A stretch of 64,000 nucleotides of DNA. It comes from Candidatus Krumholzibacteriia bacterium (GTDB lineage Bacteria > Krumholzibacteriota > Krumholzibacteriia > LZORAL124-64-63). A program made the position numbers and the translations under genes. The notes under the pieces were generated by a model that was not told the origin of the DNA, did no database searches, and worked only from the letters and a program-made list of their open reading frames with translations. How positions within the stretch are numbered: the first letter of the stretch is position 1; every line of letters begins with the position of its first letter. Positions 1 to 64,000 of this stretch are shown piece after piece. Location of the stretch: assembly GCA_035447065.1 (NCBI GenBank), contig DAOTGJ010000001.1:79694-143693 (forward strand), in the 5' to 3' direction.

Positions 1-1806
1 GAGGTTCAGGCGCCAGCCGAATGGAGGCAGCTCCGCAGCGGGGGCGGGCGGGGCGGTGGCCGACAGATCGTAGACCAGGAGCCGGCCGTCGGTGGCCTGG
101 ATCCATGCCCGCCCGTCCTCCAGGGTGAAGTCGAGGGCGTCGGCGGACTCCGGGAAGACGGCGATCTGGTGGAGGTCGCCGGCGGGGGTGAACGTGAAGA
201 GCTCGGGGATGGAATGCCGGGTGTCGCTGAGGATGTAGGGCGTCTCCAGCGCTACGTGGACATGATAAACGTAGTGGAACCTCTCGTGCAGGATCCGCTC
301 GGGCGCGGTCGGATCCTGGAGATTGTAGACGGTTGCGAAGTTCTGCGTCCAGACGATGAGGTTCTGGTCGTCGCCACGGAGGAAGCGGATGGAGAGGGAT
401 TCCTCCAGGGGGACGGAGGCGTGCTGCACGGGATGCGCCGGGTCGGCGATGTCGAAGACGCGGAGCTCGTCGCCCGCCAGGAAGTAGAGCATGGAGCCCG
501 CCAGGTGGGGTTTGGATTGCGGTGCGCGCGGGTCGTAGGCCGCGAGCAGCGTCCTCGGGCCGAAGCGGCCGGCGGGCCCGATCCCGATGCAGACGGCGCC
601 GAACCGCGAACGGGTGACCACCAGGGCGTCGTCCGTGAGGGCGAGGCCGCCCACATCGTCCCAGGAGCACAACGTGTCCAACAGTACGGGCTCGGGCGAG
701 GCGGCCTGGTCGTAGAGCGAGATCACGCCGTTCCAGAGGGCGGACGCGAGCCGGTCGCCGCGGAGAGCCACCACGTCGTGGCGGGCGGGAAAGGGCAGGA
801 ACGTCGAGAACTGGGGCGTGGCGTCTCCGTCGAGGGCGGCGCGGCGGTATCGCGGACTCTCGTTCGAGGCGTTGTCGATGATGTGGAGCATCCCGTCGCC
901 GGCCGCCACCTGCCAGAGCCCACGGGAGAAGTCGCCGGCGATGATCTCGCGGACCGCGACATGGCTGGGGTCCGTCACATCGTAGAGCAGGACGCGCCGG
1001 TTCTGGGCGACCGCGATGGTGTCGCCGCTCCGTTCGGCGTCGACGGAGTTGAAGGAGCTTTCCAGGTGCGCACTGTGCCGGAGGAGCCCGTCCTTCCGCA
1101 CCTTGTAGAGGTCGACGGCATCGGAGCTCACCGCCAGGAGGCTGCCGTCCAGATGGAACAGGTCGCGCGGCGTGTCGTCGACCCAGGGATCGTGCGGTAC
1201 GCAGACCGGATGCAGGGGATCCGCGAGGTCGCAGACCGCGCCAAGGGTCCAGAGGCGGCGACCGTCGAAGGCGCCGGCTCGGCGCACGCTCCCGGGCGGC
1301 AGGAAATTCGTCGCGTATTCCAGTTCCGTCAGGCTGCGGTGGCGGTACACGCGGACGGTACGGTCGCCGAGGATCAGCACCAGGCCGCCGCGTGCCAGGA
1401 CCCTGCACGGCTCATCGTCGGGAAAGCGGCGGGGCGTGGACGCGAGGACCCGCGGGAGCCGGCCCGGAACGTTCGCCACGATGTGGAGGGCGTCATAGGT
1501 GAGCACGTACCCGATCCGCTCCTGATCGAACTCCAGGTCGAGGATGGGCGAAGCGAAAGCGGTCTCGTCCAGGATCGTCGGCTCGGCGCCGCCGTCGTGA
1601 CGGAACGTGCGCAGGGTCGGCCCCAGGGCCACGAAGACCGTGTCGTTGCGGCTGGCCATGTCCGCGGGGGAGGAGTAGGGAGAGCGGTGGAGGATCTCGA
1701 TGCCATCGTCCAGGGCCTGGCTGCCGGCCGCTGAGGCCAGCGCCGCGAGTCCCAGACAGATCATCACAAAGCCCCGTGCCGTACGTGCGTGCCGGTTCCT
1801 CATCAT
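1..1806 (-). CDS. Exported beta-propeller-like repeat protein (LVIVD-like repeats); C-terminus cut by the window edge
   Basis: Missing from the ORF track because it runs off the left edge. My reverse-strand translation from ATGATG at 1806 reads MMRNRHARTARGFVMICLGLAALALAASAAGSQALDDGIEILHRS... It stays open to position 1 (...GRLLVYDLSATAPPAPAAELPPFGWRLNL, no stop). Third codon positions are almost all G/C. The N-terminus looks like a signal peptide. Recurring units such as LLYDVTDPSHV, LRVFDIADPAHP and TVYNLQDPTAP resemble LVIVD propeller repeats. The listed + ORF 169..1734 is its in-phase antisense shadow. Confidence 0.7.
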   Translation of the reverse strand, partial: MMRNRHARTARGFVMICLGLAALASAAGSQALDDGIEILHRSPYSSPADMASRNDTVFVALGPTLRTFRHDGGAEPTILDETAFASPILDLEFDQERIGYVLTYDALHIVANVPGRLPRVLASTPRRFPDDEPCRVLARGGLVLILGDRTVRVYRHRSLTELEYATNFLPPGSVRRAGAFDGRRLWTLGAVCDLADPLHPVCVPHDPWVDDTPRDLFHLDGSLLAVSSDAVDLYKVRKDGLLRHSAHLESSFNSVDAERSGDTIAVAQNRRVLLYDVTDPSHVAVREIIAGDFSRGLWQVAAGDGMLHIIDNASNESPRYRRAALDGDATPQFSTFLPFPARHDVVALRGDRLASALWNGVISLYDQAASPEPVLLDTLCSWDDVGGLALTDDALVVTRSRFGAVCIGIGPAGRFGPRTLLAAYDPRAPQSKPHLAGSMLYFLAGDELRVFDIADPAHPVQHASVPLEESLSIRFLRGDDQNLIVWTQNFATVYNLQDPTAPERILHERFHYVYHVHVALETPYILSDTRHSIPELFTFTPAGDLHQIAVFPESADALDFTLEDGRAWIQATDGRLLVYDLSATAPPAPAAELPPFGWRLNL

Positions 1807-1961
1807 CCTGCCCCCCGGGATCTTGTTCGGAATTCACGTTCGAGATGGGATGATGATAGCATGGATTCAGGATTTGCGGCCCTTGCGGATCCAGGATGTC
1901 CCGTTCTTGTCCGTGAGCTCATCGCGGGATATCCTTGAGGTTCCCCCACCCAGGAGGCCCC

Positions 1962-3650
1962 ATGGACGCCGCCGACCGCCTGCTCGAAACCATCCGCACC
2001 GGCGTCATCGGCCGCGACCGCGCCGTGGACGGCCCCTTCGGCCCCCGCCGCCTGATCTACGCGGACTACACCGCCTCGGGCCGCTCCCTGGACTTCATCG
2101 AACGCTTCCTGGCCGACGAGGTCCTGCCCCTCTACGCCAACACCCACACCGAGAGCAGCACCACCGGCCTGCAGACCACGCGCTTCCGCGAGGACGCGCG
2201 CCGCATCATCGGCGAGGCGTGCGGCGCCGGCGAGGACGACGTGGTCATCTTCTGCGGCTCGGGCGCCACCGGGGCCATCAACAAGATGGTGGACGTGCTG
2301 AACATGCGCGTGCCGGCGGACCTGGACGCGCGCTACCGCCTGAGCGACGCCATCCCGGCCCACGAGCGGCCCGTGGTCTTCATCGGGCCGTACGAGCACC
2401 ACTCCAACGAGCTGCCCTGGCGCGAGTCGCTGGCCGACGTGGTGACCATCGAGGAGGACGCCAACGGGCGCGTGGACCAGGCGGCGCTGAAGGCGGCGCT
2501 GGAGAAGTACGCCGCGCGGCCGCTGAAGATCGGCAGCTTCTCGGCGGCCAGCAACGTGACGGGCATCGTGTCGGACACGTGGGGGATCTCGCGGCTGCTG
2601 CACGAGCACGGGGCGCTGGCGTTCTGGGACTTCGCCGCGGCGGCGCCGTACGTGCGCATCGAGATGAACCCGCGGCCCGATGGGCACCCTCTGGAGGCCA
2701 AGGACGCCGTGTTCATCTCGCCGCACAAGTTCATCGGCGGGCCGGGCACGCCGGGCGTGCTGGTGGTGAAGAAGCGGCTGCTGACCAACCGCGTGCCCAC
2801 CGTCCCGGGCGGCGGCACGGTGAGCTACGTGAACGAGTCGGATCACGACTACCTGACGGATCCCGCCCACCGCGAGGAGGGCGGCACGCCGGCCATCGTG
2901 GAGGCCATCCGCGCGGGGCTGGTGTTCGGGCTGAAGCGCGCGGTGGGGGAGGACGTGATCGAGGCGCGGGAGCGGAGCTTCGTGGACCGCGCCATCGCCT
3001 CGTGGTCGGGGCACCCCAACATCGACGTGCTGGGGAACCTGAAGAGCAAGCGGCTGTCCATCGTCTCGTTCGTGATCCGGCACGGGGAGCGGCTGCTGCA
3101 CCACAACTTCGTGGTGGCGCTGCTCAACGACCTCTTCGGCATCCAGGCGCGCGGCGGCTGCTCCTGCGCGGGGCCGTACGGGCACCGGTTGCTGGGCATC
3201 GACCTGGCGCGCAGCCTGCGCTTCCACGACGCCATCGCCCACGGCCACGAGGGCATCAAGCCCGGCTGGGTGCGCATGAACTTCAACTACTTCATCAGCG
3301 AGCGCGCCTTCGACTTCCTGCTGCGCGCGGTGGAGATCATCGCGGAGGACGGCTGGCGCCTGCTGCCCCAGTACCGCTTCCAGCCCGAGACCGGCCTCTG
3401 GCGCCACCGCGACCACCGGCCCGACGCCTCGCTCAGCCTCCACGACGTGACCTACGCCGACGGCCACCTCTCCTACCGCTCCCGCCACTGCTGCGAGCCC
3501 GAGAGCGCGCACGGCTCCTACCTGGAGGAGGCGCGGCGCATCCTGGCCGCGGCGGCGAGCGATCCCGTGCCGTGTCCGGCCACCGTGCTGCCGCCGGACG
3601 CGGAGGCGTTGCGGTGGTTTCCGCTGCCGGGGGAGACCGCTTCCGCCTGA
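1962..3650 (+). CDS. Class V aminotransferase-fold PLP enzyme (cysteine desulfurase / selenocysteine lyase-like)
   Basis: ORF 1935..3650. I prefer the ATG at 1962, which is preceded by CAGGAGG. Family blocks are YADYTASGRSL, FCGSGATGAINK, FSAASNVTG and ISPHKFIGGPGTPG (PLP-lysine context). Confidence 0.88.
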   Translation: MDAADRLLETIRTGVIGRDRAVDGPFGPRRLIYADYTASGRSLDFIERFLADEVLPLYANTHTESSTTGLQTTRFREDARRIIGEACGAGEDDVVIFCGSGATGAINKMVDVLNMRVPADLDARYRLSDAIPAHERPVVFIGPYEHHSNELPWRESLADVVTIEEDANGRVDQAALKAALEKYAARPLKIGSFSAASNVTGIVSDTWGISRLLHEHGALAFWDFAAAAPYVRIEMNPRPDGHPLEAKDAVFISPHKFIGGPGTPGVLVVKKRLLTNRVPTVPGGGTVSYVNESDHDYLTDPAHREEGGTPAIVEAIRAGLVFGLKRAVGEDVIEARERSFVDRAIASWSGHPNIDVLGNLKSKRLSIVSFVIRHGERLLHHNFVVALLNDLFGIQARGGCSCAGPYGHRLLGIDLARSLRFHDAIAHGHEGIKPGWVRMNFNYFISERAFDFLLRAVEIIAEDGWRLLPQYRFQPETGLWRHRDHRPDASLSLHDVTYADGHLSYRSRHCCEPESAHGSYLEEARRILAAAASDPVPCPATVLPPDAEALRWFPLPGETASA

Positions 3651-3663
3651 TCCGGCCGACGCG

Positions 3664-3697
3664 AAAACCGGCCCCCTCCCGCTGGGGAAGGGGCCGG
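3664..3697 (-). terminator. Rho-independent terminator downstream of the NHL lipoprotein gene
   Basis: CCGGCCCC (3668-3675) pairs with GGGGCCGG (3690-3697), and an inner TCCC/GGGA pairing extends the stem. On the minus strand the hairpin is followed by TTTT (plus-strand AAAA 3664-3667). It lies 29 nt after the stop at 3726. Confidence 0.6.
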
Positions 3698-3725
3698 CGC
3701 GCGGCGTCGCCGTGGTGTGCTGGGG

Positions 3726-5495
3726 TCACGGTTCGCGCGCGATGCCGTCCTCCAGGTGCAGCGTCCCGTGATCCGATGCGAGCTCGATCGTGTACACCCG
3801 GTTCGCCACGTCGGAGGCCACGTACACCGTGTGCGCGTCCGGCGCGTAGGTCAGGCCGTTGAACTGCCAGCTCGCCGGCTGCCCCGGCGGGCCTTCCAGC
3901 CCCAGCGCCAGCCCCTCGGCCAGCACGGACACGTCGCCGTTCATCAGGTCGATGCGCGACACGCGGCCCGCGCCCGTCTCCACCACCAGCAGCGCGGCGT
4001 CGTGGAGCACGGCCAGGCCCTCGGGCGCGTCCAGGCCCGCGGCCACCAGCCGCGGCTCCGGCAGCGCCACGCCGTCGCGGGCCACGCAGTGCACGGTGCC
4101 CTTGGCGCGGTCGGCCACCCAGAGGTCGCCGTCGTTGGCGGCCAGCCCGCTGGGGTAGACCAGGCCGTGGGCCAGCACCTCGCGGTCCGAGGCGCGGAAC
4201 ACGGTGCCGCTGCGCAGGCCCGCCACCACCACGTCGCCGTGGTAGCGGATGGCGTTGACCGGCACGTCGTCCACGGGCAGGAAGCGGTAGTCCTCGGTGA
4301 TGGCGCAGGTCAGCGGATCCACCACCTGCACGCGGCCCAGCCACGACGACACCACCAGCCGCTCCCCGTCCATGGCCACGGTCATGGGCGCGGTCAGGCC
4401 GTCGGGCGAGAGGTCGCAGCGGTGCACGGCGCAGCACTCGCCGGTGTCGCGGCGGAAGGCGCGCAGGGTCCAGGCATCGGCCACCCAGAGGGGCTCGTCC
4501 TGCTTGGCGCCGTTGGGGCAGAGGGTGAGGCCGCCCGGCAGGATCAGGCCCGGCGCGCGGATCACGCGGCGGGCGCCGTAGCTGTACAGCTTGATGACCG
4601 ACCCGTCCTGGCTGTTGCCCACGTACACGTGGCCGCGCGGATCGGGCGCCACGCTGCTCAGCCCCGGCTCGAAGACCCCCAGCCGATGGCGCGTGGGCAG
4701 GGCCTTGGCGGCGTCCAGCTCCGTGTCGTGGACGGCGGCGCCGGGGATGGCCAGGCGCCACAGCTCGCCGGTGCCGGCGTCGGTCAGCAGCAGACGGCCG
4801 TCGGGCTCGAAGGCGATGCCCGCCGGATTGGTGAACCCGTCGGTCACGCGCTGGAACGTGGCCGGGTCGTCCTGCAGCCGCACGCGGAAGAGCTCGCCCG
4901 TATGCCAGCTCGTGGCGTAGAGCCGGCCGCAGGGATCGAAGGCCAGGCCGCCGGGCGTGAACGGCAGCGCCACCTCGCGCCGCACGGGCGCCAGGTCGGG
5001 CTCGAACACGCACAGGCCCTCGCCCAGCACGCGCCGGGCCACGGCCACGCGGCCGTCGCGGTCCACGGCCAGCGGGCCGGCGCCCACGCCCACGTCCACG
5101 CCGGTGCAGCAGCCGTCGGCGGTGCGGCGCTGGAGGCGGCCGGTCCAGAAGTTGGTCCAATAGAGGGCGCCGTCGGGGCCGTAGGCCAGATCGCCGGGGC
5201 CCTCCACGCCCTTGTCCGGACCGAGACGCGTCAGCAGGGTGCCGTCATGCACGTCGATCTCGTCGATCTGGCGGCCGAAGAGGCTGCCCACGGTCAGCAC
5301 GTCGCGGTCCTTCATGGCCAGGCCGTTGGCGCCGTGGAGTTCGCCGGCCTGGATGTCGCCGGCGGCGGTGAGGGACAGGGTCGTGACCTGGGCGGTCGTG
5401 ACGGGAGGGGCGGGGGGAGCCGAGGGGTCGTGCTGGCAGGCGGGCGCGAGCGTCAGCAGAGCCAGCGCGAGCGCCAGGGTGGCGGTGCGTCGCAT
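3726..5495 (-). CDS. NHL/SMP-30-like beta-propeller lipoprotein
   Basis: ORF 3726..5810. The real start is the ATG at 5495 (MRRTATLALALALLTLAPACQHD: signal peptide plus lipobox-like Cys), preceded by AGGAGG. Repeated units are GPGDLAYGPDGALYWT, PGGLAFDPCGRLYAT, NPAGIAFEPDGRLLLTD and PEGLAVL. The 105-aa in-frame upstream extension is Arg/Pro junk. Confidence 0.85.
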   Translation of the reverse strand: MRRTATLALALALLTLAPACQHDPSAPPAPPVTTAQVTTLSLTAAGDIQAGELHGANGLAMKDRDVLTVGSLFGRQIDEIDVHDGTLLTRLGPDKGVEGPGDLAYGPDGALYWTNFWTGRLQRRTADGCCTGVDVGVGAGPLAVDRDGRVAVARRVLGEGLCVFEPDLAPVRREVALPFTPGGLAFDPCGRLYATSWHTGELFRVRLQDDPATFQRVTDGFTNPAGIAFEPDGRLLLTDAGTGELWRLAIPGAAVHDTELDAAKALPTRHRLGVFEPGLSSVAPDPRGHVYVGNSQDGSVIKLYSYGARRVIRAPGLILPGGLTLCPNGAKQDEPLWVADAWTLRAFRRDTGECCAVHRCDLSPDGLTAPMTVAMDGERLVVSSWLGRVQVVDPLTCAITEDYRFLPVDDVPVNAIRYHGDVVVAGLRSGTVFRASDREVLAHGLVYPSGLAANDGDLWVADRAKGTVHCVARDGVALPEPRLVAAGLDAPEGLAVLHDAALLVVETGAGRVSRIDLMNGDVSVLAEGLALGLEGPPGQPASWQFNGLTYAPDAHTVYVASDVANRVYTIELASDHGTLHLEDGIAREP

Positions 5496-5768
5496 GTCCG
5501 ATACCTCCTGCGGGCGGTGGTGGGGATGCGGCCGGCCGAGACGGCGGGGCGCGCGACGGCGCGGGGAGCGGAACGATGGCGGCGCATGGAGCGGGGTCCT
5601 CTCGTCGTCGGGTCCTGGGGCGAGGCGTGGTGCCCGGTCGGGAACGGCGTGCCGAAGGGTCGCGGTGCGGCGGCGACGGTGGGGTGGACGGCGGAGCGTC
5701 CGGCACGGCGTGCATGGTAGCACGGAGGGGCATGAGGAATCGTCGCAACGGCGGGGTTTGATCCCAGG

Positions 5769-5804
5769 AAAACGCGACGGCCCGGCTCGCCATGAGCCGG
5801 GCCG
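5769..5804 (-). terminator. Rho-independent terminator downstream of the cytochrome gene
   Basis: Perfect 11-bp stem CGGCCCGGCTC (5778-5788) / GAGCCGGGCCG (5794-5804) with a 5-nt loop. On the minus strand it is followed by TCGCGTTTTCC. It lies 26 nt after the stop at 5830. Confidence 0.7.
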
Positions 5805-5829
5805 CCGCACGCAACCTGCGTCGCTCGTT

Positions 5830-7293
5830 CTACTTCACCACCTGCATCTTCCCGGTCACCGGCACACCCCCGTCGTCCCAGCGCAGGAAGTAGGTACCGG
5901 CGCCCACGGCGCGGCCGTCCGCGGTGCGGCCGTCCCAGGCCAGCTCCACGCGGCCGTCGGCGCCGCCCGTGGAGCGCAGCATGCGCACGGTGCGGCCGCG
6001 GGCGTCGAACACCAGCAGCTTGCCCGGCACGGCGGGCCGCGCGGCGCCGCGCACGGTCACGCCGGACCCCGCGCCCACGGGGCTGGGGAACACGGTCAGG
6101 CCGCTCACGCCGTCGGGCGTGAAGTTCACGGACGACGGCGCGTCCATGCCGTGCGGTCCCGGCCCGGCGGGGATCACGCCGTGGCACACGGTGCAGTCGC
6201 TCAGCGCGCCGGCGTGGCCCTGCAGCTCGGTGGCCAGCACGTTGTCGTTGGCCTCGCGGCTGGGCCAGATCGCATGGGGCGACCCGTGGCAGGCGATGCA
6301 CGCCACGCCGCCGTGGCCGGTGCTGTTGCGGTAGAGCTGTCCCACGGGCTCGCCGTACTGGGCGGTGTGGCAGTCGCGGCAGGCCGGCTCGTCCACCCAG
6401 GGCACGCGCCCCTGATGCTCGATGGACCCCGCCACCTGCCCCAGGTCGCCGTGGCAGTCCTGGCAGATCATGCCGTAGTCCGTGGCCATGGTGCCGCGCA
6501 GGCAGTTGGCCTGGGGACCGGGATGGCACATCTGGCAGCCGGCCAGGCCGGGCCGCGTCTCGTCCAGGAACTGGTGCTGGTCGTGGATGCGGAACGAGAA
6601 GTAGCCGGCCTCGCCGATTCCCGGCGTCCCCAGCGCCGGACTCGCGTGGCAGGAGGCGCAGAGGATGGGCGTGTTGTTCGGGTTGAAGCCGCCCTCGTCC
6701 TCATGCTGGTTGAGGATGGCCTGCTCGCTGGAGTGGCAGCCCGAGGTCACGCAGTTCACCTCGGTGCTGGTGGGGATCACCGGCCGGCTCGCCGCCAGCT
6801 GCACCTGCGACGCGTCCCAGGCGATGACCTCCGCGAGCTGGTACGGATTCTCCACCGTGGGCGTGGCGTCGGGGAACGGGGTGATGGGGATGCCCTCGGC
6901 GCGCCAGCGTCCGTTCTCGAACGTGAACTCGCCGGTGAGGCCCAGGCCGGTCAGCCCCACGTCCGGCGGCAGGTCCACGCCGAAGAGGGCCTGGTCCCAG
7001 TCCCAGAAATCGGTCTTCCCCACGGAGTAGGTGTTGCCGGGAACGGAGTAGGTGAGCGTCACGCCCGACTCCAGCAGCACGGGCAGGTGCGTGGCGTCGC
7101 CGCGCTGCACCACCTGGGCCTCCAGCGTGTTGAAGGGCGGCAGGATGGACAGGGTGGCGTGGTCGCGGTTCATGCAGTGCATGCCCAGATCGTTCCACAC
7201 CAGCACCACGTGATCGTCCAGGGGGGCGGACTGCACGACGGCCGGGGAGACGCAGAGGGCGAGGATCAGGACGACGAGGACCATTCGGGACAT
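5830..7293 (-). CDS. Exported multihaem c-type cytochrome with a FlgD-Ig / T9SS-type C-terminal sorting domain
   Basis: ORF 5830..7353. The start is the ATG at 7293 (MSRMVLVVLILALCVSPAVVQSAP), preceded by CAGGAGG. There are six CxxCH motifs (CASCH, CQMCH, CQDCH, CRDCH, CIACH, CTVCH) plus one CX4CH-like motif (CVTSGCH). The C-terminus reads KLLVFDARGRTVRML...WDGRTADGRAVGAGTYFLRW...KMQVVK. Confidence 0.9.
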   Translation of the reverse strand: MSRMVLVVLILALCVSPAVVQSAPLDDHVVLVWNDLGMHCMNRDHATLSILPPFNTLEAQVVQRGDATHLPVLLESGVTLTYSVPGNTYSVGKTDFWDWDQALFGVDLPPDVGLTGLGLTGEFTFENGRWRAEGIPITPFPDATPTVENPYQLAEVIAWDASQVQLAASRPVIPTSTEVNCVTSGCHSSEQAILNQHEDEGGFNPNNTPILCASCHASPALGTPGIGEAGYFSFRIHDQHQFLDETRPGLAGCQMCHPGPQANCLRGTMATDYGMICQDCHGDLGQVAGSIEHQGRVPWVDEPACRDCHTAQYGEPVGQLYRNSTGHGGVACIACHGSPHAIWPSREANDNVLATELQGHAGALSDCTVCHGVIPAGPGPHGMDAPSSVNFTPDGVSGLTVFPSPVGAGSGVTVRGAARPAVPGKLLVFDARGRTVRMLRSTGGADGRVELAWDGRTADGRAVGAGTYFLRWDDGGVPVTGKMQVVK

Positions 7294-7445
7294 CACGAGA
7301 ACCTCCTGGACGATGGGCGGACCATGGGGCTCGTGGCGGGGAGCAGAATTCATACCATTGGGGTGTGTTATCAGTCAAAGAAATTCTTGATTCATTGATC
7401 CAGCGCGGCCCGACAACCCGATCTGGCCAGTCCGGGGCAGGCCTG

Positions 7446-7451
7446 TATAAT
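7446..7451 (+). promoter_or_regulatory. Candidate sigma70 -10 box (TATAAT) for the NMO-queG-rSAM operon
   Basis: A perfect TATAAT lies 30 nt upstream of the ATG at 7481, in the only AT-richer patch of the divergent intergenic region. The -35 is weak (CTGGCC at a 17-nt spacing). AAGGAG sits at 7469-7474. Confidence 0.35.
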
Positions 7452-7480
7452 CGCGCAAGGACCCACTCAAGGAGATCCCC

Positions 7481-8434
7481 ATGTCCCGTTCCTGGCCCGA
7501 TTCCCGCCTGCAGGAGCTCTTCGGCTGTGCGCACCCCATCCTCCAGGCCGGCATGGTCCACAACAGCGGCGCGGATCTGGCCGCCGCCGCGGCCGAGGCC
7601 GGCTGCCTGGGTCTCATCGCCGCCGGCAGCTACCGGCCCGACGAGTTCCGCGCCCAGGTGCGGCGCGCCCGCGAGCTCACCGCCAAGCCGGTAGGCGTGA
7701 ACATCCCCCTCTTCTTCAAGTATGCGCGCGAGAGCCTGGAGACCGCCCTGGCCGAGGACGTGCCCGTGATCGTGACCTCGGCCGGTTCGCCCAGGCGCGC
7801 GGCCGGCCCCATCCTGGACGCTGGCCGGGCGTGGGTGCACGTGGCGGCCTCGCCGGCCCTGGCGGTCAAGTGCCAGGAAGCCGGATGCCACGCCGTGGTG
7901 GTGGAGGGGTTCGAGGCGGGCGGCCACAACGGGCGCGAGGAGCTGACCACCATGGTGCTCACGCCGGCGGCCGTGGCGGCCGTGGACATCCCGGTGATCG
8001 CGGCGGGCGGCATCGCCACCGGGGCGCAGATGGCGGCGGCCCTGGCGCTGGGCGCGGCGGGCGTGCAGATCGGCTCGCGCTTCGCGGTCACGCGCGAGTC
8101 GGCCGGGCACCAGGCCTTCAAGCAGGCCGTGGTGGACGGCGACGACACGCTGCTGGTCCTCAAGCAGCTCATGCCCGTGCGCCTTCTGGACAACGCGTTC
8201 CGCCGTCGCGTTCTGGAGGCGGAAGCATCCGGCGCCGCCAAGGAGGAGCTGGCCGCCCTGCTGGGCGAGGGCCGCGCGCGGCTGGGCATGGCCCAGGGCG
8301 ACGTGGACGAGGGCGAGCTGGAGATCGGCCAGGTGGCCGCGCTGATCCACGACATCCCTTCCGCGGCGGAGGTGGTGGCCGCCCTCCTGCGGGATTACGA
8401 CGCGGCCGTGGCCCGTCTGCGGGGCGGGCCGTGA
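7481..8434 (+). CDS. NAD(P)H-dependent FMN oxidoreductase of the nitronate monooxygenase / FabK-like family
   Basis: 317-aa ORF. Family blocks are HPILQAGMVHNSGADLAAAAAEAGCLGLIAAGS, VVVEGFEAGGHNG and IPVIAAGGIATGAQMAAALALGAAGVQIGSRF. Confidence 0.9.
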   Translation: MSRSWPDSRLQELFGCAHPILQAGMVHNSGADLAAAAAEAGCLGLIAAGSYRPDEFRAQVRRARELTAKPVGVNIPLFFKYARESLETALAEDVPVIVTSAGSPRRAAGPILDAGRAWVHVAASPALAVKCQEAGCHAVVVEGFEAGGHNGREELTTMVLTPAAVAAVDIPVIAAGGIATGAQMAAALALGAAGVQIGSRFAVTRESAGHQAFKQAVVDGDDTLLVLKQLMPVRLLDNAFRRRVLEAEASGAAKEELAALLGEGRARLGMAQGDVDEGELEIGQVAALIHDIPSAAEVVAALLRDYDAAVARLRGGP

Positions 8435-9612
8435 CCGCTGCCCCGCGCCTGGCCGCCCTCACGCTGCGGTCGCTGCTCCAGCCCCTGTGCGCCGCCCACC
8501 GCATCGACCTCTGCGGGGTGGTGGACCTCCCGCGCCGCCTGCCCCATACCGCCGATTGGCTCAACTGGCTGCTCAAGGGCCACCACGCGGATCTGGAGTA
8601 CCTGCTGCGCGACCCGCACGGCCGCGCCGATCCCAACCGCGTCCGCCCCTGGGCCCGCTCGCTCCTGGTCTTCGCCCAGCGCTATGCCAACGGCTGGTCG
8701 CCGGACGACGCCGAGGCCCGCGGCGGCTGCGCCGAGGGCCGCCCCTGGACCGCCGGCGTCTCCCGCTACGCCCGCGGCCGCGACTACCACGACGTTCTGC
8801 GCGGCTCCATCCGCAGCATCGTCCAGAGCCTGCGCACGGAGCTGCACGCGCGAGGCGTGCTGGCCGCGGAGTCCGACCTCCAGAGCACCGACGCCGTGGA
8901 CGCCGGCCCCTACCTGGAACGCGAGTACGCCTGGCTCGCCGGCCTGGGCTTCTACGGCAAGAACACCCTGCTCATCCACCCCAAGCTGGGCTCCGGCCTG
9001 TTCCTCGGCGTGGCGCTGACCAGCCTGGAGATCACCGGCGTGGCCGATGCGCCGCGGCCCCTGGTAGGCCCCGCCGCCCAGAGGCTGCCTCAGGACGGCA
9101 TGACCTCCCTCTGCGGCAAGTGCACCCGCTGCCTGGACGCCTGCCCCACCGAGGCCTTCCGCGACGCGTGGGAGCTGGACGCCGGCGCCTGCCTGAGCAC
9201 CTGGAGCATCGAGTGGCGCGGCGGCGCGCCGGAGCGGCGGCGCGCCGAGCAGGGCGGCCTGCTCTTCGGCTGCGACGTGTGCCAGGCCGTATGCCCCTGG
9301 AACCACAAGGCGGCGCGCAAGCTGCTGGATCCGCCGCCGCCGGACTACGCGGAGCTGCCGGAGCACGCGGAGCTGGACCTGGCCGAACTGATCGCCCTGG
9401 ACGCCGACGCGTTCCGCGCCCGCTTCCGCCGCACCCCCCTCTGGCGCGCCCATCCCGAAGGCGTGCGCCGCAACGCCCTGATCGTGGCGGCCAACACCGG
9501 CCGCCGCGACCTGCTGCCCGCCGCCCGCCACGCGGCGGAACAGGATCCGAACCCGGAGGTCCGCGCCGTGGCGGCGTGGGCCGTCGCCCGACTCGAGGGA
9601 GGATCGCCATGA
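8431..9612 (+). CDS. queG: Epoxyqueuosine reductase
   Basis: This is the C-terminal part of the 7831..9612 ORF. The GTG start at 8431 overlaps the upstream stop (GTGA). Motifs are GRDYHDV, LAGLGFYGKNTLLIHP, the ferredoxin-type CGKCTRCLDACPT and CDVCQAVCPWN, and a HEAT-like tail DPNPEVRAVAAWA. Confidence 0.9.
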   Translation: MTAAPRLAALTLRSLLQPLCAAHRIDLCGVVDLPRRLPHTADWLNWLLKGHHADLEYLLRDPHGRADPNRVRPWARSLLVFAQRYANGWSPDDAEARGGCAEGRPWTAGVSRYARGRDYHDVLRGSIRSIVQSLRTELHARGVLAAESDLQSTDAVDAGPYLEREYAWLAGLGFYGKNTLLIHPKLGSGLFLGVALTSLEITGVADAPRPLVGPAAQRLPQDGMTSLCGKCTRCLDACPTEAFRDAWELDAGACLSTWSIEWRGGAPERRRAEQGGLLFGCDVCQAVCPWNHKAARKLLDPPPPDYAELPEHAELDLAELIALDADAFRARFRRTPLWRAHPEGVRRNALIVAANTGRRDLLPAARHAAEQDPNPEVRAVAAWAVARLEGGSP

Positions 9613-10610
9613 CCATCGCCCCGGCCGCCGCCTGGTGGACCGCCCTGGAAGACGACCACGTCCGCTGCGACCTCTGCCCCCTGCGCTGCCGCCTGCGCCC
9701 CGGCCGCGACGCTCCCTGCGGCACCCGCGCCAACCGCGGCGGCGCCATGACGCCGCTGGAATACGGCCGCGTGGCGGCGGTGGGCCTGGATCCCGTGGAG
9801 AAGAAGCCGCTGTACCACTTCCGACCCGGTTCGGCCGTGTTCTCCGTGGCCGCCCACGGCTGCAACCTGCACTGCGCCTTCTGCCAGAACTGGACGCTGA
9901 GCCAGGAGCGCGGGGGCCAGGCCACCGAGACCACGCCGGAGGCCGTCGTGGCCGACGCCCGCCGCCACGACACCCGCGCCCTGGCCTTCACCTACAGCGA
10001 GCCCCTGGTCTGGTTCGAGTTCCTGCGCGACACCGCCCGCCTCGCCCGCGCCGAGGGCCTGGCCGTGCTCGCCGTGACCAACGGCTTCCTGGAGCCCGGC
10101 CCCCTGGCGGAACTGGCTCCCTGGCTCGACGCCGTCAACGTGGACCTCAAGAGCATGGACGACCGCTTCTACCGCCGCGTCTGCAAGGCCCGCCTGCAGC
10201 CTGTCCTGGACGCCATCACGGCGCTCCACGCCGCCGGCGTGCACGTGGAGGTCACCAACCTGCTCATCCCGGACCACAACGACGACCCCGCCCAGGTGGA
10301 CGCCCTGGCCTCATTCCTGGCCGACCTGGATCCCGGTCTGCCCCTGCACCTCTCCGCCTACCATCCGGCCTGGAAGCTGGACGCCCGCCCCACCACGGCG
10401 GACGATCTCCTGGCCGCCGCCGCGGTGGCCCGCCGCCGCCTGGACCACGTGTACCTGGGGAACGTGCGCCTGCCAGGGGAGAGCGATACGCGCTGCCCGC
10501 GCTGCGGCCACACAGTGATCTGGCGCGACGGCTACGCCGTCCGTTCCAGCATGACCGCGGCGGGCGCCTGCCTGCGCTGCGGGCGCGCCATCGGGGGCGT
10601 CTGGGAATAG
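9609..10610 (+). CDS. AmmeMemoRadiSam-system-type radical SAM enzyme (PFL-activase-like)
   Basis: This is the C-terminal part of the 8487..10610 ORF. The ATG at 9609 overlaps the queG stop (ATGA). Motifs are VRCDLCPLRCRL, DPVEKKPLYHFRPGS, the radical-SAM CNLHCAFCQNW, and a C-terminal CPRCG...CLRCG ribbon. Confidence 0.85.
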   Translation: MTIAPAAAWWTALEDDHVRCDLCPLRCRLRPGRDAPCGTRANRGGAMTPLEYGRVAAVGLDPVEKKPLYHFRPGSAVFSVAAHGCNLHCAFCQNWTLSQERGGQATETTPEAVVADARRHDTRALAFTYSEPLVWFEFLRDTARLARAEGLAVLAVTNGFLEPGPLAELAPWLDAVNVDLKSMDDRFYRRVCKARLQPVLDAITALHAAGVHVEVTNLLIPDHNDDPAQVDALASFLADLDPGLPLHLSAYHPAWKLDARPTTADDLLAAAAVARRRLDHVYLGNVRLPGESDTRCPRCGHTVIWRDGYAVRSSMTAAGACLRCGRAIGGVWE

Positions 10611-10702
10611 GTCCGCGCGGTCCGCGGAATCGACGGGGCGGCGGGCCTGTGCTAGGCTCTCCGCTCCGAACGCCCCACCACTCCATCCCCGGGACGCTCT
10701 CC

Positions 10703-13516
10703 GTGCGCCGCTGGCCCATCTACCTCTGCTTCCTCTGCTCCGGCGCCGCGGGCCTCATCGACGAGGTGGTGTGGATCCGCAAGGCGTCGCTGGTCTTCGG
10801 CTCCACCACCTTCGCGGTCAGCACGGTGCTGGCCGTCTTCTTCGGCGGTCTGGCCCTGGGCAGCGAGCTGGCCGGCCGGTTCATGGACCGCGTGCGGCGG
10901 CCGCTGCGCACGTACGCCCGACTGGAGCTGCTGCTCGCGGCCCTGGCGCTGCTGAGCCTGCCCGCCTTCGGCTGGCTCGACGCGCCCTACGGCGCCCTCT
11001 ACCGCGCCCTGGGCGGCGGCGAAGGCGCGGGCGATCCCGTCCTGCTCCTCCTCTCGCGCCTGCTGCTCACGGCCCTGGTGCTGCTGCCGCCGGCCACGGC
11101 CATGGGCGCCACCCTGCCGCTCTTCGTGCGGCGTTTCGTGAGCGGCGACGCCGACCTGTCCGCGCGCGTGGGCTTCCTCTACGGGTTGAACACCCTGGGC
11201 GCGGCGGCGGGCACGCTGGCGGCCGGGTTCGTGCTGCTGCCCGCGCTGGGCATGCAGGGGAGCATCGCCGTGGCGGCGGCGCTCAACGTGGTCGCCGGCG
11301 GACTGGCCCTGGGGCTGGCGCGCGGGGAGGACGCGGCGCCGGCGCCGGTCGGTCCGGCCGCCGCGACGGCCGCGCCGCTCGGAGGTCGCGCCTGGGTGGT
11401 GGCCTCGCTCTTCCTGCTCACCGGCCTCGCCGCCCTGGCCGCGGAGGTGGTCTGGACCCGCTTCCTCTCCCTGCTGGTGCGCAACTCGGTCACCACCTAC
11501 ACGCTGGCCCTGGCGGTGGTGCTCGTGGGCATCGTGATCGGGAGCTGGCTCGCGGCGCGGCTGTGGGACCGGCGCCTGCCCCTGGCGGCGGTCTTCGCCG
11601 GCCTGCAGGCCGGCGCGGGGCTGATCCTCCTGGGCGTCACCCATCTGCCGCCGTCGTTCTGGCAGGGGCTGGGCGAAGGCGTGGCGCCCTTCGCGCTGCT
11701 CATGCTGCCGCCGGCGGTGCTTTCGGGCGCGTCGTTTCCGCTGGCGGTCAAGCTGGCGTCGCGCGACGGCGGCGACGCGGCGCGCACCGTGGGCAGGCTG
11801 GCTGCCCTGAACACCGTGGGAGGCATCCTGGGCTCGCTGGCGGCGGGGTTCTGGCTGCTGCCGCGGCTGGGCATGGCGGTCTCGCTGCAGGCGGTGACGG
11901 GGCTCTCGGTGCTGGCGGCCGTGCTGGCGCTGCTGCTGCTGGACCGTCCCACGGGCGGCGCGGCGCGACTGCGGCGCCTGGCGGTTGCGGCGCTGGCGGC
12001 GGCGACGTGGGCGCTCCTGCCGCGGATGCTGCCGGCGAGCCTGCCCGACGACTACCTGCGAGGCTCCGGCTCCCTGCTGGCCGTTCGCGAAGGCTACGGC
12101 GCCACCTTGTCCGTGGTGCGCCGCGAAGGCGATCGCGTCCTGCTCATCGATCGCCTGTGGCAGGGCCGCGACCGCAAGAACCACCAGATCATGGCGGCCC
12201 ACGTGCCGGCGCTGCTGCATCCGTCGCCGCGGCGGGTGCTGGTCATCGGCCTGGGAGTGGGGCAGACCGCCGGCCGCTTCCTGCTGCACGATCCCGAGCG
12301 CGTGGACTGCGTGGACATCGAGCCCACGCTGTTCCCCTTCGTGCGCGAGAACTTCGCCTCGGCCTGGATGGACGATCCCCGCGTGCACGCCATCCCCGAC
12401 GACGGCCGCACCTACACCGCGCACACGGACCGCACCTACGACCTGATCTCCATCGAGGTGGGCCAGGTCTTCCGTCCCGGCGTGGACGCCTTCTACACCC
12501 GCCGCTTCTACCGCGACGCCCGCGCGCGCCTGGCCCCCGGCGGACTCGCGGCCCAGTTCGTGCCGCTGCCGTTCCTGGACGAGACCATGCTGCGCCGCAT
12601 CACGGCCACCTTCCTGGAGGCCTTCCCGCAGGCGGTGCTCTGGTACAACGGCAACGAGCTGATCCTGATCGGCGCGGCCGACGGTCCCGTGACCCCGGAC
12701 CCGCAGCGTCTGGCCGCCGTGACCCGCGACCCGCGCCTGCGCGCCGACCTGGCCTGGACCCACTGGGGCGGCCGCGGCGAGCACCTGAACGATCCCGCCA
12801 ATCTCCTGGCCGGCCTCCTCTGCGACACCGACGGCCTGCGCCGCCTGGCCGCCGACGCCGCCCCTCTGGTGGACGACCGCCCGGACCTGGCCTACGCCAG
12901 CCGCACCATGCGCACCGCAGCCACGCCGGAGCTGGCGCTCACGGATCTGCTGGAAGGCCTGCTCGCGCCGCTGCCGGAGATCCTGGCGCCGGACGACCTG
13001 GTGCGCGCCCGGGACCTGCGCCGCGGCAACCTGGCGGACCTGCGCGCCACCGCCGTGCTGCGCGACGTACGCGCGCGCATGGCGGCGGCGGGCTTCCAGA
13101 GCACCCTGGCCGGCGCGCAACGCGCCCTGGCCCTGCACCCGGAGAACCGGCACGCCCAGCGCATGCTGGGCGACGTGCTGAACCTGGCAGGCCGCTTCCA
13201 GGACGCCGAACCCTGGTTCCGCCGCGTGCTGGAACGCGCCCCGGACGATCCCGAGGCCCGACGCGGCCTCGCCCTCTGCCTGAGCCGCACCGGCCGCCTG
13301 GAGGAGGCCATGACCGTCCTGCGCCGCCTGCTGGCCGACAGCCCCGACGACGCCGTGGCCCACAACTACCTGGGCGCCTGCCTGGCGGACCGCGGACGCC
13401 TGCCCGAGGCCGCCGAGCATTTCCGGCGCGCCGCCGCGCTGGACCCCGCCGACCGCGGGATCCAGGACAATCTGGAACGGGTGGAAAGGGATCTGCGCCG
13501 CTACCAGGGACGGTAG
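10703..13516 (+). CDS. Fused polytopic membrane / spermidine-synthase-like methyltransferase-fold / TPR protein
   Basis: This is the C-terminal part of the 9635..13516 ORF. The GTG at 10703 is the first plausible start before the first TM segment ([23 protein letters not shown]). There are about 8 TM segments, then [17 protein letters not shown]...YDLISIE (SAM-fold), then TPR-like repeats at the C-terminus. Confidence 0.85.
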
Positions 13517-13896
13517 CCGCCGCCCGCCTCGCCGGACCAGCCCGCGGCCCGATGGCTCACGCGCACGAAGGTGGTGATCCCCCCGCGCACGTACCATTTG
13601 GCGTCGATCTCCAGGAACCGCGGCTCCAGGAGCCTCACGAGGTCGCCCAGGATCTCGTTGGTCACCTTCTCATGGAAGGCGCCCTGGTCGCGGAAGGTCC
13701 ACAGGTACAGCTTGAGCGACTTGAGCTCCACGCACCGCGCGTCCGGCACGTAGCGGATGCGGAAGTGCGCGAAGTCCGGCTGCCCCGTCAACGGACACAG
13801 GCAGGTGAACTCGGGGCAGTCGAACAGGATCTCGTAGTCCCGCTCCGGCGCGGGGTTCTCGAAGGCCTCCATGGCCCGAGAAGGCTGACTCGGCAT
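13501..13896 (-). CDS. queF: NADPH-dependent 7-cyano-7-deazaguanine (preQ0) reductase, type I
   Basis: 131-aa ORF. It has the catalytic-Cys block [14 protein letters not shown] and the QueF motif [22 protein letters not shown] lies upstream of the ATG. Confidence 0.95.
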
Positions 13897-13965
13897 CGCT
13901 TCCTCCCTGCAGAATCTCAGCGATCAAACCTACCCCCGCCCCCCGGCAAGGGCAACCATGAACGA

Positions 13966-13991
13966 GGCCCCGGGCCGAATGGCCCGGGGCC
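13966..13991 (-). terminator. Second hairpin between the subtilase and queF (11-bp stem)
   Basis: GGCCCCGGGCC (13966-13976) / GGCCCGGGGCC (13981-13991) with loop GAAT. On the minus strand it follows the 25-bp hairpin and lies 70 nt upstream of the queF start. Confidence 0.5.
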
Positions 13992-14014
13992 GACGTTCCA
14001 AGATCACCGTCGTG

Positions 14015-14084
14015 GCGTGCGTCATGCGGCGCACGAGCGACGTTTCCGGTCAAGTTCGGCGCTCGTGCGCCGCATGACGCACGC
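14015..14084 (-). terminator. Very long perfect hairpin (25-bp stem, 20-nt loop) just after the subtilase stop
   Basis: GCGTGCGTCATGCGGCGCACGAGCG (14015-14039) is the exact reverse complement of 14060-14084. It lies 5 nt after the TAG at 14090-14092 on the minus strand. There is no clear U-tract. Confidence 0.6.
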
Positions 14085-14089
14085 TCCGT

Positions 14090-17206
<3,117 letters not shown>

Positions 17207-17269
17207 GGCCGTGCCTTCCTCCCGAAGAACTGGGGCCTGGGAATCATCGAAGCGGAAAAATTGCCACAC

Positions 17270-17281
17270 TATCATATGATA
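17270..17281. promoter_or_regulatory. Perfect 12-bp palindrome TATCATATGATA in the divergent subtilase / glycosyltransferase intergenic region
   Basis: Read directly from the sequence, in the AT-richest patch of the region, next to TTGCCA (17261-17266). It may be an operator or part of a promoter. No factor can be assigned. Confidence 0.25.
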
Positions 17282-17416
17282 TCAGAAACGGTCAGGCCCC
17301 TCAAGCGCGGCGGGTCCGCGGGCGGGGGCCGCCGAGGCAACGCTCGCAATCCGAGCGACTTGCCGCTAGAGTCCCCGAACCCGCGCCACGGATCGGAACC
17401 CCAGGAGAGGGCGACA

Positions 17417-18517
17417 GTGAGAATCCTGTTCATCGAGCCCTACGACGGCGGCTCCCACCGCGCCTTCCGCGAGAGCCTCACCGCGCGCAGCGCCCACGCG
17501 ATCACGTCGCTCACCCTGCCCGCCCGCTTCTGGAAGTGGCGCATGCGCTCGGCCGCCGTCTGGTTCGGCGACCGCATCCGCGAGGAGTCGCTCGGCGCGG
17601 ACCTCATCCTCTGCTCCGACTACCTCAACGTGGCGGACCTGCGCGGCCTGCTGCCGCCGCCCCTGGACCGCGCGCCCGTGGTCCAGTACATGCACGAGAA
17701 CCAGCTCACCTACCCGCTGTCGCCGGACGAGTCCTTCGACTACCACTTCGGCTTCACCAACATCCTGAGCTGCCTGGCCGCCGACCGCACCGTGTTCAAC
17801 TCCGCCTTCCACCGCGACCTCTTCCTGGGGGCCGTGGACGGCTTCCTGGGCCGCATGCCCGAGGCCGTGCCCCGGGACGTGCGCGACCGCATCGCCGCGC
17901 GCAGCACCGTGCTGCCGGTGGGCATCGACCGCGCCCCGCGCCCGCCCCAGGCGCCGGATCCCGTGCTCGGCCGCCGCGCCGGCCCGCCGGTCATCCTCTG
18001 GAACCACCGCTGGGAGTTCGACAAGCGGCCGGAATGGTTCGCGTCGTCGCTGATGGATCTGGCCGACGAGGGGCTGGAGTTCCGCGTGCGCCTGCTGGGG
18101 GAGGAGCGGCAGCGGGACGAGGTCTTCGGCCCGCTGCGCGACCGTCTGGGCGACCGCGTGCTGGACTACGGCCACCGCGACGACCGCGCCGATTACGAAG
18201 CCGCCCTGGCCGCGTCGCACGTGGTGGTGAGCTGCGCGGCCCAGGAGTACTTCGGCATCAGCGTGGCCGAGGCCATCCACGCGGGCTGCCACGCGGTGCT
18301 GCCGCGGGAGCAGGTCTACCCGTCGCTCTACGGCGACCGCTGCCCCGGCGACCACTTCTACGACGGTCCCGACGGGCTCACCGCCCTCCTGCGCCGCGTG
18401 GTCCGCGGCGAGGCCGCCCACGTCTGTTCCCTGCCGGCCCGCTGCGACGCCTTCTGCTGGGAGCGCCTGGCCCCGCGCTACGACGCCCTGTTCACCGCCC
18501 TGGCGGAAGGCGTCTGA
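17417..18517 (+). CDS. DUF3524 + GT1-family glycosyltransferase, homologue of eukaryotic GTDC1 (tRNA-queuosine alpha-mannosyltransferase)
   Basis: This is the C-terminal part of the 14207..18517 ORF. The GTG at 17417 follows CAGGAGAGGG. Blocks that I recall as conserved with human GTDC1 are ILFIEPYDGGSH, LPARFWKWRMRS, YMHENQLTYP, NILSCLAADRTVFNS, WNHRWEFDKRPE, FRVRLLGE and EYFGISVAEAIHAGC. Confidence 0.85.
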   Translation: MRILFIEPYDGGSHRAFRESLTARSAHAITSLTLPARFWKWRMRSAAVWFGDRIREESLGADLILCSDYLNVADLRGLLPPPLDRAPVVQYMHENQLTYPLSPDESFDYHFGFTNILSCLAADRTVFNSAFHRDLFLGAVDGFLGRMPEAVPRDVRDRIAARSTVLPVGIDRAPRPPQAPDPVLGRRAGPPVILWNHRWEFDKRPEWFASSLMDLADEGLEFRVRLLGEERQRDEVFGPLRDRLGDRVLDYGHRDDRADYEAALAASHVVVSCAAQEYFGISVAEAIHAGCHAVLPREQVYPSLYGDRCPGDHFYDGPDGLTALLRRVVRGEAAHVCSLPARCDAFCWERLAPRYDALFTALAEGV

Positions 18518-18518
18518 G

Positions 18519-19337
18519 ATGGCCGCGCGCACGTACCGGGCCTACCTGGTGGACGTGGAGGGCGTGCTGGTCCGCGACAAGGCCTACGCCCCTGTGGCGG
18601 GCTCCCCGGAGTGGTTCGCCGGCCTGGCCGCCCGCGGGCTGCGGCGCGTGCTGGTCAGCAACAACACCACCCACACGCCGGCCGAGCAGGCGGCCGCGCT
18701 GGCCGCGGCCGGCTACGGCGTCACGGCGGACGACGTGGTGGGAGTCCTGGACGTGGCCGTCTCCCTCCTGCGCGGCTGGGGCAAGACCCGGCTGCTCTGG
18801 CTGGGACACCCCCGCCTCCGGCCGTGGTGGGAGTCCGCCGGCTTCAGCCTGGCGGACGGCGGCCCCTGCGACGCCGTGGTCCTGGGCGCCAACCCCCACC
18901 TGGACCTGGCGGACCTGGACCGCGCCCTGCCCGCCCTGCTGGACCAGGGCGCGGAGCTGGTGGCCCTGCACCGCAACCTCTTCTGGCTCGACGAGGCCGG
19001 CCGCCGCCGCCTGGGGCCCGGCTGCCATGTGGAATCCCTGGCGCCGCTGGCCCGCCGCGACCCAGTGATCGTGGGCAAGCCGCGGGAGCGGATCTACCGC
19101 GAGGCCCTGAAAAGGCTTGGCGTGGACGCCGCGGACGCTCTATTTATCTCGGATGATCCGGTGGCCGACCTGGTCACCGCCAAACGCCTGGGCATGGGCA
19201 CGGCCTTCGTCCTCAGCGGCAAGCATCCCGACCACGCCGTTCTGGAGCGTCTGGACCAGGAGGACTGGCCCGACGTCATCGCCGACCGACCCTGCGACCT
19301 CGATCCGGTCGCGCCCGCCGAGCCCCCCGAGGAGTGA
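18519..19337 (+). CDS. HAD-superfamily subfamily IIA hydrolase (NagD-like phosphatase)
   Basis: 272-aa ORF that starts 1 nt after the upstream stop. HAD motifs: I is LVDVEGVL (DxE rather than DxD), II is LVSNNTT, III is VGKP, and IV is FISDDPVADL. Confidence 0.85.
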   Translation: MAARTYRAYLVDVEGVLVRDKAYAPVAGSPEWFAGLAARGLRRVLVSNNTTHTPAEQAAALAAAGYGVTADDVVGVLDVAVSLLRGWGKTRLLWLGHPRLRPWWESAGFSLADGGPCDAVVLGANPHLDLADLDRALPALLDQGAELVALHRNLFWLDEAGRRRLGPGCHVESLAPLARRDPVIVGKPRERIYREALKRLGVDAADALFISDDPVADLVTAKRLGMGTAFVLSGKHPDHAVLERLDQEDWPDVIADRPCDLDPVAPAEPPEE

Positions 19338-19340
19338 TCC

Positions 19341-20201
19341 GTGTCCGACCGCAAGCCCGCCGCCAATCCCGACGACGCCCGCACCCAGCAGCTCTGCCTC
19401 ACCGCGTGGGAGCTGGCCGCCAGCCGCGGCGACGAGACCCTGTCGCCCCAGGCCGCCGGCATCATGATGCGCGCCGAGGAGCGGCTCCAAGCGGAGCTGG
19501 AACGCCTGGACGGCGTGGACCAGGGCCAGCGCTCCCAGATCCGCGTGCGGGCCGACGCCGAGGCCGCCGTGCTGCTGATCCACGGCTCCACGGGCAACCC
19601 GGGCGATCTGAAGGCCCTGGCGGACCACCTCTACGAGCGCGGCTTCACCATCGCCAACATCCTGCTGCCGGGGCATGGCCGTGAGACCGCCTCGCCGCCG
19701 GAGGCCCGCTGGAAGACCTGCCTGCACGAGTCGCGCCTGCGCTACGCGGCCCTGGCCCGGGCCTACCGGCAGGTGCATGTGGTGGGCTTCAGCTTCGGCG
19801 CCGCCCTGGCGCTGCACCTGGCCGTGGAGGAACGCCCCCGCTCCCTGACCCTGCTGGCGCCGGCCCTGAATCCCCGCGTGCCGTTCCAGACCCGGCTCAT
19901 GCTGCTGCTGGGCCTGCACCGGCTGCCCTTCCTGCGCCGCCGCCTGGGCTGGAACCTGGAGGTCTTCGACGCCATGGAGGGCGCCAAGCCCCTGGTGTCC
20001 AAGCTGGACCTGCCCATCTACGCGGCCCATTGCGAGGACGACCCCCGCATCGACCCCTCGTCCCTGCGCCACCTCCAGAAGCGCTCCCGCCACCGGAACT
20101 CCCGCTTCCGGCTGTTCCCCACGGGCGGGCACATGATCCTGGAGGCCCACGGCCGCGACTCCCTGCACCGGGAGATCGCCGAATTCCTCACCCGGCGCTG
20201 A
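19341..20201 (+). CDS. Alpha/beta-fold hydrolase (esterase/lipase-like)
   Basis: 286-aa ORF with a GTG start 3 nt after the HAD stop. Motifs are LLIHGSTGNPGD, the nucleophile elbow GFSFGA, and C-terminal GGHMI (His). Confidence 0.85.
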   Translation: MSDRKPAANPDDARTQQLCLTAWELAASRGDETLSPQAAGIMMRAEERLQAELERLDGVDQGQRSQIRVRADAEAAVLLIHGSTGNPGDLKALADHLYERGFTIANILLPGHGRETASPPEARWKTCLHESRLRYAALARAYRQVHVVGFSFGAALALHLAVEERPRSLTLLAPALNPRVPFQTRLMLLLGLHRLPFLRRRLGWNLEVFDAMEGAKPLVSKLDLPIYAAHCEDDPRIDPSSLRHLQKRSRHRNSRFRLFPTGGHMILEAHGRDSLHREIAEFLTRR

Positions 20202-20358
20202 CCGCGCCGCGTCCCTCGCTGCCCGCTTGCGGTTTGCACGCCCGCCGTGTGCCTCGCACGGCCCGAGGCGGGCGTGCGCCATTCCATGACGTCCCATGAT
20301 GTCTCGAAACACCCTGGCGGGCAGGCTTTGCGGCTGCGCCGACCCGGATTTGCACTTG

Positions 20359-20374
20359 GGGCATGGGAGTTGCA
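20359..20374 (+). promoter_or_regulatory. Candidate sigma54 (-24/-12) promoter upstream of the HTH / STAS-GAF pair
   Basis: GGGCAT-GGGAG-TTGCA compared with the consensus TGGCAC-N5-TTGCW. The GG and GC elements sit at the correct 12-nt register. It lies about 57 nt upstream of the ATG at 20431. Three further TTGCA-like motifs are in the same 230-bp spacer. Confidence 0.3.
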
Positions 20375-20430
20375 GTCGGGGCCGGTGACATCACCGGGCA
20401 TTGCAACACCGACTCCGGGAGCGACACACC

Positions 20431-20652
20431 ATGAGCACGGACACCAAGGAATTCGGCGCCATCTACATCGGGGCCGAGGAGACCGTCACCCAGGTCATGA
20501 CGTCGGTCGAGGCCGCCGAGTACCTCAAGATGCACGTCAAGACCGTCTGCCGTCTGGCCAAGGAAGGCAAGATCCCCGCGAAGAAGGTCGGCAGCGAGTG
20601 GCGCTTCCTGCGCCGCGTGCTGGACGGCTGGCTGGCCAAGGAGCTCGTCTGA
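20431..20652 (+). CDS. Small helix-turn-helix DNA-binding protein (excisionase/MerR-like HTH)
   Basis: ORF 20401..20652; I prefer the ATG at 20431. The sequence TSVEAAEYLKMHVKTVCRLAKEGKIPAKKVGSEWRF is typical of the excisionase-family HTH. Confidence 0.8.
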   Translation: MSTDTKEFGAIYIGAEETVTQVMTSVEAAEYLKMHVKTVCRLAKEGKIPAKKVGSEWRFLRRVLDGWLAKELV

Positions 20653-20654
20653 CC

Positions 20655-21569
20655 ATGGACTTCGGGCTGGAGGTCCGGGAGCTGGACCCGCCCCACTCGG
20701 TGGCGGTGGCCTGCTTCGGCGTGAGCGGGCATGGCGACGTGGCGCGGCTCGAGGCCGTCGCCACGGATCCGACCGTGCGCGCCGCGCGCCGCGTGGTCCT
20801 GGACCTGCGCCGGCTCGGCTCCGCCAGTCCGTACCTGGTCCGGGCCATGGTGGCCTGGCAACGTTCCCTGCTGGACCGGGGCGCCAGCCTCGTGGTCCTG
20901 GGGGCCAACAGCGTGATCCGCTGGCGGCTGGCCCGGGCCCGAGGCGAGCTGCCGTTGCCGGAGGCCGAGGGCCTGGACGCGGCCCGCAATCTTCCTCTGG
21001 ATTCCCTGCAGCACGTGGAGGTGGGCGGACGCCGGGAACGGGATCCCGTGGAGCACGCTCCGCGGCCCCTCCAGGGTCTGTCCCGGAACCTCGACGCCGC
21101 CGGCGCCGGACTCGCCGCCGCCGCCCTGTCGGTCCTGCAGCAGGCGGGCCTGGCGGAGCGGGCGGTCGTGGTGCCGGTGCGCGACGGCCGCCTCCAGGGT
21201 CCGAGCCATCTTGATGGCCCGGCGGAGACGGGCGACCTGGTGCGCCAGCTCGAAGCGGCCCGGGGGATCCTGGAGGTCGAGCACGTGGACCGCGAGTCCT
21301 GCGGGCTCGCGGAGCTGGCGTTGCTGCATCGATGCGGCGCCGATCTGCTCGTCCCCGCGCGCGAGAGCGGGGCCCTGCACGGCCTGTTGGCGGTGCGCAG
21401 CGGCCGGGGCGGCCTGGCCTCCTACCGCAGCGGCGAGGTCCTGGCCCTGGAGCTCCTGGGGCTCTGGCTCGGGGGCCGGTTGGCCGAGACGGCCAAGGCG
21501 CCTGCGGACGTGCCGGCCTGGGAGCTGGAGGAGATCCCTCTGGATGCTGTGCCGCTGGAAGCGGTCTGA
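20655..21569 (+). CDS. STAS-like plus GAF-like two-domain protein (hypothetical regulator)
   Basis: This is the C-terminal part of ORF 20247..21569. The ATG at 20655 is 2 nt after the HTH stop. The N-terminus is STAS-like (VVLDLRRLGSASPYLVRAMV...LVVLGAN). The C-terminus is GAF-like (LLVPARESGALHGLLAVRS...EVLALELLG). Confidence 0.65.
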   Translation: MDFGLEVRELDPPHSVAVACFGVSGHGDVARLEAVATDPTVRAARRVVLDLRRLGSASPYLVRAMVAWQRSLLDRGASLVVLGANSVIRWRLARARGELPLPEAEGLDAARNLPLDSLQHVEVGGRRERDPVEHAPRPLQGLSRNLDAAGAGLAAAALSVLQQAGLAERAVVVPVRDGRLQGPSHLDGPAETGDLVRQLEAARGILEVEHVDRESCGLAELALLHRCGADLLVPARESGALHGLLAVRSGRGGLASYRSGEVLALELLGLWLGGRLAETAKAPADVPAWELEEIPLDAVPLEAV

Positions 21570-21613
21570 TCCGACCGTCGACGTTCCCGCAACTCCTTGC
21601 CGATGGACCAGTT

Positions 21614-21641
21614 GAAGCGCCGCCCGCAGGGGCGGCGCTTC
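21614..21641 (+). terminator. Hairpin terminator after the STAS-GAF gene
   Basis: Perfect 12-bp stem GAAGCGCCGCCC / GGGCGGCGCTTC with loop GCAG, 45 nt after the stop. The T-tract is weak (GCGTTACCC). Confidence 0.55.
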
Positions 21642-21894
21642 GCGTTACCCGACGCCCTCTCCGCCTCGCCGCCGACGTCGCGCCCCCGCCGCCGTCGCAA
21701 CCAGCCACCTCAGGCCAGGTTAGCTTTCGGCTCGACCCCGCGCGTCCGCTGGCCGCCGACTTGCAGTCCGGCCGCGGGGGCGACGAGGAGGAGAACGGGA
21801 GGCTCCGCCGTGTCGCAGGGTCCCGTCGGTCGGTGCAAGGGCGCCTCACTGCTCCGGCCGACGGCCCACCCCGAGTCTCGTCCAAGGAGCAGCC

Positions 21895-22221
21895 ATGTCC
21901 CCGCACACCGCCGCGCGCCATCTCGCCGTCCGACTCGCCGTCCTTCTCGATCCCCGCGTCCGTCTGCTGGACGTGGCGGTGGATCCCCGCCGCCGCGAGC
22001 TGCGCCTGCGCGCCCTGTGGTGCGGGCCGGGGCCGCGGGTGCTGGAGGGGAGGGCGCCGCTGCCCGGGCCCCATGCGGTGGAGGAGCGGCCGCTGCTGCT
22101 GGCCGCCGCCCAGGCCGTGGCGGCGCTGGCGGTGTCGTCGGAGCTGGGGCTGCGGGTCCTGGCGGGGGTCAGGCGTCGGCGGCCGCCGGCGCATCCTCGT
22201 CCGTCTCGGCGCGGTTGGTGA
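21895..22221 (+). CDS. Hypothetical small protein (108 aa); its 3' end overlaps the convergent cdaA
   Basis: The ATG is preceded by AAGGAG at a 6-nt spacing. G/C at third positions is as high as in neighbouring real genes. I recognise no family. The last 53 nt are antisense to the cdaA C-terminus, so the true end, or the gene itself, is uncertain. Confidence 0.3.
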   Translation: MSPHTAARHLAVRLAVLLDPRVRLLDVAVDPRRRELRLRALWCGPGPRVLEGRAPLPGPHAVEERPLLLAAAQAVAALAVSSELGLRVLAGVRRRRPPAHPRPSRRGW

Positions 22222-22969
22222 GGGTGAAGATGCGGTTGAGCTCGGCGGTCAGGTCGTCGCCGGAGAGGCCGCGCCGGATCTCGCCGCGGTAGACCAGGCT
22301 GATGGCCCGCGTCTCCTCCGAGACCACGATGACCACGGCGTCGCACAGCTCGCTCAGGCCGATGGCCGCGCGGTGCCGCGTGCCCAGCATGAAGCCGAAC
22401 TCGGTGCGCTCGGTGATGGGCAGGATGCAGCTCGCCGCCACCACCTTGTCCCGCGAGACGATGATGGCGCCGTCGTGCAGGGGGCCGGGCACGGTGAAGA
22501 TGGACTCGATGAGCTCGCTGGTCACATCGGCGTTGATCATGGTGCCCGTGCGCGCCCAGCGTCCCAGGCTGATCTCCCGCTCCAGCACGATGAGCGCGCC
22601 CAGTCCGCGCCGCGACAGGCGCTCCACCGCGCGCACCACCTCCTGCTCCGAGGGCAGGTCGTCCTGGGCGGTGAAGATGTTCAGCCCGCGCCGCCGCCCG
22701 AGGTAGGTCAGGGCGGTGCGCAGCTCCGGCTGGAAGATGATGATGAACGCCACCACCCACACGGTCTGCAGCGAGGAGATGATCTGCTTCACCACGATCA
22801 TCCCCAGCCGGTCCGCGATCCAGCTCAGCATCACCAGCAGGGCCAGGCCGATGAACATCTGCACCGTCCGCGTGCCGCGCACCAGCAGCAGCAGGCGGTA
22901 GAGCAGGAACGCCACGATCAGGATGTCGAGGACGTCGATGATCAGGCTGTTGGCGATGGCGTCCAGCAT
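22169..22969 (-). CDS. cdaA: Diadenylate cyclase (c-di-AMP synthase), membrane-anchored CdaA type
   Basis: 266-aa ORF with three N-terminal TM segments (DVLDILIVAFLLYRLLLL...). The DAC-domain motifs are PLHDGAIIV and GTRHRAAIGLSE. Confidence 0.95.
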   Translation of the reverse strand: MLDAIANSLIIDVLDILIVAFLLYRLLLLVRGTRTVQMFIGLALLVMLSWIADRLGMIVVKQIISSLQTVWVVAFIIIFQPELRTALTYLGRRRGLNIFTAQDDLPSEQEVVRAVERLSRRGLGALIVLEREISLGRWARTGTMINADVTSELIESIFTVPGPLHDGAIIVSRDKVVAASCILPITERTEFGFMLGTRHRAAIGLSELCDAVVIVVSEETRAISLVYRGEIRRGLSGDDLTAELNRIFTLTNRAETDEDAPAAADA

Positions 22970-23039
22970 GCTCGCTCGCGGGATCGGGGTGGGTGGTTGC
23001 TCCTTCGGCGGCCGAGCTTACTCCAGGCGCCGCCGCGCC

Positions 23040-23917
23040 TCAACGTCGGATCGCGGCCAGGACGTCAAGGAACTGGCGGGTGGCGGCCACGTCGTGCACG
23101 CGCACCACGGCCGCGCCGGCGTCCAGGGCCGCGGCCGCCGCGGCCAGGCTGCCGCCCAGGCGGTCCGGCGTCTCCGCCCCCGTCAGACGGCCGATGAACG
23201 ATTTGCGCGACGCGCCCAGCAGGCACGGCCGCCCGCCGGCCGCCCGGGCCAGCCCGCGCAGCAGGGCCAGGTTGTGTTCCAGGGTCTTGCCGAAGCCGAT
23301 GCCCGGATCCACCAGGATGCGGCGCGGGTCCACGCCCGCGGCCTCGGCGGCTGTCGCCCGCTCGGCCAGGAAGGCGCGTACCTCGGCCACGGGGTCCGCG
23401 TACGCCGGCGCCGTCTGCATGGTGGCCGGCGTGCCCTGCATGTGCATGAGCACCAGGCCCGCGCCCCGCGCCGCGGCCAGGGGCAGCAGCTCGGGATCGT
23501 CGCGGCCGGCGCTCACGTCGTTGATGCCGTCGGCGCCGGCGTCCAGCGCGGCGCGGGCCACCGCGGCCCGGCGGGTGTCCACGGTCAGGGGCAGGTCGCA
23601 GACCCGGCGCACGGCCTCCACCACGGGCAGCAGGCGCCGCAGCTCCGCCTCGGCGTCCACCGGCGCGGAGCCGGGGCGCGTGGACTCGGCGCCCACGTCC
23701 AGCAGCTCGGCCCCGGCGTCGGCCATGGCCCGGGCCAGGTCCGCGGCGGCCCGGGCGTCCACCCGCGAGGCCGCGTGGAAGCTGTCCGGCGTGGCGTTGA
23801 GGATGCCCATGACCAGAGGCCGGCCCGGCGGCGTCAGGGCGCGGTCGCCCAACAGGAACGCAGCGGCGCCGGAGGCCGGCGCCGCTGCGGAGGAGGGACT
23901 CGGATGGGGATCGCGGG

Positions 23918-23921
<4 letters not shown>
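23040..23921 (-). CDS. folP: Dihydropteroate synthase
   Basis: 293-aa ORF. Motifs are GILNATPDSF, DVGAESTRPG, INDVSAG, LMHMQGTP, DPGIGFGKT and SRKSFIG. Its start overlaps the ftsH stop by 4 nt. Confidence 0.95.
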
Positions 23922-25912
<1,991 letters not shown>

Positions 25913-25966
25913 GCGTCTCCTTGCGGTCAGGCGTCCGTGCAGGCCGATCCGGGGGGATCGCGCCGA

Positions 25967-27367
25967 TCAATCGGCGTCCGGACGGGCGTCGGCATCCCGA
26001 AAACCAACGGTCAGTGTAACGGCCTCATCCGTGTGCGGCAACCACCGGGTGCGCTCGTCGCGGGCCAGTCCCACCAGCCAGAGCGGACCGTCGTCGTCCT
26101 CGACCAGCAGGACGTCGCCGCGGCGGTCCCGCGGCACGCGGGCCTCCCGCAGAAGGTCGCTCACCTTCTTGGTCCCGTCCAGTCCGATCGGCCGCAGCCT
26201 GTCTCCCGGCCGCCAGGGCCGCAGGCGAGCCCGGCCGCGCAGGGCGGCGGCGGGCAGGGCCAGGCGCCAGCGGTCGTCGGGCGGGGCCAGGCCGGCCTCG
26301 GGTGCGCACGGGTCCAGGTCCGCGGGCACGCCGGGGGCGGTGTGGAGCCGCGGCCGTGGCCGCGGCGCGACGGTCGCATCCCCGCGTACGATCCGCAGCA
26401 GGTCCTGCGAGCGCACCGCGCGCCAGCCGGCGCCCAGCTCCAGGGCGGTGCCGGCCCCGGACCCGGGCAGCCACGCCGCCAGGGCGGTCAGCCGCTCCTC
26501 CGTCAGCGGGGAGGGGCCCGGCTCCCGCTCCGCCACGATGCGGCGGACCACGCGGAGCAGCAGCGCCGGCGGCAGGTGCGCGGCGATGGGCCAGGGCAGG
26601 GCGTCGGTAGGCAGGCCGCGGCGGTCCCAGGCGCGCCGCCGGGCCGCGGCCAGGCGGTCCAGGGCCGCGGCGTCGCGGGCGGCGATGGCGGCGGTGCGGG
26701 CCGGGCCCGCCAGGGCGGAAGGGCCGAAGATCTCCCGCAGCACGGGCACCAGGTCGCGGCGGAGGCGGGCGCGCAGATTGGCGTCGCCCACGTTCGTGGC
26801 GTCGATGCGCCAGGGCTGGTCCAGGGTCGTCAGGACCGCTTCCACCTCCGCCCGGGTCCAGCGGAGCAGCGGACGCACCCAGGAGCCCCGGCGCGGCGCC
26901 ATGGCGCGCAGGCCGTCGGGGCCCGTGCCGCGGAAGAGGCGCAGCAGCACGGTCTCGGCCTGGTCGTCGGCGTGGTGGCCCAGGGCCACGGCGGCGAGCG
27001 GGGGCCGATCCGCCAGCACGCGGCGCAGGAAGGCGTGGCGGGCGTCGCGCAGGGCGGCCTCGCCCGGAGCGGCGCCGGGAGGCCAGGCCAGGGATTCGCG
27101 GTGCAGGGGGATGCCCAGCCGGGCGCAGAGGTCGGCGCAGAAGGCGGCGTCGGCGTCGGCGTCGGCGCCGCGCAGGCCGTGGTGGAGGTGGGCGGCCTCC
27201 ACCGGTCCGCCGCCGGAGTCGCGGCGGGCGGCCGCGGCGCGCAGGAGCAGCACGGAATCGGGACCGCCGGACAAGGCCACGAGAACCCCGGCGCCGGAAG
27301 GCAGCAGGCGATCCAGATCGACGACGGCACGGGTGAGGGACGCGGGGGAGGGAGGCATGACGGCCAC
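25967..27367 (-). CDS. tilS: tRNA(Ile)-lysidine synthase
   Basis: 466-aa ORF with a GTG start at 27367 (alternative ATG at 27358). It has the PP-loop SGGPDS, plus GHHADDQAETVLLRLFRG and WRIDATN. Confidence 0.9.
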   Translation of the reverse strand: MAVMPPSPASLTRAVVDLDRLLPSGAGVLVALSGGPDSVLLLRAAAARRDSGGGPVEAAHLHHGLRGADADADAAFCADLCARLGIPLHRESLAWPPGAAPGEAALRDARHAFLRRVLADRPPLAAVALGHHADDQAETVLLRLFRGTGPDGLRAMAPRRGSWVRPLLRWTRAEVEAVLTTLDQPWRIDATNVGDANLRARLRRDLVPVLREIFGPSALAGPARTAAIAARDAAALDRLAAARRRAWDRRGLPTDALPWPIAAHLPPALLLRVVRRIVAEREPGPSPLTEERLTALAAWLPGSGAGTALELGAGWRAVRSQDLLRIVRGDATVAPRPRPRLHTAPGVPADLDPCAPEAGLAPPDDRWRLALPAAALRGRARLRPWRPGDRLRPIGLDGTKKVSDLLREARVPRDRRGDVLLVEDDDGPLWLVGLARDERTRWLPHTDEAVTLTVGFRDADARPDAD

Positions 27368-27384
27368 CGGAGGGCAAAAAAAAG

Positions 27385-27461
27385 TGGTAGCGGCTCAGGG
27401 ATTCGAACCCCGGACACACGGATTATGATTCCGTTGCTCTAACCAACTGAGCTAAGCCGCC
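27385..27461 (-). tRNA. Elongator-type tRNA with anticodon CAU (Met, or Ile2 after lysidinylation)
   Basis: Reverse complement: GGCGGCT-TA-GCTC-AGTTGGTTA-GAGC-A-ACGGA-ATCATAA-TCCGT-GTGTC-CGGGG-TTCGAAT-CCCTG-AGCCGCT-A-CCA (77 nt, clean cloverleaf, encoded CCA). The 1:72 pair is G-U, not the initiator-type C-A mismatch, and there are no three G:C pairs at the base of the anticodon stem. Confidence 0.9.
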
Positions 27462-27616
27462 ACCATATTGGGATGTCCGCCGGTCGGACCGGCAAGGGGG
27501 GAATCTAGGCCAAGGCTCCGCGCTTGTCAAGGCAGCGCTGCGTCGTTATGGTCGAATCCGTGTGCGACCAAGGAGTTGCCGCCGCGGCGGCCTGGCCCGT
27601 GACCCAGGGAGTCCCC

Positions 27617-28312
27617 ATGAACGAGACGGTCTTCTCGCGCTTCTACGCCATCGTCGTGGCGCCGCGGGCGGCCATGGAGGCCGTGCGCGCGGAGCCGCGC
27701 TGGACGGCGGCCGCCTTGGCCATCGTCCTGATGGTGGCGGTGCTGGCCGCGGCCACCGTCCCCATCGCGGGCCCGGAGCAGCTGGACATGATGCAGGAGA
27801 CGTCGTTGGGCCGGCACCTGCCGCCGGAGGAGATCGAGCAGGCCTACGCCCAGTTCGAGGACATGGGCCTCAAGGACCGCCTCATGAGCGGTCTGCAGGC
27901 CGGCTTCAGCGTGCTGGTCTCGCTGCTGATCATGTCGCTGGTCTACCTGCTCTTCGGCCGGCTCGCGGGCGGGCGCGCCACCTACCAGCAGATCCTGGGC
28001 GTGCTCTTCTGGGCCAACGTGGTGGGCATCGGGCTGGGGTCGCTGGTGAAGCTGCCGCTGGTGCTGGCCACGGGATCGTCGCTGAGGGTCTCGCTGGGGC
28101 CGGCACTTCTGGTGGCGGACCGGGGGCCGCTGGATCCCATGTTCCAGCTCCTGTCGTTCTTCGACGTCTTCAGCCTCTGGGCCGTGGCCCTGGTGGTGCT
28201 GGGCCACGAGGCGGTGCACGGCTTCGCCCGGAGCAAGGCCGCGGCCGTGGCCGGCGGCGCCTGGCTGCTGATGGTTTCCGTGATGTTCGGCGTGGCGCGT
28301 CTGGTGTCCTAG
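27617..28312 (+). CDS. Yip1-domain-like integral membrane protein
   Basis: ORF 27524..28312; I prefer the ATG at 27617 (MNETVFSRFYAIVVAPRAAMEAV), preceded by GGGAG. It has five hydrophobic segments. The family call is by resemblance only. Confidence 0.65.
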   Translation: MNETVFSRFYAIVVAPRAAMEAVRAEPRWTAAALAIVLMVAVLAAATVPIAGPEQLDMMQETSLGRHLPPEEIEQAYAQFEDMGLKDRLMSGLQAGFSVLVSLLIMSLVYLLFGRLAGGRATYQQILGVLFWANVVGIGLGSLVKLPLVLATGSSLRVSLGPALLVADRGPLDPMFQLLSFFDVFSLWAVALVVLGHEAVHGFARSKAAAVAGGAWLLMVSVMFGVARLVS

Positions 28313-28342
28313 GCGGCCGCGGGCGCGGCGGGGGAGGCGATC

Positions 28343-29587
28343 GTGAAGAAGTGGCTGATCCTGATCGGCGTGCTGGTGGTGGCGGGGCTCGTGGTGGGCA
28401 ATCTGCGCCACAAGGGCGGCAAGGCCGTGGCGGTGGAGACCGCCCAGGTGGGACGCAAGGATCTGGTGGAGACGGTGACCGCCTCGGGCTCGCTCACGCC
28501 CAAGCGCAAGGTGGACGTGAGCGCCAACACCATGGGCCGCATCACGCGGCTGGCCGTGGCGGAGGGCGATACCGTTCAGGCCGGGCAGGTGCTGCTGGAG
28601 ATCGACCCGGTGGAGGCGGCGTCGGCGGTGCGCGCGGCGGAGGCGTCGGTGACCACGGCGCGCGCCGACCAGGCGCTGGCCGACGCCACCGCGGCCAAGT
28701 CGGCCAAGGATCTGGAGCGGCTGGAGGAGCTGCACCGCGGCGGCGTGGCCACCGACGAGCAGCTGGACGCCGCCCGCACCACGCTGACCGTGGACCGGGC
28801 CCGCGCCGACGCCGCCCGCGCCCGCCTGGCCCAGGCCCGCGCCAACCTGGACAAGGCCGCCCACGACCTGGACAAGGTCACCATCACCGCCCCCATGAGC
28901 GGCGTGGTCACGCGCCTGGACGTGGAGGAGGGCGAGAACGCGGTGATGGGCACCCTGAACGTGGCCGGCACCGTGCTGCTGGTCATCTCGGACCTCTCCA
29001 CCATGGAGGCCGAGGTGGACGTGGACGAGACCGAGGTGGTGCGCGTGGCGGTGGGTCAGCCGGTGCGCGTGGAGATCGACGCCTTTCCGGACACCACCTT
29101 CGCCGGCGTGGTGACCGAGGTGGGCAACAGCCCCATCTACACCAGCACGGGGCAGAACCGGCAGGCCGTGGACTTCAAGGTCACGGTCACGTTGACCGAC
29201 GACGTGCCGGGCGTGCGGCCCGGCCTCTCCGCCAAGGCCGACATCCGCGTGGCGTCGGCCGACCAGGCCCTGGCCCTGCCCATCGGCGCCGTGACCGTGC
29301 GCGAGTGGCCGCCGCGGCCCCGCGCCGAGCGCCGCCGCGGCCGTCCCCGCGCCGCCGCTCCCGACAGCGTGGAGCGCGAGGAGCGCGAGGGCGTGTTCCG
29401 CATCCAGGACGGCACGGCGGAGTTCGTGCCCGTGACCCTGGGCATCACCGGCGAGGACGACTTCCAGGCCCTGGCCGGCGTGGAGGCGGGCTGGACCATC
29501 GTCACCGGCCCGTTCCGCGAGCTGCGCGATCTGGAGCACGGCGACGCGGTGAAGCCCGCCGACGCCGAGAAGAAGCGCGGGCGCTAG
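28343..29587 (+). CDS. Efflux periplasmic adaptor (HlyD/MacA family membrane fusion protein)
   Basis: 414-aa ORF with a GTG start. It has an N-terminal anchor, the lipoyl-like GQVLLEIDP...ITAPMSGVVT, a coiled-coil hairpin, and a beta-barrel region. Confidence 0.9.
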   Translation: MKKWLILIGVLVVAGLVVGNLRHKGGKAVAVETAQVGRKDLVETVTASGSLTPKRKVDVSANTMGRITRLAVAEGDTVQAGQVLLEIDPVEAASAVRAAEASVTTARADQALADATAAKSAKDLERLEELHRGGVATDEQLDAARTTLTVDRARADAARARLAQARANLDKAAHDLDKVTITAPMSGVVTRLDVEEGENAVMGTLNVAGTVLLVISDLSTMEAEVDVDETEVVRVAVGQPVRVEIDAFPDTTFAGVVTEVGNSPIYTSTGQNRQAVDFKVTVTLTDDVPGVRPGLSAKADIRVASADQALALPIGAVTVREWPPRPRAERRRGRPRAAAPDSVEREEREGVFRIQDGTAEFVPVTLGITGEDDFQALAGVEAGWTIVTGPFRELRDLEHGDAVKPADAEKKRGR

Positions 29588-29590
29588 GCC

Positions 29591-30820
29591 ATGAACCTCC
29601 TGGAAGGCGTGCGCATCGCCCTGGGCAGCCTGCGGACCCACAAGCTGCGCACCTTCCTGACCCTGCTGGGCAACATCGTGGGCACCATGAGCGTGATCGC
29701 GGTGGTGTCGCTCATCAACGGCGTGGACATCTACGCGCGGCAGAAGGTGCTGGAGGAGGGCTCCAACGTGTTCACCGTGTCGCGGGTGAACATGTTCGCC
29801 ATCCTCACGGACCTGGACGCCTTCCTGGAGTCCCTGGACAACCCCGACCTCACCCTGGACGACGTGCGCTGGCTGAGCCGCAAGATGGAGACGGCCGGCG
29901 TGGTGGGCGCCCACGTGGAGCGCACGGCGGACCTGCGCGGCCGCGGCCGCGATTCGCGCGGCGTCACCGTGCGCGGCAAGACCGCCGACTACCCCCTGCT
30001 GGAGGACCTGCCCCTGCACGCGGGCCGCCACATCACGCCGCAGGAGGTGGCCGCGAGCCGCCCCGTGACGGTGCTGGGCTGGGAGGTGGCGCGGGACCTC
30101 TTCCCCGAGCTGGACGACCCGGTGGGCCGCACCGTGAAGCTGGGCGGCCGCCACCTCGAGGTGGTGGGCGTGGTGGAGGACCGCGGCACCGTGCTGGGCA
30201 ACAGCCGCAACCGCTTCGCGGTGATCCCGGTGACCACGCACCTCAAGGTCTTCGGCGCGCGCGAGTCCGTGGACATCAAGGTGGCGGTGGACGACCTCAC
30301 GGAGATGGAGTCGGCCCAGGAGGAGGCGCGCGCGCTCATGCGGGTGCGGCACCGGCTGCGCCCCATGGAGGACGACGACTTCGGCGTGGTCACCCGCGAC
30401 GAGCTGCTGCAGCTCTGGTCCGGCGTGTCCAAGGCCATCTACGCTGCGCTCACGCCCCTGGTGGGCATCAGCCTGGTGGTGGGCGGCATCGTGCTCATGA
30501 ACATCATGCTGGTGGCGGTGACCGAGCGCACGCGCGAGGTGGGGGTGCGCAAGGCGGTGGGCGCCACGCGGCTGGCCATCCTCTGGCAGTTCCTGGTGGA
30601 GTCGGTCACGCTGTCGCTGGCGGGGGGAGTGCTGGGCATCCTCATCGGCCTGGGGCTGGCGCTGGCCATCGCCGCGGCCAGCCCGCTGCCCTTCGCCTTC
30701 GCGAGCTGGGCGCCGGCGCTGGGGCTGGGCGTGACGTTCGTGCTGGGGCTGGTCTTCGGCACCTATCCGGCGTGGAAGGCCGCGGGGTTGGATCCGGTGG
30801 AGGCGCTGCGCCATGAATAG
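29591..30820 (+). CDS. ABC-transporter permease, MacB/FtsX type (no ATPase domain)
   Basis: 409-aa ORF. The N-terminus is LRTHKLRTFLTLLGNIVG, followed by a large periplasmic domain. The C-terminal FtsX block is VTERTREVGVRKAVGAT...FGTYPAWKAAGLDPVEALR. Confidence 0.9.
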   Translation: MNLLEGVRIALGSLRTHKLRTFLTLLGNIVGTMSVIAVVSLINGVDIYARQKVLEEGSNVFTVSRVNMFAILTDLDAFLESLDNPDLTLDDVRWLSRKMETAGVVGAHVERTADLRGRGRDSRGVTVRGKTADYPLLEDLPLHAGRHITPQEVAASRPVTVLGWEVARDLFPELDDPVGRTVKLGGRHLEVVGVVEDRGTVLGNSRNRFAVIPVTTHLKVFGARESVDIKVAVDDLTEMESAQEEARALMRVRHRLRPMEDDDFGVVTRDELLQLWSGVSKAIYAALTPLVGISLVVGGIVLMNIMLVAVTERTREVGVRKAVGATRLAILWQFLVESVTLSLAGGVLGILIGLGLALAIAAASPLPFAFASWAPALGLGVTFVLGLVFGTYPAWKAAGLDPVEALRHE

Positions 30821-32045
30821 GATGCACGCCGCCGAGGGGGTCCGTCAGGCCCTGCACACCATCCGCGGCCGCAAGCTGCGCAGCGGACTGCTGATCCTGG
30901 GCGTGGCCATCGGCGTGGCCACGCTGCTGGCCATCACCACCATCGTGGGCGGGCTGAGCGGGAAGATCCGCAACGACATCGTCTCGTCCGCGAAGCCCTA
31001 TCTCTACGTGGCGCGCTTCACCGGCCTGGGCGGCGAGGACATGGAGGCCATGCTGCGCCGGCCGCAGATCATGCCCGAGTGCGTCGAGGCCGCGGAATCG
31101 CTGCCCGGCGTGGCGGGCGTGGACTACATGGTGCAGATGAACGACGGCACCATCCTCAACTACGGCGAGAACCGCACCAACATCGTGCAGGTGTTCGGGG
31201 CGTCGGACCAGTTCGCCAGCCTCTACTCCTTCAGCCTGGGCGAGGGCCGCTTCTTCACGGCCGACGACCTGGCCGCCCGCCGCCGCGTGTGCGTGCTGGG
31301 CGACGGCCCGCGCCAGACCCTCTTCCCCAAGACCGACCCGGTGGGCAAACGCCTGCGCATCGAGGGGGAGGAGTACGAGATCGTGGGCGCCATGGCCAGC
31401 CGGCGCCACGTGCTGGGCCAGATGGGCGACAACTTCGTGGTCACGCCGTGGACCAGCTACGAGCGCGACTTCCTGGTGCGCGAGCGCGAGGACCGCGCCA
31501 TGGCCGTCACCGTGCGCGACGGCTGGAGCACGGACGCCGTGGAGGCCGATCTGGTGGGCGCGCTGCGCAAGGTGCGCGGGCTGCGGCCGGGCCAGGACGA
31601 CGACTTCGCCATCGTGGCCTCCGAGACCTACGGCGAGCTCGTGGACCGCATCACCCAGGGCGTGGCCCTGGTGCTGGTGGTGCTGTCGTCCATCGGGCTG
31701 ATGGTGGGGGGCATCGGCGTGATGAACATCATGCTGATCTCGGTGACCGAGCGCACGCGGGAGATCGGCGTGCGGATGGCCGTGGGCGCCCGCCGCGGCG
31801 ACGTGCTGCGGCAGATCCTGGTGGAGGCCGCCGTGCTGACCGGCCTGGGCGGCGTGGTGGGCGTGGGGCTGGGCTACCTGGGCGCCTGGGCGGCCACCCG
31901 CCTGCTGGAGTTCCCCTTCGCGGTGCGGCCGCTGGTGGTGGTGGTGGCGGTGCTGTTCAGCTGCTCCATCGGGGTGTTCTTCGGACTGTATCCGGCCAAC
32001 CGGGCGGCGCGGATGGACCCGGTGGAGGCCCTGCGCAAAGAGTGA
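30813..32045 (+). CDS. ABC-transporter permease, MacB/FtsX type (paralogue)
   Basis: 410-aa ORF that overlaps the upstream gene by 8 nt. It has the same architecture (VTERTREIGVRMAVGAR...FGLYPANRAARMDPVEALR). Confidence 0.9.
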   Translation: MNRMHAAEGVRQALHTIRGRKLRSGLLILGVAIGVATLLAITTIVGGLSGKIRNDIVSSAKPYLYVARFTGLGGEDMEAMLRRPQIMPECVEAAESLPGVAGVDYMVQMNDGTILNYGENRTNIVQVFGASDQFASLYSFSLGEGRFFTADDLAARRRVCVLGDGPRQTLFPKTDPVGKRLRIEGEEYEIVGAMASRRHVLGQMGDNFVVTPWTSYERDFLVREREDRAMAVTVRDGWSTDAVEADLVGALRKVRGLRPGQDDDFAIVASETYGELVDRITQGVALVLVVLSSIGLMVGGIGVMNIMLISVTERTREIGVRMAVGARRGDVLRQILVEAAVLTGLGGVVGVGLGYLGAWAATRLLEFPFAVRPLVVVVAVLFSCSIGVFFGLYPANRAARMDPVEALRKE

Positions 32046-32082
32046 GTTGTGCGCCGCCCCCGTTCCTCCGTATCCTGTGATC

Positions 32083-33798
32083 ATGAAGACAAGCCCCCTC
32101 GTCATTCCCGCCGCGCTTCTGCTGCTCCTGGCCCTCGCCGCAGGCCCGGGCTGCGGCGGAGATCCCTCCGCTCCCGACCCCGTCGGCGTGATCCAGGTCA
32201 CCGTGCTGCCGGAGACCCTGGCGGCGCCGTGGCTGCTCTTCGGACCCGGGGGCTACAGCCACCAGGGCGCCGGCACGCAGCGCCTCACCGGGTTGACGCC
32301 CGGCGCGTATCAGCTGAGCTGGGGGTCGGTGGAGGGCTGGTTCGCGCCCGCGCCGGCGAGCGCCACGGGCACGCTGACGGCCGGTGGCGAGCTGGCCCTG
32401 GCGGGAACCTACCGCGAAGGGGCGTCGCTGGTCGTCGAACCCATGCCCGAAGGCTTGGCGGCGCCCTGGAGCGTGGCCGGTCCGGACGGATTCGCGGACG
32501 CCGGCACCGGCGCCGGCGTGCTGGAGGACCTGGAGGCCGGGACCTACACGCTGACCTGGGGCGCCGTGGACGGCTACGACACCCCGGTCCCCGCCGCGGC
32601 GGTGCGCGAGGTGGCGGAGGGCGGCATCGAGGTGGTGCGCGGCCAGTACGGGCTGCGCTCCGCGGACCTGGCTCTGGCGCCTTCGCGGGCGGACGCGGCC
32701 TGGACCGTGACCGACGCCGACGGCGGTCCGCCGTGGAGCGGCGTCGGCCCGGCCGTGCTCGCCGACCTCGCTCCCGGCGCGTACACCGTGACCTGGACGC
32801 CGGCCTCCGGCTGGCTCACGCCCAGGCCGGTGGACGTCGTGCTGACCTCGGGCACGGACCTCACCCACGCCGTGGACTTCCTGCCCACGCCGGCGCGCAA
32901 CACCGCGCCCGCGGGCCTCTACCTCATGGGTTGCCACACGGATTCCCTGGGCTTCGAGGTGGACGAGTTCCCGCAGCACCAGGTCATCCTCACGCGGGAC
33001 TTCGAGGTGGCCGTCACCGAGCTGACCAACGCCCAGGCCGTGGCCCTGCTCCAGTGGGGCTACGACCAGGGCACCCTGACCTGCGACGGCCTCGCCGTGC
33101 GTCCTTCCGACGACGTGGGCCTCACCCTGGTGAACCTGCAGGTGGCCACCTGCGAGTTCGAGTTCTCCGACGGGACCTTCCGCCTGCGCGACGCCGGCTG
33201 GGGCCTGCAGCCGGATCATCCCGCGGTGGCCTTCTCCTGGTACGGCGCCGCCCGTTTCTGCGACCTCATGAACGACTACGAGGGCCTGCCCCGCAGCTAC
33301 GGCGCCGACTGGCTCTGCAACGGCAACGACCCCTACGGCGCCGCGGGCTACCGCCTGCCCACCGAGGCGGAGTGGGAGTACGCCTGCCGCGCCAACCCGG
33401 ACGTGGTGATGTCGTTCTGCGGGGGGTACGGCACCAACGAGGAGTGCCAGGAGCCGGTGCTGATGGACTACGGCTGGTACTGCGGGAACTCGGAGATCCG
33501 GCCGCATCCCGTGGCGCAGCTCCTGCCCAACGACTGGGGCCTCTACGACATGCACGGGAATCTCTTCGAGTGGGTCAACGACGTGAGCACGCCCCGCTAC
33601 GAGAGCGGAACCGTGTTCGACCCCGTGGTGACCATCACGGGCAGCTACCGCACCACCCGCGGCGGCACGTCGGCCAACGGCACCCTGAACAAGGCGCTCA
33701 ACTGCCGCTCCTCCAACCGGAGTTCGCGGCAGGCCAGCCTGGGCACCAACTACATCGGGATCAGGATCGTCCGCACCGCGGCCGCGGCGGGCTTCTAG
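32083..33798 (+). CDS. Lipoprotein with three N-terminal Ig-like repeats and a formylglycine-generating-enzyme (FGE/SUMF1-type) domain
   Basis: ORF 32047..33798. The ATG at 32083 opens MKTSPLVIPAALLLLLALAAGPGCGG. Three units of about 70 aa share (L/A)AAPW..GP.G...G...L..L..G.Y.(L/V)(S/T)W....G(W/Y). The C-terminal FGE blocks are HPVAFSWYGAARFC, YRLPTEAEWEYACR, WGLYDMHGNLFEW and IGIRIVR. Confidence 0.85.
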   Translation: MKTSPLVIPAALLLLLALAAGPGCGGDPSAPDPVGVIQVTVLPETLAAPWLLFGPGGYSHQGAGTQRLTGLTPGAYQLSWGSVEGWFAPAPASATGTLTAGGELALAGTYREGASLVVEPMPEGLAAPWSVAGPDGFADAGTGAGVLEDLEAGTYTLTWGAVDGYDTPVPAAAVREVAEGGIEVVRGQYGLRSADLALAPSRADAAWTVTDADGGPPWSGVGPAVLADLAPGAYTVTWTPASGWLTPRPVDVVLTSGTDLTHAVDFLPTPARNTAPAGLYLMGCHTDSLGFEVDEFPQHQVILTRDFEVAVTELTNAQAVALLQWGYDQGTLTCDGLAVRPSDDVGLTLVNLQVATCEFEFSDGTFRLRDAGWGLQPDHPAVAFSWYGAARFCDLMNDYEGLPRSYGADWLCNGNDPYGAAGYRLPTEAEWEYACRANPDVVMSFCGGYGTNEECQEPVLMDYGWYCGNSEIRPHPVAQLLPNDWGLYDMHGNLFEWVNDVSTPRYESGTVFDPVVTITGSYRTTRGGTSANGTLNKALNCRSSNRSSRQASLGTNYIGIRIVRTAAAAGF

Positions 33799-33801
33799 GG
33801 G

Positions 33802-34614
33802 CTAGAGCTCCACCTTCAACCAGCGCTTCACGGCCAATCCCCCCGCCACGGAGAAGACGCAGAAGCCCCAGAACCACCGCTGGGCGAACCAGTCGGGCTC
33901 CGGCGCCGTGCGCAGCTCCACCGCGGCGAGCGGGCCGTCTGCTGGCAGGGGCGGTTCGGCGGGGTCGATCAGCGCCCGCCACGCGCCGCCGCGTTCGCGG
34001 CGCAGGGAGGCGGGACGCACGCCGGCGTCGGCCTTCACGGCCTTGGTCCAGCGGCCGGAGGCGCCGTCGGAGAGGGTCACCTCGTGACGGCCGGGCGATT
34101 CCACGCGCAGCCGCCACCAGACCGCGGAGCCCGCGGCGTCGCGCACGGGCGGCGCGTCCAGGGCCAGCCCTGCGCCGGGATCCAGGCGCAGGGCGTCCAC
34201 AAGTCCGGGCCGGCCGGGATCCACGTGCGCGCGCACCAGCACGGTCTCGCCCGGCACGAGGGCGGGATGCTGGTAGCGGGCCTCCAGATGCACCAGGACC
34301 AGGGCCGCCGGCGGCAGCAGCACCAGCAGGGCCGGCAGGGTGAGGGTCACGTAGCGCAGGTTGGCCAAGGCCAGGGCGCCCTGCACGCGCATGAGGGTGG
34401 GCAGATCGTCCTGGTAGAGGCCCATCTCGTAGAGGTGGCCCAGCAGGCGGCGGCGCGCGGCGGCCAGGCGCGCCTGCGGCGTGACCAGCTTGAACAGCCA
34501 CAGCAGGAGGATCCCGGTCAGGGCCGACACCACGGCGAGCGCGAGCCAGCCGTGGCCGCCGAACGGGGCCCAGAGCAGATCGAAGAAGCGGTTCACCAGC
34601 TTGGCCGCACCCAT
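33802..34614 (-). CDS. Hypothetical membrane protein (last gene of the phosphodiesterase cassette)
   Basis: 270-aa ORF. It has TM segments near the N-terminus (WLALAVVSALTGILLLWLF; LTLPALLVLLPPAALVLV), a soluble middle region, and a C-terminal TM (WFWGFCVFSVAGGLAV). I recognise no family. Confidence 0.7.
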   Translation of the reverse strand: MGAAKLVNRFFDLLWAPFGGHGWLALAVVSALTGILLLWLFKLVTPQARLAAARRRLLGHLYEMGLYQDDLPTLMRVQGALALANLRYVTLTLPALLVLLPPAALVLVHLEARYQHPALVPGETVLVRAHVDPGRPGLVDALRLDPGAGLALDAPPVRDAAGSAVWWRLRVESPGRHEVTLSDGASGRWTKAVKADAGVRPASLRRERGGAWRALIDPAEPPLPADGPLAAVELRTAPEPDWFAQRWFWGFCVFSVAGGLAVKRWLKVEL

Positions 34615-34621
34615 GGATCTC

Positions 34622-34816
34622 CTACGAGATGTAGCCCAGGCCCTGCATGCGCTTGCGGATCTCGTCCTCGGAGCCGCCGCCTTCCTCGAACTTGGCGATC
34701 TCCTTCTCCAGCACGTGCCGCACGAACTCCTCCGGCGAGCTGTAGCCGGCGATGCCCGCGTACTTCTGGATCTTCACCATGAGATCCTTGTCCACCTTGA
34801 CCTTGGGTCCGAACAT
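34622..34816 (-). CDS. 64-aa ribbon-helix-helix-like small protein
   Basis: This is the C-terminal end of the 34622..36430 ORF. The ATG at 34816 shares one base with the upstream TGA. The sequence is MFGPKVKVDKDLMVKIQKYAGIAGYSSPEEFVRHVLEKEIAKFEEGGGSEDEIRKRMQGLGYIS, which gives a beta-strand plus two helices pattern. Codon usage matches the neighbouring genes. Confidence 0.65.
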   Translation of the reverse strand: MFGPKVKVDKDLMVKIQKYAGIAGYSSPEEFVRHVLEKEIAKFEEGGGSEDEIRKRMQGLGYIS

Positions 34817-36774
34817 CACTTCCCCTCTCGATAGATGGAGGAACCGCGCATCTCCGGCAGCGGCTCCAGGCCGTAGAGCTCCAGGAAGGTGGGCGCCAGG
34901 TCCAGCAGCTCCGGGTCCGCCTTGAGCACGGGGCGGCTGCTGATGATGATGCCCGGCACCTCGTCGGCGGCCATGCAGTGGTCGCCGCTCCACTTCATCA
35001 TGTTGTCGGCGAAGACCGTGGGCGGCACCTCGCCCAGGGCGCTCTCGTTGGAGCCGCGGTAGCCGCGGAAATAGCCGATGTTGATGTCCGGCGCGTCCGC
35101 GAGGTGCGGCCCGTGGTAGATCTCGTCGGTGCGGTAGGCGTACTTGACGGCGCGCTGCCCGGTCTCCGGATCCACCACGGCCTCCAGCTCCCGCACCAGC
35201 TCCTGCAGCAGCTCCTCGCGGTCCTCGCCCGGGTTGACGATGCCGCGCTTCTCCCGCCCGCGCAGGTTGAGGTAAAGCCCGTTGATCCCGATGGCGTAGG
35301 CCACGGTGTCCCGCCAGTCGATGCCCGACAGGTACGAGACGTCCTCCGGCGCCACGCCCGGCTGCAGGCTCAGGTAGCCGTGCTCGTACAGCCAGCGGTT
35401 CACGTGGAAGGAGCGGTAGTACGGCGCGAAGCCGTGGTCGCTCATGACGATGATCAGGGTGTCGTCGCTGAGGCGGTCCAGGGCCAGGGCCAGGGCGCGG
35501 TCGCAGTCGCGGTAGATCTCGTCGATGCGGCCCTCGAAGGTGGCCGCCTCGTCGTCGTGGCGCGGGTGGTCGTGGTCCATGGTGCGCCAGAACGTGTGGC
35601 AGGTCTGGTCCGGGCTGTTGAAGTAGAAGAAGAGGAAGCCGTCGTCGTGGGCGGCGAAATGCTCCAGCTCGTGGGCGAACTGGCGGTAGCGCTCCTCGAA
35701 GACCTGCGAGCTCTGGCTCACGTAGTCGGCGTCGCTGAAGACGCCCTCCTCCAGGGCCTTGGTGTCGTCGGGCATGCCCTGGGTGTAGTAGGGGCCCAGG
35801 TCCCGCGCCAGCTCGGCGGACCAGCCGGACGGCGTGCTGATGGGCATCTCCGGCTTGGCCGGATCGATGTTCACCGGCGTCACGTAGAGCCGGAACGCCG
35901 GCGAGGTCTCCATGAGGTAGAAGCGGCACACGCCCGACACGGACTTGAGCAGCGGCACCAGCTCGAAGTCCAGGGTGACCCACTCGCTCCACTCGCCCTC
36001 GCGCAGCAGCAGCGAACGGCCGGCGACCTCCACCACGGCGCCGCCGTGCTCGCGGTCCACCGCCACGCGGAAGGGCACCGACGACTCCGGGTCGCCCTCG
36101 CGGTAGGCGTTCACCGGGCCGTGGATCTCCGCTTCCATCACGCCGTCGTCCAGGTACACCGGCACCAGGCGGCCGCCGCTGAGGTCGGTCACGTTGGGGG
36201 GATCGTCCGTGAAGTACGTGAAGATGCCGTAGGTGCCCAGCACGTCCGGGGTGCCCATGCCGCTGAGCGAGCGCACGTCGGCCTCCACCGGCGGGAAGTT
36301 GGACGGCACCTTGAAGATGGTCACGTCCACGCCCGCCTCGGCCAGCAGCTCCCAGAACGAGGTGCCGTCGCGCAGGTTCTCCACGCCGCCGGCGTCGCCG
36401 CGGGGGAACTTCCAGCCGCCCACCTTCCACCAGCGCTGGGGGGCCATGGCCTGGGCGGCCGACAGGAAGGGCGTCATGTCCGCGGGGTTGCGGTGGATGA
36501 AGTCGAAGATGCCGTGGCCGCCCGGGTCCATGCCCGTGATGAAGTTGGACCAGGCCACCGGCGACTGGGGCGGCACGGCCGTGCCCAGCTCGCGCAGCTC
36601 GCCGCGTTCCAGCAGCCGCGCGAAGGCGGGCAGTTCGCCGCGGTCCACGCGTTCGCGCAGCAGGTCCGGATCCATGCCGTCGAAACCGATGACGAGCACC
36701 TTGGGCTGCGGCGCGGCGACGGCGTCCGCGGCCAGAAGCAGGAGCAAGAGCAGCAAGGCGCCGCGGCGCATCAT
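34816..36774 (-). CDS. Exported alkaline-phosphatase-superfamily enzyme (type I phosphodiesterase / nucleotide pyrophosphatase family), paralogue 2
   Basis: This is the C-terminal part of the 34816..38772 ORF. ATGATG at 36774 overlaps the upstream stop (ATGA). The signal peptide is MMRRGALLLLLLLLAADAVAAP. Motifs are VIGFDGMDP, QSPVAWSNFITG, MSDHGF and WSGDHC. Confidence 0.85.
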   Translation of the reverse strand: MMRRGALLLLLLLLAADAVAAPQPKVLVIGFDGMDPDLLRERVDRGELPAFARLLERGELRELGTAVPPQSPVAWSNFITGMDPGGHGIFDFIHRNPADMTPFLSAAQAMAPQRWWKVGGWKFPRGDAGGVENLRDGTSFWELLAEAGVDVTIFKVPSNFPPVEADVRSLSGMGTPDVLGTYGIFTYFTDDPPNVTDLSGGRLVPVYLDDGVMEAEIHGPVNAYREGDPESSVPFRVAVDREHGGAVVEVAGRSLLLREGEWSEWVTLDFELVPLLKSVSGVCRFYLMETSPAFRLYVTPVNIDPAKPEMPISTPSGWSAELARDLGPYYTQGMPDDTKALEEGVFSDADYVSQSSQVFEERYRQFAHELEHFAAHDDGFLFFYFNSPDQTCHTFWRTMDHDHPRHDDEAATFEGRIDEIYRDCDRALALALDRLSDDTLIIVMSDHGFAPYYRSFHVNRWLYEHGYLSLQPGVAPEDVSYLSGIDWRDTVAYAIGINGLYLNLRGREKRGIVNPGEDREELLQELVRELEAVVDPETGQRAVKYAYRTDEIYHGPHLADAPDINIGYFRGYRGSNESALGEVPPTVFADNMMKWSGDHCMAADEVPGIIISSRPVLKADPELLDLAPTFLELYGLEPLPEMRGSSIYREGK

Positions 36775-38942
36775 CGCGATCCCTCCCGGGGCAGGAAGCT
36801 GCGGCCGGTCATCCACGCGGGCCGCGCGATGCCGAACAGGTCCAGGATGGTGGGGGCCAGGTCGATCAGCGCCGGCTGCCGCTCCGCGAACGGCACGCTG
36901 CTGAACAGGATGCCGGGCACCACGCGGGGATCGTTGCAGTGGTCGCCGGACCAGCTCCGCGTGTTGTCCTCGAAGGTGCGGCCTCCCACGCGGCCCACCG
37001 CGGCGTCCCAGCCCGTGCGGTAGCCGGGCTTGAAGCCGATGACCAGATCCGCCGCGTTGCCCGTGTACGGCCCGCGGTACACCTCCGGCGCCAGCCACAC
37101 GGCGTTCACGCAGGCGCAGCCGCGGTCCGGATCGCGCAGGGGGCGCAGCGCGGCGGCCAGCTCCTCCAGCAGGGCCGGCGCCGCCTCCGGCGTCACGATG
37201 CCCCTGGCCTCGCGGCCCTGAAGGTTCAGGTAGAAGCCGCCCAGGCCGCTCACGTAGGCGCGGGTGCGCGACCAGTCGATCTGCGCGGGCTCGGCCTTGA
37301 AGTCCGCGGGCAGCACCGGCAGGGGCCCGGCGGCGGGATCGCTCTGCAGGAACAGGTAGCCGTGTTCGCGCAGCCACGTGTTCAGGTTCACGCCGCGCTG
37401 GAAGGTCTTGAACCCGTGGTCCGAGATCACGAAGAGCACGTCGCCCTTGCGCAGCCTGGCCACGGTCTCGCCCACCAGCGCGTCGGCGCGGTCGTAGAGG
37501 TCGCGGATGGCGTGGCGGTGCTTCTCCGTGTCCTTGCCCGCGTTGGCCGGATGCCGCGGGTCCAGGTAGCGGAAGAACATGTGCTGGATGCGGTCCGTGG
37601 CGTCGAAGACCACGGAGATGGAGCCCGTGCGCTGGCGGTCCAGCACGTGGAAGAACTGGGTCTTGCGCTCCTCGTGGATCTGGTAGGCCTGATCCAGGAA
37701 GCCCTGCTCGTCCAGCACGCGCTCGTTCAGCGCCCAGGTGTCCTCCGCCAGGCCCAGCGTGGCGAACTTGCCCTGCAGCTTGGCCAGGGCGATGGCGTAG
37801 TGCGCCGGATGGCTGATGGCCATGGCCGGCGATTCCGGGTCGATGTGGATGGGCGTCACGTAGAAGCCGAAGGGGTCGTCGAAGCTGATCACCCGGAACT
37901 TGGCGATGCCCTGGGCCTTCACGCCCGGCCCCGCCCGGAACGTCATGCCGATCCACTCCGAGTTCTCCTCGGGGCCCAGCACGAACTCCCGTCCGTCCAC
38001 GCGGAACACCGCGCGCTTGGCGGCCGCGTCCACGGTCACGTCCACGGGCAGCGTCATGAGCTTGCCGTCGGGATCCTCCGGTCCCACCAGCCGGCCGCGG
38101 TAGCCCGCGCCGTGGCGCTCCAGACGGTTGCGCACGCCGCCGATGGTCTCCTCGTCCGACACCGGCGCCACGCCCGCGCTCGCCCCGTCCACGCCGCCCT
38201 GCACCTCGCCGGCGGTGAAGAAGCTGAAGGTGCCCTGGGTGCCGCGCAGGTCCGGCACGCACATGGCCGACAGCATCTGCCCGTCCACCTTCTCCGGCGG
38301 GAAGGTGATGGGCACGCGCAGCACCGTGCTCTTCACGCCGTTCTCGCCCAGCACCTGCCAGAAGGCCTTGCTGCGCCGCAGCAGCTCGATGCGCGGCTTG
38401 CCCAGCGGCAGGCGGAACGGCCCCAGCCGCAGCACGCGGCCGCCGCCCTCGATCTTCGTGGACGAGAGGATGGGCAGGTAGGTGCGCAGGTCGCGCTGGA
38501 GGAAGTCGAAGATGTTGTGCTTGCCGGCGTCGGTGCCGGTGGCGAAGCCGCTCCACGCCACCGGGCTCATGGCCGGCCACACGGTGGCCAGGGGGCGGAA
38601 GCCGCCGCGCTCCTTGAGGGCCCGGAAGTGGGGGAGGCGCCCCTCGCGGAAGCCTTCCTTGATCAGGCCCGGGTCCAGTCCGTCCAGCCCCAGCACGATC
38701 ACGCGACGCGCCCGCGCCTTGCCCAGGCGCCGCCGGCTGCGCAGCCAGCGGAGGAGCGTGCGCAGGGGCCACAGCAGCAGCGCTCCCAGCGCCACCAGCA
38801 CCCCGGCCACGCCGAAGAGGATGGATCCGCCCAGGGCGAAACCGGCGCCGGGGCCGATGTAGGCCAGCGCGGCCTGGGGCACTCCGACGAGGACCGCGCA
38901 GAGGGCGGCCGCCGGGGCGATGCGGTGCAGACGGCTAGGCAT
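36771..38942 (-). CDS. Membrane-anchored alkaline-phosphatase-superfamily enzyme (type I phosphodiesterase / nucleotide pyrophosphatase family), paralogue 1
   Basis: ORF 36771..39026. I prefer the ATG at 38942 (MPSRLHRIAPAAALCAVLVGV...; alternative at 38999). It has two N-terminal TM segments, then VLGLDGLDP, MSPVAWSGFATG, ISDHGF and WSGDHC. It is collinear with paralogue 2. Confidence 0.85.
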   Translation of the reverse strand: MPSRLHRIAPAAALCAVLVGVPQAALAYIGPGAGFALGGSILFGVAGVLVALGALLLWPLRTLLRWLRSRRRLGKARARRVIVLGLDGLDPGLIKEGFREGRLPHFRALKERGGFRPLATVWPAMSPVAWSGFATGTDAGKHNIFDFLQRDLRTYLPILSSTKIEGGGRVLRLGPFRLPLGKPRIELLRRSKAFWQVLGENGVKSTVLRVPITFPPEKVDGQMLSAMCVPDLRGTQGTFSFFTAGEVQGGVDGASAGVAPVSDEETIGGVRNRLERHGAGYRGRLVGPEDPDGKLMTLPVDVTVDAAAKRAVFRVDGREFVLGPEENSEWIGMTFRAGPGVKAQGIAKFRVISFDDPFGFYVTPIHIDPESPAMAISHPAHYAIALAKLQGKFATLGLAEDTWALNERVLDEQGFLDQAYQIHEERKTQFFHVLDRQRTGSISVVFDATDRIQHMFFRYLDPRHPANAGKDTEKHRHAIRDLYDRADALVGETVARLRKGDVLFVISDHGFKTFQRGVNLNTWLREHGYLFLQSDPAAGPLPVLPADFKAEPAQIDWSRTRAYVSGLGGFYLNLQGREARGIVTPEAAPALLEELAAALRPLRDPDRGCACVNAVWLAPEVYRGPYTGNAADLVIGFKPGYRTGWDAAVGRVGGRTFEDNTRSWSGDHCNDPRVVPGILFSSVPFAERQPALIDLAPTILDLFGIARPAWMTGRSFLPREGSR

Positions 38943-39057
38943 GGAGTCGGGCTCGTCCTCGCGAGGGAACGGGGGTCCGGAACCGAAACGACGTCTCATG
39001 ATACGACATCTTCGCCGGGACGGCACGGCCCGATCCCGGCGGCGTGCGGAGACCCGC

Positions 39058-39858
39058 TCAGTTCTTGAGGCCGGCGAAGGCGATGATGGTGCTGGCCAGG
39101 TACCCCGGCTGCTCGATCATCATGTAATGCCCCACTTCCGGCATCGTCTTGTAGGTGATGGCGCGGGCGTCGCCGAAGCCCATGAGCTCCATGGCGCGGC
39201 GCGCATGGGCCGGATCCGGGAAGAGCATGGCGCTGCCGATCAGCAGGATGGGGATGGACTGCTGCTTGAGCTCCTCGGTCACGTCGAAATCGAAGCTGCT
39301 CAGCAGGAGCTGCTGGAACGTCACCTGGTCCGTGCGCAGGGCCATGTCCACGGCCTTCTGGTTCACCTCTTCGCGCGGGCTCATGTTCAGGTAGTAGCCG
39401 GCCACGAAGCGGTCGTAGTTGCGCACCAGCTGGTCCGCCACGGCGGCCTTCTGCTCGTCGGTGGCGAGCTGCTTGGGGGCGCAGTCGATGAGCGCCACGC
39501 GGTTCACGGCGTCGGGACGGTCGAAGGCGTAGCGCAGGGCCACCAGCCCGCCCATGCCGTGGCCCACCAGCGTGGGCCGCCGGATCCCGTGCTCCGCGAT
39601 GTAGTCCTCCAGCTCCTGGCTCACCGTCTCGATGGTGGCGTCGGCGATGGGCGGCGTGGTGCCGTGGCCGGGCAGCTCGAAGGTCCACACGTTGAAGACC
39701 AGCTTCAGCAGCGGGATCGTGTCCTCCCAGATGGTGGCGTTGCCGCCCAGGCCGTGGATGAGGACCAGGTCGTAGTCGCTGGTGCGCTCCACGGGAGCCT
39801 GGGCCGCGGCGGGCAGGGCCAGGGACAGCAGCAGCAGGCAGCACAGGATGCGGTTCAT
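39058..39858 (-). CDS. Exported alpha/beta-hydrolase-fold protein with Gly at the nucleophile position
   Basis: This is the C-terminal part of the 39058..40767 ORF. The ATG at 39858 overlaps the upstream stop (ATGA). The signal peptide is MNRILCCLLLLSLALPAAAQA. It has LVLIHGLGGN. The nucleophile elbow reads GHGMGG (codon GGC at 39556-39558) instead of GHSMGG. The His block EVGHYMM is present. Confidence 0.8.
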   Translation of the reverse strand: MNRILCCLLLLSLALPAAAQAPVERTSDYDLVLIHGLGGNATIWEDTIPLLKLVFNVWTFELPGHGTTPPIADATIETVSQELEDYIAEHGIRRPTLVGHGMGGLVALRYAFDRPDAVNRVALIDCAPKQLATDEQKAAVADQLVRNYDRFVAGYYLNMSPREEVNQKAVDMALRTDQVTFQQLLLSSFDFDVTEELKQQSIPILLIGSAMLFPDPAHARRAMELMGFGDARAITYKTMPEVGHYMMIEQPGYLASTIIAFAGLKN

Positions 39859-40703
39859 GGGCGTTCCTCGCGCAGGGGGATGGGGACGGCGAACAGATCC
39901 CCGTCGCGGGCGGGGGTCACGGGTCCGGACCAGGCCGCGCGCACCAGGGCCGCGGCCTCCGCGCCGGCCTCGCCGGGCGGAAGGTGGGTCAACACCACGG
40001 AGGCCGGTTCGGTTTCCAGGCAGAGCGCCGCCACCTGCTCCGGGGTCAGGTGGCCTTCCAGCTCGCGGCCTGAGGGCAGGGAGCACTCCACCACCAGGAG
40101 GTCGGCGCCGCGGGCCGCGGCGGCCAGCTCCGCGCACGGTCCGGAATCTCCGCTGAGCGCGAGCGTATGACCGGAGGCGTCGCGCAGGCGGTAGCCCAGG
40201 TTCCAGACGCTGAAGCGGTCCTCGAAGTGGGCGGCGCGGAAGGCGCGCACCGGCGCGTCGTCCGCCGATGTGACCGTCCAGCCGCCGTCGGTGTCCGAAG
40301 AAGTGGACAGGCCCTGGCCCGGCGCCAGCTCCAGGACCTCCAGCCGGCGCCGACGCGGCTCGGCCCACTCGCCGTAGAGGCCGCGCAGCCCTTCCACATA
40401 GGCGGCCAGGCCGCGGGGGCCGATGAGCTGCAGGTCCCGCTCCGACGTCAGGCTGCGCAGGCGCAGCGCGAAGAGCAGGGGCAGCAGATCCGCGCAGTGG
40501 TCGGGATGGAGATGGGTGAACAGCACCGCATCCACGGCGTCCAGGCTGTCCGGACCGTGGGGCGAGGCCACCAGGCGCGCCAGGGCGCCCGGACCCGGGT
40601 CCAGCAGGAGAGAGCGGCCGTCCAGCGTGAGCCAGGAGGCCGACGGGGACCGGTCGGGCGTGGGGACCGCGCCCCCGGTGCCGAACAGGACGATGCTGAT
40701 CAT
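39855..40703 (-). CDS. Metallo-beta-lactamase-fold hydrolase (RNase Z/BN-like)
   Basis: This is the C-terminal part of the 39855..42356 ORF, starting at the ATG at 40703 (MISIVLFGTGGAVPT). It has the HxHxDH motif as THLHPDHCAD, and C-terminal LTHL. Confidence 0.85.
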   Translation of the reverse strand: MISIVLFGTGGAVPTPDRSPSASWLTLDGRSLLLDPGPGALARLVASPHGPDSLDAVDAVLFTHLHPDHCADLLPLLFALRLRSLTSERDLQLIGPRGLAAYVEGLRGLYGEWAEPRRRRLEVLELAPGQGLSTSSDTDGGWTVTSADDAPVRAFRAAHFEDRFSVWNLGYRLRDASGHTLALSGDSGPCAELAAAARGADLLVVECSLPSGRELEGHLTPEQVAALCLETEPASVVLTHLPPGEAGAEAAALVRAAWSGPVTPARDGDLFAVPIPLREERP

Positions 40704-40829
40704 GGGCGACAAGGAACATGGACGGACGCCCCGGGTCAAGCCCGCCGCCCGTGGGGGAACTGGACACCCCCAGCGACGGCCACTATCATGATCCGTCCGT
40801 CCGTGCCGACTTGCGGGAAGGAGAACGCC

Positions 40830-42551
40830 TTGAGGATTCGACGTTTCGCGCCGCCGTCGTCGGGAGCCGCCCTGCTGCTGGGCCTGCTCCTGCTGCTGGC
40901 CGGCGCCGCCGCCGCCCAGCCCGCCGACGCGCCCGCCGAGGACGTGGTGCTGGGCCCCGACGAGATCCTGGCGTCGGACCTGCCCGTGGACGAGAAGATC
41001 GCCGCGGTCAACCGCCTGCTGGCCATGAACTCCCGCAACGCCGACCTCTACAACACCCTGGGCGTGCTCTTCGCCGAGAAGGAGGCCTGGTCCGAGGCCC
41101 GCGACGCCTTCCTCAACGCCGTGCAGCTCGCGCCGCGCAAGGCGGGCAACCACAAGAACCTGGGCCTGGCCCTGTCCAACCTGGGTCAGACCCAGATGGC
41201 CGTCATGGAGTTCCAGGCCTACGGTCGGCTGGACGAGGCCGGAGGCCGCGACGCCGGCCTGCTCATCGGCGACGCCTGGCGCCGCGCCGGCGACGACGCC
41301 CAGGCCCTGGCCTCCTACATGCAGGCCCTGGACGCCGCCGGCGGCTACGACGAGATCACCGCCCTGACCGCCGCCCAGGCCGCCCGTCTGCTCGACGCCC
41401 AGGACCGGTCCGCGGAGCTGGAGCAGCTTCTGGACCGCTACGCCGACGGGGCCGCGCGGCAGGTGGCCGCGGTGGGCGGCGAGCCCGTGGACGCCTTCAG
41501 CCGCGCGTCGGCCTACCTGGTGGACCGCCGGCTGGCCCTCTGGACGGAGAACGCCCGTCTGCTGAGCGAGGCCGGCCGCCCGGCCGAGGCCGCCGCCGTG
41601 TACGAGCGCGCCCTGGAGGCCGCCCCCCACCACGACGAGCTGCTCACCCTGCTGGCCACGGCCTGGCTGGACGCCGGACAGCCCATGAAGGCCAAGGTGC
41701 TGGCCCAGCGCGCCGTGACCGAGGCCCCGGAGCGGCCCGGCGGCTGGATCACCAAGGCCCGCATCGCCGAGGCCGAGCGCCGCACCCGCGACGCCCTGGA
41801 CGCCTACGAGAAGGCCTACGAGCTGGATCCCGGCCAGGAGGGCCTGGCCGCCAAGATCGGCCAGCTCCACATGGTGCTGGGCGACACGGCCGCCGCGCGC
41901 CGCTTCATGGGCGCCGTGGCGTCGGACCCCAACACGCCGCCGGAGCTCCTCTACAACTACGCCATCAGCCTGCAGCGCGAGGACGAGTGGAGCCTGTCCG
42001 TGGCGCCGCTGCGGCGCGTGGTCCAGGCGTCGCCGGATCTGGCGCCGGCCTGGCGCGCCCTGGGCACGGCCCTGCGCCGCACGGACCGCTACGCCGAAGC
42101 GGCCCGGGCCTTCGACCGCTCCGTGGCCCTGGAGGCCGATCCCAAGGCCGCCTTCCAAGCCGGCTACTGCCACGCGCGCGCCGACGACCACGAGGCGGCC
42201 GTGGCGTCGTACCGCCGCTCGTTGGAGGGGGATCCCACCAACACCAAGGCCTGGTACAACATGATCCTGGCCGAGATGAAGATCCGCAGCCACGCGGCCG
42301 CCCTGGCGGACCTGGACGTCCTGCAGGGTCTGGAGGGCGACACCTACCGCGTGCACTTCAACCGCGGCATCGCCCTGGGGGCCCTGGGCCGCAACGAGGA
42401 GGCCGTGGAGGCCTACGAGCTGGCCATCGAGCAGGAGGAGACCTCCGCCGCCTGGAACAACCTGGGCGTGGCGCTCAACGCCCTGGGCGAGAAGAGCGAG
42501 GCCGCCGAGTGCTTCAAGGTGAGCAAGGAGCTCGCCGCAAAGGGGAAGTGA
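40830..42551 (+). CDS. Exported TPR-repeat protein
   Basis: This lies within the 40167..42551 ORF. A TTG at 40830 follows GGAAGGAG and opens a signal peptide (RIRRFAPPSSGAALLLGLLLLLAGAAAAQP). Many TPR units follow (AWYNMILAEMK, AWNNLGVALNALGEKSEA and others). Confidence 0.85.
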   Translation: MRIRRFAPPSSGAALLLGLLLLLAGAAAAQPADAPAEDVVLGPDEILASDLPVDEKIAAVNRLLAMNSRNADLYNTLGVLFAEKEAWSEARDAFLNAVQLAPRKAGNHKNLGLALSNLGQTQMAVMEFQAYGRLDEAGGRDAGLLIGDAWRRAGDDAQALASYMQALDAAGGYDEITALTAAQAARLLDAQDRSAELEQLLDRYADGAARQVAAVGGEPVDAFSRASAYLVDRRLALWTENARLLSEAGRPAEAAAVYERALEAAPHHDELLTLLATAWLDAGQPMKAKVLAQRAVTEAPERPGGWITKARIAEAERRTRDALDAYEKAYELDPGQEGLAAKIGQLHMVLGDTAAARRFMGAVASDPNTPPELLYNYAISLQREDEWSLSVAPLRRVVQASPDLAPAWRALGTALRRTDRYAEAARAFDRSVALEADPKAAFQAGYCHARADDHEAAVASYRRSLEGDPTNTKAWYNMILAEMKIRSHAAALADLDVLQGLEGDTYRVHFNRGIALGALGRNEEAVEAYELAIEQEETSAAWNNLGVALNALGEKSEAAECFKVSKELAAKGK

Positions 42552-42553
42552 CC

Positions 42554-43621
42554 GTGAGCCGACACCCGTCCCTGCTGCTGCCCGTGCTCCTGTACGCCGC
42601 CGCGGCCCTGGCCGGCGAGCCCGCCGTCCCGGGCCACCCCGCCCTGCTGCCGGAGCTGGATCCCGACGGCCCGTTCCCCCGCTTCTCCGCGGAGGAGCTG
42701 GCCGCGCACGGCTTTCCGGACCACCAGCACCGCTACTTCTGGCCGGGCTACGCGGCCCCGCGCGACGCCGACGGCCGCGAGTACGGACTGGGTTCGCTGT
42801 GCTCGGGCATCGTGAGCAAGGAGCGGCCGGACCTGACGGTGGAGCCGGGCCTGCTGCGCCTGGGCCGCTACGAGCTGGCCTACAAGGCGGACGCGGCGCC
42901 CTGCTACGTGGCGCCGTTCCTGGGACTGTGCGAGATGGCGGAGCGCGACCTGGCCCGGGTCCTGCAGCTCACGCCGCCGGAGCGCCTGCGCATCGTCAGC
43001 CCCGACGACACGGAGGCCTACACCGCCCGCACGGGTCTGGGCATGTGGCGCATGTACGATCTGGAGGGCGACACCTGCGTGGTGCAGCCGGTGGGCATCC
43101 TGGCGCGGCGCACGCTCATCGGCCACGCGGCGTGGGACATGATCGCGCGCTGGACGCTGGAGCGGGAGGTCGGAGGTCGTCTGCCCCTGTGGCTGCGCGA
43201 CGGCACCGCCTCCTGGTTCGCGGAGATGGGCGTGCACCTGGTGAACTACACGGCGCAGATGCGGCTGGCCGGCATGCCGGTCCTGCAGTCGCCCGCCGAG
43301 ACCGACGCCGTCCTCGCCGCGCCGCCCCTGGCCGACGACGAGGCCGACCGCTTCGCCTTCCGCCGCGCCCGCTACAACGCCTTCCTCATGGTCTGGCACC
43401 TGGTGGAGCACCGGGGCGGCGTGGCCACCCTGAGCGCCCTGCTCCAGTCCGTGCGCGACGGCGCGGACCCCGACTCCGCCTGCCGCAGCCTCTACGGCGA
43501 GGGCCTGGCGGACCTGACCGCATCCCTGGATCCCCGCGAGATCGGCGAGCCCCTGGGCGACGCCGTGCAGCAGCGCAACCCCGCCCAGCCGCCGCCGGCG
43601 GGCGCCACCCACGGAGAGTGA
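42554..43621 (+). CDS. Hypothetical exported protein
   Basis: This lies within the 40718..43621 ORF. The GTG at 42554 is 2 nt after the TPR stop and opens SRHPSLLLPVLLYAAAALAG. I recognise no family. Confidence 0.7.
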   Translation: MSRHPSLLLPVLLYAAAALAGEPAVPGHPALLPELDPDGPFPRFSAEELAAHGFPDHQHRYFWPGYAAPRDADGREYGLGSLCSGIVSKERPDLTVEPGLLRLGRYELAYKADAAPCYVAPFLGLCEMAERDLARVLQLTPPERLRIVSPDDTEAYTARTGLGMWRMYDLEGDTCVVQPVGILARRTLIGHAAWDMIARWTLEREVGGRLPLWLRDGTASWFAEMGVHLVNYTAQMRLAGMPVLQSPAETDAVLAAPPLADDEADRFAFRRARYNAFLMVWHLVEHRGGVATLSALLQSVRDGADPDSACRSLYGEGLADLTASLDPREIGEPLGDAVQQRNPAQPPPAGATHGE

Positions 43622-43628
43622 CCCGCCC

Positions 43629-45107
43629 ATGAGCGACGACATCCGCGTCCGCTTCGCGCCCAGCCCCACCGGCTACCTGCACGTGGGGGGCGCGCGCACC
43701 GCCCTGTTCAACTGGCTGTACGCCCGCAAGACCGGCGGCGCGTTCATCCTGCGCATCGAGGACACGGACCAGGAGCGCAGCACGGAGGCCTCCTACGCCG
43801 CCATCCTGCGCGGCATGGAGTGGCTGGGTCTGGACTGGGACGAGGGCCCGGGCGTGGGCGGCCCCAACGGGCCGTACCTGCAGTCGGAGCGTCTGGACAT
43901 CTACCGCGAGCAGCTGGACGCGCTGCGCGCCGACGGACGCATCTACCCCTGCTACTGCACCAGCGAGGAGACGGCCGCGCGCAACGTGGCCAGGGGCGAG
44001 GAGGCCATCGCCGGTTACGACGGCCACTGCCGCGAGCTCACCGCCGCGCAGCGCGCCGCCTTCGAGGCCGAGGGGCGCGTGCCGAGCTGGCGTCTGCGCA
44101 CGCCGGACGAGGGCAGCACCGTGTGGTTCGACATCGTCTACGACAAGCGCGAGTTCCCCAACAGCACCCTCGTCGACCGCGTGGTGCAGAAGACCGACGG
44201 CTTCCCCACCTACAACTTCGCCGTGGTGGTGGACGACCACCTCATGGGCATCACCCACTGCCTGCGCGGCGACGACCACGTGAGCAACACGCCGTTCCAG
44301 ATCGCCGTGTACGAGGCCCTGGGCTGGAAGCCCCCCAAGTTCGGCCACATGCCCATGATCCTGGGCCAGGACCGCAAGCGGCTGAGCAAGCGGCACGGCG
44401 CCACCAGCGTGGAGGAGTTCGCGGGCGAGGGCTACCTGCCCGACGCCATGGTCAACTACCTGGCCCTGCTGGGCTGGTCGGCGGGCGGTTCGGGCGACGA
44501 GGTCTTCGCCCGCTCGGAGCTCATCAAGAAGTTCAGCCTGAAGAAGGTGAACTCCTCGCCGGCGGCCTTCGACTACGACAAGCTCAACCACATCAACGCC
44601 CAGCACCTCAAGCGCCTGGGTCCGCCGGAGCGCCTGGCCCTGGCCGAGCCCATGCTGGCCGAGCGCGGCTGGGCCCTGGACCCCGCCTGGTCCGTGCCCG
44701 CCAAGGACACGCGCGACTACCTGGGCCAGGTGCTCAAGCTCCTGGGCGGCCGCTTCAGCGACCTGCGCCGCGTGCCCGAGCAGATCGGCTTCTTCTTCAC
44801 CGAGGACTTCCCGCGCGACGACGAGGCCGTGGCCGAGCACCTGGCCGGCGACGACGTGCGCGCGCGCCTGAGCGGCCTGGCCGCCCGCCTGGAACCGGCG
44901 CTGGCGTCCGGCGCGCCCCTGGGTCAGGATGTCTACGAGGAGGCGGTGCGCGCCGAGGCCGAGGCCCTGGGCGCGACCGCGGGCGAGCTCATCCACCCCT
45001 GCCGCGTGGCGCTCACGGGTCAGACCCGCAGCGCGGGCATGTGGGAGGTCATGGAGCTCATCGGCGGGCCGCGCGTGGTGGCGCGGCTGCGCGCCGCCGG
45101 CGCCTGA
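43629..45107 (+). CDS. gltX: Glutamate--tRNA ligase
   Basis: 492-aa ORF. It has RFAPSPTGYLHVGGARTALFNW (HIGH-type motif), KLSKRHG (KMSKS-type motif) and the Cys cluster PCYC...HC. Confidence 0.97.
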   Translation: MSDDIRVRFAPSPTGYLHVGGARTALFNWLYARKTGGAFILRIEDTDQERSTEASYAAILRGMEWLGLDWDEGPGVGGPNGPYLQSERLDIYREQLDALRADGRIYPCYCTSEETAARNVARGEEAIAGYDGHCRELTAAQRAAFEAEGRVPSWRLRTPDEGSTVWFDIVYDKREFPNSTLVDRVVQKTDGFPTYNFAVVVDDHLMGITHCLRGDDHVSNTPFQIAVYEALGWKPPKFGHMPMILGQDRKRLSKRHGATSVEEFAGEGYLPDAMVNYLALLGWSAGGSGDEVFARSELIKKFSLKKVNSSPAAFDYDKLNHINAQHLKRLGPPERLALAEPMLAERGWALDPAWSVPAKDTRDYLGQVLKLLGGRFSDLRRVPEQIGFFFTEDFPRDDEAVAEHLAGDDVRARLSGLAARLEPALASGAPLGQDVYEEAVRAEAEALGATAGELIHPCRVALTGQTRSAGMWEVMELIGGPRVVARLRAAGA

Positions 45108-47203
45108 GGCGGCAGGGAGGCGGACGAGGGGAGCGGGTCCTGATCTGGCGGATCGTCGTACGCTACCTGCTGGTCTGGGGCGTGAACGCGGCCTCCCTGG
45201 CCCTGGCCGCCGCGCTGGTGCCCGGCCTGTGGTTCGACACGGGGGATCCGCGCTGGTGGATCGCGGCCGTGCTGCTGCCGGTCTGGTTCTCCCTGGGCAT
45301 CCTCCTGCTGCGCCCCCTGCTGGTGCTGGCCACCCTGCCGCTGAACGCCGCCGCCCTGGGTCTGCCCACGCTGCTGTTCAACGGTCTGATCCTCTATCTG
45401 GTCGCGGACCTGCAGCCGGCGTTCCATGTGGAGAGCCTGGGCGACGCCTTCCTGGGCCTGATCCTCTTCACCGTGATCAACACGGCGGTCTCCAGCCGGC
45501 TCGGCATCGACGAGGTCTATCCCTTCTTCCAGACCATCCTCAAGCGGGTGGGGACCCGCTACGGTCCCCGCCCGGCGCCCGGCGTGCGCCGGGGCCTGAT
45601 CATCCTGCAGGTGGACGGCCTGGCCTGGCGCAGCCTGGTGCGCGCCGTGCGCCGCGGCCGCATGCCGGCCCTGTCGGCCATGATGGGCCTGGGCACCCAC
45701 CGCCTGCGCCGCTGGCAGGCGGGCGTGCCCTCGAACACGCCGGTGGTGCAGAGCGGCCTGTTCTACGGCACCCGCGGCGCGGTGCCCGGCTACCGCTGGT
45801 ACGACCGCGCCGAGGACCGCGTGCGCGCCGCGAGCTCGCCGTCGGACCTGCGCGTGCTGGAAAGCACCGTGGCCGACGGACGCACGGGCCTGCTGGCCGG
45901 CGGCTCCTGCATCAACAGCCTGCTGGGCGGCGGCGCCGAGAAGAAGCTGCTCACCCTGAGCGCCATGAAGGGCGCGCGCGTGGACCCGGCCGGCGGCGAG
46001 CGCGCCGATGTGAACCTCTTCTGGCTCAACCCCTGGGCCTACTCCTCGGCGGTGCTGAGCACCGGCTGGGAGTTCCTCTCGGCCCTGGTCTGGACCGTGA
46101 TCTCCCGCTTCCAACCCCGCAAGCGGGTGATCCGCCGCTCCCTGCGCGACGCCGCCGCCCGCGCCGTGGGCAACGCCTTCCTGCGCGAGACGGCCTTCTT
46201 CTGGCTGGAGCAGGACGTGGCCCGGGGCGTGCCGGTGATCTACTCCAACTTCGTGGGCTACGACGAGGTGGCGCACCATGCCGGCCCCGATGCAGGGGAG
46301 GCCTTGGCCACCCTCACCGGCTTCGACCGCAAGCTGCAACGCCTGCGCCGCCAGCTCCAGCGCGCGCCCCTGGACTACGACCTGGTTCTGCTGTCGGACC
46401 ACGGCCAGAGCGCCTGCGTGCCTTTCCGCGTGGTGGCGGGACGCACCCTGGAGGACCTGGTGGACGAGCTCTGCGGGCGCACGGTGCCGGTCTGGCGCCT
46501 GGACGACACGGAAGCGGCCTACGTGGACGGCCTGCTGGAGGAGCTGGACACGGACCCGGATCAGGTCTCCTGGCTGTCGCGCCGCAGCTACCGCACCCTG
46601 GCGCGCCTGCGCGCGGCCGGGCCGCGGGCGCTGCCGCCGCCGGCGGCGGAGGACGACCACCTCATCGTGTGCGTGTCCGGCGGTCTGGCCCACCTGTACC
46701 AGCGGCGGGCGCCGCGGCCCTTGGGCCTGGAGGAGGTGCGCACCCTGTATCCCGGTCTGGTGGAAGGGCTGGTGAGCACGCCGGGCATCGCGGTGGTGGC
46801 GGGGCGGGACCGCGACGGCCGTCCCCTGGCGGTGGGCCGCGCCGGCGTGCGGCATCTGGCCACGGGCCAGGTGGTGGGGGAGACCGACCCCATGGCCGTC
46901 TACGGGGACCGCCATCTCTGGAGCCGCGAGCTGGCCCGTCTGGCGGCCCTGGACACCGCCGGCGACCTGGTGATCCTGGCCGACCGGCTCTCCGAGCGCC
47001 GCGAGGTGACCTTCGAAGAGCAGGTGGGGACCCACGGCGGCGTGGGCGGTCCGCAGAACGAGCCCTTCCTGCTGATCCCGTCCACCTGGCGGGTCTATCC
47101 GTCGGATCTGAACGGCCCGGAAGCGGTCCATACGCTGCTGAAACGGCACCTGGAAGGGGTGGCGGAAATTCCACCCGATTCCTTGCATTCGTCCGGAGGG
47201 TGA
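45041..47203 (+). CDS. Fusion of a PF04020-like ('phage holin family 4' / YvlD-like) four-TM domain with an alkaline-phosphatase-superfamily domain
   Basis: This lies within the 43820..47203 ORF. The conserved membrane domain starts at about 45140 (LIWRIVVRYLLVWGVNAASLALAAALVPGL...). No ATG, GTG or TTG lies between 45042 and 45181. Possible starts are GTG 45041 (67-nt overlap with gltX, Arg-rich extension), CTG 45140 after GGGGAG, or GTG 45182 (which truncates TM1). The AP-type blocks are LQVDGLAW, SNTPVVQSGLFYG, GYDEVAHHAGP, LLSDHGQS and GTHGG. Confidence 0.8.
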   Translation: MGGHGAHRRAARGGAAARRRRLRRQGGGRGERVLIWRIVVRYLLVWGVNAASLALAAALVPGLWFDTGDPRWWIAAVLLPVWFSLGILLLRPLLVLATLPLNAAALGLPTLLFNGLILYLVADLQPAFHVESLGDAFLGLILFTVINTAVSSRLGIDEVYPFFQTILKRVGTRYGPRPAPGVRRGLIILQVDGLAWRSLVRAVRRGRMPALSAMMGLGTHRLRRWQAGVPSNTPVVQSGLFYGTRGAVPGYRWYDRAEDRVRAASSPSDLRVLESTVADGRTGLLAGGSCINSLLGGGAEKKLLTLSAMKGARVDPAGGERADVNLFWLNPWAYSSAVLSTGWEFLSALVWTVISRFQPRKRVIRRSLRDAAARAVGNAFLRETAFFWLEQDVARGVPVIYSNFVGYDEVAHHAGPDAGEALATLTGFDRKLQRLRRQLQRAPLDYDLVLLSDHGQSACVPFRVVAGRTLEDLVDELCGRTVPVWRLDDTEAAYVDGLLEELDTDPDQVSWLSRRSYRTLARLRAAGPRALPPPAAEDDHLIVCVSGGLAHLYQRRAPRPLGLEEVRTLYPGLVEGLVSTPGIAVVAGRDRDGRPLAVGRAGVRHLATGQVVGETDPMAVYGDRHLWSRELARLAALDTAGDLVILADRLSERREVTFEEQVGTHGGVGGPQNEPFLLIPSTWRVYPSDLNGPEAVHTLLKRHLEGVAEIPPDSLHSSGG

Positions 47204-47222
47204 TCTATATTCCCCCTCCGAT

Positions 47223-47296
47223 TGCCCGGTCGTCCAACGGCAGGACAGCTGACTCTGGATCAGTCGATGAGGGTTCGAATCCTTCCCGGGCAACCA
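47223..47296 (+). tRNA. tRNA-Gln (anticodon CUG)
   Basis: TGCCCGG-TC-GTCC-AACGGCA-GGAC-A-GCTGA-CTCTGGA-TCAGT-CGAT-GAGGG-TTCGAAT-CCTTC-CCGGGCA-A-CCA. This is 74 nt with the U1:A72 pair typical of tRNA-Gln and an encoded CCA. Confidence 0.9.
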
Positions 47297-47336
47297 TGGC
47301 AATCGCGCGGCCTGACGGGCTGCGCCTTCAGAACGG

Positions 47337-47412
47337 GCCCCCTTCGTCTAGTGGCCTAGGACGCCGCCCTCTCACGGCGGTAACACGGGTTCGAGTCCCG
47401 TAGGGGGTACCA
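47337..47412 (+). tRNA. tRNA-Glu (anticodon CUC)
   Basis: GCCCCCT-TC-GTCT-AGTGGCCTA-GGAC-G-CCGCC-CTCTCAC-GGCGG-TAAC-ACGGG-TTCGAGT-CCCGT-AGGGGGT-A-CCA. This is 76 nt, close to the E. coli tRNA-Glu layout, with a G1-U72 wobble. Confidence 0.9.
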
Positions 47413-47417
47413 GATCG

Positions 47418-47450
47418 AACGGGCCGCTCCATCAGGGGCGGCCCGTTTCC
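47418..47450. terminator. Hairpin after the tRNA pair
   Basis: 10-bp stem AACGGGCCGC (47418-47427) / GCGGCCCGTT (47438-47447) followed by TCC. The short T-run is partly inside the stem. Confidence 0.5.
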
Positions 47451-47474
47451 TCATGCCTCCGACCCGGAGAGGGA

Positions 47475-47492
47475 ACCTGCCATGCGGCAGGT
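47475..47492 (-). terminator. Small hairpin just downstream of the convergent hydrolase gene
   Basis: ACCTGCC-ATGC-GGCAGGT (7-bp stem), 8 nt after the TAG at 47501-47503 on the minus strand. Pyrimidine-rich sequence follows. Confidence 0.35.
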
Positions 47493-47500
47493 ACGCTCCG

Positions 47501-48304
47501 CTATTGCTCGTCGTCCTCGTAGAACGACTCCAGGAACGTGCGCACCGCGGCGTTGAACGCCTCCGGCTGCTCCAGGTTGGGCAGGTGGCCGGCGCCGGGG
47601 ATGACCACGAGCTGCGCGTCGGGCAGGCGGGAGGCCGTGAGCTCGGCCTCGGCCACCGGAATGAGCCGGTCCTCGGCGCCGTGGATCACCAGGGCCGGCA
47701 CGTCGAAGCCGGGCAGGTCGTCCACGGAGTCCGGGCGGTCGCGCATGGCCGCCAACGCCCCCACCATGCCGTCCAGCGTGGTCTCCAGCATCATGGCGCG
47801 CACGAAGTCCACGAGCTCGGGCTGGGCCTCCAGATTGGCCGGCGCGAAGAGCTTGGGCAGCATGCCCTCCACCACGGCCGCCACGCCGTCGGTGCGCGCC
47901 GTCTGCGCGGCCTGGTCGCGGCCGGCGCGGCCCTCGGCCGAGTCGGCGCCCGCCCGGGTGGCCGCCAGGATCAGGCCGGCCACGCGCTCGGGGTGGCGGC
48001 GGCCGATCTCCAACGCCACGTAGCCGCCCATGGACAGCCCGCCCACCACCACGGGGCCGGTCACGCCCGCGTGGTCCAGGACGCGGATGCAGTCGTCGGC
48101 GTACTGCGCCACCGTGCAGGGCGGGGGCGTGGGGGCGGTGCGCCCGTGGCCGCGCAGGTCCGGCGCGATCTGGCGGGCGATGTCGGCCAGCTCCACGGAT
48201 TGGATCCCCCACAGCAGGGAGCTCAGAGGATAGCCGTGGATCCACAGCACGGGGACCCGGTCGGCGCTGTCGTCGTAGGCGAGCAGGGGAGCGTCGGCGG
48301 TCAT
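47501..48304 (-). CDS. Alpha/beta-fold hydrolase
   Basis: ORF 47501..48376. The ATG at 48304 (MTADAPLLAY) follows GAGGAGG. Motifs are VLWIHGYPLSS, the nucleophile elbow GLSMGG, and C-terminal GAGHLPNLEQP. Confidence 0.85.
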   Translation of the reverse strand: MTADAPLLAYDDSADRVPVLWIHGYPLSSLLWGIQSVELADIARQIAPDLRGHGRTAPTPPPCTVAQYADDCIRVLDHAGVTGPVVVGGLSMGGYVALEIGRRHPERVAGLILAATRAGADSAEGRAGRDQAAQTARTDGVAAVVEGMLPKLFAPANLEAQPELVDFVRAMMLETTLDGMVGALAAMRDRPDSVDDLPGFDVPALVIHGAEDRLIPVAEAELTASRLPDAQLVVIPGAGHLPNLEQPEAFNAAVRTFLESFYEDDEQ

Positions 48305-48325
48305 GGCGTCCTCCTCGGGAGGGGG

Positions 48326-48364
48326 GAGAAGAAACGGCCCCGCTCTGCGGGAGAGCGGGGCCGT
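48326..48364 (-). terminator. Rho-independent terminator of the RRM-protein gene
   Basis: Perfect 13-bp stem ACGGCCCCGCTCT (48334-48346) / AGAGCGGGGCCGT (48352-48364) with a 5-nt loop. On the minus strand it is followed by TTTCTTCT. Confidence 0.7.
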
Positions 48365-48406
48365 CCGGAATCTCATGCGTCGGGCCCGGGGGCCCGGCGG
48401 CTGGAC

Positions 48407-48679
48407 TTACCAGCGAGGTCCGTTGCTGCGGGGCTCGCGCGGGCGCGCCTCGTTCACGTTCAGGGCGCGGCCGTCGATTTCCTTGCCGTTCATGGCGTCG
48501 ATGGCCTTCATGGCGGCCGCGTCATCGGACATCTCCACGAAGCCGAAGCCCTTGGAGCGGTTGGTGTCGCGGTCCATGATGACCTTGGCGCTCACCACCT
48601 CGCCGAACTCGGCGAAGAGGTTGTTCAGGCCGTGGTCGTCGGTGCGATAGTTCAGGTTCCCCACATAGATCTTCTTCAA
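48407..48679 (-). CDS. RNA-binding protein with a single RRM domain (Rbp-type)
   Basis: This is the C-terminal part of the 48407..48934 ORF. The real start is the TTG at 48679, preceded by AAGGAAG (7-nt spacer), giving (M)KKIYVGNLNY (RNP-2). RNP-1 is KGFGFVEM. The product is 90 aa. Confidence 0.85.
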   Translation of the reverse strand: MKKIYVGNLNYRTDDHGLNNLFAEFGEVVSAKVIMDRDTNRSKGFGFVEMSDDAAAMKAIDAMNGKEIDGRALNVNEARPREPRSNGPRW

Positions 48680-48783
48680 GAAACACTTCCTTGGAGCGGG
48701 TGAGCCATCCCCGGTGCCATGATCGGCAGAAAGGACGCCGTCACCAGAAAATGGCCCGGCATGGTTGCCGAGCCATGAGGGAA

Positions 48784-48811
48784 AAGATAGCACATTCCGA
48801 CGATTCCGCAA
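48784..48811 (-). promoter_or_regulatory. Candidate sigma70 promoter of the RRM-protein gene
   Basis: On the minus strand TTGCGG-N16-TATCTT (plus-strand CCGCAA 48806-48811 and AAGATA 48784-48789). This would give a leader of about 100 nt. Confidence 0.3.
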
Positions 48812-48825
48812 GGAGGAAAGGCGGG

Positions 48826-49932
48826 TCAGAGCGTGATCACGGCATCCGCGTGGCAGGCGTGGATGGCCAGGATCTCCACGCGGCTGTCGGCGAAGGCGTC
48901 GTAGACCGCGGGGTCGAAATGATGCCCCCGGCACTGGGCCATGGTGTCCAGGGCCTCGTCTAGGACCACCGCGTCGCGGTAGACGCGGTCCGAGGTGAGG
49001 GCGTCGAAGACGTCGGCCACGGCCACGATGCGCGCCTCCAGCGGGATGTCCTCTCCGGCCAGGCCGTGGGGGTAGCCGGAGCCGTCCCAGCGTTCGTGGT
49101 GGCAGAGGGCGATGTTGCTCGCCATGCGCAGGAAGGGGTTCTCCGCCGCGTCGGTGCCCAGACCGCTCAGGGGCAGGAGGCTGGGCGTGGTGCGCGTGAG
49201 GATGTCGTGGCCCTGGCCGCAGTGCCGCTCGATGATCCGGCGCTCGTCGGGGGTGAGCAGCCCGGGTTTGTTGAGCACGGCGTCGGGCACGGCGATCTTG
49301 CCCACGTCGTGGAGCAGGGCCGCGTGCTGCAGCAGGTTGAGGATGGGCTCGCCCAGACCCAGGGCGGCCCCGACGGCGCGGCTGTAGAGCCCCACGCGCA
49401 GCACGTGCTGGCCCGTGTCGTTGTCGCGGGCCTCGGCGGCGTGGGCCAGGCGCCAGATCAGCTCCAGGTTGGCCTCGCGGAGCTGGGCCGTGCGGGCCTC
49501 CACCATGCGCTCCAGCGCCGCGTTCTGCGCCTTCATGGCGTCCTGGTAGGCCTTGAGGCGCAGCATGTTGTCCATGCGGGCCACCAGTTCGTCGGGGTCG
49601 GCGGGCTTGTCGAGGAAGTCGGTGGCGCCCAGCTCCAGGCAGCGCCGCTTCAGGTCCGGCGTGGCCAGGCCCGTGAGGACCACCACGGGCAGGTCGGCGG
49701 TGTCGGGACGGGCGCGCAGGGAGCGCAGGAGGTCCAGACCGTCGCGGCCGGGCATGGTGATGTCGGTGATCACGGCATCGGCGGCGGCGACGTCCAGCAG
49801 GGCCTCGGCGGCGTCGGGGCCCTCGGCCTCCAGCACGCCCCAGTCGCGGCGCCGGCGCCGCAGCACCGTGCGCAGTCCGGCCCGCACGTGGGGCTCGTCG
49901 TCCACCAGCAGGATCACGGGCATGGCGCTCAT
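48826..49932 (-). CDS. Response regulator: REC + intact HD-GYP domain (c-di-GMP phosphodiesterase, RpfG-like)
   Basis: This is the C-terminal part of the 48826..51114 ORF. The ATG at 49932 overlaps the upstream stop (ATGA). The REC domain has LLVDDE...ITDITMPGRDG...DFLDKP. The output domain has HAALLHDVGKIAVP, CHHERWDGSGYPHGL and AVADVFDALTSDRVYR. Confidence 0.9.
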   Translation of the reverse strand: MSAMPVILLVDDEPHVRAGLRTVLRRRRRDWGVLEAEGPDAAEALLDVAAADAVITDITMPGRDGLDLLRSLRARPDTADLPVVVLTGLATPDLKRRCLELGATDFLDKPADPDELVARMDNMLRLKAYQDAMKAQNAALERMVEARTAQLREANLELIWRLAHAAEARDNDTGQHVLRVGLYSRAVGAALGLGEPILNLLQHAALLHDVGKIAVPDAVLNKPGLLTPDERRIIERHCGQGHDILTRTTPSLLPLSGLGTDAAENPFLRMASNIALCHHERWDGSGYPHGLAGEDIPLEARIVAVADVFDALTSDRVYRDAVVLDEALDTMAQCRGHHFDPAVYDAFADSRVEILAIHACHADAVITL

Positions 49933-51104
49933 CGGTCGCCTCCCGCGGTCGCCGGCTCCGGCTGCTCCGCCTCCTGCTCCACCCGCACCAGCACCTTGAG
50001 CATGCCGGGCACCAGATCCTTGGCGAAGTTCCGGGCCTTCTGCAGGAAGCCGGGCGTGACCACGAACCCGCGGGCCACCAGCAGGGCGCCGGTCTTGGTG
50101 CGCACGTCCTCGATGAAGACCATGCCCTGACGCACCTGGGCCAGGGTCACCTCGCGCACCTCGCGGCGGCGGCCGGCGTCGCCCAGGAGGTCCGTGAACG
50201 CGGCCAGCACCACGGGGTCGTACTCGCCCTCGCGGTTGCGCAGGGTGTCCAGGGCCAGCGACGGCGCCATGCCCGAGGATTCCAGGTCGTCGAAATCGCA
50301 CACGGCGCGGAGGATGCGCGAGCCCAGGGGGATCTCGCGTCTCTCCATGCGGGAGGCCGGCGTATGCTGGTCGCGCAGGATCGCGCGGACGCCGTCCAGG
50401 CGGGGGATGTGGCCCAGCAGCGATTCGGTCACCTCGGGCAGCTTGGCCACCATGGCCTGCTCCGGCTCGCTGAGGGCCTCGCCGCGGAAGTAGCGCTCGG
50501 TGGTCTCCTCGGGGAGGGACACCGCGCCCACCAGGGCCAGCATGGCGGCCACCTCCACCTCCCAGGCCTTCGGCATGGCCAGGATCCCGGCCAGCCGGGC
50601 GCAATGGTCGCGCAACCGGCTGCCGCGGCCGAAGGCCATGGGGCTGGTCATGGCGAGCACGTCGGTCAGCATGGCGATGCTGCCGCGCAGCGTCTGCTCC
50701 AGCAGCACCTTCTCGGCAACCACCAGATCGTGCTGCTCCACCGCCGCGGCGAAGGAGTCCAGGATCTGGTCGGGCGGGCAGGGCTTGGTGAGGAAGCGGA
50801 AGATGCGGCCCTCGTTCACCGCCGCCACCGTCGACGGGATGTCGGCGTGGCCGGTCAGCAGCATGCGCGTGGCGTCGGGCGAATGGGCGCGCACGCGGGA
50901 GAGGAATTCGGCGCCGTCCATGCCGGGCATGCGCATGTCGGAGAGGACCACCGCGAAGGGGCCTTCTGCGTTCAGGACGGACAGTCCTTCGGCGCCGTTG
51001 GTTGCGGTGCGCACCTCGTAGCGGCGGCGCAGGTGGAGGGTGAGGCCGTCGAGCACCAGAGGCTCGTCGTCCACGCAGAGGATCTTGATCCGTCGCTCGT
51101 CCAT
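49929..51104 (-). CDS. Response regulator: REC + degenerate HD-GYP-like domain
   Basis: 391-aa ORF. The REC domain has ILCVDDE...LSDMRMPGMDG...FLTKP. The output domain is collinear with HD-GYP but lacks the catalytic residues: LALVGAVSLP sits in place of LHDxGK, RDQHTPASRME in place of HHERWDGSGYP, and IPLGSRILRAVCDFDDL is retained. Confidence 0.85.
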   Translation of the reverse strand: MDERRIKILCVDDEPLVLDGLTLHLRRRYEVRTATNGAEGLSVLNAEGPFAVVLSDMRMPGMDGAEFLSRVRAHSPDATRMLLTGHADIPSTVAAVNEGRIFRFLTKPCPPDQILDSFAAAVEQHDLVVAEKVLLEQTLRGSIAMLTDVLAMTSPMAFGRGSRLRDHCARLAGILAMPKAWEVEVAAMLALVGAVSLPEETTERYFRGEALSEPEQAMVAKLPEVTESLLGHIPRLDGVRAILRDQHTPASRMERREIPLGSRILRAVCDFDDLESSGMAPSLALDTLRNREGEYDPVVLAAFTDLLGDAGRRREVREVTLAQVRQGMVFIEDVRTKTGALLVARGFVVTPGFLQKARNFAKDLVPGMLKVLVRVEQEAEQPEPATAGGDR

Positions 51105-51150
51105 CTTGCTCCATCCTTCCGACCCTTGTCCGACGCCGATCCCCGCGGGA

Positions 51151-52311
51151 TCAGACGGCGGCGGGTTCCATCTGGTCGATCCGTTCCCGCCATGCTGGGA
51201 GCCGCCCCAGGCAGCCGATGCGTTCCAGGTACTCCAGGTCCAGGTCGACTTCGCGGCCGCGCATGATCCGGTCCGTCACGTGGACGGCGGTCAGCAGCGT
51301 CGGCGAGGTCCCGGCTGTATGGGACGGGTCGTGGTGGTGAGCGGCCGCGTCCACCAGCGGCGCGGGCAGGCCCCAGAGGCCCAGGAGATAGCCGCCGATC
51401 CGGGCGTGGGTGATGCCAAGCAGCTCCCGCTCCACCTCGTGAGGCTGCCGTCCGTCCCGGTCGGCCAGCCTCTGGATCTCCCGCTCCTCCTCCGGCATCA
51501 CCGCGGCCAGGACGATGCGTCCCACGTCGTGCAGCAGGGCGGCGGTGTGGACCTCGGCGGGGGGGAGGATGTCCGCGAAGCAGGTGGCGGCCCGGTCGGC
51601 CACGCGCACGGCGTGTTCGCGCAGCGCCTCCAGGTGCGAGGGCTCGGCGTCGGGCATCTCCGTCATGGCGGTGGCCTGCGCGAGACGGCGGATCCGCTCC
51701 AGCCCCAGGTGGCAGACGGCGTCCTCCAGGGAGACGATGGGCCGGGCGCTGTACACGAAGCCGGAGTTGACCGCCTGCAGGATCTTCACGGCCACCGCGG
51801 GATCGCGGCTGACGATGCGCATGACGCGGCCCAGGGTGGTGTCCTCGCGCTCCAGTGCCGCGCTCAGGAGCCGGACCGTGGCCGTCGCGGAAGGCAGATG
51901 CTCGATCCCGCTCACGAGGCGGCGGATCGGTGCGTGGGCCACCAGCGAACGCAGGTCGCAGATGCGGTCGATGACCTTCTCCAGGACCTCGGGCGAGCAG
52001 GGCTTGGTGAGGAACTGGTGGGCCACGGGCACGGACTGGAGCAGCCGCTCCTGCTCGGCGTAGCCGGAGAGGACGATGCGGATCGCCTCGGGGTGGCGCG
52101 CCCGGACCTGGGTGAGCAGGGCCACCCCGTCCATGACCGGCATGCGCATGTCGGAGACGATCACGTCGCAGGGGCCCGCCTCCAGCCGCTCCAGCGCCTC
52201 GCGGCCGCTCGCGACGAAGGTCATCTCCCAGGTGCGCCGCTTGCGCCGCAGGCGGTCGCGCAGCCCGTCCAGGATCTGCTGCTCGTCGTCAACGAACAGG
52301 ATGCGCCGCAT
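51151..52311 (-). CDS. Response regulator: REC + HDOD domain
   Basis: 386-aa ORF. The REC domain has ILFVDDE...VSDMRMPVMDG...FLTKP. The HDOD domain has LPSATATVRLLSAALE...IVSRDPAVAVKILQAVNSGF...LEDAVCHLGLERI...ALLHDVGRIVL. Confidence 0.9.
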   Translation of the reverse strand: MRRILFVDDEQQILDGLRDRLRRKRRTWEMTFVASGREALERLEAGPCDVIVSDMRMPVMDGVALLTQVRARHPEAIRIVLSGYAEQERLLQSVPVAHQFLTKPCSPEVLEKVIDRICDLRSLVAHAPIRRLVSGIEHLPSATATVRLLSAALEREDTTLGRVMRIVSRDPAVAVKILQAVNSGFVYSARPIVSLEDAVCHLGLERIRRLAQATAMTEMPDAEPSHLEALREHAVRVADRAATCFADILPPAEVHTAALLHDVGRIVLAAVMPEEEREIQRLADRDGRQPHEVERELLGITHARIGGYLLGLWGLPAPLVDAAAHHHDPSHTAGTSPTLLTAVHVTDRIMRGREVDLDLEYLERIGCLGRLPAWRERIDQMEPAAV

Positions 52312-55300
52312 CGGCGGTCACCTCCTCGCGTGTCGCCGTGGGCAGACCGCCGATGGGGATCCGGATGGTGAATGTGGTGCCGCCGTCCCTCCCGCAGCGG
52401 AAGTCGATGGCGCCGCCGTGCTTGTCGGTGATGATGGAGTGGGCGATGGCCAGACCCTGGCCGCTGCCGCGTCCCACCTCCTTGGTGGTGAAGAAGGGCT
52501 CGAAGATCCGCGAACGCACCTCCGGCGGCACGCCCGGGCCGGTGTCCTCGATCTCGATGACGGCCCACTCGGCCTCGGCCCGCGTCCGCACGCGGATGAC
52601 GCCCTTGGCGCCGCTGTCGCCCACCGCGTCCTCGATGGCGTGGGCGGCGTTCACCAGCAGGTTCAGGAACACCTGGTTGAGGTCGCCGACCTGGCAGCGC
52701 ACCGGCGGCAGCGGCCCGAAATCCGTCTCCACGTCGGCCACGTACTTGTATTCGTTCGTGGCGATGGTCAGCGTCGCCTTCAGGGCCTCGTTGAGATCGG
52801 CGTGGGCCTGCTCGTGCTGGCCGGGGTGCGAGAACTCCTTCATGGCGCCCACGATGCCCGCGATGCGGGTCAGCCCGTCCAGGCTGCGGTCCAGGGAGCG
52901 GGGCACGTTCTCGGTGAGGTAGGCCAGGTCGGCGTCGTCCTCGGCAACGGCTGCCCGCGCCAGCGCTTCGGCCCGGTCCGGACCCTCGGGCAGATCCGAC
53001 AGGATCCCACGGTACCTGGCGATGATGTCCATCTGATCCGCGAAGGCGTCGCGCAGGAAGTAGACGCTGTCGCTCACGAACTGAGTGGGCGTGTTGATCT
53101 CGTGGGCGATGCCGGCGGCCAGCTGGCCCACGGCCTCCAGCTTCAGCGCCTGCGCGAGCTGCCGCTCCAGGGCGCGGCTCTCGGTCAGGTCGAAAAGCGA
53201 GAGCAGCACGTGGCGCGCGCCGCTCATCTGCACCGCCGAGGCGCTGATGGAGAAGTGGTAGGTCCGCACCGAGTGGTCCACGAGCACCTGCAGGCTGCTC
53301 TCCCGGTTACGCACGGCCGCGCCGGTCTCCAGCACCTCGCCGATGGTCGCACGGATCTCGCAGCGGCCGCAGTACGGGGAATTGCCGCAGCCCTGGGCGT
53401 TGGAGACGGCGTTCAGACAGCTCATGAGGTTGCCGGGCGACTTGTTCTGCAGCCCCATGATCTCGGGACCCAGCAGCTCGGCCATGACCCCATTGATCTT
53501 GACCACCTGCAGGGAGTCGTCGATGAGCAGCATGCCGACCTGCGCCGCGTCGAAGATGGCCTGCAGATTGGTGCGCTCCTGCTCCAGCTCCGAGCGTTGG
53601 CGCAGGAGCTTGCGCTCGGCCAGGTGGCGTTCCACGGCGCCGGTGAGCATGGAGGTGATGCCGTTGATGAGCTCGCGCTCCTCCGTGCAGAAGGGCCCCT
53701 CGTCCATCTCCGGCCGCTCGTCCAGGTAGTAGACCTCCACGGCGCCGCGCACCACGTCGTCGATCACGATGTCGGCGGCCAGCCGCCACGGCGTGGGCTC
53801 GAACGGCGCCGACGTCTGGACCATGCCGTCCAGGGTGATCCGGCTCCGCGCGCTGCCGGGATAGGTCCAGGCCGAGGGCATGAGCAGGGCCGTGCGGTGC
53901 AGCAGGCTCTCCAGATCCGGGCTGACGGTGATGACCTCGGCCACGCCGATCAGGCCCTGCAGCACCTTCACGCTCTCCTCGGTGCTCTGCAGCAGGATCT
54001 CCCGCTCCAGCTCCATCTGCTTGCGCCGGGTGATGTCCAGATGGGTCCCGCAGGCGCGCACCGGCTTGCCGTCGGCGTCGCGTTCGGTCACGCGGCCGCG
54101 GTCCAGGATCCAGATCCACAGCCCCGACTTGTGGCGCATGCGGTGCTCGGACTCGTAGGTCTCGGTCTTCCCCTCCAGATGGGCGCGCAGCAGATTCATG
54201 GTGGGGCGCAGGTCCTCGGGATGGACCAGGCGCTTCCAGGTCTCCAGCCGCGATTCGATCTCGCCCAGCCGGTAGCCCAGGATCTCCGCCCAGCGGGCGT
54301 TGTACTTGACCTCGTTGGTGCGCAGATCCCAGTCCCAGAGACCCAGGTCCGCGCCTTCGAGAACCATCTGCAGCTGCTCGCGGCTGTCCAGCAGCTCCTG
54401 TTCCACGTGGCTGCGCTGGGTGATGTCGATGGCGAGGGCGGCGAAGGTGGGGTGCTCGCCGCGGGACAGACGCAGGTGGAGCTCCACGGGATAGCGGGAG
54501 CCGTCGCCGCGGGCGAAGTCCACCACCGTGACCACCTTGTCCCGTTCGCCCGTGCGCAGGGGCGCCGCCAGGGTCTCGAACGTCTCGCGGCTGAGGCTGG
54601 GGACCAGGTCCAGGAAGGAGCGGGCTTCCTGCGCATCCCAGTCCAGGCCCAGGTTGCGCAGCGCCGGTCCGTTCATCTCGAGCAGCCGGCAGGTCTCCGC
54701 GTCGAAGAACAGGTTCTCGATGTGGGTGCCCTCGATCAGGCGGTTGAAGCGGTCCCAGCGCTCCTGCAGACGCCGCCGGTCGGTCACGTCCTCGAAGGCT
54801 TCGATGCCGCCCACCACCACCCCGTCGGCGTCGCGGATCACGTCGATGTTCTTCACGATGGTCCGGCGCTCGCCGTCCTTGCGCACGATGGAGCACTCGA
54901 TGCCGGTCACGGGCTTGTCCGCGGCCCCGTCGAAGAGCAGGCAGCGTCCGCCGCAGGGCGCGGCGGCCAGGCTCTCGCAGGAGCGGCCCAGCACCTCGTC
55001 GGCGCGGTAGCCGGTGATCTGCTCGCTGGCGCGGTTCCAGGTGAGGATGCGGCGCTGCGTGTCCACGGTGAAGATGGCGTCGGGCGCGGTCTCCGCCACC
55101 AGCTCGGCGCGGCGACGCGCCAGCTCCGTCTCGGCCAGGGTGTCGTCCACGAGGGCGCGGGTGCGGCGGAGGGCGCGGAACATGACGAAGAGCAGCAGGG
55201 AGAGCAGGACGAGAAGGAGGTAGAAGGCCGGACCGGGCTCCGACGGCAGCCAGGGCGGCGGCGAGACGCCGGAGCTCGCGGCGATGGTCCGGATCGCCCG

Positions 55301-55423
55301 CGGCACCAGACCCGACGCCCCCAGCACAAGCGCCATGACCACCAGGGCCAGGGACTGCACCCTGCCGTAGGCGCGGCGGAGGTTCCGCAGGCTGGCGCGG
55401 GTGTCGGAACGGATCACTGGCAT
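52289..55423 (-). CDS. Membrane-anchored multi-PAS / GAF-like sensor histidine kinase
   Basis: ORF 52289..55720. I prefer the ATG at 55423 (MPVIRSDTRASL), just before two TM segments. It has several PAS units (PDAIFTVDTQRRILTWNRASEQITGY; LGLWDWDLRTNEVKYNARWAEILGY; LQAIFDAAQVGMLLID). The HisKA H-box is AAGIAHEINTP. The HATPase blocks are NLLVNAAHA, DTGPGVP and GSGQGLA. Its 3' end overlaps the REC-HDOD start by 23 nt. Confidence 0.9.
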   Translation of the reverse strand: MPVIRSDTRASLRNLRRAYGRVQSLALVVMALVLGASGLVPRAIRTIAASSGVSPPPWLPSEPGPAFYLLLVLLSLLLFVMFRALRRTRALVDDTLAETELARRRAELVAETAPDAIFTVDTQRRILTWNRASEQITGYRADEVLGRSCESLAAAPCGGRCLLFDGAADKPVTGIECSIVRKDGERRTIVKNIDVIRDADGVVVGGIEAFEDVTDRRRLQERWDRFNRLIEGTHIENLFFDAETCRLLEMNGPALRNLGLDWDAQEARSFLDLVPSLSRETFETLAAPLRTGERDKVVTVVDFARGDGSRYPVELHLRLSRGEHPTFAALAIDITQRSHVEQELLDSREQLQMVLEGADLGLWDWDLRTNEVKYNARWAEILGYRLGEIESRLETWKRLVHPEDLRPTMNLLRAHLEGKTETYESEHRMRHKSGLWIWILDRGRVTERDADGKPVRACGTHLDITRRKQMELEREILLQSTEESVKVLQGLIGVAEVITVSPDLESLLHRTALLMPSAWTYPGSARSRITLDGMVQTSAPFEPTPWRLAADIVIDDVVRGAVEVYYLDERPEMDEGPFCTEERELINGITSMLTGAVERHLAERKLLRQRSELEQERTNLQAIFDAAQVGMLLIDDSLQVVKINGVMAELLGPEIMGLQNKSPGNLMSCLNAVSNAQGCGNSPYCGRCEIRATIGEVLETGAAVRNRESSLQVLVDHSVRTYHFSISASAVQMSGARHVLLSLFDLTESRALERQLAQALKLEAVGQLAAGIAHEINTPTQFVSDSVYFLRDAFADQMDIIARYRGILSDLPEGPDRAEALARAAVAEDDADLAYLTENVPRSLDRSLDGLTRIAGIVGAMKEFSHPGQHEQAHADLNEALKATLTIATNEYKYVADVETDFGPLPPVRCQVGDLNQVFLNLLVNAAHAIEDAVGDSGAKGVIRVRTRAEAEWAVIEIEDTGPGVPPEVRSRIFEPFFTTKEVGRGSGQGLAIAHSIITDKHGGAIDFRCGRDGGTTFTIRIPIGGLPTATREEVTADAAHPVR

Positions 55424-55637
55424 CCCCCCATCGGGTCGCGTCGGGCGAGGCGACTGGTCTTTCGTGCTGTTTCGGCACGGATGGCGCAAAACTTGAGGTC
55501 GGAAAGGCGTTTTCGACGCCTTGCGGCCCATTCGGACCGAGTATAGATTGGGCGCCGACCCGGCTGGACCGGCCGGAAAACCCCGCGAACGCCGCGTCAG
55601 ACAGAGGTGGAATCCACTCCGGAGGAGGAGCATTACC

Positions 55638-56228
55638 ATGTCCCAGTTCATCGGACAGCAGGCCCCCGACTTCACCGCGACCGCCGTCATGCCCGACGGC
55701 TCGTTCAACGAGAACTTCAAGCTGAGCGACTACCGCGGCAAGTACGTGGTCCTGTTCTTCTACCCGCTGGACTTCACCTTCGTCTGCCCGAGCGAGATCA
55801 TCGAGTTCAGCAAGAAGATCGGCGAGTTCCAGGGCCGCGAAACCCAGGTGATCGGCGTGTCCGTGGACAGCCAGTTCAGCCACTGGGCCTGGCGGAACAC
55901 CCCCGTCAACGAGGGCGGCATCGGCGAGATCAAGTACCCGCTGGTGGCCGACATCACCAAGACGATCAGCCGCGACTACGGCGTGCTCCTGGACGACAGC
56001 GTGGCCCTGCGCGGCACCTTCCTGATCGACAAGGACGGCGTGATCCAGCACATGGTGGTGAACAACCTGCCCCTGGGCCGCAACATCGACGAGGCCGTGC
56101 GCATGGTGGACGCCCTGCAGCACGTGGAGAAGTACGGCGAGGTCTGCCCCGCCGGCTGGAACAAGGGCGACGAGGCCATGACCCCCAACGCCGACGGCGT
56201 GGCCAAGTACCTGAGCGACCACGCCTAG
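55638..56228 (+). CDS. ahpC: Typical 2-Cys peroxiredoxin (AhpC/Tsa family)
   Basis: ORF 55521..56228. The ATG at 55638 follows GGAGGAGGAG. The peroxidatic Cys is in FTFVCPSE and the resolving Cys in EVCPAGW. Confidence 0.93.
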
Positions 56229-56230
56229 AC

Positions 56231-57154
56231 GTGTCCGCAGCCAGGTTCGACATCGACCGGGCCGGGAGCACGCCTCCCGGCCCGGCGCCGTTTCCACGGC
56301 GGGCGGTGCTGATCTTCGTGGACGGTCTGGGCGTGGGCTCCGGCGGCCCGGAAGACGCCACCGCCTCCTACGGCGGCGACCTGCTCCACTTCGCCCGCAG
56401 CCCCGGCGCCAAGCGCGCCGTGGACGCCGCGCTGGGCGTGCCGGGCATCCCCCAGAGCGCCACCGGGCAGACGTCGCTGTTCACCGGCCGCAACGCCCAG
56501 GCGGCCCTGGGCCACCACGCCACCGGCTTTCCCGGGCCCACGCTGCGCGCCATCCTCAAGGAGCACTCGGTGCTGCGCACGCTCAACGAGCGGGGACGCG
56601 ACGCCATGTTCCTCAACGCCTTCCGCCCTCCGTTCTGGGAGCTGACGGAGGAGCAGCAGTGGCGCCTGTCCGCCTCCACGGTGGCCCATCTGGCCTGCGG
56701 GCGCCCCTTCTGCGACCTGGACGACCTGCGCGCCGGCCGCGCCGTGTACCAGGACCTGACCAGCGCCGACCTGCGCGCCCGCGGTTTCGACGTGCCCCTG
56801 CGGGAGCCGGCGGAGGCGGGGGAGATCCTGGGGCGGGCCTCGGCCGCCCGCGACTTCACCCTCTTCGAGTACTTCCAGACCGACAAGGCCGGCCACACCC
56901 AGGACCCGGACCTCTGCCGCGCCCGGCTGCGCGATCTGGACGCCTTCGTGTCCGCGCACCTGGCCGCCGCCGCGCCGGACACGCTGACGCTGCTGACCAG
57001 CGACCACGGCAACATCGAGGACCTCTCCACCCGTTCGCACACCACCAACCCCGTGCCGTTGCTGGCGTGGGGGCCGGGGGCGGAGACTGCGGTGGCCCGC
57101 ATCGGCGCCATCGATCAGGTGGTCCCGCACGTCCTGGATGTTTTGACGGTCTGA
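56231..57154 (+). CDS. Alkaline-phosphatase-superfamily metalloenzyme (cofactor-independent phosphoglycerate mutase / phosphopentomutase-like)
   Basis: This lies within the 55607..57154 ORF. The GTG at 56231 is 2 nt after the ahpC stop. Motifs are VLIFVDGLGVG, PQSATGQTSLFTG, QTDKAGH, LTSDHGNIED and HTTNPVPLLAWG. Confidence 0.75.
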   Translation: MSAARFDIDRAGSTPPGPAPFPRRAVLIFVDGLGVGSGGPEDATASYGGDLLHFARSPGAKRAVDAALGVPGIPQSATGQTSLFTGRNAQAALGHHATGFPGPTLRAILKEHSVLRTLNERGRDAMFLNAFRPPFWELTEEQQWRLSASTVAHLACGRPFCDLDDLRAGRAVYQDLTSADLRARGFDVPLREPAEAGEILGRASAARDFTLFEYFQTDKAGHTQDPDLCRARLRDLDAFVSAHLAAAAPDTLTLLTSDHGNIEDLSTRSHTTNPVPLLAWGPGAETAVARIGAIDQVVPHVLDVLTV

Positions 57155-57239
57155 AGCGCATCCCACGCGAGACAGCCGAGGCCGGGTGTGGGATGATCCG
57201 CCCATCGACCAACCCCGCGAATCGATGTCCGGAGAGATC

Positions 57240-59243
57240 ATGCGCGACCCCCGCTCCCTGCTGACCGCCCTGCTGGTCTTCCTGCTGCCCGCCGTGGTGG
57301 AGACCCTGGCCGCGTGCCAGGGCTTCAATCTCCTGGACGACGGCCTCTGGCTCCTGGGCGCGGACGTCCTGCGCCGCGGCGGCGTGCTCTACCGCGACCT
57401 CTTCGCCATCTACGGTCCCGCCAAGTTCGTGCTGCTGACGCCGCTGCTGGCGCTGACCGGCAACGCGGTGGCCCTGGCCCTGCTCAAGGGCGTCACGGTG
57501 GGGGCGGGGTCCCTGCTGGGCTTCCTGGCCGCGCGGCGCGGCGGCGCCGGCCGCCTGGCCTGGCTGGTGCCCCTGGGGGTGCTGGCCCTGGAGGCCAACC
57601 GCCCGCGCTATGCGGCGGCGGGGGCGCTGGCGCTGCTCACCGCCCGGGTGGCCGGAGGCGAAGGCTCGCGGCGGGACTGGGCGCTGCTGGGGCTGGCCTG
57701 GGCCGGGTTGGCGGCCTTCGGATTGGACGCGGCGGCGTACGGCGGCGTGATCATCGCGGGTACGGCGGTGCTGGCGCCGGCGCGTCGGCCGACCCCCGCG
57801 CAGCTGGGCGCGACGCTGGGCGGTCTCGCCGCCGGCCTGATCCTGCTGCTGGGCCTGGCCGCCGCCACGGGGGCGCTGGATGCGGCGGTGTGGGACACGG
57901 TGGTCTATCCGCTGACGCGCTTCAACGACGAGATGGGCCTCTCGCCCCTGGACAGCTTCCGCTCGCCGCAGGCGCTGGGGCAGCTCTTCGCGGAGCACCA
58001 GACCGGGGAGGCGTACGCGCCCGCCTGGCCGGGCCACGCGGCCCAGCTCGTGCTGGCGCGGCGGCTGCTCTATCTGGGTCTGCTGGCGTTGCCGGTGCTG
58101 GGTGTCGTGGCGAGCCTGCGCCGCCGTGAGGACACGCTGCTGGCCGCCGTCACCGCCTTCGCCCTGGCCGGCTGGTCCACCGCCGCGGTGCGCGGCGAGG
58201 CGGTGCATCTGGCCTGCGGCTGGCTGGGGGCGCTGTGGCTGCTGCCGCTGCTCGCCGCGAGGGTGCCGGTGCCGCGCCGGCCGCTGGCCGCGGCCGCGAC
58301 GGGCCTCTACGCCCTGGTCGCCCTGGGCCCCCTGCTGGCCGAGCCCGTCTGGCTGGCGCTCCATGCCGACCGCCCCGGCCTGGCGGTCTGGGACCGGCCT
58401 GCGGCCGGCATCCGCCTGAGCCGGGACCGCATCGCCGGCCTGGAGTCCGTGGGCGATTTCCTGGCCGAAGCGCGTCCCGACGCCGCGGTGTTCTGGCCCG
58501 TGCAGCCCGGGCTCAACGTGTTCTTCGACGTGCCTCCCGCCACCGCCCAGGCCACCCTGCTGGGCGGCGAGGTGCGCGACGCCGCCGCCGTGCTGAGCGA
58601 GCTGGGCCGCCACCCCCGCCGGGTGGTCCTGATGGGCCTGCAGCCGGGGGACCGCCGCCGCCGGAACAAGGACGTGGCGCCCGAGCTCTGGGACGGCCTG
58701 CGCCGCACCCACATGGTGGCCGCCCTCCTCACCGGTGGTCCCGACGAGTTCACCATGCTGGTCCCGCCGCCCCCGGGCACGCCCCTGGGCCGGCTGCCGC
58801 TGACCGCACGCCTGCCCGACGAACGCCACACCGTGGCCACCGCCGCCACGCCGCCGCTGACGCCGTCGGACCGCGTGGGCCAGAGCTTCCCGGTGGGCGG
58901 CAACGGCCTGTCCGGACTCGCGGTGAGGTTCGTGGCCGACGCGCCCGCGAACGTGGACCTGATCCTGACCGTCCGCGCTCTGGACGGCGAACGCCCCGGC
59001 CCCGAGCTCGGAGAGCGGCGCCTGCCCCTTCAGCTCGGTGAAGGCCAGAACCTCTACTACCTCCCCTTCGCGCCCGTCGACGGCGCCGCGGACCGCACGG
59101 TCCTTGTGGAGCTGGGCCTCGAGGCGTCCGCGGGCGTGGCCGTGCGAGCGCTCTGGAACCAGGGCGACGACGTGTATCCGGGCGGCCGGGCCTGGTGGAA
59201 CGGGCGCGGGGTGGAGGGGGATCTGTATTTCCTGAGCTATTGA
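57240..59243 (+). CDS. Polytopic membrane protein with a C-terminal soluble domain (possible GT-C-type glycosyltransferase)
   Basis: ORF 57186..59243. The ATG at 57240 follows GGAGAG. There are about 10 hydrophobic segments and an acidic first loop (NLLDDGLW), then a roughly 300-aa non-membrane tail. The family call is tentative. Confidence 0.65.
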   Translation: MRDPRSLLTALLVFLLPAVVETLAACQGFNLLDDGLWLLGADVLRRGGVLYRDLFAIYGPAKFVLLTPLLALTGNAVALALLKGVTVGAGSLLGFLAARRGGAGRLAWLVPLGVLALEANRPRYAAAGALALLTARVAGGEGSRRDWALLGLAWAGLAAFGLDAAAYGGVIIAGTAVLAPARRPTPAQLGATLGGLAAGLILLLGLAAATGALDAAVWDTVVYPLTRFNDEMGLSPLDSFRSPQALGQLFAEHQTGEAYAPAWPGHAAQLVLARRLLYLGLLALPVLGVVASLRRREDTLLAAVTAFALAGWSTAAVRGEAVHLACGWLGALWLLPLLAARVPVPRRPLAAAATGLYALVALGPLLAEPVWLALHADRPGLAVWDRPAAGIRLSRDRIAGLESVGDFLAEARPDAAVFWPVQPGLNVFFDVPPATAQATLLGGEVRDAAAVLSELGRHPRRVVLMGLQPGDRRRRNKDVAPELWDGLRRTHMVAALLTGGPDEFTMLVPPPPGTPLGRLPLTARLPDERHTVATAATPPLTPSDRVGQSFPVGGNGLSGLAVRFVADAPANVDLILTVRALDGERPGPELGERRLPLQLGEGQNLYYLPFAPVDGAADRTVLVELGLEASAGVAVRALWNQGDDVYPGGRAWWNGRGVEGDLYFLSY

Positions 59244-59339
59244 GTGCCTCCCCTTCCCCTCCGAGATTGACGCCGACGCGATCGTGCTTAACCATGGGGT
59301 GCTCACTTCGCTCCCCAGACAGACCGGAAGGAGGCCGGA

Positions 59340-62030
<2,691 letters not shown>

Positions 62031-62049
62031 GGAGCGCAAGGAGAGCGAC

Positions 62050-63362
62050 ATGAAGCAGGAGATCCGAGTCCCCGAGGTCAGCGACGGCGTGACCAAGGGC
62101 AAGGTCATCGGCCTGAGCGTGGCCGTGGGCGACCGCGTGGAGGTGGATCAGGCGCTGCTGGAGATGGAGACGGACAAGGCCGTGGTGGCCGTGCCGTCGC
62201 CCTTCACGGGCAAGATCACCGCCATCCTGGTGGACGAGGGCGACGAGGTGGCCGTGGGCCAGGTGGTCATGGCCGGCGAGCCGGAGGACGGCGCCGGCGC
62301 CGCTCCCGAGTCGGAGGCCGCGCCCACGCCCCAGCCGGAGCCCGAGCCCGCGACCCAGGCGTCGACGCCCGCTCCCGCGGCGCCGGAGCCGCCGCGCCCC
62401 GCGCCGGCTCCCGCGGCTTCCGGCAGCCTGCCGCCCCCGCGCACCGAGCCCACGCCGCCGGCGGAGGTGGCGCCGGCCTCGCCGGTGGTGCGCCGCTTCG
62501 CCCGCGAACTGGGCGTGGACATCCACGCCGTGCGCGGCAGCGGCCCCGGCGGCCGCATCTCCGAGCAGGACGTGCGCGACTTCGTGAAGGCCGCCCTGGC
62601 CGGCGGCGGCGGCGGCGGCGCGGTGGCCGTCTCGCGCCCGCTGCCCGACTTCGCCAAGTGGGGCGAGATCGCGCGGGAGCCCCTCTCGCAGGTGCGGAAG
62701 ATCACGGCCGACGCCATGGCCTACGCCTGGGCCACCGCCCCGCGCGTGACCCAGGACGACAAGGCCGACATCACCGCCCTGGAGGCCTTCCGCAAGCAGT
62801 ACAACCGCAAGGCCCCGGACGACGCCAAGCTCACCATGACCGCCATCCTGGTGAAGGTGGTGGCCGAGGCCCTGCACCGCTTCCCCCAGCTCAACTCCAC
62901 GCTGGACCTGGCCGCGGGCGAGCTGATCCTCAAGAGGTATGTGCACGTGGGCGTGGCCGTGGACACCCCGGGCGGCCTGCTGGTGCCGGTGATCCGCGAC
63001 GCCGACCGCAAGGGCGTGGCCACCCTGGCCGCGGAGCTCAACGCCACCGCCGCCAAGACCCGCGAGCGCCGCATCTCGCCCGCGGACATGGAGGGCGGCA
63101 GCTTCACCATCAGCAACCTGGGCGGCATCGGCGGCACGGGCTTCACGCCCATCGTCTACGCGCCCCAGGTGGCCATCCTGGGCGTGTCGCGCGCGGAGAT
63201 GGAGCCGGTGTGGGACGGCGAGGGCTTCGAGCCGCGCCTGCGCATGCCCCTGTCCCTCAGCTACGACCACCGCGTGGTGGACGGCGCCGACGGCGCCCGC
63301 TTCCTGCGCTGGATCTGCGAGGCCCTGGAGCAGCCCCTGCTGCTGGCCATGGAGGACGCGCG

Positions 63363-63366
<4 letters not shown>
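62050..63366 (+). CDS. aceF: Dihydrolipoamide acetyltransferase (PDH E2)
   Basis: 438-aa ORF with one lipoyl domain (LEMETDKAVVAVPSP) and an Ala/Pro linker. The E3-binding domain is PVVRRFARELGVDIHAVRGSGPGGRI. The catalytic block is SYDHRVVDGADGARF. Confidence 0.95.

Positions 63367-64000
<634 letters not shown>

What the first reader, a model, noticed from the sequence alone, without database searches (positions are those of the whole stretch)
17417..20201. Bacterial homologue of the vertebrate tRNA-queuosine mannosyltransferase (GTDC1/QTMAN, DUF3524+GT1) heads a 3-gene operon close to queF and queG
Seen in the sequence:
- The 366-aa product of 17417..18517 carries ILFIEPYDGGSH, LPARFWKWRMRS, YMHENQLTYP, NILSCLAADRTVFNS, WNHRWEFDKRPE, FRVRLLGE and EYFGISVAEAIHAGC. 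I recall these blocks as collinear with human GTDC1.
- It is packed 1 nt and 3 nt from a HAD-IIA phosphatase and an alpha/beta hydrolase (GFSFG). The phosphatase motif I reads DVEG, not DxDG.
- queF lies 3.5 kb upstream and queG about 8 kb upstream.

Established knowledge: GTDC1 was identified as the enzyme that adds mannose to Q34 of tRNA-Asp. Glycosylated queuosines are regarded as a vertebrate feature. To my knowledge the bacterial DUF3524 glycosyltransferases have no assigned function.

Inference: this operon could encode a bacterial hypermodification of queuosine, with the phosphatase and hydrolase processing a sugar donor or intermediate.
Basis: partly seen in the sequence, partly recalled or inferred. 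Interest (0 to 1): 0.7.

Follow-up and report, generated by a model that had tools for sequence, protein, structure and literature searches.

The report
Bacterial homologue of animal queuosine mannosyltransferase
This bacterium carries a clear full-length relative of the animal enzyme that attaches mannose to the tRNA base queuosine, so some bacteria may sugar-coat queuosine too, but no experiment has tested this and the two neighbouring genes are probably not part of a general pathway.

Summary
ORF 17417-18517 encodes a 366-aa protein. It matches Pfam QTMAN_N (formerly DUF3524) over the whole model (E 6e-60). It aligns end to end with human GTDC1/QTMAN (E 4e-43, about 34% identity outside a roughly 100-aa vertebrate insert). 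Fifty-five residues are invariant across 30 bacterial and 14 vertebrate sequences, split evenly between the acceptor-side and donor-side domains. The AlphaFold model is a retaining GT4-like GT-B fold. queF and queG are present, so the organism makes queuosine.

The most likely function is glycosylation of Q34 in tRNA (confidence about 0.6). This rests on homology only.

The operon interpretation is weak:
- The HAD and alpha/beta-hydrolase partners, and the queF/queG proximity, occur only in one Krumholzibacteriota-like lineage, where the whole 20-kb block is syntenic.
- About 100 loci from other phyla show no conserved partner and no queuosine genes.
- The hydrolase lacks its nucleophile Ser in 40 of 61 orthologues.
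- The HAD gene is missing in 11 of 59 loci.

Pfam and NCBI already record the homology. I found no paper on bacterial homologues or on glycosyl-Q in bacteria. Verdict: a new member of a known family, moderately interesting, and directly testable by tRNA LC-MS.

The parts
17417..18517 (+). Glycosyltransferase, bacterial member of the QTMAN/GTDC1 family (366 aa). It has a QTMAN_N acceptor-side domain (about residues 1-170) and a GT4-like donor-side domain with R198, K203 and an EX7E motif (E277...E285).
   Evidence: Pfam PF12038, E 6.3e-60, full model length. BLASTP to human GTDC1, E 4e-43, collinear. 55 columns invariant across bacteria and vertebrates. AF2 model with pLDDT 88.8; the best Foldseek matches are retaining GT-B enzymes.
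18519..19337 (+). HAD-IIA family protein (272 aa) starting 1 nt after the GT stop. Motif I is D-x-E-G rather than D-x-D-G. A lineage-specific partner; its link to the GT reaction is unproven.
   Evidence: TIGR01460 at 101 bits against a cutoff of 100. D12 and E14 are invariant in 53 of 53 orthologues. The nearest solved relatives are Pho2 pNPPase, HDHD2, NagD and LHPP. It is adjacent to the GT in 48 of 59 lineage loci. One fused GT-HAD ORF exists, P0362.
19341..20201 (+). Alpha/beta-hydrolase-fold protein (286 aa) starting 3 nt after the HAD stop. GFSFG is present here, but the Ser is not conserved in orthologues.
   Evidence: Pfam Hydrolase_4, Abhydrolase_1 and Abhydrolase_6. It follows the GT in 59 of 59 lineage loci. 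Position 151 is Ser in 20 of 61 and Gly in 40 of 61 orthologues, while C231, D233, D234, H264 and H270 are invariant. The nearest solved relatives are Est30 carboxylesterase and monoacylglycerol lipase.
13501..13896 (-). queF (preQ1 synthase). Context only: it shows the organism makes queuosine precursors. It is not co-transcribed with the GT.
   Evidence: TIGR03139, E 1.4e-50. It lies within 0.2-8.3 kb upstream of the GT in 36 of 40 lineage loci. It is absent near the GT in other phyla.
8431..9612 (+). queG (epoxyqueuosine reductase), in an overlapping NMO-queG-radical-SAM operon. Context only.
   Evidence: TIGR00276 at 214 bits against a cutoff of 200. Gene calls with 4-nt overlaps.

Best explanation
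**What it is.** The gene at 17417-18517 encodes a bacterial orthologue of the animal tRNA-queuosine alpha-mannosyltransferase (QTMAN/GTDC1).

**What is shown.** It is a soluble GT-B glycosyltransferase of the retaining, GT4-like type. The C-terminal domain carries the usual nucleotide-sugar binding residues (R198, K203, E277-x7-E285). The N-terminal QTMAN_N domain is found only in this family and carries the acceptor-side motifs GSH, WxWRxR, HENQxxYP and FNS.

**What is inferred.**
- It takes an NDP-hexose (GDP-mannose by analogy) and transfers the sugar, with retention, onto a hydroxyl of the cyclopentenediol ring of queuosine at position 34 of tRNA. tRNA-Asp is the most likely target.
- The product would be an alpha-hexosyl-queuosine, in a bacterium that makes Q de novo.
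- The downstream HAD (DxEG) and alpha/beta-hydrolase-fold genes are co-transcribed partners specific to one lineage. Their connection to this reaction, if any, is unknown. They are not general components of the system.
For: **Homology.** Full-length QTMAN_N match, 202 bits. Collinear alignment with human GTDC1, E 4e-43.

**Conserved residues.** 33-34% identity to 14 vertebrate sequences. 55 columns are invariant across 44 sequences.

**Acceptor side is as conserved as donor side.** Bacteria-to-vertebrate identity is 35% in the N-domain and 37% in the C-domain, with 27 invariant residues in each. Among bacteria the N-domain is the better conserved (70% against 64%). This is the opposite of what is expected if the acceptor had changed.

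**One tight family.** A Desulfobacterales member is 37% identical to human and 44% to the window protein. Vertebrate enzymes are therefore about as far from bacterial ones as bacterial phyla are from each other.

**Fold.** AF2 model pLDDT 88.8, pTM 0.87. The top Foldseek hits are retaining GT-B enzymes: GlgM, MshA, BshA, SPS and PimA.

**Substrate available.** queF and queG are in the window.

**Housekeeping-like behaviour.**
- GT identity across the lineage is 56-68%. That is similar to queF (62-81%) and above tilS (38-55%).
- In other phyla it is usually a lone gene with changing neighbours, as tRNA-modification genes often are. A polysaccharide-type neighbour (another GT4 plus methyltransferases) appears only in L090.
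- RNA-related neighbours appear sporadically: an RsmB/F methyltransferase 2 nt downstream in L087, and truA in L072.

**Spread.** At least 569 matches in GTDB species-representative genomes and 884 clusters at 50% identity with E <= 1e-30.
Against: - There is no experimental evidence for any bacterial member. I found no report of glycosyl-Q in bacteria. The literature states that sugar-Q occurs in vertebrates and gluQ in bacteria (PMC10690763).
- Outside one lineage there is no gene-neighbourhood link to queuosine genes.
- There is no preQ1 riboswitch upstream.
- Identity of about 34% does not guarantee the same acceptor, tRNA species or sugar.
- I could not test whole-genome co-occurrence with tgt, queA or gluQRS.
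- Isoelectric points (median 6.1) give no hint of nucleic-acid binding.
- The tight GT-HAD coupling in this lineage (1-nt gap, one fused ORF) is reminiscent of synthase/phosphatase pairs that act on small phosphorylated acceptors.
Confidence: 0.6

Rival explanations
1. The GT and the HAD form a synthase/phosphatase pair that makes a small-molecule glycoside. The GT would glycosylate a phosphorylated acceptor and the HAD would remove the phosphate. Models are sucrose-phosphate synthase with its phosphatase, and MshA in mycothiol synthesis. The similarity to QTMAN would then reflect shared ancestry, not a shared acceptor.
For: - The gap between the GT stop and the HAD start is 1 nt.
- A fused GT-HAD ORF exists, P0362.
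- The closest folds include MshA, BshA, SPS and GlgM, which use small, and in some cases phosphorylated, acceptors.
- The spirochaete loci have a PGM/PMM gene, and two of the three also a HAD_2 gene, next to the GT.
Against: - The HAD is missing in 11 of 59 lineage loci, and no homologue of this HAD lies next to the GT in the other phyla sampled.
- The N-terminal, acceptor-side domain is as conserved with vertebrate QTMAN as the donor domain, with 27 invariant residues.
- Structural relatives share at most 17% identity and lack the QTMAN_N motifs.
- The HAD has Glu at the general acid/base position. Its nearest solved relatives are generic pNPP, NagD and LHPP-type phosphatases.
Confidence: 0.15
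2. The protein is a QTMAN-family enzyme with a related but different nucleic-acid or 7-deazapurine acceptor. Candidates are a different Q-tRNA (Tyr, His, Asn), a Q precursor (oQ or preQ1 in tRNA), or free queuosine/queuine. It might also use a different sugar. The product would then not be manQ on tRNA-Asp.
For: - Identity to the characterised enzyme is only about 34%.
- Bacteria lack the roughly 100-aa vertebrate linker.
- In mosquito, manQ was mapped to tRNA-Tyr rather than only tRNA-Asp, so specificity varies even among animals (PMC11705514).
- A nucleoside phosphorylase-superfamily gene is the commonest neighbour in one Desulfobacterales-like clade, in 13 of about 50 loci.
Against: Nothing found here argues specifically for any alternative acceptor. 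The strong cross-kingdom conservation of the N-domain motifs argues for the same recognised chemical group.
Confidence: 0.15
3. It is an ordinary cell-envelope or exopolysaccharide glycosyltransferase, as the JGI label 'glycosyltransferase involved in cell wall biosynthesis' suggests.
For: - An automatic JGI annotation on many homologues.
- One locus (L090) has another GT4 and methyltransferases next to it.
- One locus (L085) has a weak Wzz hit nearby.
Against: - There is no polysaccharide gene cluster around it in the window or in most of the loci surveyed.
- Sequence conservation is unusually high for an envelope GT, at 64% mean column identity across the lineage.
- The specific N-domain is shared with a cytosolic animal tRNA enzyme.
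Confidence: 0.05

Closest known systems
Vertebrate/animal QTMAN (GTDC1), tRNA-queuosine alpha-mannosyltransferase
   Same: - The same two-domain architecture: QTMAN_N plus a GT1/GT4-type domain.
- Collinear over the full length, with 33-34% identity.
- 55 invariant residues, including GSH, WxWRxR, HENQxxYP, FNS, WxHRWExDKxP and EX7E.
   Different: - It lacks the roughly 100-aa vertebrate linker insert between the domains.
- It sits in a bacterium that synthesises Q de novo.
- It is co-transcribed with HAD and alpha/beta-hydrolase-fold genes.
- Its activity, sugar donor and tRNA target are untested.
GluQRS (YadB), the bacterial glutamyl-queuosine tRNA-Asp synthetase
   Same: GluQRS is the only known bacterial enzyme that decorates the cyclopentenediol of Q34. 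It acts on tRNA-Asp, and natural gluQ carries the glutamate on the allylic hydroxyl (PMC10690763). That is the same hydroxyl that carries mannose in manQ (abstract of PMC12518689). The two would therefore be functional analogues.
   Different: The fold and chemistry are unrelated. GluQRS is a class I aminoacyl-tRNA-synthetase paralogue that forms an ester, whereas this protein is a GT-B glycosyltransferase. I could not check whether the two are mutually exclusive in genomes.
Retaining GT4/GT5 GT-B enzymes (MshA, BshA, PimA, sucrose-phosphate synthase, GlgM)
   Same: The same overall fold. The same donor-side residues: an Arg/Lys pair and the EX7E motif. These are the best structural matches, with TM about 0.65-0.71.
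   Different: They share at most 17% identity and give no sequence-level hit in the PDB. Their N-domains lack the QTMAN_N motifs. Their acceptors are small molecules, lipids or glucans.
QTGAL (B3GNTL1), tRNA-queuosine galactosyltransferase
   Same: It also glycosylates Q34, on tRNA-Tyr, in animals (PMC12313893).
   Different: It belongs to an unrelated glycosyltransferase family and gives a beta-linked galactose on the other hydroxyl. No relative of it was seen here.

Membership tests
QTMAN/GTDC1 family (PF12038-containing glycosyltransferases) | Full-length QTMAN_N (ex-DUF3524) N-terminal domain scoring above the Pfam gathering threshold | tested here: met
   202.3 bits against a cutoff of 25, E 6.3e-60, model positions 1-168 of 168.
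QTMAN/GTDC1 family (PF12038-containing glycosyltransferases) | C-terminal GT-B donor domain of GT1/GT4 type with an EX7E motif and an Arg/Lys phosphate-binding pair | tested here: met
   The Glycos_transf_1 hit is 25.6 bits, just below the 26.4 cutoff. However, E277-x7-E285, R198 and K203 are invariant. The AF2 model matches retaining GT-B enzymes with probability 1.0.
QTMAN/GTDC1 family (PF12038-containing glycosyltransferases) | Collinear full-length similarity to the experimentally characterised vertebrate enzyme, and mutual recognition | tested here: met
   BLASTP residues 1-361 against 1-452, E 4e-43. Human GTDC1 hits all 398 bacterial family sequences held. Named homologues of the window protein are labelled DUF3524 or tRNA-queuosine alpha-mannosyltransferase domain proteins. 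A strict whole-proteome reciprocal best hit was not possible.
QTMAN/GTDC1 family (PF12038-containing glycosyltransferases) | Catalysis: transfer of mannose from GDP-mannose to Q34 of tRNA-Asp | not testable with these tools
   This needs an enzyme assay or tRNA LC-MS. The primary paper (Zhao et al. 2023, Cell) is not in the held library.
QTMAN/GTDC1 family (PF12038-containing glycosyltransferases) | The substrate (queuosine in tRNA) is present in the host | tested here: inconclusive
   queF and queG are in the window, but tgt, queA and queCDE are not within the 64 kb.
Queuosine-pathway gene cluster (functional linkage by genome context) | Conserved neighbourhood of the GT with que or tgt genes across unrelated lineages | tested here: not met
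   queF lies within 8.5 kb in 36 of 40 lineage loci. That is part of block synteny which also includes ftsH, folP and tilS. No queF or queG homologue lies near the GT in 10 distant GTDB loci or 80 Desulfobacterales-like metagenome loci. No queuosine-pathway Pfam family appears among the annotated neighbours there or in 8 further contigs.
HAD-IIA phosphatases (second gene) | Motif I DxDG, with the Asp+2 general acid/base | tested here: not met
   The motif is D12-V-E14-G. The Glu is invariant in 53 of 53 orthologues and aligns with DiDG of Pho2. Motifs II-IV are present, and TIGR01460 scores 101 against a cutoff of 100.
Serine alpha/beta hydrolases (third gene) | GxSxG nucleophile elbow conserved, with an acid and a His | tested here: inconclusive
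   The motif is met in the window (GFSFG, D233/D234, H264). The Ser is Gly in 40 of 61 orthologues.

The most novel reading that the evidence does not exclude
Many bacteria (Krumholzibacteriota-like lineages, Desulfobacterota, Spirochaetota, Planctomycetota, Bacteroidota) carry a hexosyl-queuosine in tRNA. This modification is currently described only for animals, and the animal enzyme descends from this bacterial family. In the window's lineage, the conserved GT, HAD(DxEG) and alpha/beta-fold module goes one step further and makes a processed derivative. For example, a sugar phosphate might be transferred and then trimmed, or an ester might be exchanged for a sugar on the same hydroxyl that GluQRS uses.

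I put the first part alone (bacterial glycosyl-Q) at about 0.55. The probability given here is for the full reading, including a role for the two partners.
Probability: 0.15. Interest if true: 0.8.

Novelty: new member of a known kind. Interest (0 to 1): 0.55.

Why it matters
Queuosine is made only by bacteria. Its sugar-decorated forms are described in the papers I read as an animal (mostly vertebrate) speciality, while bacteria are credited only with glutamyl-Q.

A widespread and strongly conserved bacterial orthologue of the mannosyltransferase would have three consequences:
- The glycosylation may have arisen in bacteria.
- It gives a compact 366-aa enzyme, without the vertebrate linker, for structural and mechanistic work on Q-tRNA recognition. 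No QTMAN structure is in the PDB copy searched here.
- It turns 'do bacteria glycosylate Q?' into a question that one heterologous-expression and LC-MS experiment can answer.

If the enzyme acts on something else, it would show that the QTMAN_N domain is not diagnostic of tRNA-Q glycosylation. That would correct the names now spreading through NCBI annotation.

Tried and rejected
**Searches that found nothing**
- Sequence search of the GT against the PDB: no hit at E <= 0.01. No QTMAN structure is available to map catalytic or tRNA-binding residues.
- Rfam over the whole window, plus a permissive scan of 13400-17500: only three tRNAs. There is no preQ1 riboswitch upstream of the GT or queF.
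- PADLOC: nothing for GT, HAD or ABH. Only the downstream HTH gives a weak mad1-like hit. The module does not match any known defence system in PADLOC.
- Phage genomes (tblastn): only partial hits to the C-terminal GT1 domain in jumbo phages. No QTMAN_N was found.
- Literature: 'DUF3524' appears in no paper. 'DUF2400' appears in one irrelevant paper. The primary Cell 2023 paper is not held. Two 2026 preprints on manQ do not discuss bacterial homologues.

**Analyses that were uninformative**
- Promoter and terminator scan of 17150-21700. There was one promoter-like site, on the opposite strand, and no terminators. Sigma-70 consensus scans are in any case of doubtful value for this lineage.
- Isoelectric point as a proxy for RNA binding. 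The bacterial median is 6.13 and the vertebrate median 7.23.
- A search for fusion partners. The only informative one was a GT-HAD fused ORF (P0362). The N-terminal extensions of P0438 and P0475 have no Pfam domain.
- Neighbour surveys looking for que or tgt genes near distant homologues. All were negative.

**Limit**
- The window holds no tgt, queA or queCDE. Whole-genome co-occurrence could not be done because only about 20-kb loci can be fetched.


Full report
**1. Observation**

The ORF at 17417-18517 starts with GTG behind a GGAGAGG stretch and encodes 366 aa.

Pfam places residues 2-170 in PF12038, now named 'tRNA-queuosine alpha-mannosyltransferase N-terminal' (QTMAN_N, the former DUF3524). 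The match is E 6.3e-60 and 202 bits against a cutoff of 25, over the whole model. The C-terminal half gives a borderline Glycos_transf_1 match.

The next ORF starts 1 nt after the stop and is a HAD-IIA protein. The third starts 3 nt after that and is an alpha/beta-hydrolase-fold protein. queF (13501-13896, minus strand) and queG (8431-9612) are confirmed at equivalog level. Independent gene calls on the public contig agree (GCA_964529345.1, CAZGWA010000001.1).

**2. Relationship to the animal enzyme**

I queried the protein collection with the human GTDC1 sequence as I recalled it. It returned a 458-aa cluster listed at 100% identity and coverage (P0121). Primate proteins 96% identical to it are named tRNA-queuosine alpha-mannosyltransferase. 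I used the database sequence from then on.

- BLASTP of the window protein against P0121 aligns 1-361 with 1-452 at E 4e-43. The only large difference is a roughly 100-residue insert between the two domains of the vertebrate protein.
- In an alignment of 30 bacterial and 14 vertebrate sequences, identity to the window protein is 32-34% for the vertebrates. Fifty-five columns are invariant.
- The invariant positions split 27 and 27 between the N-terminal (acceptor-side) and C-terminal (donor-side) domains.
- Bacteria-to-vertebrate identity is 35% in the N-domain and 37% in the C-domain. Among bacteria the N-domain is the better conserved, at 70% against 64%.
- A Desulfobacterales homologue is 37% identical to human and 44% to the window protein. 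Vertebrate enzymes are therefore about as far from bacterial ones as bacterial phyla are from each other. This is one tight family.

**3. Fold and mechanism**

AlphaFold2 on that alignment gives a confident model (pLDDT 88.8, pTM 0.87). Foldseek against the PDB returns only retaining GT-B enzymes of the GT4/GT5 type: GlgM, MshA, BshA, SenB, sucrose-phosphate synthase and PimA. Identity is at most 17%. A sequence search of the PDB finds nothing, so no QTMAN structure is available.

The invariant R198, K203 and E277-x7-E285 correspond to the nucleotide-sugar binding pattern known from GT4 enzymes such as PimA and MshA. That correspondence rests on established knowledge of GT4 enzymes. A retaining mechanism fits the alpha-linked mannose of manQ.

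**4. Distribution**

The metagenome scan confirmed 576, also at its limit. A full HMMER pass over 1.84 billion representatives finds 884 clusters at 50% identity with E <= 1e-30.

Named members come from Krumholzibacteriia, Gemmatimonadales, Tectomicrobia, Nitrospinota, Desulfobacterales, Syntrophobacterales, Spirochaetales, Brocadiaceae and Chitinophagales/Bacteroidota MAGs. NCBI already names some 'tRNA-queuosine alpha-mannosyltransferase domain-containing protein'. JGI calls them 'glycosyltransferase involved in cell wall biosynthesis'.

**5. Genome context within the lineage**

I compared 70 Krumholzibacteriota-like loci, with GT identity of 56-68%. The whole block is syntenic: NMO-queG-radical SAM-(spermine-synthase/TPR), then queF and an S8 peptidase on the opposite strand, then GT-HAD-ABH-HTH, and further on the diadenylate cyclase gene (DAC/CdaA_N), folP, ftsH and tilS.

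- The alpha/beta-fold gene follows the GT in 59 of 59 loci that extend far enough. The HAD follows in 48 of 59.
- queF is within 8.5 kb upstream in 36 of 40 loci and queG in 33 of 40.
- In L011 and L069 the peptidase is missing, and queF is then a divergent neighbour about 195 bp from the GT.

Unrelated housekeeping genes keep their places just as well. The queF/queG proximity is therefore only weak evidence of a functional link.

**6. Genome context outside the lineage**

- Ten distant GTDB loci, with 39-49% identity.
- Eight long contigs from other clades, with precomputed Pfam annotation.
- Eighty Desulfobacterales-like metagenome loci.

Together they show no conserved partner. tblastn with the window proteins finds no queF, queG, this HAD or this alpha/beta-fold gene next to the GT. 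No queuosine-pathway family appears among the neighbours annotated with Pfam.

The neighbours change from locus to locus. They include IMPDH, an Rce1-like protease, an ABC/FtsX/lipocalin set, a DUF362 Fe-S protein, UvrD, aroB, Rho and DnaJ. Some are RNA-related: an RsmB/F-type methyltransferase 2 nt downstream in L087, and a convergent truA in L072. In the three spirochaete loci a PGM/PMM gene lies beside the GT, with a HAD_2 gene as well in two of them. The commonest neighbour in the Desulfobacterales-like set is a PNP_UDP_1 superfamily gene, in 13 of about 50 loci.

A lone, well-conserved gene with shifting neighbours is what many tRNA-modification genes look like. It is unlike envelope glycosyltransferases. 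But it gives no positive link to queuosine.

**7. The two partners**

*The HAD.* It has D12-x-E14-G in place of DxDG, and the Glu is invariant in 53 of 53 orthologues. The substitution is therefore a fixed feature of this subfamily and not decay. Motifs II-IV are intact. Its nearest solved relatives are generic HAD-IIA enzymes: Pho2 pNPPase, HDHD2, NagD, LHPP and PDXP. One database ORF (P0362) fuses the GT and the HAD.

*The alpha/beta-fold protein.* It has GFSFG in the window. The Ser is present in only 20 of 61 orthologues and is Gly in 40, while C231, D233, D234, H264 and H270 are invariant. In most of the lineage it cannot be a classical serine hydrolase. It may be a non-catalytic partner or use other chemistry.

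Neither finding excludes a lineage-specific role.

**8. Other checks**

- There is no Rfam family other than three tRNAs in the window, and no preQ1 riboswitch.
- There is no PADLOC hit for the three proteins.
- There are no phage homologues of the N-domain.
- There are no further queuosine genes within the 64 kb.
- Isoelectric points are uninformative.

**9. Literature**

The held library has no paper containing 'DUF3524'. I found none that discusses bacterial QTMAN homologues.

- PMC10690763 states that sugar-modified Q derivatives are found in vertebrates and that gluQ is known only in bacteria. It also shows that natural gluQ is the alpha-allyl ester.
- The abstract of PMC12518689 places the mannose of manQ on the allylic 3-hydroxyl. 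The bacterial glutamyl group and the animal mannosyl group therefore occupy the same position.
- PMC11705514 reports manQ and QTMAN orthologues in Diptera, so the modification is not strictly vertebrate.
- The primary identification of GTDC1 as QTMAN (Zhao et al. 2023, Cell) is cited through these papers. It could not be read here.

**10. Verdict**

The gene is a true bacterial member of the QTMAN family. Membership is met for every feature that sequence and structure can test.

The best-supported function is glycosylation of Q34 in tRNA, at about 0.6. It rests on homology, on equal conservation of the acceptor-side domain, and on the presence of Q biosynthesis genes.

The 'three-gene queuosine operon' reading is only partly supported. 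The partners and the que-gene proximity are confined to one lineage with general synteny. The hydrolase has usually lost its nucleophile.

Pfam and NCBI naming already record the homology, so this is a new member of a known kind. What would be new is the biological implication, glycosylated queuosine in bacteria. That is directly testable.

Noticed in passing
window 19341-20201 and orthologues in L001-L071: The alpha/beta-hydrolase-fold gene that always follows the GT has its nucleophile Ser (GFSFG) only in the window's subclade, in 20 of 61 orthologues. It is Gly in 40 of 61. Meanwhile C231, D233, D234, H264 and H270 are invariant. It is likely a pseudo-hydrolase or uses non-classical chemistry.
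   Followed up: partly
window 18519-19337: This HAD-IIA subfamily has a fixed Glu at the Asp+2 general acid/base position (D-x-E-G), invariant in 53 of 53 orthologues. One public ORF (P0362, 589 aa) fuses it to the GT.
   Followed up: partly
window 27385-27461 (-) and 25967-27367 (-): A tRNA with anticodon CAT, followed by a T8 run, lies 18 nt upstream of tilS on the same strand. It could be tRNA-Ile2, the substrate of TilS, rather than tRNA-Met.
   Followed up: no
window 7481-10610: The nitronate-monooxygenase-like gene, queG and a radical-SAM gene overlap by 4 nt each, forming one operon. This order is conserved across the lineage.
   Followed up: no
L087 7001-8903; L072 11085-11846; L077 2594-3403: In other phyla the GT homologue is sometimes tightly coupled to other genes. 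These are an RsmB/F-type RNA methyltransferase (2-nt gap), a convergent truA, and an overlapping DUF2400 gene of unknown function.
   Followed up: partly
L093-L172 (e.g. L123 6140-6925): In a Desulfobacterales-like clade the most frequent neighbour of the GT is a PNP_UDP_1 (nucleoside phosphorylase/nucleosidase superfamily) gene on the same strand. It occurs in 13 of about 50 loci with enough flank.
   Followed up: partly
window 20431-21569: An excisionase-type HTH_17 gene (73 aa, weak mad1-like hit) is followed after 2 nt by a 304-aa protein with no Pfam or PADLOC match. Both are conserved downstream of the GT module in many loci of the lineage (the 304-aa gene in fewer).
   Followed up: partly
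window 14090-17206 (-): A large S8 peptidase with beta-helix, FlgD-Ig and Por secretion-tail (T9SS) domains sits between queF and the GT. It is absent in L011 and L069, which brings queF and the GT into divergent contact.
   Followed up: no
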